A stretch of DNA of 64,000 nucleotides, from assembly GCF_963921235.1 (NCBI RefSeq), contig NC_086097.1:128280001-128344000 (forward strand), given 5' to 3'. The stretch comes from Mobula hypostoma. Its lineage: Eukaryota. The notes under the pieces were generated by a model. That model was given only the letters and a program-made list of their open reading frames with translations, searched no databases and was not told the origin of the DNA. Shown here in pieces: positions 1 through 64,000 of this stretch (position 1 is the stretch's first letter; each line of letters starts with the position of its first letter). Made by a program: the position numbers and the translations under genes.

Positions 1-1582
1 ATATTTTTAAAGAAAATATTCAAATTTCCAATTAACATGTTAACTGTCACCACATTTCTTTTTTAAAATTATACTATAAACACCTACCATATTTTTTAGG
101 AAAACATTCTAATTGACTCGTGAACAGCAGCATTTTAAAAGTACATGTTCTTAAATTTATCCAGCAACAAGAATTGAGAATGAAGATGATATTATTAAAT
201 AAAAACAACTATTAACGTGTTTCATTGTTAAATTCATATATTTAAGGGGAGGTATACTTAAGTAATTTACTGAAAACTGAATATAATATTTACATAATGA
301 ATATAATACTTTGACTAACTGAAAATGTTTAGCCAGACATAACTTCTTCCCAGATATTCTATTTGCAATAATTGAATCCCATGACTGGTTGATAATCTAT
401 TAATTTTAGAGAACACTAAATAAGATGTTATAAAGATATGAATTTCTGCTGAGCTGGAAAATTACCAACTTCTGGTCGGGATTATTTTAAAGAAGTTAAA
501 GAATGAACAATTTTCATTTCCATAACAATTTCTTTTACAATCTTAGGCCAACAACTATGGTTTTACTTTTAAAGTATAGTCTTTCTTCCAAAGAGGTTTG
601 CATTCCACTCAAATTGTACTAATGTGTTACGACTTGTCTATCCATATCAAGCACATTATGTTTTCTTGTGAAAATCTGGAAAGTATTGAACACTGTAATA
701 TTCCAGAAGAGTGGAGATCTGTTTATTCCATTAATATGCTGAAGTAGCTTGTACCTTCTCGAAGGGAAGTTAATATTTGGCTCAGAAGAGTGATGAATGA
801 TAGTAGCTTAAGTACACTGTTCTCTGACACAGTGCATTTGAAATAAAGCAATGGACCTTTCGTAAAGTTTTAATTTAAAGATCATGCTGGTTAAATTCTT
901 CAAAACTCATGACACTAAAAAACATCTTAGATTTTGGCTCTGCTGATGTGTTGAACGTATGTTTATGCTGGATGTTACGAATAGTTCTATTTAGAAAGTA
1001 GCCCAGTGCACTTCCATTGTGCCATTTAGCATTGGAATTACTTCATTAAAATTTCCCCTCAGCTGTGTGTTAAGGGCTTGCTTTGATCAAAGTCTTTTAC
1101 AACCTCAGGACAACTCTAGACTGTTAGAACAATGAAATACAATTGAAATATGATTACTAGAAAATGTGGCAGGGAAATTGCACACATTGCTCTCAATGGC
1201 TGGAAAGGTGTGTTAAATCAGTAGGGTGTGTGTGCCAATCAATTAATTTGGAGTGCCTTCCACTACAAAGTTTCATAACAAATAGAATCCAACACGTAAT
1301 GCAACATTGAACAAATCTTAGGGAATTAAAGTGAAAGGCAATGTCTTGGAGGGAAACTAAGTGCTAGTCTTGCTTAGGGTATTTTCTTGCAGGAATTGAT
1401 AACAAATATTCACTGATAAATAGATTTCTGATTCTAGATGCCCATACCTGAATGGTTAAAAGGAAAAGAATGTGATGTTACAGTTACAGAGAAAGTGCAG
1501 TGCAGGCTGACAAATAAAGTGGCCAGGAAGATAGAGAGAACAAGAATTCACCTTTATCGTAAAAGAGGTGCATTCAAATGTC

Positions 1583-2440
1583 TTATTAAGTTCAAATTCA
1601 AGTGTCAGTTCAGTTTAATGTCATTCAGCTGTACACATCTATGCTGCCAGATGAAACAACACAGTACATAGAACACAAACACGAAATACACATAAAGTAA
1701 GTAAATACATTTAAGAAAAATTGACACTTCATAATGTGATGAGACCTGGGTGGTGGTAGGGAGTTCCGTAGACTTACGGCCTGCGGGGAAGAAGATGTTT
1801 TGCATGCTGACAGTTCTTGTCCTAATGCTTCAGTACCCCCTGTCTGATGGTAGGTGGTCAAAGAGATGGTTAAATGGATGGGAGGGATCGGTGAAATTAC
1901 CAAGACCCTTACATACGGATAAATATCTCTAATGGGTGGAAGAGATCCTTTCAGCAGTCTTTGCAATCATTAGTTGACTTGTGGTCATATGCCCTGCAAT
2001 TCCTGTACTAGACAGTGATGCAGATGGTCAGGACACACCCTATGTTGGTCCTGTAAAAATTGTTTAGAATGGTGGGGGTAAGGGTGAGGGTGGGGGGGGA
2101 TGGAAAACTCTCATACCTCAATCTCCACAATAAGTGGAGATGCTGCTGTGTCTTATTGACCAAAGAGGTGGTGTTGAGGGACCAGTTGAGATCGTCTGTT
2201 ATGTGCAATCCCAGAAACTTGGTGCTCTTAACTCTCTCCATGGAAGTGGTGTTTATGTACAGTGAAGGTTGGCCTGCCTGAACCTTTCTAGTGTCCACAA
2301 TCATCTCATTTGTCTTTTCCATGTGTGACTCAAGCTGTTGTGCTCACACCATTCTACCAGTCACTAAACCTCCTCTCTGTACACTGCCTCATTGTCGTTG
2401 TTGATGAAGCCAGCCAATGTTTTGCCATTAGCAAACTTAC
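1583..2440 (-). mobile_element. Rex1/Babar-type LINE 3' fragment (degenerate RT C-terminus and 3' UTR)
   Basis: ORF 2008-2322 KTNEMIVDTRK...MERVKSTKFLGLHITDDLNWSLNTTSLVNKTQQHLHLLWRL matches the RT C-terminal segment of this clade; short-repeat tail (aaattc/agttc) near 1583-1615. Confidence 0.8.
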
Positions 2441-5113
2441 TGATTTTGAACACGAGATAGAAGCTGGCCTTGAACCTGAGGATATGTGAGTTTAAAGAAT
2501 GAACAGCATCAATGCTTAAACTATCTCCAAGACAACTTCCCTTTAATAAATTCCGAAGCATAAAAGTTCATGCTTATAGCCAACAATTCTCTGAATTCTC
2601 CAGCTTATTGGAACATTTATTACATCTCTGTCTAACATAAAAAAGAAGTAAAAACAAAATGCGTTGGGATGATACAAATAACCATAAGACTGTAAGATAT
2701 AGGATCAGAATTAGGTCACTCAGCCTATCAAGTCTGCTCCACCATTTCATCATGACTGATCCATTTTCCCTCTCAACCCCATACTTCTGCGTTCTCCCTG
2801 TAACCTTTCATGCCCTGACTATCAACTATCATCTTCAATACACCCAGTTACCTGGCCTCCACAGTCATCTGTGACAATTAATTCCACAGATTCACCAGTC
2901 CTTGGCTAAAGAAATTTCTCCTCCTCATCTCCATTCCAAATGGACACCCTTCTATTTTGAGGCTGTACCCTCTGGTTCTAGACTCCCCCAGTATAGGAAA
3001 CATCCTCTCCATATCCACTCCATCCGTGCCTTTCAACATTTGATAACTTTCAATGAGATTTACCTTCATTCTTCTAAATTTCAGCCAATACATCCACAGA
3101 GCCATCAAACGCTCCTCATACAATAATTCTTCCATTCCCAGAATCATCCTCATGAACCTCCTCTGGCCCTCTTCAATGTCAACATATCCTTTCTGAGAGG
3201 ACAGGAGCCCAAAACTGCTCACAATATTCCAAGTGAGGCCTCACCAATGCCTATTAAAGCCATGGCATTACATCCTTGCTTTTAATCATATTCCTCTCAA
3301 AATGAATACTAACATTGTATTTGCCTTCCTCACCAGCGACGACTCAACCTGCAAATTAACCTTCAGGGAATCCTGCATGAGGACTCCCAAATCACTTTGC
3401 ACTTTGGATTTTTGAATTTTCTGCCTGTTTAGAAAACAGTCCATACTTTTGTTCCTTCTACCAAAGTGCATGACCCTATACTTCCCGAAACTGTATTCCA
3501 TCAGCCACTTCTTTGTCCCTTCTCCTAATCTGTCTGTCCTTCTACAGCCTCCCTGCTTCTTCAGCACAATCTGCCTCTCCACCTGTCTGCATTTTATCTG
3601 CAAACGTGGCCACAAAGCCATTAATTCTGTCATCCAAATCATTGATATATAATGTAAAGAAAAGCAGTCCCAACACCAACCCCTGTGAAGCACCACTAGT
3701 CACTGGCAGCCAACAAAAAAAGGCTCCTTTTATTCCCACTCTTTGCTTCCTGCCATTCAGCCAATCCTGTAAACATGCTAGCATCTTCCCTGTAATACCA
3801 TGGGCTCTTATCTTGTTGTGCAGACTCACGTGCGGCACTTTGTCAAAGGCCTTCTGAAAATTGAAATACACGATATCCAATCCTCCTTTGGCTATGCTGC
3901 TTATTATTTCCTCAAAGAATTTCAGTAGATTAGTCACGCAAACCATGCAGACTTTAACTTAGTTTATCATGTGCCTCCAAGTACCCTGATACCTCATTCT
4001 TAAAAATCGACTCCAACGTCTTCCCAACCACTGAGGTCAGGCTAACTGGCCTGTTATTTCGTCTGCTTCCCTCCATTCTTGAAGAGTGGAGTGACATTTG
4101 CAACTTTCCAATTCTATAGAACCATGTCAGAATCTAGTGACTCTTGAGAAATCATTACTAATGCCTCCACAAATTCTTTACCTACCTCTTTCAGAACCCT
4201 GGGGTGTAGTCCACCTAGTCCAGGTGACTTATCTACCTACACACTTTTCAGTCTCCTAAGCACCTTCTCCCTAGTAATAGCAATTGATCTCACTTCTGCC
4301 CCCGACACTCTTGAAATTCTGGTGTACTGCTCCTGTCATCCACAGTGACAATAGATGCAAAATACTTATTTAGTTTTCCCCCCATTTCTCTCTCTCCAGC
4401 ATCATTTTCCAGTGGTTTGATATCTACTCTTGCCTCTCTGTTAATCTTTATATATCTGAAAAAAATCTTTTGAGACCCTTTTTGATGTTATTTGCCAGCT
4501 TACCTTTGTATTTCATCTTTTTCCTCCTTATGTCTTTTTAGTTGCCTTCTGATGGTTTTTAAAAGCTTCCCAATCCACTAACTTCCCATTAAGTTTTGTT
4601 ATAATATATGATTTTTGATTTTATATTGTTTTTGACTTTCCTTGTCAGTCATGGTTGCATCATCCTGCCCTTAGAATACTTCTTCCTCGTTGGGATGTAT
4701 CTATTCACAGTTGCTCTCAGAAACTCCAGTCATTGCTGTTCTAGTGTCATTCCCGCTTGTGTCGCCTTCCAATCAACTTTGACCAGCTCCTCTTTCATGC
4801 ATCTATAATTCTCTTTATTCCACTGTAATACTGATACATCTGACTTTAGCTTCTCCTTCTCAAATTGCAGAGTGAAGTCTGTCATATTATGATCACTGCC
4901 TCCTAAGGGTTTCTATACCTTAAGCTCCCTAATCAAATCTGGTTCATTACACAACACTCAATCCAGAATAACCTTTCTCCTAGTATGTTCAACCACAAGC
5001 TGCTCTAAAAAGTCATCTCGTTTGCATTCTTCAATGGTCTCTCTTGGGATCCAGCACCAACTTGATTTTCCCAGCCTATCTGCACATTGAAATCCTCCAT
5101 GACTCTCGTAACA

Positions 5114-6095
5114 CAACACCACAACAGGGACAGAGTTCCCCTTGTCCTCACCTACCACCCCATTAGCCTCTGGATCCAACACATTATCCTCCGCAACTTC
5201 CGCCACCTTCAACAGGACCCCACCACTAAGCACATCTTCCCCTCTCCACCTTCCGCAGGGATCAGTCCCACCCCACTGATCTCCCACCTGGCACTTATCC
5301 CTGTAAGTGCAGGTGCTACACCTGTCCCTACATCTCCTCTCTTGCCACCATTCAGGGCCCCAAACAGTACTACCAAGTGAGGCAACACTTCACTTGTGAG
5401 TCTGTTGGGGTCATCTATTGCAACCGGTGCTCCTGGTGTGGCCTCCTCTACATCGGTGAAACCCGACGTAGATTGGGGGACCGCTTTGTCGAGCACCTCC
5501 ACTCTGTCTGCCACAACAGACAGGATCTCCCAGTAGCCACCCACTTCAACTCTGCTTCCCACTCCCATTCAGATATGTCCATACATGGCCTCCTCTACTG
5601 CCATGATGAGGCTAAACTCAGGTTGGAGGAGCAACACCTCATGTACCGTCTAGGTAGTCTCCAGCCCCTTGGTATGAACATAGAATTCTCCAACTTCCAG
5701 TAATTCCCTCCCCCTCCCTTCCCCTATCCCTATGTCACTCTGTCCCCTCCCCCAGCTGCCTACCATCTCCCTCTTGGTTCCGCGTCCTTCTACTACCCAT
5801 TGTGTTTTCCCGTATTCCTTCTTCACCTTTCCTGCCTATCACCTCTCTGCTTCCCCTCTCCCACCCCTTTATCTTTCCCCTTACTGGTTTTTCACCTGGA
5901 ACCTACCAGCCTTCTCCTTCCCACCCTCCCCTCACCTTCTTTATAGGGCCTCTGCCCCTTCCCCCTACAGTCCTGACGAAGGGTTTCGGCCCGAAATGTC
6001 GACCAATCTTTTCCACGGATGCTGTCCGACATACTGAGTTCCTCCAGCGTGTTGTGAGTGTTGCTTTGACCCCAGCATCTGCAGATTATTTTGTG
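5114..6095 (+). mobile_element. Penelope-like element 3' part (GIY-YIG endonuclease and terminal repeat) with 11-bp TSD
   Basis: ORF 5377-5703 FTCESVGVIYCNRCSWCGLLYIGETRRRLGDRFVEH...GMNIEFSNF (GIY-YIG); flanking direct repeat CTCTCGTAACA at 5103-5113 and 6096-6106. Confidence 0.9.
5968..6005 (+). ncRNA. Minimal hammerhead ribozyme motif in PLE terminal repeat
   Basis: GTC-CTGACGA-A-GGG tttcgg CCC-GAAA-TGTC-GAC: core boxes CUGANGA and GAAA, stem II GGG/CCC, short stem I GTC/GAC. Confidence 0.7.
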
Positions 6096-8529
6096 CTCTC
6101 GTAACATTACCCTTTTGACATGCATTTTCTATCTTCCATTGTAATTTGTAACCCACATCCTGGCTACTGTTTGGAGGCCTGTATATTACTCAATTCGGGG
6201 TCTTTTTGCCCCTGCTCCCTAAATTCTTTCTTCATCGGACCTATCTATGTCATTGGTGCCGATATGTACCAGGACGTCTGGGTGCTCACCCTCCTCCTTT
6301 ATAATGCCACGGACCCCATCTGAAACATCCCTGACCCTAGAACCTGGGAGGCAATATGCCATCTCTTTCACATCCATGGAATCTCGTGTCTACTCCTCTA
6401 ACTACGGAATCCCTTATCACCACTGAAGACCTCTTCTCCCTTTTTCCCTACGGACCCTCAGGGCCAGGCTCAGTGGAAGAGACCGGTCATTGCGGCTCCC
6501 ATCCGATGGGTTGCTCCCCACAACAGTATCCAAAGCAGTATACTTATTACTGAGGGGAAAACTCTGCACTGGCCACCCTTTCCCCTCCCTCTCCCTCTCC
6601 TGACAATCACCCAGGTACCTGCCTCCCGTAACTTAGGGGTGACCACCTCCCTGTAGTTCTTATCTATCACCTCCTAAGTTTCCAGTATGAGTTGAAGGTC
6701 ATCAACCTGCAGCTCCAGTTCCTTAATAAGTTCTCTGATGAGCTGCAGCTCGGTTCAGCTGATGCAGATGTAGTTATCCAGGAGGCTAGAGGTCTCCCAG
6801 ATTCCCATTTATCATACGAAGAACACAACACAGCCCCTGCAGCCCCTCATTGTACTAACTCTTCATGAACAGATGAAGAAGAAGAAGAAGAAACTTACCT
6901 CACCCGAGCCTCTTGTCTCAAGCCTGCTGAGTCAAAGCCTCCCCACCCTAACTCTGGTCCGCTCCTACTTCGCTTGTCCTTACCTTATACTTATTTGATC
7001 TTGCCAACGAATCACGATTCAATTGATCCACTGGAGAAAGCTAAAGGCCACGAATGCTCCTTTTTAAATCTCTCGCCCTGACCTGTGTGTAGCCTTCTCT
7101 TTTGATTCGATTAGGCCACCATAAAAAGCCGAAAGCCTTTCTAAAGGCTTTTTAAATCTCTCACTCCAAACTGTGTGTAGCTTCCTCTCTCGATTCAATT
7201 AGGCCACTGGAAAAAATAAGTAACATACAATAATCAGAAACTCTGTAATCCCAAGTTATCAGAGTTACACTAAAATGTGTAATAATGAAGATATGTTTTT
7301 GTGCGCAGTGGTACCCTGTTTTACACATAGGAGACATAATTTATTTTAGAAGCCTTGAAATCACAAGAAACCTTTGAAGTTGGGCAGTCATGTTGAGACC
7401 TGTTGGCCATTTGCCTTTGGAATTATATTCTGACGTGGCTCAACTCCACATCTAAAGCACTGCAGGATGCAACCGGCAATTATTTTTAATTCTTTTAATT
7501 GCTTCTTCTAAAGAAGCCAAATTACATCATTTTTTTATGCTTACTCATCTTTTGAAATCCGTAGCTGTCAGAAAAGTAATGGTTTGATGAGACTGGCTAA
7601 TTAATTGCAGGTGCTCTCGGATTGGAAACCCTGCCACGCCCCAGGAGAAATGAAGCAACACTACAGGCACTTGTAGGATGAGACCCCACAGGAAATGAAA
7701 GAATCAAAAAGAAAGCAGGAGGCCGAACAACTTGCTGAATCTTCAGTTCTGTCAAAACCATCCTTGACAACAAATACCCAAGGGCCTACCTCATGGCAAA
7801 ACAAGAATGGAGGTGAAACAGTGAGGCATCTGGAAGAAAAGTTTGAACAAATTGCCCCAGGGCAATTCTGCCCTTCATTCTTTTCCATGGAGAACTATCT
7901 AGCCTTGCCTCTCCACCACAGTGTTGAAACGACTACATTTCAGCTGAGAAATGACAAGGTTGTTGGACGGGTAGCATTTCTGCTGTAGATTTAAAACTTG
8001 GTGTTGAGCCACTTCCATCATAATCTCTTATTCCACATCTGGAAGGAGAAGGCTGACCCCAGCCACCTCAGAAACCCCCGCCTCAGGAAATTCACCCCCG
8101 TCTTTGGTTTACTACATCACTGCATGCAATCTTAAATTTAACCTATTATTTCACAACAGGCCCACCTAAAACTGGCATTGAGCAAGGCCTCACCACTTTC
8201 TGCTATCTTTCTTGCTGGAATACTGCACCTCACCTCCAATAATCCAAATTTGCAAATTGTTTTATTATGTCATAGGTAACAGGGTATAATGAAAAACTCT
8301 GTTTTACATGCCAGCCATACAGATCATTTCATTATAACAGTGCATTGAGGTTGTACCAAGGAAACAATAACAGAATGACTATTAAAGTGTTGTAGTTACC
8401 TAGAAAGAGCAGTGCTAGCTGACAAAAGATGCCAGAATCCATTCTGTTATATTAGTACACCATTCAATAGCCTTGTAACAGCAGTATAAAAGGTGTTTTT
8501 TAGCCTAGTGTATATGCTTTCAAGCTCTT

Positions 8530-9062
8530 GATATGCTTCCTTCATTAGTTGGACCACTGAGTATATGGGTAAGAAAGTCATGTTCTTGGAATATTGAGTA
8601 CAATTCCGGTTCCTCCATTACAGGAACAATGAGGAGGCTTTGGACAGGGTACAGAAGAGGTTTATCAAGGTGGTGCCTGGATTACAGAGTATGAGCTAAG
8701 GGTTGGATTGTTTTCACTGGAGTGTCAGAGACTGAGGGGAGAACTGAGATAAGTTTAGAACATTACAAGAGGTATGGATATGGTAGATAGTCAGAATCTT
8801 ATCCCAAGGTAGAAATGTCAAACAACAGAGAAAATGCATTTAAGGTGAGGGGGGAATATTTGAAGGAACAGGCTGACACATGTAGTGATGGAAGCAGATA
8901 AAATAGTGGCATTTAAGAGTCTTTTGTATTGACTCATGAATATGTGAGGAATGGAGGAATATGGATCCTGTGCAGGCAGAAGACATTAGTTTAATTTGAC
9001 ATGGTGTTTGATGCAAAACATAATGGGCCATAGGGCCTGTTGCTGTGCTGAACTGTTCCACA
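8530..9062 (+). mobile_element. CR1 LINE 3' fragment
   Basis: Degenerate LEY..QFWxP, RVQKRF and CR1-like 3' tail (gggcc...gggcctgttgctgtgctg). Confidence 0.7.
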
Positions 9063-9069
9063 TTCAACG

Positions 9070-9460
9070 TTAACTCATTTAGAGATTTAACCTTGAGCTC
9101 CACTATGGCAATAGACGACCATAACGTTTTCAATGCCTCTCTGTATAATACTCCAACTAACTCGTGGGAATCCTTGACCAAGTATGTCCAGCCTCAAGGA
9201 GGGTCTATCAGGGTGATGTTGAGAACCTTAAGTCAATTCGTTCGGAGCGCACAAAAGACTCACCCAACTGGCAGTTAAAGTGCACCTTCTCTCAGATGAC
9301 TCACTTCTCTGTCCCTTCAGCCATCCACTGCTTAGTCCCCAGCACCCGGAAACCACTGCCTCACCTATGACAGAGTGTGCGATTCCCATATCAGCCTTAT
9401 TAGACACATCAGAAAGCACAGAAGAATTAAGTCATCCATAACCATGGAAGTTTGTTGAAA
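9070..9460 (+). mobile_element. RTE-clade LINE 3' fragment
   Basis: NTPTNSWESLTK..., RRVYQGDVENLKS and a degenerate C2H2-like end HCLTYDRVCDSHISLIRHIRKH, as at RTE ORF C-termini. Confidence 0.6.
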
Positions 9461-11022
9461 AGATACTTCAATAAGACTGCTGGTTCCTTTCCTCGGTGCC
9501 TGAGAGGTAGAATCTTTTGAAAGATTAGTGTATGTCCTAGATATTTTTAAAACACACCCTTTCAGCAAGGCTTTGGGAACATATAAAATATTACAGCCAG
9601 AGCCAGATTATAGACAGAGCAATTTATGTGATTTTTTTTCTATGAGAAAGACATAAATAATATATTTTACATCAGATGTCACTGTACATCAGAGAATGCT
9701 GTAAAGAATGAGACTGTGGAATGTGGATCAACATGAATTTCAGAATGAATCTCTTTATATTTAATATTGTGTCATGGTCAATTAAGACTTTTATGATGTT
9801 TTAATTAAATTTCTTATGATAATTAAATCTCAATTATTCCTTTGATATCTGGAACTGTAGAAGTCAGTTTTCAGTTTAAACTAACCTTCAGCACCTGAGA
9901 AGATAAGCAGTTCAGTGCAGGAGAAAACTTGTAAAATTAATGAGGTTTTATTTCACTGAAGATAAATGCTCATTTTCAGTAATGAATCAAGATTTGAGTA
10001 GATAATTTTAGCATTTAGTTTCAAAACAGCAGAACACTATACTATAAAGACACAAGAGACTGTGGACGCGGGAATCTGGGGCAAAAAAAAAGAATAATCT
10101 GCCAGATGAGCTCAATGAATCAAGCAGCATTTAGGGGAGAAAGGAAATGTCATCATCTTGGGTCAAAACTTGGCTCGTAAATGCTGCTTGACTCGCCATG
10201 CTATGATGATCCTGTTTCTACCAGGCAAGTTTAATGAAGAAGTGAAAATCAAATCAAAAACTTGGCTCAAGCTTGTGTACTGACAAATGGGTGATATCTT
10301 CATGCAGTGAAAGTTCAAGGATAGCTACTGTATATGAAGAGCATAATGGAGTTTTTCATCTCTATGGAGTGAGGAATGTTCCACAATGTTATTTGGCACA
10401 TCGATAGATGGATGGGAAAAATGCATCTCAGCACAAGCGGATGGATAGGATAGAGTTAATTGATAATTGGTTTATTATTGTCACATATACTGAGATACAA
10501 TGAAAAAGTTTTGTTTGTGTACTTTTGATACAGATCATTCCATACATAAGTAAATTAAGATGGCAAGGAGGGAATTGCTGAATATGGTGTTATAGTGAGT
10601 TCAAAGTACATTTATTGTCAAAGTATGTGTGTGGTATACAACCCTGAGATTCACCTTCCCACAGACAGACAAGAAAGAAATCCATGGAACCTGCTCAAAG
10701 AAAAACATCAAACCCCGAATGCGCAAAAAAAAAGGAACGAATCTCACAAACAGCAAAAAACAAGCGAGAAACACAGAATATGTGTAAAACACCAATCCAC
10801 AAGTCATCGAACAGGTCAAGAATATTCATTTCAGCTCAGTTAAGTTCAAACTAGCTCTATGTCATTCGTTAACTGCAGGCTGCCCCAATCAAAATCACAC
10901 AAAATAGTAACAAAAAAGGAGAGACCAGAAACCAGAAACACATCTTAACAGTTATAGAGAAAGTGCAGTTTAGGTCATAAAATCATAGAGTCTTGTAGAA
11001 TGGAAACAGACCCTTTGGCCTT

Positions 11023-11817
11023 ATCATAGTCATAGTAGTCATAGTTATACTTTATTGATCCCGGGGGAAACTGGTTTTCGTTACAGTTGCACCATAAATA
11101 ATTAAATAGTAATAAACCATAAATAATTAAATAGTAATATGTAAATTATGCCAGGATATAAGTCCAGGACAAGCCTATTAGCTCAGGGTGTCTGACCCTC
11201 CAAGGGAGGAGTTGTGAAGTTTGATGGCCACAGGCAGGAATGACTTCCTATGACACTCTGTGTTGCATCTCGGTGGAATGCGTCTCTGGCTGAATGTACT
11301 CCTGTGCCCAACCAGTACATAATGTAGTGGATGGGAGACATTGTCCAAGATGGCATGCAACTTGGACAGCATCCTCTTTTCAGACACCACCGTCAGAGAG
11401 TCCAGTTCCATCCCACAACATCACGAGCCTTACGAATGAGTTTGTTGATTCTGTTGGTGTCTGCTACCCTCAGCCTGCTGCCCCAGCATACAACAGCAAA
11501 CGTGATAGCACTGGCCACCACAGACTCGTAGAACATCCTCAGCATTGTCCGGCAGATGTTAAAGGACCTCAGTCTCCTCAGGAAATAGAGACGGCTCTGA
11601 CCCTTCTTGTAGACAGCCTCAGTGTTCTTTGACCAGTCCAGTTTATTGTCAATTCGTATCCCCAGGTATTTGTAATCCTCCACCATGTCCACACTGACCC
11701 CCTGGATGGAAACAGGGGTCACCGGTGCCTTAGCCCTCCTCCGGTCTACCACCAGCTCCTTTGTCTTTTTCACATTAAGCTGCAGATAATTCTGCTCACA
11801 CCATGTGACAAAATTTC
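11023..11817 (-). mobile_element. Rex1/Babar-type LINE, 5'-truncated, relatively intact
   Basis: ORF 11393-11902 WCEQNYLQLNVKKTKELVVD...YKYLGIRIDNKLDWSKNTEAVYKKGQSRLYFLRRLRSF; downstream RKSFLPVAIKLHN; (CATAGT)n tail near 11025-11046. Confidence 0.9.
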
Positions 11818-12029
11818 GACCCACATTGACCAAAGATTTCCAATTAAGCTCATCCTTTGCACTTATATTTGGCCCATATCCCTCCAGATCTTTCCTCTTC
11901 ATCTACCTGGTAGCCAAGTAAAGTGCAAGGGCCATCATGGGGTAAACTGAAAGATCAAGAGTTTATCTCATTCATGTAAGAGATCCATTAAAGAGTAATA
12001 TAACAGTGGTCATTCAAGAAAAACAAAGT

Positions 12030-13000
12030 AGGATCAGAAGTTGTCTGCTCTGCCATTTAATCTGATCTGTTGGCAACCTCAGCTCTGCATGCCCACCAAA
12101 CCGTGAAACCCTCCCCCTTCTTACTGATCAATAATCCATCTCTCTCTCTGTGTCTTAACAATATTTAAAACTCTACTTCCACTGCCCTCTGAGGAAGAAA
12201 GTTCCAAAGTCACACAGCATCAAGGACCAAAAATATTTAATTTCTGACTTAAATAGGCAGACTCTTGTTTTCAAATAGACTCTTATTTCTACATTCTCCC
12301 AGAAGAGCAAACATCTTCCCAACAACCACTCAATCAAGATCTTTTTCGATCTTATGTGACTTAAGTAAGTCCTTCTCAGTCCCCTAAACACCAGGAAATA
12401 TAAGCCAAGCTTGAGCAGATACCAGCCCAAGACTGACTTCAATTTATTGAATCTTAGCAGATCACTTTCCTGTCATGGTCTACCCCAGATTACAAACATA
12501 TGTGAAGACCCTGGAGAAGGTTATTGAACAGAGGAACCATATGGACAAGTACCTAGTCCCTGAAAGTGACACTATAGCTAGATGGAGTGGTGAAGAAGGC
12601 ATATGGCATTGCTTGCTTTCACCAGCTGAGGTATTGAGTATAGGAGTTGCAACATACATATTGTTGTTTATGCTGCATTTGTGCAGTTCTGGTTGCCATA
12701 TTTTTACAAATGAAGTGATTAAGTGAGAAAGGATGCAAAAACATGTACTGGAATGTTAGCTGGTCTAAGGGGGATGGGGGTGGGGTGCTTTAGATAAAAG
12801 GAAAGACTAGTTGAGTTGCGGCTATTTTCATTGGAGTGAAGGAGGCCGAGGGTTGACCTTATGGAGGTAGGATAAATAGTCACAGTCTTTTTCCCAGTGC
12901 AGAGATAGGTTAGATAATCAGCCTTTTTCCCATTGTAGGGGAACCTAAAATTAGAGGATGCAGGTTGAAGGTGAGGTCATCTGAGGGGCAAGTTTCTCAG
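12030..13000. mobile_element. Two degenerate CR1 fragments (- strand about 12030-12400, + strand about 12490-13000)
   Basis: Decayed CR1 RT C-terminal and 3' UTR sequence similar to the better-preserved copies in this window. Confidence 0.55.
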
Positions 13001-13139
13001 TCAGCTAGAAAGGTTATAAATTCTGGATGGAACTGAACCTTTGCATTGATGCTCACTGCCTATCCATTAGTGCCATGGATACTGTGACTGACACACACAG
13101 TGAGTTTGGTGATGCAACAAGTCTTCCAAATTGAAGTCA

Positions 13140-13610
13140 CAGAGTTGAATGACACAGAAAAAAGCCATTTGGGCCATCACATCCACACTGGCTTTTTTGC
13201 TATTCTACACCAGTCATATTTCCTTCCATTAGAACTGTATCCTTTATGCCTCACCTATTTAAGTTTCTCCCTAAAAGCCTCTTAAACATAATGATTATAT
13301 CTGATTCCACCACATCCTCTGGCAGTGCATTCCAGAAATCAACCACCCTATGAAAGAAAAATCTTGCCCTTTAAAACTCCTCCTCCTCATTTTAAGACTA
13401 TGCCCCCCTGTTTTTGATGCCCCCAAAATAAGACAAAGATTTTGATGATCCAACCTGTCTATACCTCTCGTAATTTTAGGTTCTATTATCTGGTTGGCCT
13501 TGGCCTACTTTGCTGCAGGGAAATTCAGTCTTTCCCCATATCTAAAGTCCTCTAATTGAGGTAACTTTGAGGTAACTTTCAGGTGACTGTTCTCTGTGTT
13601 CTCTCCACCA
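13140..13610 (-). mobile_element. Degenerate CR1 3' fragment
   Basis: ccaccacatcctctggcagtgcattccag...aaccaccct...aaaa pattern shared with other CR1 3' ends here. Confidence 0.6.
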
Positions 13611-15032
13611 AAATGGATTCACAGGCAGAAAAACCAACATCTTGATTTGGCATGTGGCTACAAGAGGACATCATACCTCCTTTTCCAAGGTGGTTAATAC
13701 ATATTCCTGCGGTGAAGGCCTTCTCTTAATGGGCAGGGTCAAAAATAGTGCACATGTTGCCTGAATGAAACTTATATAAACCACCTGGCAGCCAGCAGTA
13801 GAAAGTGGAAGTCTTAAAGCTAATAAGCAGACACGGTAATTATGGACCTGAGAAAGTTTGTCAGCTTTCCTTCATGTCCCAATGAAAATTAGGAAGAGGA
13901 GGTATGCGGTGCTAATTTGCAGCTGCCAGTGGGTGATTATCAACCATAAAAAAGACAATTACAGCACAGCTGGGTCTTTGCTGAGGAAGTCAAACACTAA
14001 CACCCTGCCACAACTCACAATACTGACAAATAAATTGCCACGACATTTGACACTGTCGGATTGTTAGCATTTTTTGACAATAAGCGATTTCCTTTTAATT
14101 GAAGGCCTTTTTTGTTTTAGGTCTTCCGTATTGCAGAATCCTTGGCATTCCCTGTCACCTGTCAATAATGAGGATGCAACAATCATTCCACAGACACCTG
14201 TAGAGAGTGGTCTCCACAAACTGCACTGTGACCCCTACTGTGTCAATTACCTGTGGTAAGTCCAACAAACTCTTGATTAAACTGGTTCTAAAGGAAGTAC
14301 TCTGTACCTGTCCCTTGAGAAACGTGCCTGCACCATTCACTCAAAGGAGAATTAATACGAAAAGACCTTTAGTCTGCTCTTGTAGAGCCATTGTCATGTA
14401 CAGCTGCTGAAGTTTCTGCAAAGTCTTCCTTCATTGATAATACTTTGCTCTTAAAGAGGTAGTGCATTCATGATTAGTGATTGTGTAGACACATTTCCCA
14501 AACACTAAAAGAAGATGGACCCTATTTTAGGTCATTTCCATTCCCCCTCTCCCTACCTACCCTCCATTCTGCTTTCAGAATATGATTGGATTACTGATCA
14601 AAAATTCTTTGCCCAAAAGGCCAAAGAATTTTAACTTTCAGTTTTCAGTTCGATCCTACTGGGGCTCAAAGGTCACCTTTCACAAGATTATATTCCAAGG
14701 GGCTCTTTGTGTGTCACCACATTCAGGAGGAGGGAGAGGCTGGGGTGACACTCACTCTGTTTTGGGATTGGTACCCTTCTGAGAGGGGCAAGGCTTGGGC
14801 TTACTGACTGGCATTTTATGTGAAATTAGGTCCTATTATTCTTGGACACTGAGGGACTGGCCCGTGGCTATCAGCTTCTCAAGTACTTCACAGCTGTTTA
14901 GTTTAAGGATGAAACATAACTGACATTATTGCATTGCAAGAGAGTGCATTGAATGAATGGCACAATGGATGCAGAGAGAATATGCACCAATTGTATTTAT
15001 TGTTGGTATGTTATGGATAAAATAGACAATAA

Positions 15033-15897
15033 GGCAGCACAGTAATGTAGTGATTAGCATAATCCTTTACAGCACTAGTGACTGAGGTTCAATTCTTACC
15101 AGGAGGTTATATGGTCTTCCCATGACTGTGTGTGTTTCCCACTTGGAGTACTGTGTTCAGTTCTGGTCACCTCACTACAAGAAGGATGTTGATACTATAG
15201 AGAGAATGCAGAGGAGATTTATAAGGATGTTGCCTGGAATGGAGGGCTACCTTATGTGAATAGGTTGAGTGTACTTGGCCTTTTCTCCTTGGAGTGATGG
15301 ATGATGAAAGGTGACCTGATAGAGGTGAATAAGATAATGAGGAGCATTGATCGTGTGGATAACCAGAGACTTTTTCCCAGGGCTGAAATGGCTAACATGA
15401 GAGGGCACGGTTTTAAGGTACTTAGAAATAGGTACCGAGGGGATGTCAGGGGTAGGTTTTTCACACAGAGAGTGGTGGGTGCATGGAATGCACTGCCAGT
15501 GAAGGTGGTAGAGGCAGATACAATAGTGTCTTTTAAGAGACTTTTAGATAGGTACATGGAGCTTAGAAAAATAGAAGGCTGTGTGGTAGGGAAATTCTAG
15601 GCAAGTTTCTAGAGTAGGTTACATGGTCGGCACAACATTGTGGGCTGAAGGGCCTGTAATGTGCTGTAGATTTCTATGTTCTATGCTCTATGTTTCCTTC
15701 AGGTGTTCCAGTTACCTCCTGCATTCAAGACGTATGTGTTAGGGTTAGTAAATTGTGAGCATATTATGTTGGTGCTGGAAACATGGTGATGCTTGTGGGC
15801 TGCCCCCAGCACATCCTTGGACTATGTTGGTTCTTGACACAAACAATGCATTTCACGGTATGTTTTGATGTACATATGTTAAATAAAACTGATCTTT
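15033..15897 (+). mobile_element. tRNA-derived V-SINE-like element split by a CR1 insertion
   Basis: A-box-like ggcagcacagtaatgtagtg, B-box-like ggttcaattc and V-domain-like catgactgtgtgtgtttcc...aggtgttccagttacctcc; the halves rejoin across the CR1 at a TGTTTCC duplication. Confidence 0.65.
15140..15690 (+). mobile_element. CR1 LINE 3' fragment
   Basis: LEYCVQFWSPHYKKDV; ORF 15301-15600 GDLIEVNKIMRSIDRVD...FFTQRVVGAWNALP...FKRLLDRYM; (TTCTATG)n tail. Confidence 0.9.
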
Positions 15898-16959
15898 AAC
15901 TTCTTGAAATATAAGAAAAATCACCTCTGTGAATCTCCCAAAGAACAGAGCTGCTGATGGAAGCCAGAATTGTGGGAATGGTTACATTACATTGTACAAA
16001 GTCTTCTCTGGACCATACCTGGAACCATCTGAGAAATTCTGGACAGAGTTAGTTGAGAAGGAGGAACAGACTCTGGAGAGAAAGAGCGAGCAATGAGAAT
16101 TTTTCAGAAACATGTCCTAAGGGATAAGGTACAAGATTTTAGGGTTGTTACAAGCGGCGTGATGATATATCCTGGCGTTTTCAAGATAGTGCGGGAAACT
16201 GGTAATGGTAAAGAGGAAATACTTCTGCTGGCTAGGGAATCTGGAGGTGTAGTTTATCCATTAGATCAGGAGCAAAATTAAGAAACACTTCCATACACGG
16301 GGAGTGGTCGAATCTTGGAATTTTCTACTGCAATTCTTCTCCAGTTGATACTTCACCAATCCCTTCAGAACGAGGAAATTCGCAGAAGTTCCCCTGGGAG
16401 CTTCTTTCTCACCAGGTATGCCAGCCCTCCCTTTGATGTGGATTCCCTGCAGGTGCCCCCTTACCTTACCACCATACTTTCAAAGCAATGCAGGGACGAT
16501 CATCCCCATGTGTCTCCGACCTCAGGCCCTCCCTGCAGGGTTTATGCATGAGAAGTATCAATGAGGCCCTGGAGTTAAAACAGGCCTAGCTCTGCTGCCT
16601 GACAATCTAATCCCAAAATGACTTCTCGCCCTAGGTTAAAGTCAGGATTTAAAAAGTAGGCAACATGTCAAAAGAAAATCATGGTACGGAATGATATCCG
16701 GAATATCGTTATCAAACTTCCTCACTGCTTCTTTGCTTGAAGGAGAACACTTTGGATTTATGCATTCACATTATTTCCTTTAACATTTTCTTCATTTGGC
16801 AAGAGAGCCTTTTTTCTAGATTAATTTTATTCATTTTTATTCATTCAGTACAATTAGATTTTGAAATACTTAATCTTTTCATACAATGAAATTTCTGTGT
16901 GTGTTGGTGCGGGCGGCGACATTGAATGTGTTTGAGCTTGTATACACAACATGTAAGTT

Positions 16960-18450
16960 TGGTCAAAGTTCCAAGTAAATCTATTATCTGAGTACATATA
17001 CGTCATCATATACAACCTTGAGATTCTTATCCTTTTGGGTATACTCAGCTAGTTCAAGAATGAAATACCGCACCAGAGAGGACAAACAAGCAATTAATGT
17101 GCAGAAGACAACAAACAGTGCAAGTACAAAAGGAAAAAAAATAATAATAATAAGAAGAAGAAGAAGAAGAAGAAGAATAAATAAATTAGCAATAAATATC
17201 AAGAACATGAGATGAAGAGTCCTTGAAAGTGAGTCCAGAGTTGTGGGAACAGTTCTGTGATAGGGCGAGTGGATTTGAGTGAAGCTATCCCTACTGGTTC
17301 AAAAGACTGGTAGTTGAGGAATAATAACTGTTCCTGAACCTAATGGTGTGAGTCCTGAAGCTCCTGTACAACCTTCCTGATGGCAGAAGCGAGAAGAGCA
17401 TGTCCTAGGTGGTGAAGGTCCCTGACAATGGATGCTGCTTTCCTGCAGCAGCATTTCATGTACAAACTTGTTTGTAGATGTGCTCAGTGGTTGGGAGGGC
17501 TTTACCAGTGATGGACTGGGCTGCATCTACTACTTTTTGTAGAATTTTCTGTTTAAAGGCATTGGTATTTCCATACAAGGCTGTGATATAACCAGTCAGT
17601 ATGCTTTCCACCACTCATCTATAGAAGTTCGTCAAAGTTTCAGATGTCATACCAAACCTTTGCCAACTTCTAAGGAAGTAGAGGCACTGTCATGTTTTCT
17701 TCATAATTGTACTTGCATGCTGGGCCTAGGACAGATCTTCTGAAATGGTAACACTGAGAAATTTATGTATAATATGATGAGAGGCATTGATCGTGTGGAT
17801 AGTCAGAGGCTTTTTCCCAGGGCTGAAATGGCTAGCACGAGAGAGCATAGCTTTAAGGTGCTTGGAAGAAGGTACAGAGGAGATGTCAGGGGTAAGTTTT
17901 TTACACAGAGAGTGGTAGTGCATGGAATGGGCTGCCAGCGACAGTGGTGGAGGCAGATACGGTAGGGTCTTTTAAGAGACTCCTGGACAGGTACATGGAT
18001 CTCAGAAAAATAGAGGGATATGGGTAATCCTAGGTAATTTCTAAGGTAAGGATATGTTTGGTACAGCGTTGTGGGATGAAGAGCCTGTATTGTGCTGTAG
18101 GTTTTCTATGTTTCTAATTTAAAGTTGCTGTCCTGCTCCACCTCTGGTCCCCAATGAAGACTGGTTCACAGAACTCTGGTTTCCTCCTAAAGTCAATAAT
18201 CGGCTCCTCGGTCTTGAGGACATTGAGAGAGAGAGAATGCTGCTGAAGCACCACTCAACCAGATTTTCAACCTCCTTCCTATATGCTGATTCATCACCAC
18301 CTTTGATTCAGCCAACGACAGTGGTGTCATCACCAAACTTCACTATTGCATTGGAGCTGTGCTTAGCTACACAGTAATAAATGTAAAGCAATTAGAGCAG
18401 GGGGCTAAGCACACAGTCTTGTGGGGCACCTTTGCAGATGAGGTTCTTTG
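16960..18450 (-). mobile_element. Rex1/Babar-type LINE fragment split by CR1
   Basis: Minus-strand APQDCVLSPLL...KFGDDTTVVG (18300-18440), KFLSVTISEDLS and FRNSYYSSTTSLLN-type C-terminus; 3' UTR contains (GAA)n. Confidence 0.8.
17766..18115 (+). mobile_element. CR1 3' fragment with AATTTA duplication
   Basis: YNMMRGIDRVDSQRLFPRAEMASTREHSFKVLG; the host LINE resumes across AATTTA near 17760 and at 18116-18121. Confidence 0.85.
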
Positions 18451-19349
18451 AATATCCTGCCATCGATGACTGTTTGATTTGTGGGCCAACTAAAAGTTCC
18501 TCCCTTAATCTTGGCTTCAGTTATTTTGACTTGAATTATGAATTGAAGTAACAAACATAGGCAATTCCATAAAAGTGCTGCATTATAGGGAAATTTCATC
18601 ATGATTTTCATGATCAGCAGCCCAAAAGTACTCAGGAAACAAAAACTTTGTTTTCCAGTGTATTTATATTTGTGTTTAATTTTATTAAATATTTATATAT
18701 TCATATTTATCTGTGTATGGATTGTCTATAGTCTAGATATATATGAGTTGGTATGTGATTCTGTTTGTCGACGCGTGTTTGGTTAAATTTTCATCAAAAA
18801 TACGCATCCTTAAAACAAAATCATCATCTGTTCATGAGAATTCGTTTACATTTCTTTTGAGGTTCTTCTCATAGATGGGAGAAAATAACTTTTGACCACT
18901 TCATACCATATTTTCTCCCCTGTATAGTGATTTAAGCAGAGTGGTAGCAGAAATGTCCCATTGCTAACACTAATGGCTTTTACAATTATGTTTTGTGTGT
19001 GTGATACAGGGGTATCTTCAGCTTGCCTCGCAAGTGGCACTTTCGTGCTCGATGAGGAAAGAAGAGTTTGTTGCGCAAGCATGCAGAGATGGAGGTGAGC
19101 ACAAAATCTAAGTGGATATTCCAGTACTGTGTTTTCATAGTGCCAGCATTTGGAGCTGTTAATGCACACTGGATCTCTTGGATAGATGGAAAAGGTCCCT
19201 TCACCGAAATAGATTATATGCTCTTTATCAGGTATCTACTTTGGGATCTGGCTACATTCGATATTAAATCAATGTTTTGACCACAATCTTTGCCAGCTCT
19301 CTTATCTCTGTACTCCACTTTTGTCCGTAAGCACTACTGGCTAACTACT

Positions 19350-20900
19350 ACCGAGGGAGGAGAGTACAGAATGAGCAGGGTGTGTGGGATCTTTGATTAA
19401 ACTGGCTGCTTCATGGAAGGCAACAAAAAGCATAGGCGGAGTCGATGGAGGGGAGGGCTCGCTTCTGTGATGTGCTGAGCTGTTCAGCACTGTTCATGTA
19501 AATAAGAGCCTGAATACCACCTCACCTTCCTGAAGTCAATAATCAACTCGTCTGTTTTGCAGAAAATGTTGTTGTCATGACACCATGTCTCTAATGTCAC
19601 TGTCTCCTTCCTGTACTCCAACTCATCGTTATTTAAGATATGGCCACCACAGTGGTATCATCTGCAAATCTGTTAATGGAGTTAGAGCAGAATCTGTCCA
19701 TGTAGTCATGAGTATACAGGGAGTAGACTAGGGGGCTAAGGACACAGCTTGTAAGGCTCAGGTATTGAGGATAATCATGACCGAGGTGTTGCTGCCTTTC
19801 CTTGCTGAATGCAGACTATTGTTCAGAAACGAAGGATCCAGTTGGAAAGGGAGATATTGAGTCCCAGGAATAAGTGTTTGGAGATAAATGTTACTTGAAA
19901 TTATAGAATTAAAGGCAGATTTGTAGTCAATAAACAATTGCCTTACATATTTCAATCGTTCAATGGTTCCATTTAATGTCAGACCATGTATACAGTATAC
20001 AACCTGAAATTCTTACTCTTCACAGACATCCACAAAACAGAAGAAAACCTCAAAGAATGAGTGACAGTAAAATGTTAGAATTCCAAAGCACTCCCTTCCA
20101 CACACAAGCAGCAGCAAAGCATCAGCCCTCCCCCTCCCCTTCCCCCCAGTTTTTCCAGCAAAAAGCATCAACCCCCACCACCACCCACTATGCAAGCAAT
20201 AGCAAAGCCCCCAAAGAGGCCATGATCCAAAGTCCATCAAAAAACTGCAGCCCAGCACTTCAACATGCCACAGACTGTCTGTCCGTCTGTCTCCCACTTT
20301 CTCTTTCACTCTCTCTTTCATTCTCTCACTCACTCTCTCTCTCTCACACTGTCACTCAAGGGAGGGAGAGGCATCACTCCTGCCAACAGCTTAGTCTGCA
20401 GCGCTGGTTTTATTTTGAGTTTCTCTGGCTCAAGAATCAGCAGCAAACTCTCTCTCACCATCGAGAGAGAGAGAGAGAGAGAGAGAGTGCGAGAGAGCGA
20501 TCTTTACTGTCCATATGCTCCAGTGATGAATGCAGGACCAGGGAAATGGGATCCACTGAAGACCTGATTTGGTGATAGGTGAATTGCAGTGGGTTGAGTT
20601 TTCTGGTAGGCTGAGGTTAATGTGTGCTGTGAGTAGCTTATTGAAGCATAACATGACAATGGCTGTGAGAACCACCAGATGGTTGTCATTAAGGCATGTT
20701 ACCTTGTTTTTCATAGGTATCCTGATGACAGTGGTCTTCCTAAGGCAGGTGGGAACCTCATATTGAAGCAGGGCAAGGTTAAAACTGTCTGCAGGTATCC
20801 CTGTCAGCTTATATGTGCAAGATCTAAGGACACGGCAGTAAGACCATCCAGGTCAGATGCTTTCTCTGGGTTCACTGTCCAGTAAATCAACCTTACATCC
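19350..20900 (-). mobile_element. Rex1/Babar-type LINE RT fragment with an inserted LINE-tail segment (about 19955-20500, includes (GA)n)
   Basis: YVRQLFIDYKSAFNSI (19758-19955) and KNKVTCLNDNHLVVLTAIVMLCFNKL (20430-20714) are consecutive RT segments. Confidence 0.75.
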
Positions 20901-20959
20901 ACAACAGTGACTGTAGGTTCAGATGCATTTGTGGCATTTGGGAAGGTGGTGACAGTTCA

Positions 20960-22380
20960 ATCTTCAATAAAAAGAACACATCAACTGCTAAATAATGTAT
21001 TTAATGATATCAAGTTCACAATGGAAATTGAAAAGGAAAGCATTCTTGGGGGTTCTTATCAAGAGAACTATTGCTGGCCAATTACAAATGTCAGCAAAAT
21101 CAGAGGACACACCCTCAGAATAGAGAGGCATCCTTTTAGAACAGAGATGAGGAGGGACTTCTTTAGCTAGAGAGTGGCGAATCTGTAGAATTCTTTGCCG
21201 CGGGCAGCTGTGGAGGCCAAGCCTTTATGTATATTTAAGGCAGAGGTTGACAGATTCTTAATTGGTCAGGGCATGAAGGAATATAGGGAAAAGGCAGGAG
21301 ATTGGGGCTGAGAGGAAAATTGGAACAGTGGAGCAGACTCGATGAGCCAAATGGCCGAGATCTTATGGTCTTATGGTCAGTCTACGGGAAAGCAACACCC
21401 ACCGATCAACTTCTGAACACCAACAGCAAAATCATCCAGAGTGTCACAAACAAAACTGCATGAAGACCTTATTCAAGAGGATTGAGTCCCAATGCAACAC
21501 CACAGACACAAATCTGGAAGAAGACAAGTGCCTCTTCAAGACCTTTCAACAGAATGGATGTCCAAAAAACTTCATCCAAATGTACTTCAAGGTAAGAAAC
21601 CCAAATATACAAACTACACAAATGACAAATAAACAAATAAAAAAAATATTTTGGAAATGACTGCTTCAGCAACACAACATCACAGTTGCACACAAACGGA
21701 CTGCAACTTTGAGGAGGAACCTATTAAACACAAATTGCAACAAAATGTGATCGAGAGAACAAATGTTATCTACAAATTCCAGTGTAGTGACTGCACAAGT
21801 ACTACATCAAACTGTGACAAACAGGAAGAAAACTTTCGACCAGGCTGCATGAGCATCAGCTAGCGAGCAGAAGGCACAACCCACACTTGTTAGTGTCAGA
21901 CGAAGAAGGACACCATTTCAATTAGACGACAACCAGAGTCTTGACTCAACCAAGAACAAGAAAAGAATGAGAATTTCTCGAAGCGTGGTTCTCTACAAAA
22001 TAATCCATCAGTAAGCACATCGACTTAGACCTGGTATATATAAACCCTTCCAGAGAAAAGAGAAACAATGATGTCAGCAATTGACAATTCGCCAGTAATC
22101 TCAGGTTTGGACAGCGAAGCAAACACTTTCATCAGACCTTTCTCAAAGCTAGACAATCAGAATCTTCCACTGCTAAAGTGTTCAGTGTTTTGAACTAGCC
22201 AACCAGATCACGACATCTTATCAATATCCATTCAGACCCTACAGGAATATATAAACTGGCATTCTGAGGAGACAACACTCTCAACTGTGCACAGATGATG
22301 GCTACTTGAATGGAGCCAAAATGTCTGCAAACATTTTTGCCCAGCTCAGTGATCAACCAAACTTTCAAAGAGTTGTATTA
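20960..22380 (+). mobile_element. Second, distinct Penelope-like element (RT end and GIY-YIG), split by CR1 at about 21095-21376
   Basis: LLNNVFNDIKFTMEIEKE; HPECHKQNCMKTLFKR...FQQNGCPKNFI; NVIYKFQCSDC..TGRKLSTRLHEH..EFLEAWFS; degenerate hammerhead at 22288-22329; GTCAG duplication around the CR1 insert. Confidence 0.8.
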
Positions 22381-22429
22381 GTCAGAAAGGCCTCTCATAC
22401 TCAACCCTATGTCTCTGCCATGAGAGGTG

Positions 22430-22620
22430 GAAACAGGTAAGACCTGCCAACAGGGCTCTGGTGAACGCGTATAGACCAATCCCCTGTACAGTGATTACAA
22501 TGGATTGCAGAAACGTTGATGAACCCCAACGATACCATTGATGTCAGAGGACAATGGAGACAGGAGGTCATCGACGGTCTATGCTCCACTGGGAGCTGAG
22601 GGCCCAAGAGAAGAAGAGAA
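22430..22620 (+). mobile_element. RTE-clade LINE extreme 3' fragment
   Basis: QWRQEVIDGLCSTGS* followed by a (GAA)-type tail. Confidence 0.5.
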
Positions 22621-24359
22621 TAATCAGAAAGGCAAGCAGTGGATTGTATGAATCCAGTAAGAAGGATATGCTTGTCAATCAGGGAATATATGAAACTTAA
22701 TGTTGTTGAGCACCATGTCATCAGAGTTTGGAATCTTTAGCTGTTATCTTTGATTCAGTTTGACAAATTTCCTCTGTTTTTTATTGAAGTTTAGCATCAA
22801 ATTGATACATTATCTTTTTCTTTCCATAAAGTGCAACTAAATTGGAATATGTAATAACATCAATGGTAGATTAGTTCTGATGTTACCCTAGTTACTGCTT
22901 GCATAATTATCTTATTTTCTAAAATTGTGAGGCCCATTCACCCCATTCGTACCCCTACCTTTTCATTTTTCCACATTTTGTAGCACTGACCTGTGCGTCC
23001 TATGGTATGTAGTCAAGAAGAGCAGTCTGAAAACCACATGAGATATTCTTAAATCAAAGTGAATGAAAATTTATGTTCTGCACGGCTGAGTTATATTGGT
23101 GAAGAAAACCAATTTTTCACATAGGTTGTTGAAATTAATACAATGTATTACATTGTATTTTTCATCTTTTTTAATCAGTTAAAATCAAAAGGATTTGAAC
23201 CTTAGTAATGTATTGAACGATTGAGCTTAATGGTGCCTTTCCAGTCAGTTATCTGGAGCAATGTAATCAGTGTTATTCAGCTCTTTGTTCAACTATTTAT
23301 CCAATTTGTCATTAAACAGTATCAGCTCTCCTCTTCATCAACTCTCTGTGAGAAAGGATCCTTTCAAGAAATTTCCATTCAACTCTCTCTTTAGATTCTC
23401 AGTATCAATTTTAAGCTGATTATCTCCTATCAACAAGTCATGAAGAGAAGACAGTCTTTTTTTGCTTGGTCTTCAAAGTTTTAAAAGAAATCCAACAAAC
23501 CCCATCTTTTCTAAAGCACCTTTCAAGTACATTTAAGAGCGCTCAAAGGACCTTGGTGTTTATGAAGCATTTTTATAGTATAATCCTAAACTGGGTTTTG
23601 CTGGATGCAGCCAACAGGGAGAATATATTCACGTGAGCCCATGTAACTTTAAAGGGACCAGCACAATTTGGAAAATCACCTTCTTACAGGTGTGATTCCA
23701 CCACTAGACTAGGTGGAGTTCCAGCTGCAAAGCATAGGTTTGATGAAATTCTGCTCCTGTATCCAGTGACCGTTTAGGTCTGAGTAAGATCATCAAATTC
23801 ACTGAATCAAATAGTGATTATGCGGCTGAAAAGAAGAAGAATAAAGATAAGTTAAGCTGAATCTTTTTCATGTCATTTATGTTTGCTTTCATGCTGAAAT
23901 TTAGTAGATGAAAGGCTATAGAACTGGAATATTAACTTACTGATGCTGTCTGTAAATTCTGCCTCACTTGGTGATTACATCCAACAGTTTTGTTTAGAAA
24001 ACTGCAGATTTTTTAAAATACATAAATTGTGTGTAGGCTCATTTATTGCATGGATTAGATCAGTCCACTGATCAATTGCAAACCATCAGTAAACTGACTT
24101 GAATACTTCTCGTCTTGTTTCAACTATAAACAGCCAACATTTGCCTGCTATGGAATACACATTTAATGATGTAAGTGTAAAATTTTCCTTAAACTATAAA
24201 CTGATGTTCACCTTTTTCATGCTAAAATTTTCACAACTATTTTAGTTGATCTTTAAAATTATTTTAATGTGCTTACCTAACATTTAATAGTTCTTAAATA
24301 TTTATCCAGAGGAATTCAGAAGCATTGAACATGTTCTGAATCTTTTCAAAGATTTCAAG

Positions 24360-25810
24360 TCCCCTGGCCCCCATCATCTTGTTTTTATTATCGATCTCCA
24401 TCCCCACCAGGATGGCCTCAAAGCTCTCCATTTCTTTGCGGACACCAGACCTAACCAGTTCCCCTCCACCACCACTCTCCTCTCCCTAGCAGAACTTGTC
24501 CTCACTCTTAATAATTTCTCCTTTGGCTCCTCCCACTTCCTTCAAACAAAAAATGTAGCCATGGGCACTCACATGGGTTACAGTTACGGTTGCCTGTTTG
24601 TTGGCTATGTGGAATAGTCTATGTTCCAAGCCTACACCGGATGCCATCCTGGTACGTCAAAGACTGCATTGGTGCTGCTTCCTGCACCCTTGCGGAACTC
24701 ATTGACTTCATCCACTTCTTCCCCTTTCCTGATCTTTCTGTCTCTGGAGACAGCTTATCTACGGATGTCTATTACAAATGCACGGGCTCTCACAAATACC
24801 TGGGCTATACCTCTTCCCACCCTGTTACTTGTAGAAACACCATCCCCTTTCTCAATTCCTTCGTCTCTACCACATCTGCCACAGGATGAGGCTTTTCATT
24901 CCAGAATGAAAGAGATGTCCTCCTTCATCTGTGTGTCTGTTGGAGTCATATACTGTGTTCGGTGCTCCCCTTGTGACCTCTTGTATATTGGTGAGATCGG
25001 ACGTAGATTGGGAGACCGCTTCACCGAGCATCTATGCTCCGTCCGCCAGAACAAGCGGGATCTCCCAGTGGCCACCCATTTTAATTCCAATTCCAATTCC
25101 AATATGTCTGTCCTGGGCCTACTCCACTGTTGTGATGAGGCCACGCTCAGGTTGTTGGAGCAACAACTTTTATTCCGTCTGGGTAGCCTCCAATGTGATG
25201 GCATGAAAATCGATTTCTCAAACTTCCGGTAATGGCCTCCCTTTCCTTCACCATTCCCCATCCCCTTTTCCCTATCTTACCTTATCTCCTTGCCTGCCCA
25301 TCACCTCTCTCTTCCTCCCTTTTCTTTCTTCCATGGACTTCTGTTCCTTCCTATCGGATTTCCCCTTCTCCAGCCCTGTATCTCTTTCACCATTCAACTT
25401 CCCAGCTCTTTACTTCACCCCTCCCTCTCCCAGTTTCACCTATCACCTCGTGTATCTTCCTCCCCTCCCTCCATATTTTAACTCTACCCCTCATAAGCAG
25501 TATTGCATCCGTATTGTACTGTCTCAGTACTTTTATATTTGTGTGCTGTAGCACTTTTTTTATTCACAGTTATTTTGTAACACTATTCTTTGCATTTCTG
25601 GTCAGATGCTAAATGCATTTCATTGGTTTTGTATCTGTACTCAGCACAATGACAATAAAGTTGAATCTAATCTAATTTTTTTTTCCAGTCCTGCTGAAGG
25701 GTCTTGGCCCAAAATGTCGAATGTACTCTTTTCAGTGGATACTGCCTGGTCTGCTGAGTTCCTCCAGCATTTTTTTGTGTGTTGCTTGGATTTACAGCAA
25801 CTGCAGATTT
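24360..25810 (+). mobile_element. Penelope-like element (internally deleted RT, GIY-YIG, terminal repeat) with a LINE tail inserted at about 25480-25675
   Basis: SIPHQDGLKAL...LAELVLTLNNFSFGSSHFLQTKNVAMGTHMG; ORF 24621-25232 VGVIYCVRCSPCDLLYIGEIGRRLGDRFTEH...GMKIDFSNF; degenerate hammerhead at 25686-25723. Confidence 0.88.
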
Positions 25811-26019
25811 TAAAACCGCAAACACAAGGAAACCTGCAGATGCTGGAATTTCAAGCAACACACATCAAAGTTGCTAGTGAATGCAGCAGGCCAGGCAGCA
25901 TCTACAGTCGATGTTTCGGGCATTTTTTCTTGTTTGGCATTGAACGTGTTGGTATCTTTGGAAAACATGTTTTTGGAGTGTGGGTCTGCTGTCTGGTTGT
26001 GGGTTGCAAGGGAGTTTTA

Positions 26020-26780
26020 GGACATAGAACAGAGTACTGGCACTCTGTTCACAATATTGTGCTGGCCCTTTGACCTACTTCAAGATCAAATTAACCCTTC
26101 CCTTCCACATAGCCCTCCATTTGTGTTTCATCAACATGCCTATATGAGAGTCTCTTAAATCTCCCTGATGTATTTGCTTCTACTATAACCCCCGGCCACA
26201 CATTTAACACACCTACCACTCTTTTTGTAAAAATCTACTTCTAACATCCCCTTTTTACTTTCCTGTAACCACCTCAGAGTAATGCCCCTCATATTACCCA
26301 TTTCCACACTGGGAGAAAGTCTCTGGCTGTCAACTCTATCTATGCCTCCTATCATCTTATACACCTCTATCAAGTCGCTTCTCATCACCTTCTCTCCAAA
26401 GAGGAAGACCTTAGCTTGCTCATCCTATCCTCATAAGACATGCTCTCTAATCCAGGCAGCATTCTGGGAAATCTCCTCTGCACCCTCTCTAAAGCTTGTA
26501 CATCCTTCCTATAAAGGGGCGATCAGAACTGAACACAATAGTCAAAATGTGTTTCAGCCAGTGTTTTACAAAGCTGCAAAATTATGTCACAGCTGTTGAA
26601 CTCAGTCCCCTGACTATTGAAGGTCAACATACCATACACCTTCTTAATGACTCTTTCAATTTAAACTGCACCTTTGAGGGATCTATAGACTTGAACCCCA
26701 AAATCCCTCTGTTCCTCCACACCATTAAGAATCCTGCCATTAACCCTGCATTCTGCCTTCAAGTTTTATTGGCATAGTGA
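26020..26780 (-). mobile_element. CR1 3' fragment
   Basis: ORF 26155-26388 RSDLIEVYKMIGGIDRVDSQRL; tail begins catagaacag. Confidence 0.85.
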
Positions 26781-26899
26781 TTATTCTGATGTCCTGATTA
26801 TAACTCTATCCGATGGGGTGGGATGAATGTTTAAGACATGACCCATCTCTAGAGGAGTCTAGGCCAGATAGATTAGTAGTACAGTCAGTGAATCTCAAT

Positions 26900-27628
26900 T
26901 CAGACCTCATCTAGAGTGTTGCATTCAGTTCTGGTTGCCCCAGTGCTGTAAGAATGTTGAGATGCAGAAGCGGTTTACATGGATGATGCCTGGATTGCTA
27001 TAAAGAGATTAACGTGCACAGAATGCTAAAGGAACTCAGCAGGTTGGCAGCTTCTATGGAGAGGAGTAAAGACTTGACATTTTGGGCTGAGACCCATCAG
27101 ATCTCGAACTGAAACATTGGCTCTTTATGCCTCCCCATAGATGCTGCCTCACCTGCAGCGTTCATCCAGCATTTTGTGTGTGTTCTCTAAATTTCCAGCA
27201 TCTGTGTTTATGCTATAAGGAGATGCTGGACAAACTTGGGTTACCCTCTCTGAAGCAGAGATCGGATAGAAGCTTATAAGATGCAGAGAGACATTGATAG
27301 ATAGCTGGTATCTTTTTCCCAGGGTTGAAATATCTAACATGGATTTACAATAAGTTCAATAGAGATGTGCAGGGCAAGTTTTTTTTTACACAGGAAGTGG
27401 TGGGTGCCTCGAATATGCTGCCAGTGTTGGTGGTGGAGGCAAATATGTTAGAGGCCTTCCAGAGGCTTTTAGATAGGCACATGAATATGCAGGAAAGAGA
27501 AGGGCATGGACAATGTGTAGGCAGAAATGATTAGTTTACTTGGGTATTTGATTATTAATTTAATTAATTTGGCGCAACATTATGTGCCGAAGGGTCTATT
27601 CCTGTGAGGTAATGTGCTATGTTCTGTG
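26900..27628 (+). mobile_element. CR1 3' fragment interrupted by a PLE-derived fold-back insert (about 27004-27211)
   Basis: CCIQFWLPQ-like start, FFTQEVVGASNMLP...FQRLLDRHMN; GCTATAA repeated on both sides of the insert. Confidence 0.75.
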
Positions 27629-28584
27629 CGAAGCCGAGAATGGACATGAGGTGGGGTCATGAGTGGTGAGTCCAGGCAGCGGCAGACCCGCATATGGAAA
27701 ATCTGGCCTCATAACTTGCACAGATGGAATTGATCCGTATTAACTGAAAGAGGGAAAAGTGGAGATAAATTTAAACACTTGGAGGAATTCCCTCTGTTCA
27801 TAGTCCAGGACGGAATATATGAATCTGCTCAAACGAAATGAGAAGCAAGTGCCGTTTTTGAAATGGTTATGCTTGTGATGTTCTCACATCTGTGCAATTT
27901 TCTTTTACAGGTACAGCACTGTCCAGCCCAACTACACCCATGTAACCAACTAGTCTGTGTGTCTCTGTGATTTGGAAGAACCCGGAGGAAAGCTGCACGA
28001 GGAGAATGTACAAACTCCTCACAGACAGCGGCAGGATTGAACTGGGGCCATTTGCGCTGTACGAGCATTATGCTAACCGCCACATTGCCATGCAGCCCAT
28101 AACTGAGAACCTTCGCTACCTGCGCTGTGCGCTCTTCTCCTCACCACCATCGAGGAGATAGGAGCTGGAAGACCCACACTCAACAATTCTAGAACAGTTT
28201 TTTCCGCTGCACCATCAGATTTCTGAATGACCCATGAACCCCTGAAGACTACCTTGTTAATCCTTTGTTTTGCAGTATTTATTTGTGTTTGTAATTTATG
28301 ACTGTGCTCTGTAGCAGTAGTAGTGAGATCACTTGGGTTGAGTAAGATGTTCTCCTAAGGGGTTGTCTATAGGTGGCTGTAGTGGCCGTTCCAGCTTCTG
28401 CATATTCTGGTGCAGTATGGGCAAGAGTAAGTGGTGGCTGTGTTTAGTGCTTGGGTCTTTTAGTTGTTCAGTGTCCCCTTTCGCATCAGCCATTTGTTCT
28501 CTTTGATGGTATTGTCCAAGTGCTTTCACAGTACATAATCTTTCCACTGTACAGAGCCTCAAAACAGCAAATTTCACATCATAA

Positions 28585-29110
28585 GCACAAGAAAGTCTGC
28601 AGATGCTGGAAGTTCAGAGCAACATGCACAAAATGCTGGAGGAACAGCAGGTCAGACAGCATCCATGGAAATGAATAGATAGTTGACGTTTCACGCCAAG
28701 GCTGTTCTTCAGGACTGAGAAGGAAGAATAAAAAGGTGAGAGGAGTGTTAGGGAGGCTAGCTGGAAGATGATAGGTGAAGCCAGGTGGGTGGGAGAGGTC
28801 AAGGACTGAAGAAAAAGGAATCTGATAGGAAAGGAGAGTGGTCCATAGGAGAAAGGGAAGGAGGAGGGGACCCGGGGGAAGGAATAGGCAGTTGAGAAGA
28901 GGTATAAGGTCACAGTGGGGAATGGGATGGGGGGTGGGGGGGGGGAGTGAAATGTGTTTACCAGAGGGAGAAATCAATATTCATGCCATCAGGCTGGCTA
29001 CCCAGACAGAATATAAAGCATTGCTCCTCCACTCTGAGGGTGGGCTTACTTTGGCATATGAGGAGGTCATGGACCGACACTTCAGTACGAGAATGGAAAT
29101 TGGAGTTAAC
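28585..29110 (-). mobile_element. Penelope-like 3' fragment with hammerhead motif (28681-28717)
   Basis: Minus-strand LRVEEQCFIFCLGSQPDGMNIDFS; reverse complement cagtc-CTGAAGA-acagcc tt ggcgt-GAAAC-GTC-aact. Confidence 0.85.
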
Positions 29111-30599
29111 TCATCTTGGCACATGAGGATGCAATGTAAATTTCACATCGTACAAGTTAGTGATAATAAATCAGAGCCTGATTCTGGGCAAAGTAACTGC
29201 CATTGTACATAGAATACCCTCCATTTTCCCTTCACTTTGAGGGAGTGTTTGATGCTTTGGGAGCAACTTCACTGCATGATTTGTAAATAGAGACGGAATT
29301 TCAAATAATGAACTTCACAATTTGTACCAGAAGCTGCCATTTTGCTTGTGTTACTATAACGTTCTTATTGGGGTTTGTTTAGCGTTATGATTTAGTGCAA
29401 CTGAATAAGTCAGATTTCTTTTTAATTACTTAGAAAACTGGGTTGAATTCGCAAGTTGCACTATTTTACAGAAAAGCTCTTTATTTTGTTTTTCCAGTTG
29501 TTGAAGGATGGCATAAGAATCCTTGTGCTCTAAGAACCTACCATCACTTATTTTCAAACCCTAATCCATTGGCATGATTTAGATTCTGTGCAATGTTTCA
29601 TAATGTTTAATCACATAGGAAAATGTACACATTCGAGGGGATTTATTTGTTTCAGTAAGAGTAATGATCCCATTGAACCTGAAGGAGCAACAGCCAATCT
29701 GCACGATTATGCTGCAGTGAAATTTTAAATCATTGTCTGCTGTAAATAATTCAATTTCAACGAATACTTTGATCTAATAGAGTTGAATAATGTGCTTTAT
29801 TACGTTTTACCCAGAGTTTCGCTGAAATAAGCTATGCTACAAAGACAACTCATCGCTGCTGTCAAGATGGGCTGATTATAATGAAACAGTGTCAATATAA
29901 TACAAACAAACCCTACAAGAGAGAAATAAATTGTGGTGAATGGATAGAAGGTCCCAGGGAGTCTGACAATGGGTTCACAGTGTACCTTATCAGCAAAAGT
30001 TGTTTGACTGAAATGTGTATTTGCAAAAACAAACTTTGAAGCCACTAAAATCGGTCTGCTTAGGGCTTTTCTTCACCATTGTGAGTAATCATACATGAAA
30101 CAATTTAACACTGGTTACAAGAGACTGCCAACTACTGAAACTGGAGATAAATGTGTCAGTTGGCACTCTCCTCTTTACAAAGGAGGCAGCTCAAGCAAGA
30201 GCTATGTCTGAACTTCTGAGGCTGGCAAGTGATCTGTTATTTGATTTATTTGGTGTGAAGCAACACAATTCTTATTTTCTGCATCTCTGCCGACAGAAGC
30301 ATGTTTTAAAAGCGTTCTTCCTCCAAGGTGAATGCAGCCATTTGATGAGAGTGGATTTGTTAATTACATTAAAGAATCCCTCAGGCATTTTAGCTCCCTC
30401 TTTGCCGTTAAGATTGTAAGGTACACAGCAGTGATAAAATGCTAAACAGTGGTAGTAATAGTATTGTGTATTCTGTTCATCAAGGTCTATTCCAGAGCAT
30501 TGTATTTTGGATAGTGCATGCTGCTCCCATTAAGCACATGTAGCACTACAAAAGAGAAACAGAATTTTAATTTCAAGAAAACTGCACCCCTTCTATCCC

Positions 30600-31100
30600 T
30601 TTTCTCTTTTTATCTCCCTCTCCTTCATCTACACTCCTATACACACCCAAACTGCGATCAATCTGCTACTTTCCCCTCCTCCATCTATTGCATGCATCTA
30701 CACATTCCTTCTACTGGCTCCTCTTCCCTCACTGTTCCTATCTACCCAGTACACCTCCCTTATTTGATTGCATGCTCCACCTTCCTTCGCCATCAGACTC
30801 TGTCCTCTTCAGCCCTTTGTTGCCTTCACCTATCACCTTTCAGTCCCATCACTGTCTCCACCCTTCCCTTCCCTTCCCCACTTGCCAATCATCCCTCCTC
30901 ACCTTGATCCACCTATCAACTGCTAGCTCTTGCTCCACCGCTCCCCATCACTTCTTTATATTGACAATGTCCCATCTCCTCCTTCAGTCCAGGTGAAGCC
31001 TTTTGACTTCAAACATTTCCCTCCATTGAGCCCACTACCTGATTCCTTCTGCAGTACTTTCTTCCCTCCAGATTCCAACATCTGCAGTCTCTTGTGTCTC
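30600..31100 (+). mobile_element. Degenerate PLE terminal-repeat fragment
   Basis: Pyrimidine-rich tract ending in cagtccaggtgaag...agattccaacatctgcagtctcttgtgtct, like the other PLE ends. Confidence 0.6.
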
Positions 31101-31127
31101 AGTTGATTTTTAAGGTGGTCAATATAT

Positions 31128-31130
<3 letters not shown>

Positions 31131-31168
<38 letters not shown>
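31131..31168. repeat. (TA)19 microsatellite
   Basis: Direct read. Confidence 0.95.
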
Positions 31169-31169
<1 letters not shown>

Positions 31170-31963
31170 CTTTATGGTTGTTCATTCACCTTAAAGGTGG
31201 TTTAATGGCATGATAAAACCTCATTGTCACTTATCAGGCATTTGAAGATGTGCATATGGACAGGGAGACATGAGAGAGTGCCAGTGCTGGAATCGGGACC
31301 AAAAACAAATCTGCTGAAGAAACTCAGTTGATAAAGACACTGGACTACGAGCAGGAAAAGGCCAGCTGATCCATCAAGTACTCCCTCAACTATCATGGTG
31401 CTAGAGCATCATGAAAGACAGTATTCTCTTTCTGTGTTGTAAATGTTCTTGATTCTCCAGGACTATACCTTAACCATACATCTCCACCATGGCATAGTCG
31501 TGGAACCTTGCCTTCTGAGTGAAAGCACTTCTGATTTACTTCACACCATAGCATCCTGAGAAACCAATATCTCGACTAATACACCAGTAGAGAACTGAAT
31601 GAGTTCAGTACTGTCTGTGGTGTCACCTTCCTGCAGAGATTTCAAACTGGGGTCAAATCTGCCACCTCAGACAGTCTCTACAGCAGACTAAACGGCCGGT
31701 CAAGTGATTCAGCTAGTGCCTCACTGTTCCAGCACTCCTGGTCCAACCCTGCCCTCTGACGCTATCTGGGTGGGGCTTGTACATTTTCCTTGTGACTCCA
31801 TGGGTTTGTTATCAGTTCTCTGGTTGGTATGTCTGTGAGTGTAGAATCTGGGAGTAATTAATAGGAATGCGCATCTTGAGTATCTGAGTTTCAGTTATCT
31901 GTTCTCAAATGATTGGGTCTCACAGAATACTAAGGAGGATTTAGCAAACTGATTAAATCTACT

Positions 31964-32124
31964 CAAGCAACACACATCAAAGTTGCTGGTGAACGCAGCA
32001 GGCCAGGCAGCATCTCTAGGAAGATATCTCTTCCTGGAGATGCTGCCTGGCCTGCTGCGTTCACCAGTAACTTTGATGTGTGTTGCTTGAATTTCCAGCA
32101 TCTGCAGAATTCCTCGTGTTTACG
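31964..32124. mobile_element. PLE-terminus-derived fold-back mini-element with 14-bp TSD
   Basis: Inverted arms 31964-32024 and 32029-32089; TSD TGATTAAATCTACT at 31950-31963 and 32125-32138. Confidence 0.9.
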
Positions 32125-32434
32125 TGATTAAATCTACTGTTTGAATCCAATTAATTATTGGCCTTTAACTTGGATTATTATCTCATTAAGGCCCAGGTAG
32201 TTCAGAGTTCCATTGAAGATCCATTCACTAACGACAGTGGAAGCTGGGAGTAAATGTTCCCCTTGTGACCATTGGAAGGACAGCTGGTAATGAGAATACA
32301 AATCCCACCCATTGGTTTTGAGATTTCAAGGTTTTCCATTAATGTACTGTTATGGATATCACCAGAAAGCTAAGCAATGTGATGAAATAACCACTTTGAG
32401 CTACTTTTGCCTTCTCTCTGAGGAAATTTTAAGC

Positions 32435-32840
32435 ACATAGAACATGGAGTGTTGAATAATTACAGCACAGAAGCTGGCCCTTCAGTCCTCAATGTCTGCA
32501 CCATGCAAGGTGCAGAATTAAACTAAATCTCTTCTGCCTGTACATGATCCATATCCCTCTGGTCCCTGCTTGGTCAACAGAATCTTAAGAGCCTCTTGTT
32601 GTTCTGCTTCCTCCACTCACCTGAAAGCTCATTCTAGACACCTACCGCGCATCGTAAAAAGACAAATTACCCTGCACACCTTCTTTAAACATCTTCCCCT
32701 ATCTCATTAAATGCATGTCATCTAGTATTTGAAAAAAGATTCTGACTTTCTACACTATCTATGTATCTCATAATTTTAGGGACTTCCGATAGGTCTTTCC
32801 CCACCCTCCAACACACCAGAGCGAACAACCCTAGCCTGTC
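32435..32840 (-). mobile_element. CR1 3' fragment
   Basis: catagaacatggag...tacagcacagaagctggcccttc tail and decayed RT C-terminus. Confidence 0.65.
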
Positions 32841-34749
32841 TATATAACCCAAATATTAGTATCAATTTCCCAACACATCATCTTTTGTGGTAGGTTAATA
32901 TGTCAGTAACAAGAAACTAAGTACATCCGTAATGGGATGTTGCCGATTTTGCAGATATTTAGCCACTGGAAAATAAGCTGTACCCGATTCATTGCTCTGA
33001 TTGGTTATCTTATGTGAAATTCTACTTAGCAAAAGCATTAGGGAGAGTGCACTCCATTATATTTAACTTATTTAAACCAAGCAATGGTATACCTTTATTT
33101 ATTTCATTTATCAGAAAACATGACGGTGATATCTTGCTTGTGCTTTGGGATTCGCATGTGATATTGAAACAAGGATACATGACCACACTGTAAGTAACCC
33201 AATCTGAGAGATATTTCTCAATAATCAAGCCAAGTCCATCAACAGTAGGACCAAGGCACACAGCACAAAAGGGAAAAGAACATTGTTCTTATTTGCCAGA
33301 GGCATTAGTGACTGAGTTGAGATATACATTACCAGCATTAATTTTAACAACATCGATCAAACTTTCAAGTGTTGGGATAGGTGATCCCAGTCGGACTAAA
33401 GGAAAGTTCATCATCAGTCAGCAGAATCTGACTCACTGCGTGGATAACTAATAAACTTAGCTGTAATGCTTCAGTGCTAATGGAGACTTGATGGAAATTC
33501 GTAAAATTACAAGAGACATAGATAGCTTAGACAGTCAGAATCTTTTCCCGAGGTCAGAAATTCCTAGTAATAGAGGATGTGAGTTAAAGGGGAAAGGGGG
33601 AAGTTTTAAACTGAGTTATAATGCAAAAACAATAGGCACTTGAACAATGTTTTATTTGTACAGTAACTAAACATCCTCAAGCCAGTTTAGAGGAGGATTT
33701 ATCAAGCAGACTTTGCAATATTAAGACAGGTGACCAAAGGAAGCTTTTAACACTATTTCTTAAGTTTTCATGTGAGCTTAGGAGATGGTATAGCAAATTT
33801 TAAGTCTTAGAGGTAGCCAGCAACAGCTAATTGAAGAATATCAGTGAAGAATTGGAAGGCAGGCATAGGAAGATATTGAGTTTAGAGGCATATCAAATAA
33901 AGGAAATGGGAACAAAGAGACAAGAGACTGTGAATGTTAGAATCTGAAACGGGAAACAAACTGCTGAGAGAATTCTGGGTCAGGCAACATCCGTGGAAGG
34001 AAATGGACAATCAACAGTTTGAGTCAAGACCTGTCATTTGGATTCTGGATTGGAAATGGGAAGATGTAAACCATAACGTCAAACACAGACACTTTAGGAA
34101 ATGTATGAAAAGGCGATCAGCATCAAAGAAGGCACCGGGTGAGAGGTAGATGAAAAATACCATTGCAGATTCAACAGTATTTATGTCTAAAAAGAGTCCT
34201 GCACCCTCAGACTGATATGGAAGCTGTTTTCTTTCCTCTTTGAGCAAGAACTGAGTAGCTGAAGAGAAGTAGCCATTCTCCAAACTGGTGGTGTGGGACT
34301 TCAGGCTTCATTTTCCTGCTTGGTGGTAGCTGTGAGAAGATGGCATGGCCCAGTTGGTGGGGATCTGAGACTGACGTTGCCTTTCTTAATACTATCTGTA
34401 ATGGGGAGAGTTCTGCTCATGACGTACTGGGGTGAGTCCGCTACTCTCTGCAGCTTCTTATGTCCCTCCACATTTGATTTGCCGTACCAGAACATGAATT
34501 GACAACTAACTGTATGATAAAATAACAAGGAAGATAAGAGTCATTCATTGGGAGCAGCTGTTGTCAGACAAGTCTAAGTCTGATATGTGAGAGATGTTTA
34601 AAGACCAGATGATTGGAGTTCAGGATCAGTGTGTTGCAATAAGGAGTAAGGGCAAGGATGGTAAGGGAACCATTGATGATGCATCAAGAGGTCCTAAATT
34701 AAATTAGGAAGAAAAGGGAAGCAGACATAAGGTTTAGGAAATTGGCATC

Positions 34750-37700
34750 AGCCTGGGCTCCTGTAGAATATAAGGATAGCTGACTCCTCAAGAATAACCT
34801 TTTTTACCAAGCCAGGAAAGTGTGGGTTCCATAATGAGCAGGTGTCTTTTTGGGGATATACTCTCAGCCCTTCCAGGGTTTGAATGGGCCCGTGCAAAGA
34901 TCGGGCAGTCACAGACTGCCCCAAACCACCTACAATCAGACAGGTGAGGCGCTTCATGGGATTCACAAACTTTTATCGCCACTTCATCAGTAACCTCTGT
35001 TCCATCCCAGCCCAAATAAATGCACTCACCAAGAAGACTTCTGTCAGATTCCTTTCAACAAGTGGAGAAAACCAACCATTCTTGGAACTAAAGTGCTGTT
35101 TCACCACTGCACCAATGCTGCAAAACTGAGACCCATTTCCCATCGAAGTGGATGCATCAGAGTCAGCATTGGAGCTGCACTGTCCCAGCACTCTTCTGTG
35201 GAAAACTGGTTGCACCTTTGTGCCCTTATTTCATGTCGCATGAATCCTACTGAACGATCAGAATCAGAATAGAACAGAATCAGGTTTATTATCACCGGCA
35301 TGTGACGTGAAATTTGTTAACTTAGCAGCAGCAGTTCAATGCAATACATAATCTAACAGAGAGAAACAGATAAATAAAATAAAATAGTAATAATAAATAA
35401 ACAAGTAAATCAATGATGTATATTGAAAAGCATGCAAAAACAGAAATACTGTATATTAAAAAAAAGTGACGTTTGTGTCAAAAGGTTAAATGTCCATTTA
35501 GGAATTGGATGGCAGAGGGAAAGAAGCTGTTCCTGAATCGCTGAGTGTGTGCCTTCAGGCTTTGGTACCTCCTACCTGATGGTAACAGTGAGAAAAGGGC
35601 ATGCCCTGGGTGCTGGAGGTCCTTAATAATGGACGCTGCCTTTCTGAGACACCACTCCCTTAAGATGTCCTGGATACTTTGTAGGCTAGTACCCAAGATG
35701 GAGATGACTAGATTTACAACCTTCTGCAGCTTCTTTCGGTCCTGTGCAGCAGCCTCTCCATACCAGAGAGTAATGCAGCCTGTCAGAATGCTCTCCACAG
35801 TACAACTATAGAAGTTTTTGAGTGTATTTGTTGACATGCCAAATGAAATATAGCCACTGTCTTGCCTTTTTTATAACTACATCGAAATGCTGGTCCTCAG
35901 AGATCTTGACACTCAGGAACTTGAAACTGCTCATGTCTCCACTTCTGATTCCTCTATGAGGATTGGTATGTGTTCCTTTGTCTTACCCTTTCTGAAGTCC
36001 ACAATCAGTTCTTTTGCCTTACTGACATTGAGTGCCAGGTTGTTGCTGCGGCACCACTCCACCCGTTGGCATATCTCACTCCTGTACGCTCTCTCGTCAC
36101 CACCTGAGACTCTACCAACAATGGTTGTATCATCACCAAATTTATAGATGACATTTGAGCTATGCTTAGCCACACAGTCATATGTATATAGAGAGTAGAG
36201 CAGTGGGCTAAGCACACATCCCTGAGGTGCGCCAGTGTTGATCAGTATAATTGTGATGTCAGGAAACAAGAACTTCTGGTTGTCAGGGAGGCTCAGGAAG
36301 CACGGTGACATGGCTGGAGGGGTCAGAGCACCCCTTTTTGGTATGAACAGAACACAAGAATGTCTCGTATATTTGGGATGCCAAGAGACTCAACGTCCTA
36401 TCAAACCCATTGGGCTCTCTTCTTCAGCTGGTTTAACTTCACCCTCAACTGCTGGCAACAAGAATACCAAGGCTGATGCTTCTCCCGATAGTTCAAAGTC
36501 TAAAGTTGTGCATTGCTGCTCTGGTGATTTGGGGAATAGTGGAGGTGAGGGCAGCCCAACAGTTGGATCCAGGTCCAGGTGGGGCACCACTCAAACCATC
36601 ATTTGTCCCTGTCACAGTTCATTCCAGTGTGTCGGAATAGGATAATTCCTTCCATCTAGCTGGACATTCAGAAATTCAATGGACCTTGTAATTTATCAAT
36701 AGATGATTTTGATGGCCATCTATATCCCAGGATATTCATGACTATATCTCTGTCTGTTCCACTTGTGCCCAGAACAAGATGTCACACCAATTCCCTGTGG
36801 GTCTGCTATGTTCTCTACCTGTGTCTCACTGACCCTGGTCCCACCTCACAGTGGATTTCTTCACTGTTCTGCCACCACCTGATGGAAACACTTCCACTCT
36901 GGTGGTTGTGGATCGATTCTCCAAGGCTGCCTATTTCATTGCTCTCCCTAAGCTCCCATCAGCTCGTGAGACTGCCTCACTCATGGTTCAGGCTGCATAG
37001 CTTCCCTCAGGATAAAGCGTCTGATTGAAGACCACAGTTCTCACCTTGCTTTTCAGAGGCCTTCCGTTCTCTTGTGGAAGCCACAGCCACCTTCCTATCT
37101 GATTTCCACCCCCAATCTTATGGCAAGACTGAGAGAATGAGTTACGAACTGGAGACAACCCTGCATCCTAGTCCTCTCAACTGGTTTGGGCAGAGATTGC
37201 CCACAATAATCTCCAGTCATCCTCCACTTGCATGTCCCCCTTTGAATGCCAGGATGGATTCCAGCCACCACTCTTCCCTGACCAAAGGTTTGACATGGGA
37301 GCTCCTGCTGCTGAACAGTTGGTCAACACTACAAGTGCATGTGGAGACGGGCCAGGGCTTCCACTCTGAGCACTCAGAACATGCCCAGTAGGCTGATTGG
37401 CTCTGTTGGCAGGTGATGCCTCTCAAGTCATGGATCTAAGGATCTTCCCTTAAAAGTTGAGAGCCACATGTTGGACCCGTGCTCTGTGGGACCATTTGTA
37501 GTGGAAAAGGCTATCGACAAGGTCTCATTGGATTGTGCCTACCATCATCAATGAAGATTCAGCCAGTGTTACTTGCTTCCCAGCTCAAGCCAGGGACTAC
37601 CTCACCACTTGCTCCAGTCATTTCTCCCTCCCCCTCCCCCCACCCCTTGGTGCATGAGTCCCTGTCTATTCTGTGCGGCACCTGCTGGCATTTCACCAGG

Positions 37701-38324
37701 GTCGGGGGCAGGGTCCAGTAATCTCATGGAATGGGAGGGCTTTGACCCTGAGGTACGTTCTTGAGCGCTGGCCCATGACATCCTGGACAAGTATCTCATC
37801 TGGGACTTCCAGCAGGGATGAGTCTCTGGTTCCTTGGGAACTGTGCCTGGGAAGTGGTACCCTGTCACAACCATGGACTCTGCCATAGGGTCTGCATGCA
37901 CTTGCAGGCAGGCTGTGGAATGGGTTCAGCAATCACGCTCGTAAGTATGTGTGTTCCAGCCAATTAGTGTTTCATTGTGATGGGATTTAACTCCGTTCCT
38001 CTCAGTTCAGTCTTGTTGAGACTTGGCCAAAAGTACAGCGACGTCAATGCTCCCTACTTACCCTTGTCCTTTTTCCGAGAAAGAAGGCTACTATGTACTA
38101 TGACTCTGTTAAGGAATGGTATTTATTTAGTATTAAGCTACTAATGCCAAGCCACGTATCGGTGTTAGGTTTAGTCTGAAAGTTCTAGCTAATGGCCCTG
38201 TTGGCCAAGCATTTGTTTTTTTTTTCCTTTATTTCTGCACAGTTCCTATTAAAAGCCTGTGAACAGTTAATCCACTTCAGTGTCTCTCTCTCGGCACTCG
38301 AGTCATAACCACACATCCTTGTCA
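34750..38324 (+). mobile_element. Old, 5'-truncated sushi-like Gypsy element (RT end, RNase H, integrase, chromodomain-like remnant, putative 3' LTR 37863-38324)
   Basis: [85 protein letters not shown]. The LTR candidate begins TGTCACAA, ends TGTCA and contains ATTAAA. Confidence 0.8.
35260..36240 (-). mobile_element. Rex1/Babar-type LINE inserted in the Gypsy RNase H region
   Basis: NTGAPQGCVLSPLLYSLYTYDC...KFGDDTTIVG (35931-36311); FYSCTVESILTGCITLWYG...RFRNSFFPSAI (35478-35837); (AGAATC)n tail; GATCAG on both flanks. Confidence 0.92.
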
Positions 38325-39377
38325 ATCAGTGTATGTGAATGTGCTTGATTCTTAATTTTCTAAAAAGCCAGTTGGAGAAATGGACAATATATACTGCCAA
38401 GCAAATGTTCCTCAAATCCGATAAACTTATCAAACGTTTGACAATGCACATACTCCCCGAGGGAACTTTCTGGTGTTCCACTGGTAACTGGTAAACAGAA
38501 GAGTGCCTACAGAAATCCAAGGGTGATAACAGTATGGACAGGTATATATATCGTGCCAGAGCTCTACCATTAGTAGCCATGTAACAAATCGGCTTGGGAT
38601 TTAAAGAGTAATTGCAGTGGGAAGCAGTGGTTGGAGCTAACAAAACCATTCCCTTGGAGATAGGATATTTCTTGTAGATGTTATTTCTTCTACATAGTCT
38701 CCCAGAAGCGTTTCTTCCCACTGGGGGTGTCAAAAAATGAAACAATTGGAGAATTTTTAACAAATGGAGCAATGACCATTTTGAATTAAACTGCAGTACA
38801 AATGTCTGTCACCTGAACCTCTCTACCTTGTTATAAAGTATCCTGACAAATATGGAATACTCTGTGTTGCTTCAGACCTGGAAATATCCTTTAACTCTTA
38901 TCCTGCTGGAAAAAAAATATTCAATTCAATGCAGAAGGGTTAATTTAAACATGAATTTTTGACGATTCTATCTTCTGTTTTTCAATATTTAACAATGAAT
39001 GTTAGCTTTTATTATCACCACTCAGTGAAACCAAAAAATAATCAGAGTTAAAGGCTTTGTTTTCACTGTCAAGAATAATGAATAATACAATTATTCACCA
39101 CAACCATTATCTTCTGTCATAAAGTCATTCATTTCTCCAATTCTATAATTCCTTATTCTTATAATTGTTGAACGTTGTTTTTTTATTGAATGTTGCACCA
39201 ACACACCACAGCAAATTCCTAATATATGCAAGTGTATATGATGAACAAAACTGATCCTTGGTCCTTTTGTATGCACGATTACGCTAAATCCTCTCAAAAA
39301 TATATAACGCTGGAAATAAAACTGTGAAAATACTATTAAATGCCTTTCTAGGGCCCTGAGGTGACTGACATCCAAAC

Positions 39378-39555
39378 TAACACACACAGAAAGCTGGAGG
39401 AACTCAGCAGGTCAGGCAACATCTGAAGGAGGGTCTCAACTCGAAACGTCAAATGTTTGTTCATTTCCATAGGTGCTGCCTGACCTGCTGAGTTCCTCCA
39501 GCATTCTGTGTGTGTTGCTTTGGATTTCCAGCATCTGCAGACTTAATCCTGTTTA
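39378..39555. mobile_element. PLE-derived fold-back fragment with degenerate hammerhead (39423-39452)
   Basis: acacacagaaagctggaggaactcagcaggtcaggca pairs with tgcctgacctgctgagttcctccagcattctgtgtgt; CTGAAGG...GAAACGTC between the arms. Confidence 0.75.
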
Positions 39556-39899
39556 TGACATCCAACCTGTTAGGTTAGGTTGTGTGCTTACTGTTCAATG
39601 TTCTAACAGGAAAGAAACAGTTCTTTCAAAAGAGTTGACTCAGCAAAGAAGTGCTGAATGGCTCATTTTAATGGCTTTAGTGTACAAAGTAGGGAATCTA
39701 ATGAAAACGTAACTCTGTGCCCAAAGACAACATTGGGACTAAGTTTATCAGTTTCCAATCATTCGTAAAACAGACTATGAAATTACAAGGGTGAATAGAC
39801 TAATGTTGGTTTCTTCATATCGTAGACAGCAACCAATAACTTTTGACCTCTATCTACAGAAGCATGGACTTATTGATTGGTGAAGTGAACTTTATCGGT

Positions 39900-40810
39900 G
39901 CAAGAATGTTGTCATCTATATCAGCAATCTGGATGATATTGCGGAAAACTTGATCAGAAGGTTGGCAAATAACACCACAATTGAGAATGTTGTGGACAAT
40001 AAGCTATGCTATCAAAGCTTGCTGTGGGATCTGGACCAGATGGAAAAATGGAGTCAAAGATAGCAGATGGAATTTAATGCGGACATGTGTGAGGTGTTGC
40101 TGTTTGGGAGGACAAACCAGGGTAGGTGAGCAGTAGGGCACTGAGGAGTGCAGTAGAACTGAGAGATCTGGAAATACAGATCCATAATTCCTTGAAAGGG
40201 CCAAAAAGAAAGCTTTTGGCACATTGGGCTTCATAAATCTAAGTACTGAGTACAGGAGAAGGGTTGTTATGTTGAAGTTGTATAAGACGTTTTTGATTTT
40301 TAATTTGGAATATTATGTGCAGTTTTGGTCAAAGTTGTCAATACAGTTGAAAGAATGTGGAGAAAATTTAAAAGGATGTTTCCAGGAATTAAGGATCTGA
40401 GTTAGAGGGAAATGTTGAACAGGTTAGGACTTTATTTCCTCGAGCATAGGAGGATGAGGGGAGATTTGATGGAGGCATTCAAAGTTATGGATAGGGTTAA
40501 TGCAAGCAGGCTTTTTCCACTGAGGTTGGGTGAGTAAATCTAGAGGTCATGGGTTAGAGGTGAAAGGTGAAATGTTTAAGGGAAACATTTTCACTTAGAG
40601 GCTGGTGTGAGTGTGGAACAACCTGCCAGCGGAAATGGTGAATGCAGGTTTGATTTCAACATTTATAAGAAATTGGGATAGGCACATGGCTGGAAGGGGA
40701 ATGAGGAATTATGGTTCAGATGCACATCAATGGATCTGGGTAGATTAATAGTTTGACATGGACTAGCTGGGGGGAAAGGTTCTGCTTCTGTGCTATAGTG
40801 TTCTATGACT
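39900..40810 (+). mobile_element. CR1 RT C-terminus and 3' end
   Basis: IYISNLDD..., DLDQMEKWS..QMEFNADMCEVL, FSLRGWCECG-type end and CR1 tail. Confidence 0.85.
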
Positions 40811-42019
40811 GCAAGAGAGCGAAAAGACCAAGTGAATATTGGCAGATGCCGTTTCAAGAATTAAAACAGAGACAAAACCTTTATTCATATCTGTTTATTA
40901 ATCAATGACCTAGCAATGTACATTAAATTTCCTATTTGAATCTTGTTACTACTGGACCATTTTACAGTGAATTTGCAAATCAGAGACCACACAGAAAACT
41001 AAAGAACTTGGACAATGGTTCATTTGGTTTTGAATGTTAACATGGGAGAAAATTTAATAAAGTTCCCTGAATCCCCAGTTGTGCCGATATGCCTGACCCT
41101 TTAGAGAGGCTCGACCAGTTTGGTATGTAAAACGGGATTTATCCAGCCATAACCTCTCGTTCAGTAAAACCACATCCTTCAGTGGTTTGTTTTTGTTAGA
41201 AATTTGCAGATTCCTGAACTGAACAATTTGGTGGCGAGACAGGGTAAATAATCTCCTGATTACCTGTAATAGCTGTATTTTTAACATAGGGTTTGCCTGG
41301 GGTCCACTGATACAATCTCGGCACATAATAAGTGAATGACTTTGCTTTTGTACTACAAGAACTTAATTTTGCTTCCTCTCTTAAGCTGGATAAAAGGTGG
41401 GGAAATAACCCTGAAGTGGCATCAGTGCATGAATCCCTGAAATGCTAAAGGCTTTGGAATTATTCCTTTCTTGCATAAGGTTTCTAAGCTCAGTTAATCT
41501 ACTGGGTCTTTGAGTTGAGCAGTCAGCTAGCTCATTGAAATTAATGGTAGTGTGAAACTGACAGTGAAATTGACATATTTCCTGAAGAGCCATGTGCATA
41601 TCCTTTGTAATTACCAGGCAACTAAATGTGAATTTCTTCATTCCTTATTCAGGATTGCTGACCCCAACTGTTTTATTTCCTATAACTGTCCCAAATAAAG
41701 AAGAACTGGCTTGTCATCAGATGGATGACCTTTGTGACACATTTGTACTTTCATATTCTTTGAGATTGAAATTCTTTCATCGTACACCTTGGACATTGGC
41801 AAAACTGTCTGCAAAACACTGATCATGATGCAACACAGATTCTCAGCCTCTGGTTATGGAACCAGACATATATCCGTCACCGCAGGGCCAGAAACCAGTG
41901 AAGGCTGCCTCCCTTCCTTTGCCAGTGTGACCATATAATGGCAAGCGGAGAGGGCAGATGTCCACTCATGATTGATCCGATCAGATTCTGGTGCCAACTG
42001 ATTGTTTCATTCCCTGCTT

Positions 42020-42600
42020 AATGTACAGAGAGCAAAGTACAGCAAAAGGCCCTTCCGCCCACGAGGTTGTGCCAAGCTGAGTAAGCTTACAATGACTAAT
42101 TAACCTCATCCTTTCTGCCTGGACATAGCCCATACCTCTCCACCCTCAGCATATGTATGTGCCTATTTAACCGTCCCATAAGTGCCTCTGTTGTATCAGT
42201 CTCCACCACCAACATTGGCAGTACATTCCAGGCACCAAGCACTCTCTGTGTAAGTAAACCTATCTCATGTATCTCCTTTGAACTTTTCTCCTCTTATCTT
42301 AAATGCATACAAAATATATTAGATATTTTAATCTTGAAAAAAAAGATATTGACTGTCTAATTTATCTATGCCTCCCGTAAGTTTATGAAGTTGGATCAGG
42401 TGTCCCCTCCACCTCTGCTACTCCAGAGAAAGCAACCCTGGTTTGTCCAACTTGTCCTTATAGCTTATGCTCTCTAATCCAAGCAACATTCTGGTAAACC
42501 TCTTCTGCACCTTCTCCAGAGCTTCCATTTCTTTCCTATAACAGGGAGATCAGAATTGAATGCAATATTCCATCTGCAGCCTCATCAGAGTTTTCCGGAG
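42020..42600 (-). mobile_element. CR1 3' fragment
   Basis: ccaccaccaacattggcagtacattccaggcacc...; cttctgcaccttctccagagc...cagaattgaatgcaatattcc. Confidence 0.75.
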
Positions 42601-44439
42601 TTTGATATAAAATTGCCCATAAATAAGTGTAACATGCTGTTTTATTTTTGTTCTCAGAGTGCATACTGACCCTCATTGTCCTTGCCCTGTACCAGGTCAA
42701 ACTGGGTCAATACATTAATAAACATGCCTTTAGCAACTATCCTTCATGCGGATGAATTTAAAAAGAAATGTTTAAATTTTCATTATTAATTTCAACTCTG
42801 AGCAATTGACCGAAGTTCCATTAAAATCACTAACGTGGCCCAATATGGAATTGAAAGAATGCACACTTAACTTGGCTGCTTCTGGAAATTAAATGAACTA
42901 CTGGCAATGCAGTCAGTGAGACCTAACCATTCCCTAGAGCAATGCCATAAACAGCACTCCTACAAACCAATGCTGTTCATCAGAACAAGCCTGGGCCATC
43001 TCTCTGCCTGCGTATAAGATATTTTCCTCAAAGCACTTCTGCAATATGTTCTCTGAACCACATTCTACTTCCTCTGTGGCAGTAGTGTATAAATGTATGA
43101 ATCTGTGCATCAGATGAGGTCAGTCCCTTGCGGAAATGTAAAGGATCCCAAGGCACTACTTTATGAAAAGCAGAGATGGTTTTCTGGGTGGGGGAGGGGG
43201 AGAGAGGGATCTGTGTCTTTTCCTCAACTTGACCAATATTAAGATCTCAAAGTATTGCAAAACAACACGTCTTCCGGTCAGCTTCTACATCCTGCATACC
43301 TCTGTAACTCCTACACTGTGACCACATGTAAAAAGTAGTCATTTGGATGAAGAACTCTTTGGGACATACTAAGGCTGTGCAAAGTGCAACACTCTTGAAG
43401 GATTTTTTCTTTTCCTTCTTCTGTGAAGGGTATATAATTATAATAGCAACTGAAGTATGTGACTTAATTAAAATCATGCTAAGTTAAATATGGTTCCTTA
43501 AGATAGTCATAGCCGTAGAGTTGCAGTGGGGATAACTATTAAATGCTCCTTGTGGTGCGCATCTCAAATAGCCTCTGACAACCAAGTCTAACTCCTGGCC
43601 TTCATGTTTGGCATAGCTATTAATCCCGGCAGAACCAGTTCTACTGACAAGAGAATGGGCAAAGGCAGGCTACTGGCACTTTAAGACCAGTCGCTTCGGG
43701 CAGACGGGGCTCTTCAACCATGGTTGGCAGCTCATCTAGGAGAACAAAACCCTAATCTCAAACCTCCGCTGCCTTGTAGCTATGCTCTCTCATGGGGAAG
43801 GCTTCGGCAGTAAACCCGGAGGGAAAAATCTGGAGATGGAGTCCTGGAATTTGTCCATTGAGTCCAGTGTTGACTGGCAACTCCTACGATGCTTCTGGTG
43901 CCAAACTCTATCAGACTCTGCTGTTCCTTTGGATTCATCAACTGCATGGAGGTCATTTTAATGTGAGCTCCCTACCATGTTTACCAACCTCTTTAGATTT
44001 AATTGACTTTCCAATCTGACATGAATGATACCAAGTGAAGCTTTTCTAACCAATCGACCAGGGGAATTGTTGAATATGAAGATCAAATGAAGTGTGTTGA
44101 TAGAGTTGAGATGGGTGATCATCCAGATCTTCTTAGCTGGTGGAGCAGATGTTAGGGGTCCATTGGTCCAGTGCTGTTTCTACATTTTACCAGCACGTTA
44201 TCATACAACATGGAAAAATGTGCATCAAAATAATTGAAAATAGTGTCAAGAAGACCTCTGGCGAAGAATTCTGCTGATCTATTTGTGTACTCGATAGTGT
44301 GAAACAGCAAGATTTCCACTGAACTGTGCTGCTGGCCCAAATGTCCTTATGTCATAGAGGGAAGCCCACTGGGTCTTTGCAAACTCACAGAGCGATCACA
44401 TTCTCCTACTTCAACGTACTTTTATTAACTCCCTCTATT

Positions 44440-44650
44440 TTACACCATGGACGGTTTACACTGGCCAAATAAACCTATCAGCTTGCACACCCTTGAGGTA
44501 TAATGGAAAATGTAAGCAGCTAGAGGGAACACGTGTGGGCACAGTGAGAAAGTAGAAACTCCACTCAGATAGAAGCAGAGGTTGTGATTGAACCTAGTCT
44601 CTGAACGTGTGAGGCAGTCGCTCTGGTAGCTGCACCACAACACTACCCAC
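44440..44650 (-). mobile_element. V-SINE-like element
   Basis: Reverse complement gives gtgggtagtgttgtggtgcagc...ggttcaatc...tggagtttctactttctcactgtgcccacacgtg. Confidence 0.55.
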
Positions 44651-46039
44651 ATCCCCAGTACTGGCAGTGGAGCTATTGCTTCAGAGGATTAACTCCTCCC
44701 TCAATCCCTGCACTTCCAGTCTAGAAGCAGGCTGAAGGAGTTGGTGTGGCTCCTCACTGCCCTGTTACAGAGTTGTGCTAAACTAGGGGGAAGGGGACTG
44801 ATGGGATGAGGCTTAGTTTTTGTTTTAAACATAGCAGATCGATCGATACATACCCAACTATTTTATTGGGTAACTGTTTCCTTAAACTTGCATACTGGTA
44901 TAAAATGAAGAACTATGTGGGAATTACATTGCAGGCCCAACATCTCAGTGATGTCACCATAGCAGAAGGAATTCAGGCATCTGTTGACCCTTGCCACCAT
45001 ACGCAGGTGGAGATAATCCCTGTAGTTAGACTGAGCTACATGCAGCTTCTGGGAACATGACTTCATTTCCATGCTCCCTTTACCGCCTAGCTAAAATATG
45101 AAATGGAAACATAGTCTTTGTTTCTCTCCTATCCAAGTTGCATAATATTGTTTGAGCTGGGAGAGTAGGTTAAATGCTTTCAACATGGGAAACTAATATC
45201 CAATGTCATGAGTTATCGATAACATCATCAGACAAGTTTCACACAACTGGTTCCATATGGCCTTTATAAACATCACTTCACCTTGAATTAGCTTATTTCC
45301 ATAATGGTTTCTACTCCCACTTCCCCCCAGAACTTAAAAGTCAGTTTTAAAGATGTTTATAGTGTCATTCGCTAAACTCCTCCTGTCTCTCTTTCTTCCT
45401 AGAGTTTACAAGTTCTTGAAACACTGGCGTCATCTGATTGCTATTTTGAAGTATATCTCCTCTTCTATTTACCCACTTCAATCCTAATGGCGTCTTGTAT
45501 GGCATGGCAAAGAATTTTCAAATCTTCGGAACTGTGTAACATCAGAATTCACAAGAGCTCTGCTAATAAACAGCATTTATTTTATTGATGTCTCCTCTAT
45601 TGTGACATGTCACAATCAATTCATTTTAAGGACAAAGAGGGAACTAGTAACTAGAATTCTAACTGTGACTCATAATCAAAGTTAAGACAGAGATTTGAAA
45701 ATGTGATCTTCTAGTTACAAATGTTTTAGTCAAAGCAAGGCTAAATTGAGGAACACAGGCTTCTGACATTTGACGAGTATGTGTACAATTTCTGAAGGCA
45801 ATGCAGATTTTCCACAGCACTTTTACTGTTGGACACTTTCAGGGTTGCAGTTTGAAGATCACAATACCAAATGTTGTCAGTTCACTGCGAATAGTGGTCT
45901 ACATATGCACTGCAAAAAATGCAATAAATATCATACTTAGAATTCGGTTGTATCCAATAATGATTTCATTCTCTGTCAATGTTCCTTTTGTAGCACTGGA
46001 GAGATGTTGGACCAAGTTGCTTCTGATGTTTCTTCAAAA

Positions 46040-46335
46040 AACAGCATTTCTTTTCCACCACCATTGATGCTGCCCTCATCCGCTTCTCCTTCATTTTCCG
46101 GACATTCACCCTCACCCCATCGCCTGATTACCTAACAAGGATAGAGTTTCTCTTGTCCTTAGCTACCTGCCTATAAACTTCTGAATCCAGCACATCATTC
46201 TTTGATTTCCTGTCCATTCCAGAACTGATGAATGGTGCTGGCCTGAAACATTGACTATCCGTGGACTCTGCCTGTCCTGCATTTTTGACTTGTAACTCTG
46301 GATTTGCTGCATCTGCAGAATCTCCAGTGTTTATT
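46040..46335 (+). mobile_element. Collapsed PLE fragment with hammerhead core (46225-46255)
   Basis: aacaaggatagagtttctcttgtcctt resembles the 5114 PLE; CTGATGA-atgg tgctgg cct-GAAAC-ATT. Confidence 0.65.
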
Positions 46336-47734
46336 GTTTCTGATGTGTCTGTCACGGATATTCCTCGGATAAAATATTTTTATCAGTGCAATGCCAGACT
46401 AGAACTCCTCCAAGTAATTGAAATACTTATTTAAAGTCTTGGTCACTCTCTCACCCAACTACTCAGCACGAAGCACCTCATACCTTGAGGTCTTTCCATT
46501 CTTCCTTCCCTCCATCATTTAGTCCAACATCATGATTCTTTACATCCTAAATAGTCCTCAGCCTCTTCCACACTGGTGTCAGGAAGTAAGCCCTTATCCA
46601 CTCTGTCCAGACCCCTCTACTGTACATTCACAAGACTTTCAGAACATCCCCACAGCGTGCCAGTAAGATTCTTTTCCACTATCCTCTAACCTTGTGTCTT
46701 GTACTTGCATGTTAGCTCTCAGTGTTCAAAGACTCCTAAATCACTTTGTGTATCATTTCTCAATTTGTTGTTATTTAAATTATGCTCTGCATAATTTTTA
46801 TCCGTGTTTTTCTTATCAAAATGCATATCTTCGCATTTACACATGTTATATGGTATCTGCCATGTGTTCACCTATTCACATAGCTTCTCTATATAACCTG
46901 GAAGTCTCTTTGCATCTTCATCACAACTCATAATCTCATCTGATGCCATTATTACATTTGGTTTCCCTTACCCACATCATTATGTACAGTATATTGCAAA
47001 TAGCTAGAGCCAAAACATTTGTCACTGTCTTAACTCTAAGAAAGTCCTATTTATTATTTCAGTTTTCTACCTGTGAATCATTTTTCAGTTCCTGTCGGTA
47101 TATTATACCCTAATCCGATAAACTTTAATCTTGGACACTAACCTCTGATGTGGGGCTTCATCAAAGTCATTCCAAAAATCCAAATTCATCATACATCACT
47201 GGTTCCCTCTTCCCTATTCTATCAGTCAAATACCATCAGGGTGCTCTGAGAGTGATCTGGTAAGTACATGCATGGAGAGGTCTCAGTGGCAAGTATGGAC
47301 AAAAGCCGAATCAAGTTGGATTGAGCCCCATGTTGCAAATGGAATGAAAGGGAAGAGCTCTGTATGAAATCCAACTGACAGCTTGAATTTGGTAGTAACA
47401 TAGCAATCCACTGGAGGAACTCAACAGGTCGAGCAGTATTTGTGGTGGAAAGTTGGAACTCTGCCTCAGGAATGAAGGTGGAGGGGAATGATAACCAGTG
47501 TAAAGAGGAGTGGCGAATGATGAGACAAGGGCTAGAGGTGATTGTTGGACTAAGGAGAGGTGAAGGATGATGGTGGATCAAGATGGGGAGGGGGCGGCAG
47601 TTGACCTGGGATACAGAGGCAGATGGGTGATAGATGGAGAAAAATAAAAACAGCAGAATGAGCCAGGTGGTAAGAAGGGAGGGTGAAGGGTAATAAGCAG
47701 GAGCATAAAGGCTATGAGTGTTAGAATCCGATAA

Positions 47735-47822
47735 TGTCATGGTCCCGGCCGTCCCTCCCGTTTGTTCCTGGTTCTCCTAATTCCCTTTTCCCTGTGTTTC
47801 TCCTGTTTCTTCTGTCTGTCTA

Positions 47823-47862
<40 letters not shown>

Positions 47863-48495
47863 GTGTGTGTCTGTGTGTGTGAGTGTGTGTGGGGTGTGTG
47901 TTGTCTGTGTTCGTGTGTGTGTGTGTGTGTGTGTGTGTGAGTGTGTGTGTGCGCGAGGTGGGCGTGACGTTCCTTTTGTTCTCCCGGGCTTCCTGATTGC
48001 GGCACACCTGAATCTCATCTGCCCTGCAGCATAATTACCCCGGCTTTCCATCCACTCATTGCCAGATCGTTGCTTCAGCCAGTGTGGTAGTTCAAGTTCG
48101 AGGCCGCTTAGAATTGTGTATTCTAAGTTTTGTTTCCGGGCTGTTGTTTGCCTGTGGTGACTCTGTCTCTCCGTGTTAACAGGAGCGTTACATGCCGCCT
48201 GCCTTCCCGTTCATTCTCCTGCTTGCCGTTTTCCCCCAGCCATGCTCGCACCCTTGCCTGCATCCCTGCTCTGCCTCGTCCCTCCACCCGCCTACACTCT
48301 CCGCTGGCTCAGTGGTTAAATGCCGCGCTCTCACCGCAGCGACCCTGGTTCGATCCCCGGTCCAGCCTTGCTCACTCCTCTGCTTTCCTCTGTCTAATCC
48401 TCATTCCCCTGCCGGCAACCACTAATAGACACTCTTCAGATAACTCTCGCTCCGTGTCAGTGTCCTGCGTTTGGGTTCACATGTTCCTCACAACA
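47735..48495 (+). repeat. 5' LTR (contains (TG)n tract, TATA-like ATAATTA at 48031 and tRNA-like module)
   Basis: Direct repeat of 52164-52881; begins TGTCATGG, ends ACAACA. Confidence 0.95.
48298..48368 (+). ncRNA. tRNA-Glu(CTC)-like module in 5' LTR
   Basis: A box TGGCTCAGTGG 48305-48315; anticodon arm CCGCG-CT-CTC-AC-CGCAG; B box GGTTCGATCCC 48347-48357; closely parallels vertebrate tRNA-Glu(CTC) as I recall it; acceptor stem not canonical. Confidence 0.8.
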
Positions 48496-48496
48496 G

Positions 48497-48507
48497 AACG
48501 ATCTGGC
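48497..48507 (+). promoter_or_regulatory. Self-priming primer-binding site
   Basis: AACGATCTGGC directly after the 5' LTR is the exact reverse complement of GCCAGATCGTT at 48061-48071 within the LTR. Confidence 0.85.
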
Positions 48508-48511
48508 CAAC

Positions 48512-49543
48512 ATGGACCCAGCGGACACAAACACCATCCAACAAGCCCTCGCCAGCCAGAGTTTCCTACTAGGATAGCACAACCAACTCCTCCGGGAGGT
48601 CATAGAGAACCTCCGTTCACTGTCTGCTCATGTCACAAGATCGGTAACCAGGTGGACCATAGTTACTCCACTCATATCAGTCAACCCACACCTGGAACCC
48701 AGCCCAGACAACCTGTAGCGGTAACCCACCAAGCTTCACCAACACCTCCGCCCAAACAGCCCCATGTGCCAGAGTTGGAGCACTACGCTGGAGACCTGGG
48801 GAAGTGCCGGGGTTTCCTCCTTCAGTGCTCCCTGGTATTTGAGCAGCAGCCATCAACCTACTCCACAGATAAGTCTAAAGTTGCTTATGTCATGGGGTTG
48901 CTAAGGGGGGACGCATTAGCATGGACCACAGCAGTTTGGGACAACCAACCTGATATCTGCTCCACTTTTGCCAGTTTCATTGCGGAGATGAGAACAGTCT
49001 TCAATCACCCAGACCGTAGTAAAGACGCCGCCAAGCACCTACTCATTCTCCGCCAGGGCTCCCGTAGTGTTGCTGAACATTCAGTGGAGTTCCGGATGTT
49101 AGCAACCGACTTGGGGTGGACCGATGAGTCACTACAGGGGGTATTTCTGAATGGACCTAGCGACCTGATGAAGGATGAGTTGGCAGTGAGAGACGATTCC
49201 AACAGCCTGGATTCTCTGATCTCCCTGGCCACCAGGTTGGACAATCGCCTCCGGGAGCACCGTAGAGAGAGAACTGGCTGTCCATGACCTTTGGCCACCT
49301 CTCGGCTCTCTTTACCACCTCCCGCCAGAACACGCCTCTCTCTTCCTTCTGCATCCCAAGTAGCTCCCAGCCCTGCTGTTTCCACCGCCCCGGGAGAGGA
49401 ACCCATGCAGCTGGGGCAGGCCCGCCTTTCTCCCACTGAACATCTCCGGAGATCGAGAGTGGGCAAGTGTTTATATTACGGTCAGTCCGGCCACTTCCTT
49501 GCCACCTGTCCCCTTTGACCAAAAGGGGAAGACTCACCAGTAG
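48512..49543 (+). pseudogene. gag: Gag (sushi/PEG10-type capsid with degenerate CCHC knuckle), frameshifted, with stops
   Basis: ATG GAC CCA GCG start; PELEHYAGDLGKCRGFLLQC...KVAYVMGLLRGDALAW...[37 protein letters not shown] at 49468-49509; TGA at 49285 and 49516. Confidence 0.9.
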
Positions 49544-49546
49544 CAG

Positions 49547-52150
49547 TACGTAAATGATTCCCTCACGGCTGGCATCATCCGACCCTCATCTTCTCCCGTA
49601 GGCGCTGGGTTCTTCTTTGTGGCGAGAAAAGACGGCTCGCTATGCCCATGCATCGACTACCGTGGCCTGAACAACATTACCACAAAAAATAAGTATCCCC
49701 CGCCCCCGATCAACTCAGCATTCAAGCTCCTTCACTGAGCCACTGTGTTCACTAAATTGGACTTGTGGAACGCCTATCACCTGGTCAGGATACGGGAGGG
49801 AGATGAATGGAAGACAGCCTTCAACACCCCCCTCCGCCATTTTGAATACCTGGTGATGCCCTTTGGCCTGACCAACGCTCCTGCGGTATTCCAGGCTCTG
49901 GTCAACAACGCCCTTAGGGACTTAATCAACCGATTTGTTTTCGTTTACCTGGGTGATATCCTAATCTTTTCCTGTAACCTCCAGGAGCTCACCCTCCATG
50001 TCCGCCAGGTTCTTCAGAGCCTCTTGGAAAATAAACTATTTGTCCAGGCTGAGAAGTGTGAATTCCATGCCCGTTCCGTCAGTTTCCTAGGGTACATCAT
50101 TGAGAGTGGGCAGGTGAGGGCGGATCCCGAAAAGATCCGGGTGGTGGCAGAGTGGCCAAAACCCATGTCGCTTAAACAACTCCAGCGATTTTTGGGATCC
50201 ACGAATTTCTACCGTCGCTTCATTAGGGACTACAGCCGGGTGGTAGCACCCCTTACTCAGCTCAGCTCACCTGCAACCCCCTTCCACTGGACCCCCAAAG
50301 TGGATTCAGCCTTCTCAGAGCTTAAGAGGCGTTTCACCTCCGCTCCCATCCTAGTCCAGCCTGACCACTCTCGCCAGTTCACAGTGGAGGTGGAAGCCTC
50401 CGACACTGGGGTGGGGCTGTCCTCCCCCAGTGCTCTGTCCCAGACCAAAAGCTCCATCCCTGTGCCTTCTTCTCTCGCCGTCTATTCCCCGCTGAACATA
50501 ACTACGACGTTGGGAACTGTGAGTTGCTGGCCGTCAAACTCGCCTTGGAGGAGTGGAGGCACTGGCTGGAGGGAGCTGAACATCCACTCGTTGTCTGGAC
50601 GGACCATAAGAACCTGACATACATTCAGACAGCTAAATGCCTTAACTCCCGCCAAGCCCGTTGGGCACTGTTCTTTGGCCGCTTCAACTTCACCCTCACC
50701 TACCCTCCTGGTTCCAAGAACGGGAAGCCAGATGCTCTCTCTCATCAATACGTCTCCGAGGAGGGCCCTTCCAATCCTGATACCATCCTTCCACCACCCT
50801 GCATCGTGGCTGCCCTCACTTGGGAGATCCAGTCCGTAGTTAGAGAGGCTCAACGGACTCAACCTGACCCAGGCGATGCCCCCCCCCTACCCAATTGACT
50901 CTTTGTACCTGACTCTGTCCCTTCTCAGGTTCTTCAGTGGGGACATACTTCCCGGTTCGCCTGCCATCCTGGAATCGGTCGCACCTTGTCCCTTTTGAAG
51001 TGACATTTCTGGTGGCCCACCATGGATGCTGACACTCGTTCTTTCGTCTCTGCCTGTTCTGTGTGTGCCTGTAGAAAAGCCTCCCATTGGCCACCTGCTG
51101 GGCTGCTTCATCCCCTACCTGTCTCTGGCCACCCTTGGTCCCACATAGCTCTCTATTTCATCACTGGTCTACCTCTTTCACATGGTAACACAGCTATACT
51201 CACTGTTGTGGACCATTTTTCCAAAGCCGTGTACTTCATAGCCCTTTCCAAACTCCCTACAGCCCATGAAACTGCTAACCTCCTTGTCCAACACGTCTTC
51301 CGCCATCGTGGAATCCCTTCCGACATCGTTTCTGACCGGCACCCCGAATTCATCTCCCAAGTCTGGAAATCCTTCTGACAAGCTCTCGGAGCTTCAGTAA
51401 GTCTGTCTTCCAGTTTCCATCCACAGACTAGCGGTCGGACGGAGCAAGCCAATCAGAACCTGGAAGCAGCACTGTGCTGCATTTCTGCCAGTAATCCCTC
51501 ATTCTGGAGCACACATCTCACTTGGATTGAGTATGCCCACAACTCCCTAACCAGCGCCGCCACCGGAATGTCTCCCTTCGAATGCTCCCTCGGCTATCAA
51601 CCCCCTCTGTTTCCTGCCCATGAAGATGACATTGCTGTGCCTTCAGTTCAGGCCCATCTCTGCCGGTGCTGCAAGGTCTGGAGGGACGCACGCGCGGCCC
51701 TGCTCCGCTCTGCTGACCGCAACCGGAGTATCGCTGATTGCCACCAATTTCCAGCACCCAACTATCAGCCTGATCAGAAGATTTAGCTCTTTTCAAGAGA
51801 CATTCCCCTCAGAACCGAAACCAAGAAACTCACCCCTCATTACATCAGACCATTCGAAATCGAGAGCATCATCAACCCATCAGCAATCAAACTCAAGCTA
51901 CCCAGATCCATGCACATTCATCCCACGTTCCACGTCTCCCAACTGAAATCTGTGTCTGTCAGACCTTTGTGTCCTCCCGTTGAACCCCCTTCACCTGCCC
52001 GGGTCATCAACAATCACTCAGCTTACCCCGTGCGGAGAATACTGAATGTGCGCCGCCGAGGCAGGAGTTTCCAGTACCTCGTCGATAGGGAGGGATGCAT
52101 TCCTGAGGAGCGCACCTGGTTCCCCCACTCCTTCATCTTAGACCCCTCCC
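49547..52150 (+). pseudogene. pol: Pol (RT, RNase H, integrase, chromodomain; protease absent), disrupted
   Basis: [54 protein letters not shown] (YLDD mutated); [23 protein letters not shown]-x5-H...Cxx[24 protein letters not shown]; chromodomain [26 protein letters not shown]. Confidence 0.93.
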
Positions 52151-52163
52151 TCGGGAGGGGTAA

Positions 52164-52260
52164 TGTCACGGTCCCGGCCGTCCCTCCCGTTTATTCCTCG
52201 TGTTCTCCTAATTCCCTTTTCCCCGTGTTTCTCTTGCCCCCGTGTCTGTCTCTATCTCAC

Positions 52261-52302
<42 letters not shown>

Positions 52303-52305
52303 CGC

Positions 52306-52342
<37 letters not shown>

Positions 52343-52881
52343 CGCGCGCGCGCGAGGTGGGCGTGACGTTCCTTTTGTTCTTCCAGGCTACTGATTGCGG
52401 CACACTTGAATCTCATCTGCCCTGCAGCATAATTACCCCGGCTTTCCATCCACTCATCACCAGATCGTTGCTTCAGCCAGTGAGGTAGTTCACGTTCGAG
52501 GCTGCTTCAAATTGTGTATTCTAAGTTTTGTTTCCGGGCTGTTGTTTGCCTGTGGTAACTCTGTCTCTCCGTGTTAACAGGAGCATTACATGCCACCTGC
52601 CTTTCCATTCATCCTCCTGCTTTCCATTCTCCTCTAACCACGCTCACACCCCAGCCTGCATCCCTGCTCTGCCTCGTTCCACCGCCCGCCTGGCTCAGTG
52701 GTTAAATGCAACGCTCTCACCGCAACGACCCTGGTTCGATCCCTGGTCCAGCCTCGCTCACTCCTCTGCTTTCCTCTGCCTAATCCTCACTCCCATGCCA
52801 GCAACCATTAATAGGCACTCTTCAGATAACTCTCCCTCCTTGTCAGTGTCCTGCGTTTGGGTTCACCCGTTCTTCGCAGCA
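52164..52881 (+). repeat. 3' LTR
   Basis: Begins TGTCACGG after the PPT, ends GCAGCA before GATAA; contains (TG)n/(CG)n tract and a second tRNA-like module. Confidence 0.95.
52691..52754 (+). ncRNA. tRNA-Glu(CTC)-like module in 3' LTR
   Basis: TGGCTCAGTGG...CGCT-CTC-ACCG...GGTTCGATCCC; A box, anticodon loop and B box identical to the 5' LTR copy. Confidence 0.75.
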
Positions 52882-53199
52882 GATAAATAATGCAGATGAT
52901 AGTGAGAACCATTATGTAACGGGAAATGGAAATGGGAGATGTATGTGTAATGGCAAAGATCACTGTTGTAGGGTCAACTGTTCTAGAATTCTACAATTCA
53001 ATTGGAATCTTAGGTCTATTTTTAAAACTAGAATTTCATTTTCATCTATTAAACTAGCAAATACAGGCGTAGACATTAGTTGTGTATTAGCAGAAATGAT
53101 TTGAACTTAACTAGCTACAAGTTGAATGTTCATAATTTGGAGAATATTTGGATGTATCGATTAATGCCGAGAAAGGTGTGCATCCCTAATATGTTATTT

Positions 53200-53590
53200 G
53201 CCACCTCATTACCTATTTCATTAGTTCCCAAAGAGCAAGGAGATACCTCTGAAGCCGGGTAACTGTTGTGATGTGGGAAACACGACAGCCACATTGCACA
53301 GGGAAAACTCCCGTATATGTCAATTAGGATTATTCAATACCCTTGTAAGCATTATATATTGGTCAGAATTCCTGGGATAAATATTCCCCCCCCCCCCCCA
53401 CCTTCAGCATAGAGGCCATTGGACTTTATACACTCACCTGAAGAGGAAAAGTAACTTCATCTGGAAGACGGCAACTCCATTGACACAGGACTCCCTTAAG
53501 GAGTCAGCCTAGATTTAAGTGTCCGGAGTGGAACTTGAACTAACAACCTAGAGGGAAGACTGCCATCACAGAATCTATGTCTACAGCCAA
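53200..53590 (-). mobile_element. Ancient DeuSINE/LF-SINE-like remnant
   Basis: gacagccacattgcacag...cactcacctga...gaagacggca...agtcagcctagat...ggagtggaacttgaac resembles Deu-domain SINEs as I recall them; similar remnants near 1090-1195, 31480-31680 and 43050-43390. Confidence 0.5.
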
Positions 53591-55284
53591 GATATGTAAT
53601 TATATACCGTAACTTTGAGTAAAATAAGCAATTAGATAAGTTATAATTGCAAGGATGTCAAGCAGAGTCTGTAAATGACCAAATTTTCAATGCACTTAGA
53701 AAGGTTTTGCAACAAATATAGGACAACTTAATAATTAGATTTAGGTTATGGAATTCTGTATAATTAGATAAAATATACAGTTTAAGCCCAGCTCTTGCCA
53801 AGTGGCATAAGGCACTTCTTCTGTCGAAGTATCCCTGAACTCTCTTGTGGATTCCTGCAGAATATTTTGTTGGTGGCTTATAATGACTAGAGTGCCTCTG
53901 GACAAGTTTTGTTTCTCTGGAGAGACTTGTTTATGCTTAATCCAACCAATGATATTGAGCTTTTTCTTTAACTTGGTGATTGTAAAGTAATTTTTAAATG
54001 TGGGACTTCATAGATATATCAAAAAAGGAAATAGACCTTTTGCATCGGGGTTATTTTCTGCTCTTAAATATTCTAACAATCACTGTATTGCCTGTATAAT
54101 TTAATACTGTCTGTAATGGTTTAATGGCAGTAGCCCAGTATGCTGTGGGAATCTTGATAGACTGAATAGTTAGTTCTGAGGATTGCTGTGAGGTTAGGTT
54201 CATGTATGACCTTACAAACCAGCTCAAGGGGAGGTAACAATAATGAGTTAGAAAAGCAACTGGGGAATAGGTATCAAAACCACTACTGAATTCTTAAAAA
54301 AATAATTAGGGAGGCATCCTGTCTCCAAAGATCATGTTGATTTTATATAATTGAAATGCTTATTTTAAACTCTGCTGGGAGTTGGGACCATGGGATGTTG
54401 AAGCCTCTGCAAATGGCTCCTTGTTTCTATTTAATCCCCTTATTAACTTACAGTCCAAATACCAGTGCAGCGTTGTAATCAAGCCAACCCCCCATCCACT
54501 TTAGAGATTGACAATCCTATTAAGGAAAAATTAGTGAGTGGATGCTAATGTTAATTTCAGTGCCTGTTGTTATTAAAAAGAATAGAGGTTTAATTTAATT
54601 AACTTTCTTCAGCCTGAGAACATGTTTAACAGTAAAGTTGTGTAGAAATTCATTGCCTATATACAGTGCTGTGCATGCTATGTACTTCCAGCCTGTTATT
54701 ATCTACCCGTGAAATTAATTTCATTAACTTCAATAGAGTGTATTTTGAAGACTGCGACTGTAACAGAACGCCCCCTTAATACAGCAGTTCTCAATCAGCA
54801 TGATCTTCTAAATTGTGCCTTTACTTACTTCATTCGCAGGGTTTGGGCTTTACAGTCAGGCCAGCTTTTGATGCCCATTGAGTCAAGGAGTAATACAGTA
54901 TGTAAAAAGGCCCATTGGCCCAACTCATCCAGGCTGACCGAGATTCCCATAGATAGTCCCACAGCTGGCCCATATCCTTTCCTATCCATGTACCGTATCT
55001 GTCAAAGTGGCTTATAATAGTTGTTATTGTACACGCACCACTTCCTGCACGATGAAGGTGCCTTCAAAAATAATTGCTGCTCTTTTTTAAATCAAAAATA
55101 TATTTTATTCTTAAAATATTCAATTGTACAATACAGACCATTGTATTGGCTTCATCCTAGCTTGTTATTACCTCTGCTTATAATGATCATAGTAAAATGT
55201 TTGTCATGTTTCTCAGTTGCAAATAAACTTAAGAGATTAAAACTAGTGTTCAGTGGTGTGAGGATCCCATACCTTTTTCCTCAC

Positions 55285-55830
55285 AGAGCCTTTGGGATAT
55301 TGTGAGCAGTTTTGGGCCCCTTATCCAAGAAAGGATATGCTGGCATTGGAGAGGCTCCGTACAAAGTTCATGAGAATAAGCCCAGGAATGGAAGGGTTAT
55401 TGTTTGATGAGCATTTCATGGCTCTAGGACTGTACTCACTAGATTTTAGAAGAATGTGGGGGGGGGGGGGGAACCTCATTGAAACTTTCAAATATTGAAA
55501 GGAGAAGATAGAATGGGCATGGCGAGGATATTTCCTATAGTAGGGAGTCTAGGACCAGAGGGTACAACCTCAGAATAGAAGGATATCCATTTAGAACAGA
55601 GATGAGAAGGAATTTCTTTAGCCAGATGGAGGTGAATCTGTGCAATTCATTTCCACTGATGGCTGTGGAGGCCAAGTAATTGGGTATACATAAAGTGGAA
55701 GTTGATAAGTTCTTGATTAGTAACAATATCCAAGGTTATGGACAGAAGGCAGGAGAATGAGGTTTGGAGGGATAATAATGATGGGCTGAATGGCTTACTT
55801 CTACTCCTATGGCTTATGGTCTTATAGTCT
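55285..55830 (+). mobile_element. CR1 3' fragment
   Basis: YCEQFWAPYPRKDMLALERL...LGLYSLDFRRM; (CTTATGG)n tail. Confidence 0.85.
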
Positions 55831-57855
55831 TAGTGATTGTAGTTTCTTGGTCAGGGAGTCAACGATGCAGTTACAAATGGAAGTGTTGTGATGGCTATTC
55901 ACTGTCCTGGGTGAGAGGGCCTTGCTGTTTTGCCAAGCTCAGTTTTCTAAGCACAGCAGCTGCCATTTCTAAAGATCAAAGAGTTAAGTTAAACTTCCAA
56001 TTAATATTCTTTGTATAGTTTCCGGTCGTAAATGGGAGCCAGACTTCAGTTCTTAATGTAAATGGCAAGCAATAATCAGTTTGAAAACAGAGTTTTGCAA
56101 ACAAGCAGATGGTGCTGTAACAAGGTTTAATCAATGCAGATTGTAGATTTGGACTCTCTCGGTCTAGTCACTCTTTTTTTGTCACTACTTTTGAGCAACC
56201 TTCAAATTGGGGAGGCCTGCAGTTAATGAACGCTGAGCTGAACTGTACTGTAATGTGCCTTTTGATTTTGTATTATTATATTCTGTGTTTTCAATCTTTT
56301 TTTGTCATTTGTTGTCAGGTAGGTTTCATGTTTGATGTTTTTCTTTGGGCAGGTTGGTTCCATGGTCCTTCTTGTTTTGTGACTGTCTGTGGGGAAGACG
56401 TATTTTAGGGTTGTATACTGTATACATACTTTGATAATAAATGTACTTTGAACTTTGAGCTTTTGGACTTGATTCTCTATCTATAGAATTCAGTATGTTA
56501 TTTCACAACACCTGAACTTATTGCTGAAGAAATGCAGTATAAGACAGTGGGTGGAGCGGATCTCTCAGTTGTTAGATGAGTGGCAGTGCTCGGTTGAGGG
56601 AGAGTGATAGGGATTGGTTGAAAGTTTGAGTAGGCAGGCTGTTGATGGTGTTAGAACTGTCAGGTTCAATTACCCCATAGTGACAGCTGCCAGTTATCTG
56701 AAAGAGGGGGAAAATGCATCTGGTTCGACTGGAAGTAAAATGCAGTGCCTGGGGGGCTTTCCATACCTGTGTCAGGAGATTGGGGAGAAGCTTTCAGTGT
56801 ATCTTCTCTGGCTAGGAGGGCAGCTAATTTTCTTGCAGTGCCAGGGGGATCATTTAAGGGGATCAACCCCTCCTTCAATTGTTCAGCTGATCAGAGAGGT
56901 GTCGGGCAACTTAATGGAGGCCCAGTGGGGGAACGGCTTTGGGTCTCTGGGGAAGCACATTCCCAGCAATGAACCAAGGAGCTCCCGAAAGGAACAGACC
57001 CTATTCCTGAAGGCTTAGAGGGACCACGCGTGTCGTTACGGATAGATGGAAGCTATGCTAAAGCCATCCTCGACACTGGGGAGCAGGTCAAGTTGTTGTA
57101 CAGTTCATTTTACAACTGGTTTCTGAAGAATTTACCCTTGACAACCTTAAGGGCACTGAAGATTTGGGGTACCAGTGCCAGTGATTATCCAGAAGACGGT
57201 TATTGGTCAGTGAAACTGGAGTTCATGGGGGCATTGTCCATGCACCCAGTGTTTCGAGCTGCTTGTGAGGACGTGTGTAGCAGCCTTGGGCCGGTACCGA
57301 GTTTAAACGAGAGCCAATTGTGGTATGGCCTGGGGGAAGTATCTGAGGGTGAGACCCTCTTAGTAGACACTCCGAAATACCACAAGGGAGGGGAGTTGAC
57401 CACTGAAGACACCTCGGTGAGAGAGAGGTCGCAGCGACTGACCCCTGTGGCTGTGGAAGACGTAGGCAGCGTGTGTGTGGATTATAGGACTCTGAACAGG
57501 CGCACTGTCATTGACCAGAATACGGCCCTGAGGGCCAAAGACGCAATGGTCTGTCTGAATGGTGCGAGGTGGTTTGATGTGCTGGATCTGAGGAGTGGAT
57601 GTTGCCAGATCCCGATGAGTGAAGCCGACAAGGAGAAGACGGCCATTATAGGTTCCCTAGGATTCTTCCAATCCGAAAAGATGCCACAGGGCATATCCGG
57701 AGCCCCTGCAACCTTCCCGTGGGGCATGAGGAAAGGAAGACCATAGTTGGACGTTGAGGTGTTTGGAGTTTTGGCGTATGTGGATGATTGCTTAGGGTTT
57801 GGATTCGCCTTTGGGGGACTATGATGTGAGGTGGGTGCCGGAGCCCCGGACAACC

Positions 57856-58215
57856 ATTGAAGAATTGGAGTTCACGCTTGTCAAAGTGGAAACAGGGAAA
57901 CATAATTCTCATCCGAAACTGCGGTCCTTTACTGATGAATTAATCCAGAGAGACAAAACAATGACCAGCCTTCGAAAGGATGAGCAGAAACTCAGGACAT
58001 CGATCCAGAACAGATTGGAAGAAGCTGGTGGTGTAATTGCATCCCAGATGGAGATGGACATGAAGCGTGGGTCAGAACTGCTGAGACTGGGGCGAGAGTT
58101 GGAGGAGTCAGTGAAGAAGCTGACGTCTCGACTGCAGGAGGCTGAAGAGACTGCAGAGGCAGCCTAGGCTAAGTGTTTCAGTTTGGAGAAAATCAAACAG
58201 CAGCTACCGATCGAG
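57856..58215 (+). pseudogene. Captured sarcomeric myosin heavy-chain rod fragments (three fused segments)
   Basis: IEELEFTLVKVETGKH..KLRSFTDEL | RLEEAGGVIASQMEMDMKRGSELLRLGRELEE | [30 protein letters not shown] align by eye to three separate MYH rod segments. Confidence 0.82.
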
Positions 58216-58709
58216 AGAATGTGGAAGAATATGGCATCGAAGGATGATGTGCGGGATGTGTGGTACTTGCTGCCTCTTGCTAACTTCTCCTTGATTGAGG
58301 AAGAGACTTTTGGCCCTTCTCCCACTGAGTCAGGTGTAGTGGGGAGGACTAGCTGTGGGCAGCCTGGGTTACAGCAGGACCCTGCAGGAAAAGAAGTGGT
58401 GCCCTGGACATGGGACAGGGGGCTTTGAGTTGCAGTAGGGGCATGAGTGAGAGATTGAGAGAGGATTTGGCAAGCACACTCGAGGTGTCCGAGCCTGAAG
58501 GGTTTAGGTGAGGGGGTACAGAGGTCTCGGAGGATTAGGAAACTCCCAGATAGGTTGGGCTATGTAGCGCCTGAGGAACAGGGCGTAAGGTCCACTGTTT
58601 GGTGAGCAATGTCACTGTTTATACCTGGTTTGGGTCCTTGTGTCTGCAGGAAGGGTTGGTGAGTTATTTAGAAGTCATGAGGACATGACTAAATTTGGTG
58701 GGGGGAGAG

Positions 58710-59389
58710 TGTAAGGGGTTTCTTCTTTTATGTTACTGTGAAGGCTAATGAAAATAGCTTCTTTGTTATGTTAACTGCTGAGAAAGTGCTTCTCTTTCGC
58801 AGCTTGGTTGGGTTATATTATTGATAAGAGAGTCTCGAACCAATTGGGATAGATGTTCTTGTGTGTCTGTAAGCTATTGTTTTTCATGGGCTTTGAGGCA
58901 GAAGGTAGATGGGGGCAGAGAGAGTGGACACGATGCTGTAAGCTGGGCGTCAGGATGGACCCTGAGCAGGAGTCCGAGGCCCAGGGTCTTCGGCGAGGAG
59001 AGGAGACGAAGACAGACTCATGTGGAGCATATGGTCGACCACCATGGTTGGTCCCAGGCAGCGGGTCGAGGAGGTCGGAGGGGATTGAGTGGTGGAAAGG
59101 AGACTCCGTTAATTGAGCTCCAACTGTTGTGCACAAAATGGTTGAACTTTGATAAATTTGGCGCCTTTTATTTTCCTTTTATATTTTATCTCTATTAATT
59201 ACATAGTTCCAGTAAGATCTATAAACTGTGATCATTTAATCGCATATGGTGTATTGTCTGTTATTTGGCGGGGTGGGGTACATCACACAGCATCCACACA
59301 AACTTGATTACCCAGTTTGGCGGGGTCGAAGGCTGCTCCCCCGAGACGAGAGGGAGTTGAGCGCGCCTGAGGCTTACCAGGGGGCTACA
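58710..59389 (+). repeat. 3' LTR of the PNMA-type Gypsy element
   Basis: Begins TGTAAG right after the polypurine tract and ends GCTACA; no partner LTR in the window. Confidence 0.75.
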
Positions 59390-60014
59390 ATTAATATTAA
59401 TAACAGCATTAATCGTGGATACCTGGGATCTCAGTCTCCAGAAGCTTTTACACCTCTTGTGATAAAAGGTGTCTGAAAGAATATCACATGCATGTGATGT
59501 CACACAAGTAGCAAAAAGATAGCATAAGTTTAGATAGCAGTTCAGGTTTTGTAGGAATGGTCCAGAAACATCAAGGAGAATGACAGAAACACAGGGTGAA
59601 CTGGAATCCATTCCTTCTGCCTTCGATTTCTGTGATGAATGACTGGTTCGTCCATAGCTTCTAGGTATGTTTTTTTAGCTTATGGAAATTATACCTGTGT
59701 TTTGGAAATCCTTTATATGATAGAAATTCTTCCTGAGTTTTAAATGTGCTTTAAGAATGTTGTTTAAAATTAAATATGTGTCACTGAATATAAATAAACT
59801 GTGTTTGAACTACTTTGTTAGCTGGAACTAGCTCCTCCTTGTTAGGGAGGGGAAGGTTCACTGCTTAAATAATGGGTATTGGCAGCTAATCTTACCATGA
59901 AGGATAAACCAGAAAGTGAACTAATCTTTAAAGATTGGGTAGTCAGAGTACAACCTCCCTTTAGTGATATTACCCATAGCTCTTGACATTGGATAGGGCT
60001 TAAGGTGTTCATTT

Positions 60015-60510
60015 GAGATTAGAACTTTGTGATCAGCAAACTCAATATCACCACCATGTTGAGACACAACTCTAAGAGTTTGGAGATGAGTTTTCTCGGA
60101 ATTATCGTATTGAAGGTGGATCTGTAGTCAATAAACAATAGTCTAATATTGGTTTCTTTACTGTCCAGATGTTCCAGAGATGATGTGGGATCAGGGAGAT
60201 CTATGTTGGACAGAGACAATTGCACCCAAGATGAAGGCACCTACAAAAATAGCCTGGTAGATTTTATTGCCAAGGTAGAGTTGTCAAGTACTAGAGGCCA
60301 TAGGTTTAAGGTGAGAGGGAGGAAGCTTAAGGGATTTGTGTGAAAGATGTCTGATGTCTGCAATATACAACCATGGGAGGCGGTGGAAGCAAATACAATA
60401 GCAAAGTTTAAGAGGAATTTATACAGAAGCATATACAGACAGATGGGATTAACTAGGCTGGCACAGAAACGGTGGGCCGAAAGGCTTTTTCTTGTGCTGT
60501 ATCGTTCTAT
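60015..60510. mobile_element. Adjacent Rex1-type (-, 60015-60190) and CR1 (+, about 60255-60510) fragments
   Basis: [38 protein letters not shown]...EAVEANTIAKFKRNL. Confidence 0.75.
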
Positions 60511-61164
60511 GCCCATATGTGTTTCTTGCATATATATATATATAGTAATGAATGATATACAGTATATTTTTGAAATTAAAAATAAGGTATGGCAGGTTTC
60601 TTTCTCTCAAAAATTGATATCTTCTGCAAACTCATAAAATGCAACTTCAATACTATTTTTAAGTTCATTGCAAAGTGTGCATGACTCCCAGACACAGATT
60701 TCATTTGAACTGACAGCATGTTGATGGTGAGATTAATCAGCAATTAATGTTCATATTCCTGCTTGTGACCAGAAACAAATTGTTCCTTCAGTTTTTCATC
60801 ACACCAACATCAGAGTTACAAAGGACTCACATGTTTTTACTTCTGATGTTGTTGAGAAATGCAGAGATGGAGGAGACTTTTGCTTTATGCAATAATTATG
60901 GAGATCATTAGTTGTCACATAATTTCAGAAGAAGCAACATATCATTACTTCAGATGTTGAATGTATTATTGCTATAAAGAGGCCAACAATATCACAAAGT
61001 CACACAGCATGAAAACAGGGCCTGCAGTTCAACTCATCCACGCTGATCAAGATGCCATGTAAGCTTATCCCATTTGACTGCTTTTGGCCCAAATCTCTCT
61101 CACCTTTCTTATCAACGTACAGTACCTTTCCAAATATGTACATCATATACATTCAATATATTAT

Positions 61165-62385
61165 CTAGAACCATAGAACCATAGAACATTACAGCACAGA
61201 AACAGGCCTTTTGGCCCTCCTTGGCTGTGCTGAACCATTTTTCTGCCTAGTCCCACTGACCTGCAGCTGGATCATATCCTTCCATACACCTCTCATCTAT
61301 GGACCTGTCCAATCTTCTCTTAAATGTTAAAAGTGAGCCCGCATTTATCACTTCATCTGGCAGCTCATTCCACACTCCAACCACTCTCTGTGTGAAGAAG
61401 CCCCCCAATGTTCCCTTTAAACTTTTTCCCCCTTCACCCTTAACCCATGTCCTCTGGTTTTTTTCTCCCCTAGCCTCAGTGGAAAAAGCCTGCTTGCATT
61501 CACTCTATCTATACCCATCATAACTTTATACACCTCTTTCAAATCTCCGCTCATTCTTCTACGCTCCAAGGAATGAAGTCCTAACCTATTCAACCTTTCT
61601 CTGTAACTCAGTTTCTCAAGTCCCAGCAACATCCTTGTAAACCTTCTCTGCACCCTTTCAAACTTATTAATATCCTTCCTGTAATTCAGTGACCAAAACT
61701 GCACGCAATACTCCAAATTCAGCCTCACCAATGTCTTATACAACCTCACCATAACATACCAACTCTTATACTCAATACTTTGTTTTATAAAGGCCAATGT
61801 GTCAAAAGCTCTCTTTACGACCCTATCTACCTGTGATGCCACTTTTAGGGAATTTTGTATCTGTATTCCCAGATCCCTCTGTTCTACTGCACCCCTCAGT
61901 GCCCTACCATTTACCTTGGATGTTATACCTTGGTTTGTCCTTCCAAAGTGCAATACCTCACACTTGTCTGCATTAAACTCCATCTGCCACTTTTCAGCCC
62001 ATTTTTCCAGCTGGTCCAAATCCCTTGCAAGCTTTGAAAACCTTCCTCACTGTCCACTACACCTCCAATCTTTGTATCATCAGCAAATTTGCTGATTCAA
62101 CTTACCACATTATCATCCAGATCATTTATATAGATGACAAATAACAATGGACCCAGCACTGATCCCTGTGGCACACCACTAGTCACAGGCCTCCACTCAG
62201 AGAAGCAATCCTCCACTACCACTCTCTGACTTCCTTCATTGAGCCAATGTTTAATCCAATTTACTACCTCTCCATGTATACCTAGCGACTGAATCTTCCT
62301 AGCTAACCTTCCTTGCGGGAGCTTGTCAAAGACCTTACTGAAGTCCATGTAGACAACATCCACTGCCTTCCCTTCATCCACTAGA
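61165..62385 (-). mobile_element. CR1 LINE, 5'-truncated, well-preserved RT
   Basis: ORF 62097-62402 [15 protein letters not shown]...[25 protein letters not shown] 61417-62019 WQMEFNADKCEVLHFG...LEYCVQFWS; (TAGAACCA)n tail. Confidence 0.93.
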
Positions 62386-64000
62386 TAAAATGTATTAACC
62401 ATCTATTACAAACTTAGTACCTTTGCCAAGATAGTTCTCAATTCTGTGCTAAGGAGATCTCTAAAATGCTGTTTGAAAATAATATAGTGCAAAATTTTGG
62501 CACTTGGTGGGCTTTCTGCTTTTTCTTTGTCTTTGTTTTCAACTTCCAAGAGTTAACTATTTCAAAATATTACACCAAATGTTAGCTGTGACCATTACTT
62601 TTCCCTTTAAGCCTCAAACCTGGCTGGAAATCAGTCATGTTTCTCTCTGATGGTCAGTCCAGTTTCCCTTGGGAAATTACATACTGGGCAGTTTTTGAAG
62701 GTTCATCAGGTAAAAAAAATGGAAAGCAAATGATGTAACTAGAATGTAAAATCAGGCACAGGTACCGCAACATAAACATTGGTTCGTAGGAGTGTAGATC
62801 CCTGGCTTTCTTCTAGGTTTCCAAAGAACCACATATTAATGATGCTGAAGGAATGAGTCGCCTTTGGAGAAAATGTGTGCAAAATGAAGGATGAAATAAA
62901 CAACTGTTGTAAACCATCTCCGACCTCTCACCTAGCACTGAAAACCCAAATCCCTGTGCTGGAGTTACTTCTACTCCTAAGACAGCAAAGGGAATAGTTT
63001 CTGGGAAAAGAAATAGGAAAAAAGACCTTAAAATAGACTAACACATGTTGCGAACATTGAGATAATTATGCAGTACATGCTATAGCTAATTCTAAATGAT
63101 TTAAGAAGGAATTACAGAATTTGACTTTCGTCCTAATCTACACTCAATTAAATTCCCAACTTTCATGAATAGTTCCTTTCATGAAAGAACAGAGCCTAAA
63201 CATGAAAAAAAAATCAGTTAATTACAACAAAAACTGTTTCATGACATTGTAATTGGACCTTAGTGTAATCAATGACTCCACTGGGGATGCCCTAATGAAT
63301 GTTAAAATCCAAACATAAAGCAGACACTTAAGCAGTCAGGTCAATGCTTCCTAATGAAATCAAATGAAATCAAATTACAGAGCAAGGCATTTTTATTGAA
63401 CAGATTCCTTGTTGGCAGATTCCCAGAACAAAAATATTTTCTCTCCAAACTGTAGGAAAGAAGTAGCAAAGTGTGTTCTAGTACCTTGCAGCTATTTAAC
63501 AAAGTCGTTTAAACATGAAATGAGCTAAGTTTAGAATTGTGAATAATCTTGTGCACGTGTAATATTGACTGCAGTTAAGGATCACCATGGTAAACGATTG
63601 ACCTCAGGTCACATAACTAACTACGAGCCTCATAATAACCAAAATCCATGGCTCAAGGCTTGATTGCTCTTAAAGCAGTTTGTTATTTCATTTGAGTGGC
63701 TGCCCAATTGGCATAGAGTGAGGCATGGTGTTAAATGTTATTTAACTACACAAACACACCAGTAGACTCAATGCCACACATCATGCTGCACTTTATCGTG
63801 CAGTTACACTTGGCCGTGGCTGTAGGTAAGGAGGTGAATCCCAAGAGGAATTCCAAATCCATACATTATTTCCTAAAGTTACACACTCTGACCTCATTCT
63901 CTCTGCAAACACTACGACCTATTGTTAATGTGTAACATAACAACCATGAAATTTAAAACAAAAGAGGAAGGATTGTGTGGAGTGGGTGCAGGAGAGGAGG

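Follow-up and report, generated by a model that had tools for sequence, protein, structure and literature searches.

In replication-defective transducing retroviruses, a spliced host mRNA replaces part of pol or env and a helper supplies the missing proteins, and maize Bs1 is a plant LTR retrotransposon that carries gene fragments. For LTR-mediated retrocopies in animals, the mechanism proposed in the relevant parts of Tan et al. (2016, Genome Res 26:1663, PMC5131818) involves short similarities at the switch points, and in-frame chimeric ORFs are reported there. The passage of the same paper dealing with MaLR elements describes them as mobilised in trans by MERVL (PMC5131818). Here we describe a locus in the window, a stretch of 64,000 nucleotides of the Mobula hypostoma genome (NC_086097.1, positions 128,280,001 to 128,344,000, forward strand), in which an intronless piece of myosin heavy chain lies between retrotransposon sequences. 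The region is very probably cargo within a non-autonomous Ty3/Gypsy-type LTR retrotransposon. Across the family, the cargo consists of rod residues corresponding to about MYH7 888-1425, with gaps, fused to reverse transcriptase (RT) or RNase H, and no complete motor-neck-rod gene is present; it is a myosin fragment and not a myosin gene.

The stretch from 57856 to 58215 (+) translates into 120 codons with a single stop, the TAG at 58165-58167 already reported in the preliminary description. Most of the 20 other copies fetched have CAG where the window has TAG, and a C was found at 58165 in contigs from 4/4 sequencing runs aligned to the region (their RNA label is a guess, and one run is probably DNA). 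The contigs of these four runs contain family sequence across the whole element. When the 120 residues were searched with phmmer against 177,635 distinct PDB sequences, 16 matches were obtained at E<=1, and the best 10 of the 16 were class-II muscle myosin heavy chains, including Myosin-4 (E=1e-7) and MYH7 (E=7e-7). The matches fall into three collinear, non-adjacent pieces of the rod, as had been proposed: query residues 1-58 correspond to MYH7 954-1011, residues about 50-86 to MYH7 about 1146-1183 and residues about 82-118 to MYH7 1386-1422. The segment borders first suggested were correct to within a few bases, and the second junction lies at a shared LEE motif, which reads ELEE(S). At the DNA level, 58013-58109 gave an ungapped alignment of 97 nt, with 70-74% identity, to all eight host sarcomeric MYH exons tested in the same genome.

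The match could in principle reflect chance resemblance between coiled coils, or the segments could be real exons of a host gene at this locus. The profile results for the window copy lend themselves to this reading: with the 120 residues and protein P0001, Pfam returned coiled-coil families only below threshold and no Myosin_tail_1, and an NCBIfam search gave nothing useful. Even in the long variants described below, Myosin_tail_1 scored 28.6 bits (E=4.5e-7) and 22.6 bits, under the cut-off of 38.1. Myosin identity nevertheless goes beyond coiled-coil noise, because a longer family member matches MYH7 over 248 ungapped residues at E=4.5e-41. Together with the DNA identity to host exons, the MYH16-specific residues and tree placement, and about 200 dispersed, LTR-flanked copies, this refutes both chance resemblance and spliced host exons, to which we assign a practically negligible probability. 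The protein-level comparison called for in the preliminary description therefore yielded collinear sarcomeric MYH matches and not merely low-complexity coiled coil.

The features of the window copy are listed in Table 1. Homology to the 20 fetched copies begins at 56537-56547 and stops at 59384-59405 (blastn), and the window copy lacks the 5' LTR and the leader of about 390 bp that are present in full copies. Most other copies contain the 58708-59392 part two times, once as the 5' LTR and once as the 3' LTR (blastn). All nine LTR pairs aligned are 681-715 bp long and have the termini TG..CA; a purine run precedes the 3' LTR, and a conserved run follows the 5' LTR in nine copies. No flanking direct repeat of the element was found within the window; 4-bp target duplications were seen by eye at L009, L017, L025 and L028, the four copies whose flanks were read.

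Table 1. Features of the retrotransposon copy and its myosin cargo, in window coordinates
Feature	Position	Strand	Basis
Whole element copy, 5'-truncated	56537..59389	+	blastn of window 50000-64000 against 20 fetched copies
gag remnant, PNMA-like, Gypsy-type capsid	56545..56826	+	Pfam PF14893, E=5.7e-10, 39.3 bits, cut-off 25 (stops read as X)
257-codon open frame: aspartic-protease region, then N-terminal half of RT	56973..57746	+	ORF list; RVT_1 E=2.6e-5, RVP weak
End of RT remnant, YVDD motif at 57777-57788	57747..57849	+	Sequence and frames
RT-to-myosin deletion junction	57848/57849	+	Comparison with L042
Myosin segment 1, about MYH7 954-1011	57850..58022	+	phmmer
Junction 1, 11-nt microhomology	58012..58022	+	Deletion of about MYH7 1011 to 1146; shared by both parental sides
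Myosin segment 2, about MYH7 1146-1183, inside one large host exon	58012..58110	+	phmmer, host exon alignments
Junction 2 (ELEES, codons 58096-58110) and myosin segment 3, about MYH7 1386-1424	58096..58215	+	phmmer, alignment
Tail of chimeric ORF	58216..58511	+	No Pfam family; L041 and L043 ORFs stop at the homologous place
3' untranslated part, with polypurine tract at 58691-58709 directly before the LTR	58512..58709	+	Sequence; same purine run in 9 copies
3' LTR, 680 bp, TG...CA	58710..59389	+	blastn, sequence, LTR pair alignments

The position of the integrase separates Gypsy from Copia elements. In this family, the domain order is protease, RT, RNase H (Pfam), the best solved-structure matches of the RT are to Ty3, and integrase is absent from every copy seen. 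The PNMA-like gag is also found in copy L009 (PF14893 at 3505-3972, E=1.3e-8). In the window, RVT_1 on the frame extended to 57857 reaches 29.2 bits against a cut-off of 29.6, and the homologous 333-codon ORF of L009 matches Ty3 RT over residues 12-120 (4OL8, E=3e-13; 7Q5B, E=2.2e-12) and MYH rods over residues 177-256 (PDB search). The L009 ORF is a natural in-frame RT-myosin chimera. In the window copy, RT and myosin are put into different frames by a one-base insertion in a G run near 57810, which is private to this copy; contigs from the aligned runs have one base fewer at 57810, and in 12 of the 20 other copies the YxDD motif and the myosin lie within one ORF.

Two other features of the window lie near the element. 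The stretches 48000-48497 and 52398-52883 are direct repeats of about 490 bp, 91% alike and 4.4 kb apart, and resemble the two LTRs of a separate element; the left repeat touches the edge of the searched region and is possibly longer. On the reverse strand, 61417-62046 holds an open frame of 209 codons, similar on visual inspection to the C-terminal portion of a LINE-type RT, and pieces similar to this frame adjoin several family copies (blastn).

Downstream of the myosin, the stretch 58216-58707 had been taken for a C-terminal remnant of pol, a label that was not borne out, as we detected no homology to pol or to anything outside the family. Pfam gave no family, no longer homologue was present among 76 candidates, and blastx against myosins showed no similarity. 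Among 1.84 billion representative proteins, the tail matched four, all of them short ORFs of the same element family. The tail at 58216-58511 may be an unrecognisable C-terminal end of pol, and, as a guess, an ORF end about 200 nt before the LTR would fit an old pol terminus.

Longer family members were found with a degenerate pattern for a conserved rod motif, which recovered, besides the host MYH genes, some two dozen scattered copies whose spelling is more myosin-like. Six such copies were fetched, followed by the upstream flank of one of them and two more copies chosen from protein matches. These longer variants belong to further subfamilies of the element; where sequence is shared it is 77-85% alike, and their inserts are longer. 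In L049 and L050, RNase H lies directly upstream of the myosin, with PF17917 (E=1.7e-11) and PF17919 (E=1.9e-13) both over the cut-off. In L050, the 248 ungapped residues that match at E=4.5e-41 follow right after RNase H and correspond to MYH7 890-1137 (stops read as X). The joint between RNase H and myosin is in frame in one of these two copies. Another variant, L040, retains about MYH7 1030 to 1183. The jump ELEES/KKKL, from MYH7 about 1183 to about 1388, is common to all variants with segment 2, and the exit from myosin into the tail is identical in all variants.

The preliminary description had proposed that the insert was compacted by deletions, and the longer variants, which still hold the missing stretches, agree with this. 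Relative to L042, the RT-myosin joint of the window form lacks 153 nt, with a 2-nt overlap. At junction 1, likeness to L049 and L050, which continue into myosin, ends at 58022, and likeness to L040, which has the upstream part of segment 2, starts at 58012. In other subfamilies, one deletion removed 393 nt with 5 nt of overlap, another 72 nt with 11 nt of overlap, and a third a net 1011 nt, so that the later deletions show microhomologies of 11, 11, 5 and 2 nt. Judged from these comparisons, the window form is a much-deleted derivative, among the most reduced.

The variants also bear on what the myosin displaced, which had been described as the RNase H/integrase part of pol. Because the least-deleted variants keep RNase H with myosin right after it, the integrase was the part replaced at capture; RNase H, being retained in L049 and L050, was lost later, together with half of the RT, in the subfamily of the window. 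The RNase H-myosin order of the longer variants, together with the common jump and the common exit, means that there was one capture, in which integrase was replaced. None of the variants seen is complete: those that retain RNase H (L049, L050) have no YxDD part of RT, and in those with YxDD (L041, L042) RNase H is missing wholly or for the most part. The complete ancestral chimera has perhaps gone from the genome.

The insert very probably derives from a spliced transcript, with at least four host introns absent, in agreement with the intronless state first reported. When segments were mapped to the exon boundaries of host MYH genes, segment 1 was found to span an exon-exon junction, at 57918|57919, with no intron in the element, and segment 2 to lie within one large exon. 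The corresponding exon of L039, a fast-muscle MYH gene of the host, has ATENK at its end and is followed by a 107-nt intron; family copies read straight through, and tblastn of copies L010 and L023 against L039 gave a 36-codon gap exactly at that junction. The 261-residue insert of L050 corresponds to five collinear exon blocks of L039, followed by the segment-3 exon, with four introns missing. An intron-free parental fragment bounded on both sides by the sequence of one LTR element is therefore present in the family.

A similar end state could have arisen if a LINE-made processed pseudogene, or a genomic fragment, had landed in a Gypsy copy and the composite had then been amplified, with no template switching, and other intron-free myosin-tail pieces do occur in the genome. 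Such an insertion fits poorly with the structure of the joints: the insert begins and ends inside the coding region, without 3' UTR or poly(A), is sense-oriented, lies in frame with pol on its upstream side, takes exactly the place of integrase and shares its 3' joint among all variants. We consider this origin very unlikely, and capture by RT template switching is the most likely route, by analogy with the LTR-mediated retrocopies of animals. The intron-free myosin-tail matches themselves (Pfam positions 514-993) are at C18:48745314-48746731, C50:30689110-30689772, C184:304888-305403, C157:172388-172903, C21:138691427-138692201 and C22:72797295-72798020; some of these six stretches contain stops, one has a 248-codon open frame, and they could be processed pseudogenes or further cargo variants.

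As to the donor, an ancient paralogue of MYH16, MYH15 or MYH7B type had been put forward, and the insert is of the MYH16 type. Host sarcomeric genes tested at the DNA level (the C68 cluster, C2 and C40) are only 60-73% alike and were ruled out as donors. A protein search with a longer copy gave 879 proteins at E<=1e-3. The top matches were short annotated proteins of Mobula birostris, Mobula hypostoma and Hypanus sabinus, with the same RT-myosin or RNaseH-myosin joints, and the next were real myosins, with elasmobranch 'myosin-16-like' proteins first. In an E-INS-i alignment, many residues are common to the family and MYH16-like rods only. A maximum-likelihood tree (IQ-TREE, LG+G4) was built from 20 reference rods and seven family sequences, with a host non-muscle myosin II as outgroup; the Callorhinchus MYH7B reference was dropped for its poor gene model. 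With the root in place, support of 100 was obtained for the monophyly of the seven family sequences, and UFBoot was likewise 100 for their grouping with the four MYH16-like proteins, to the exclusion of MYH1/4/6/7/7B/15; the unrooted tree left this placement ambiguous. The family falls outside the crown group of shark and skate MYH16-like proteins in the rooted tree, which could be a long-branch effect. Summed blastp scores placed MYH16-like references first for six of seven queries, by small margins, and last for the piece from the window, and were judged too noisy to use.

A genome search with a skate MYH16-like protein found no full gene and only part of one, on C36. This host locus, L047 (C36:112721900-112724300, -), is a MYH16-like gene with introns, in which one exon begins at a point internal to a large exon that is undivided in the fast-muscle MYH genes. 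The L047 exon and the family are 77-82% alike over 44-64 overlapping nt. Decayed copies of the element (proteins P0002-P0006) are annotated in ray genomes as 'putative uncharacterized protein MYH16' or 'myosin heavy chain, striated muscle-like'; they are retrotransposon ORFs and not myosin genes.

The family is present in many copies. A 701-nt query across both joints gave 1718 first-look candidates, and all 40 that were scored were 89-100% identical over at least 689 of the 701 nt, on many contigs. A 26-mer over the junction of segments 1 and 2 had at least 198 genome matches at three or fewer mismatches, 87 of them exact, against none for the reversed control; for a 29-mer from segment 3 there were at least 194, with none for its control. 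The genome-wide count suggested beforehand thus puts the three-piece form of the window at about 200 copies. The LTRs of a copy are 87.4-93.5% identical in all nine pairs (JC distance 0.068-0.138). If neutral change is taken to proceed at 1-2.5e-9 per site per year, a rate that is uncertain for rays, the insertions would be roughly 14-69 million years old. An LTR family spreading host gene fragments, as first proposed should the locus prove multi-copy, is accordingly right as regards the multi-copy spread, but this spread is ancient and nothing shows it to be ongoing. The myosin pieces of L020 and L024, both on contig C62 and about 1.4 Mb apart, are 99.4% alike, against a mean of 91.9% among the 21 myosin pieces, which suggests a later segmental duplication and not separate insertions.

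Family copies decay neutrally after insertion. Stops or frameshifts occur in the myosin part of 8 of 20 copies, the differences among the 21 myosin pieces are spread over the codon positions as 1686/2074/2086, and pN/pS within the family (21 sequences, 120 codons) amounts to 0.68 for the true frame and to 0.75 and 0.69 for the two wrong ones. NG86 dN/dS values in the myosin part (0.24-0.46) had looked low; wrong-frame controls and the codon-position counts showed this to be mostly a bias of the method, and the result was rejected. The comparison of dN/dS among copies that had been recommended therefore indicates neutral decay within the family, with lower in-frame values between subfamilies only. 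The myosin piece is most likely passive cargo that does nothing.

The between-subfamily values belong to a different reading, in which the chimeric ORF mattered to the element or the host and only pol-myosin-tail derivatives in one translatable frame were copied on. The sizes of the measured deletions (393, 72, 1011 and 153 nt) are multiples of three in all four cases, and three of these deletions join unrelated sequence. Two members of one subfamily, L041 and L043, stay open for 346 and 353 codons, beginning in the RT thumb and ending at the shared stop; RT and myosin share one ORF in 12 of the 20 window-type copies, as noted above; and between subfamilies the myosin pN/pS of 0.33-0.49 in the reading frame compares with 0.55-0.96 in the other frames, from few codons and non-independent pairs. 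The four deletions, on the other hand, come from variants that were not sampled at random, L049 and L050 having been chosen from protein matches with long open frames, and the RNaseH-myosin joint is in frame in just one of those two copies. Decay within the family is neutral, and the tail is without constraint, its value of 0.87 in frame being above the 0.73 and 0.60 of the other two frames. Since the sample is small and non-random and the tail carries no such signal, we regard it as unlikely that the chimeric ORF mattered in this way, and a lineage filtered for an unbroken pol-myosin-tail frame without constraint on its residues is a similarly doubtful proposition. Possible reasons for such a filter are that translation up to a natural stop shields the genomic RNA, or that a Pol fragment with a coiled coil travels in a partner's particles or disturbs them. 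If it were true, translation through the cargo would be needed for RNA survival or packaging, or the coiled coil would multimerise truncated Pol in helper particles, and the myosin would be a working part of a parasitic element, not ballast. Frame-keeping deletions, if found genome-wide, would indicate a translation-linked filter on non-autonomous LTR elements.

Returning to passive cargo captured by template switching, we propose the following history. An element of the order gag-PR-RT-RNaseH-IN, present in some ancestor of the myliobatiform rays, would have picked up a spliced MYH16-type mRNA. The captured rod would have comprised about MYH7 888-1183 joined to about 1388-1425, placed at the position of integrase and in frame with pol. 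The most likely route is that the RT switched template within a virus-like particle, leaving pol RNA for a myosin mRNA packaged with it and later returning. Having no integrase, the chimera would have moved only via the proteins of an autonomous relative, yet it multiplied. RNase H, half of the RT and stretches of the myosin were shed on the way by internal deletions, several of them at short repeats, and this gave rise to the subfamilies.

The family is a clear vertebrate example of an LTR element that took up a portion of a host gene and, over a long span of time, amplified it to hundreds of copies; its variant series records the stepwise whittling of the cargo at short repeats. It also has a practical consequence, as the decayed copies that bear the name 'MYH16' in public ray genomes inflate counts of the myosin gene family. 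We found no account in the literature of a ray LTR family with myosin cargo, and at least six of the seven papers that mention both MYH16 and retrotransposons were unrelated, going by title and abstract. The mechanism and the kind of element are already known, and the ray family with MYH16 cargo is a new member of that kind.

Among the known systems, the animal LTR-mediated retrocopies, as presented in the relevant parts of their description (PMC5131818), share with the ray family an intron-free piece of host mRNA that lies between two LTRs, in sense orientation and with no poly(A). The retrocopies described there are young and single-copy, whereas the ray chimera is old, has about 200 or more copies in several subfamilies and occurs in several ray species. 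Plant LTR elements, going by what the rice and sorghum study (PMC3726574) and a review (PMC13317346) set out on this point, likewise hold host gene fragments between their LTRs and have multiplied them; the ray family differs from the elements covered there in its vertebrate host and in carrying a fragment of a muscle structural gene, fused in frame to pol in place of integrase. The MaLR elements, in the respects treated in PMC5131818, resemble the ray element, which is without integrase and multiplied as an LTR-internal-LTR unit with target duplications, but the ray element retains a long chimeric ORF and host coding sequence. Unlike the transducing retroviruses, the ray element carries a rod fragment with no known activity, and it is endogenous and was amplified in the germ line.
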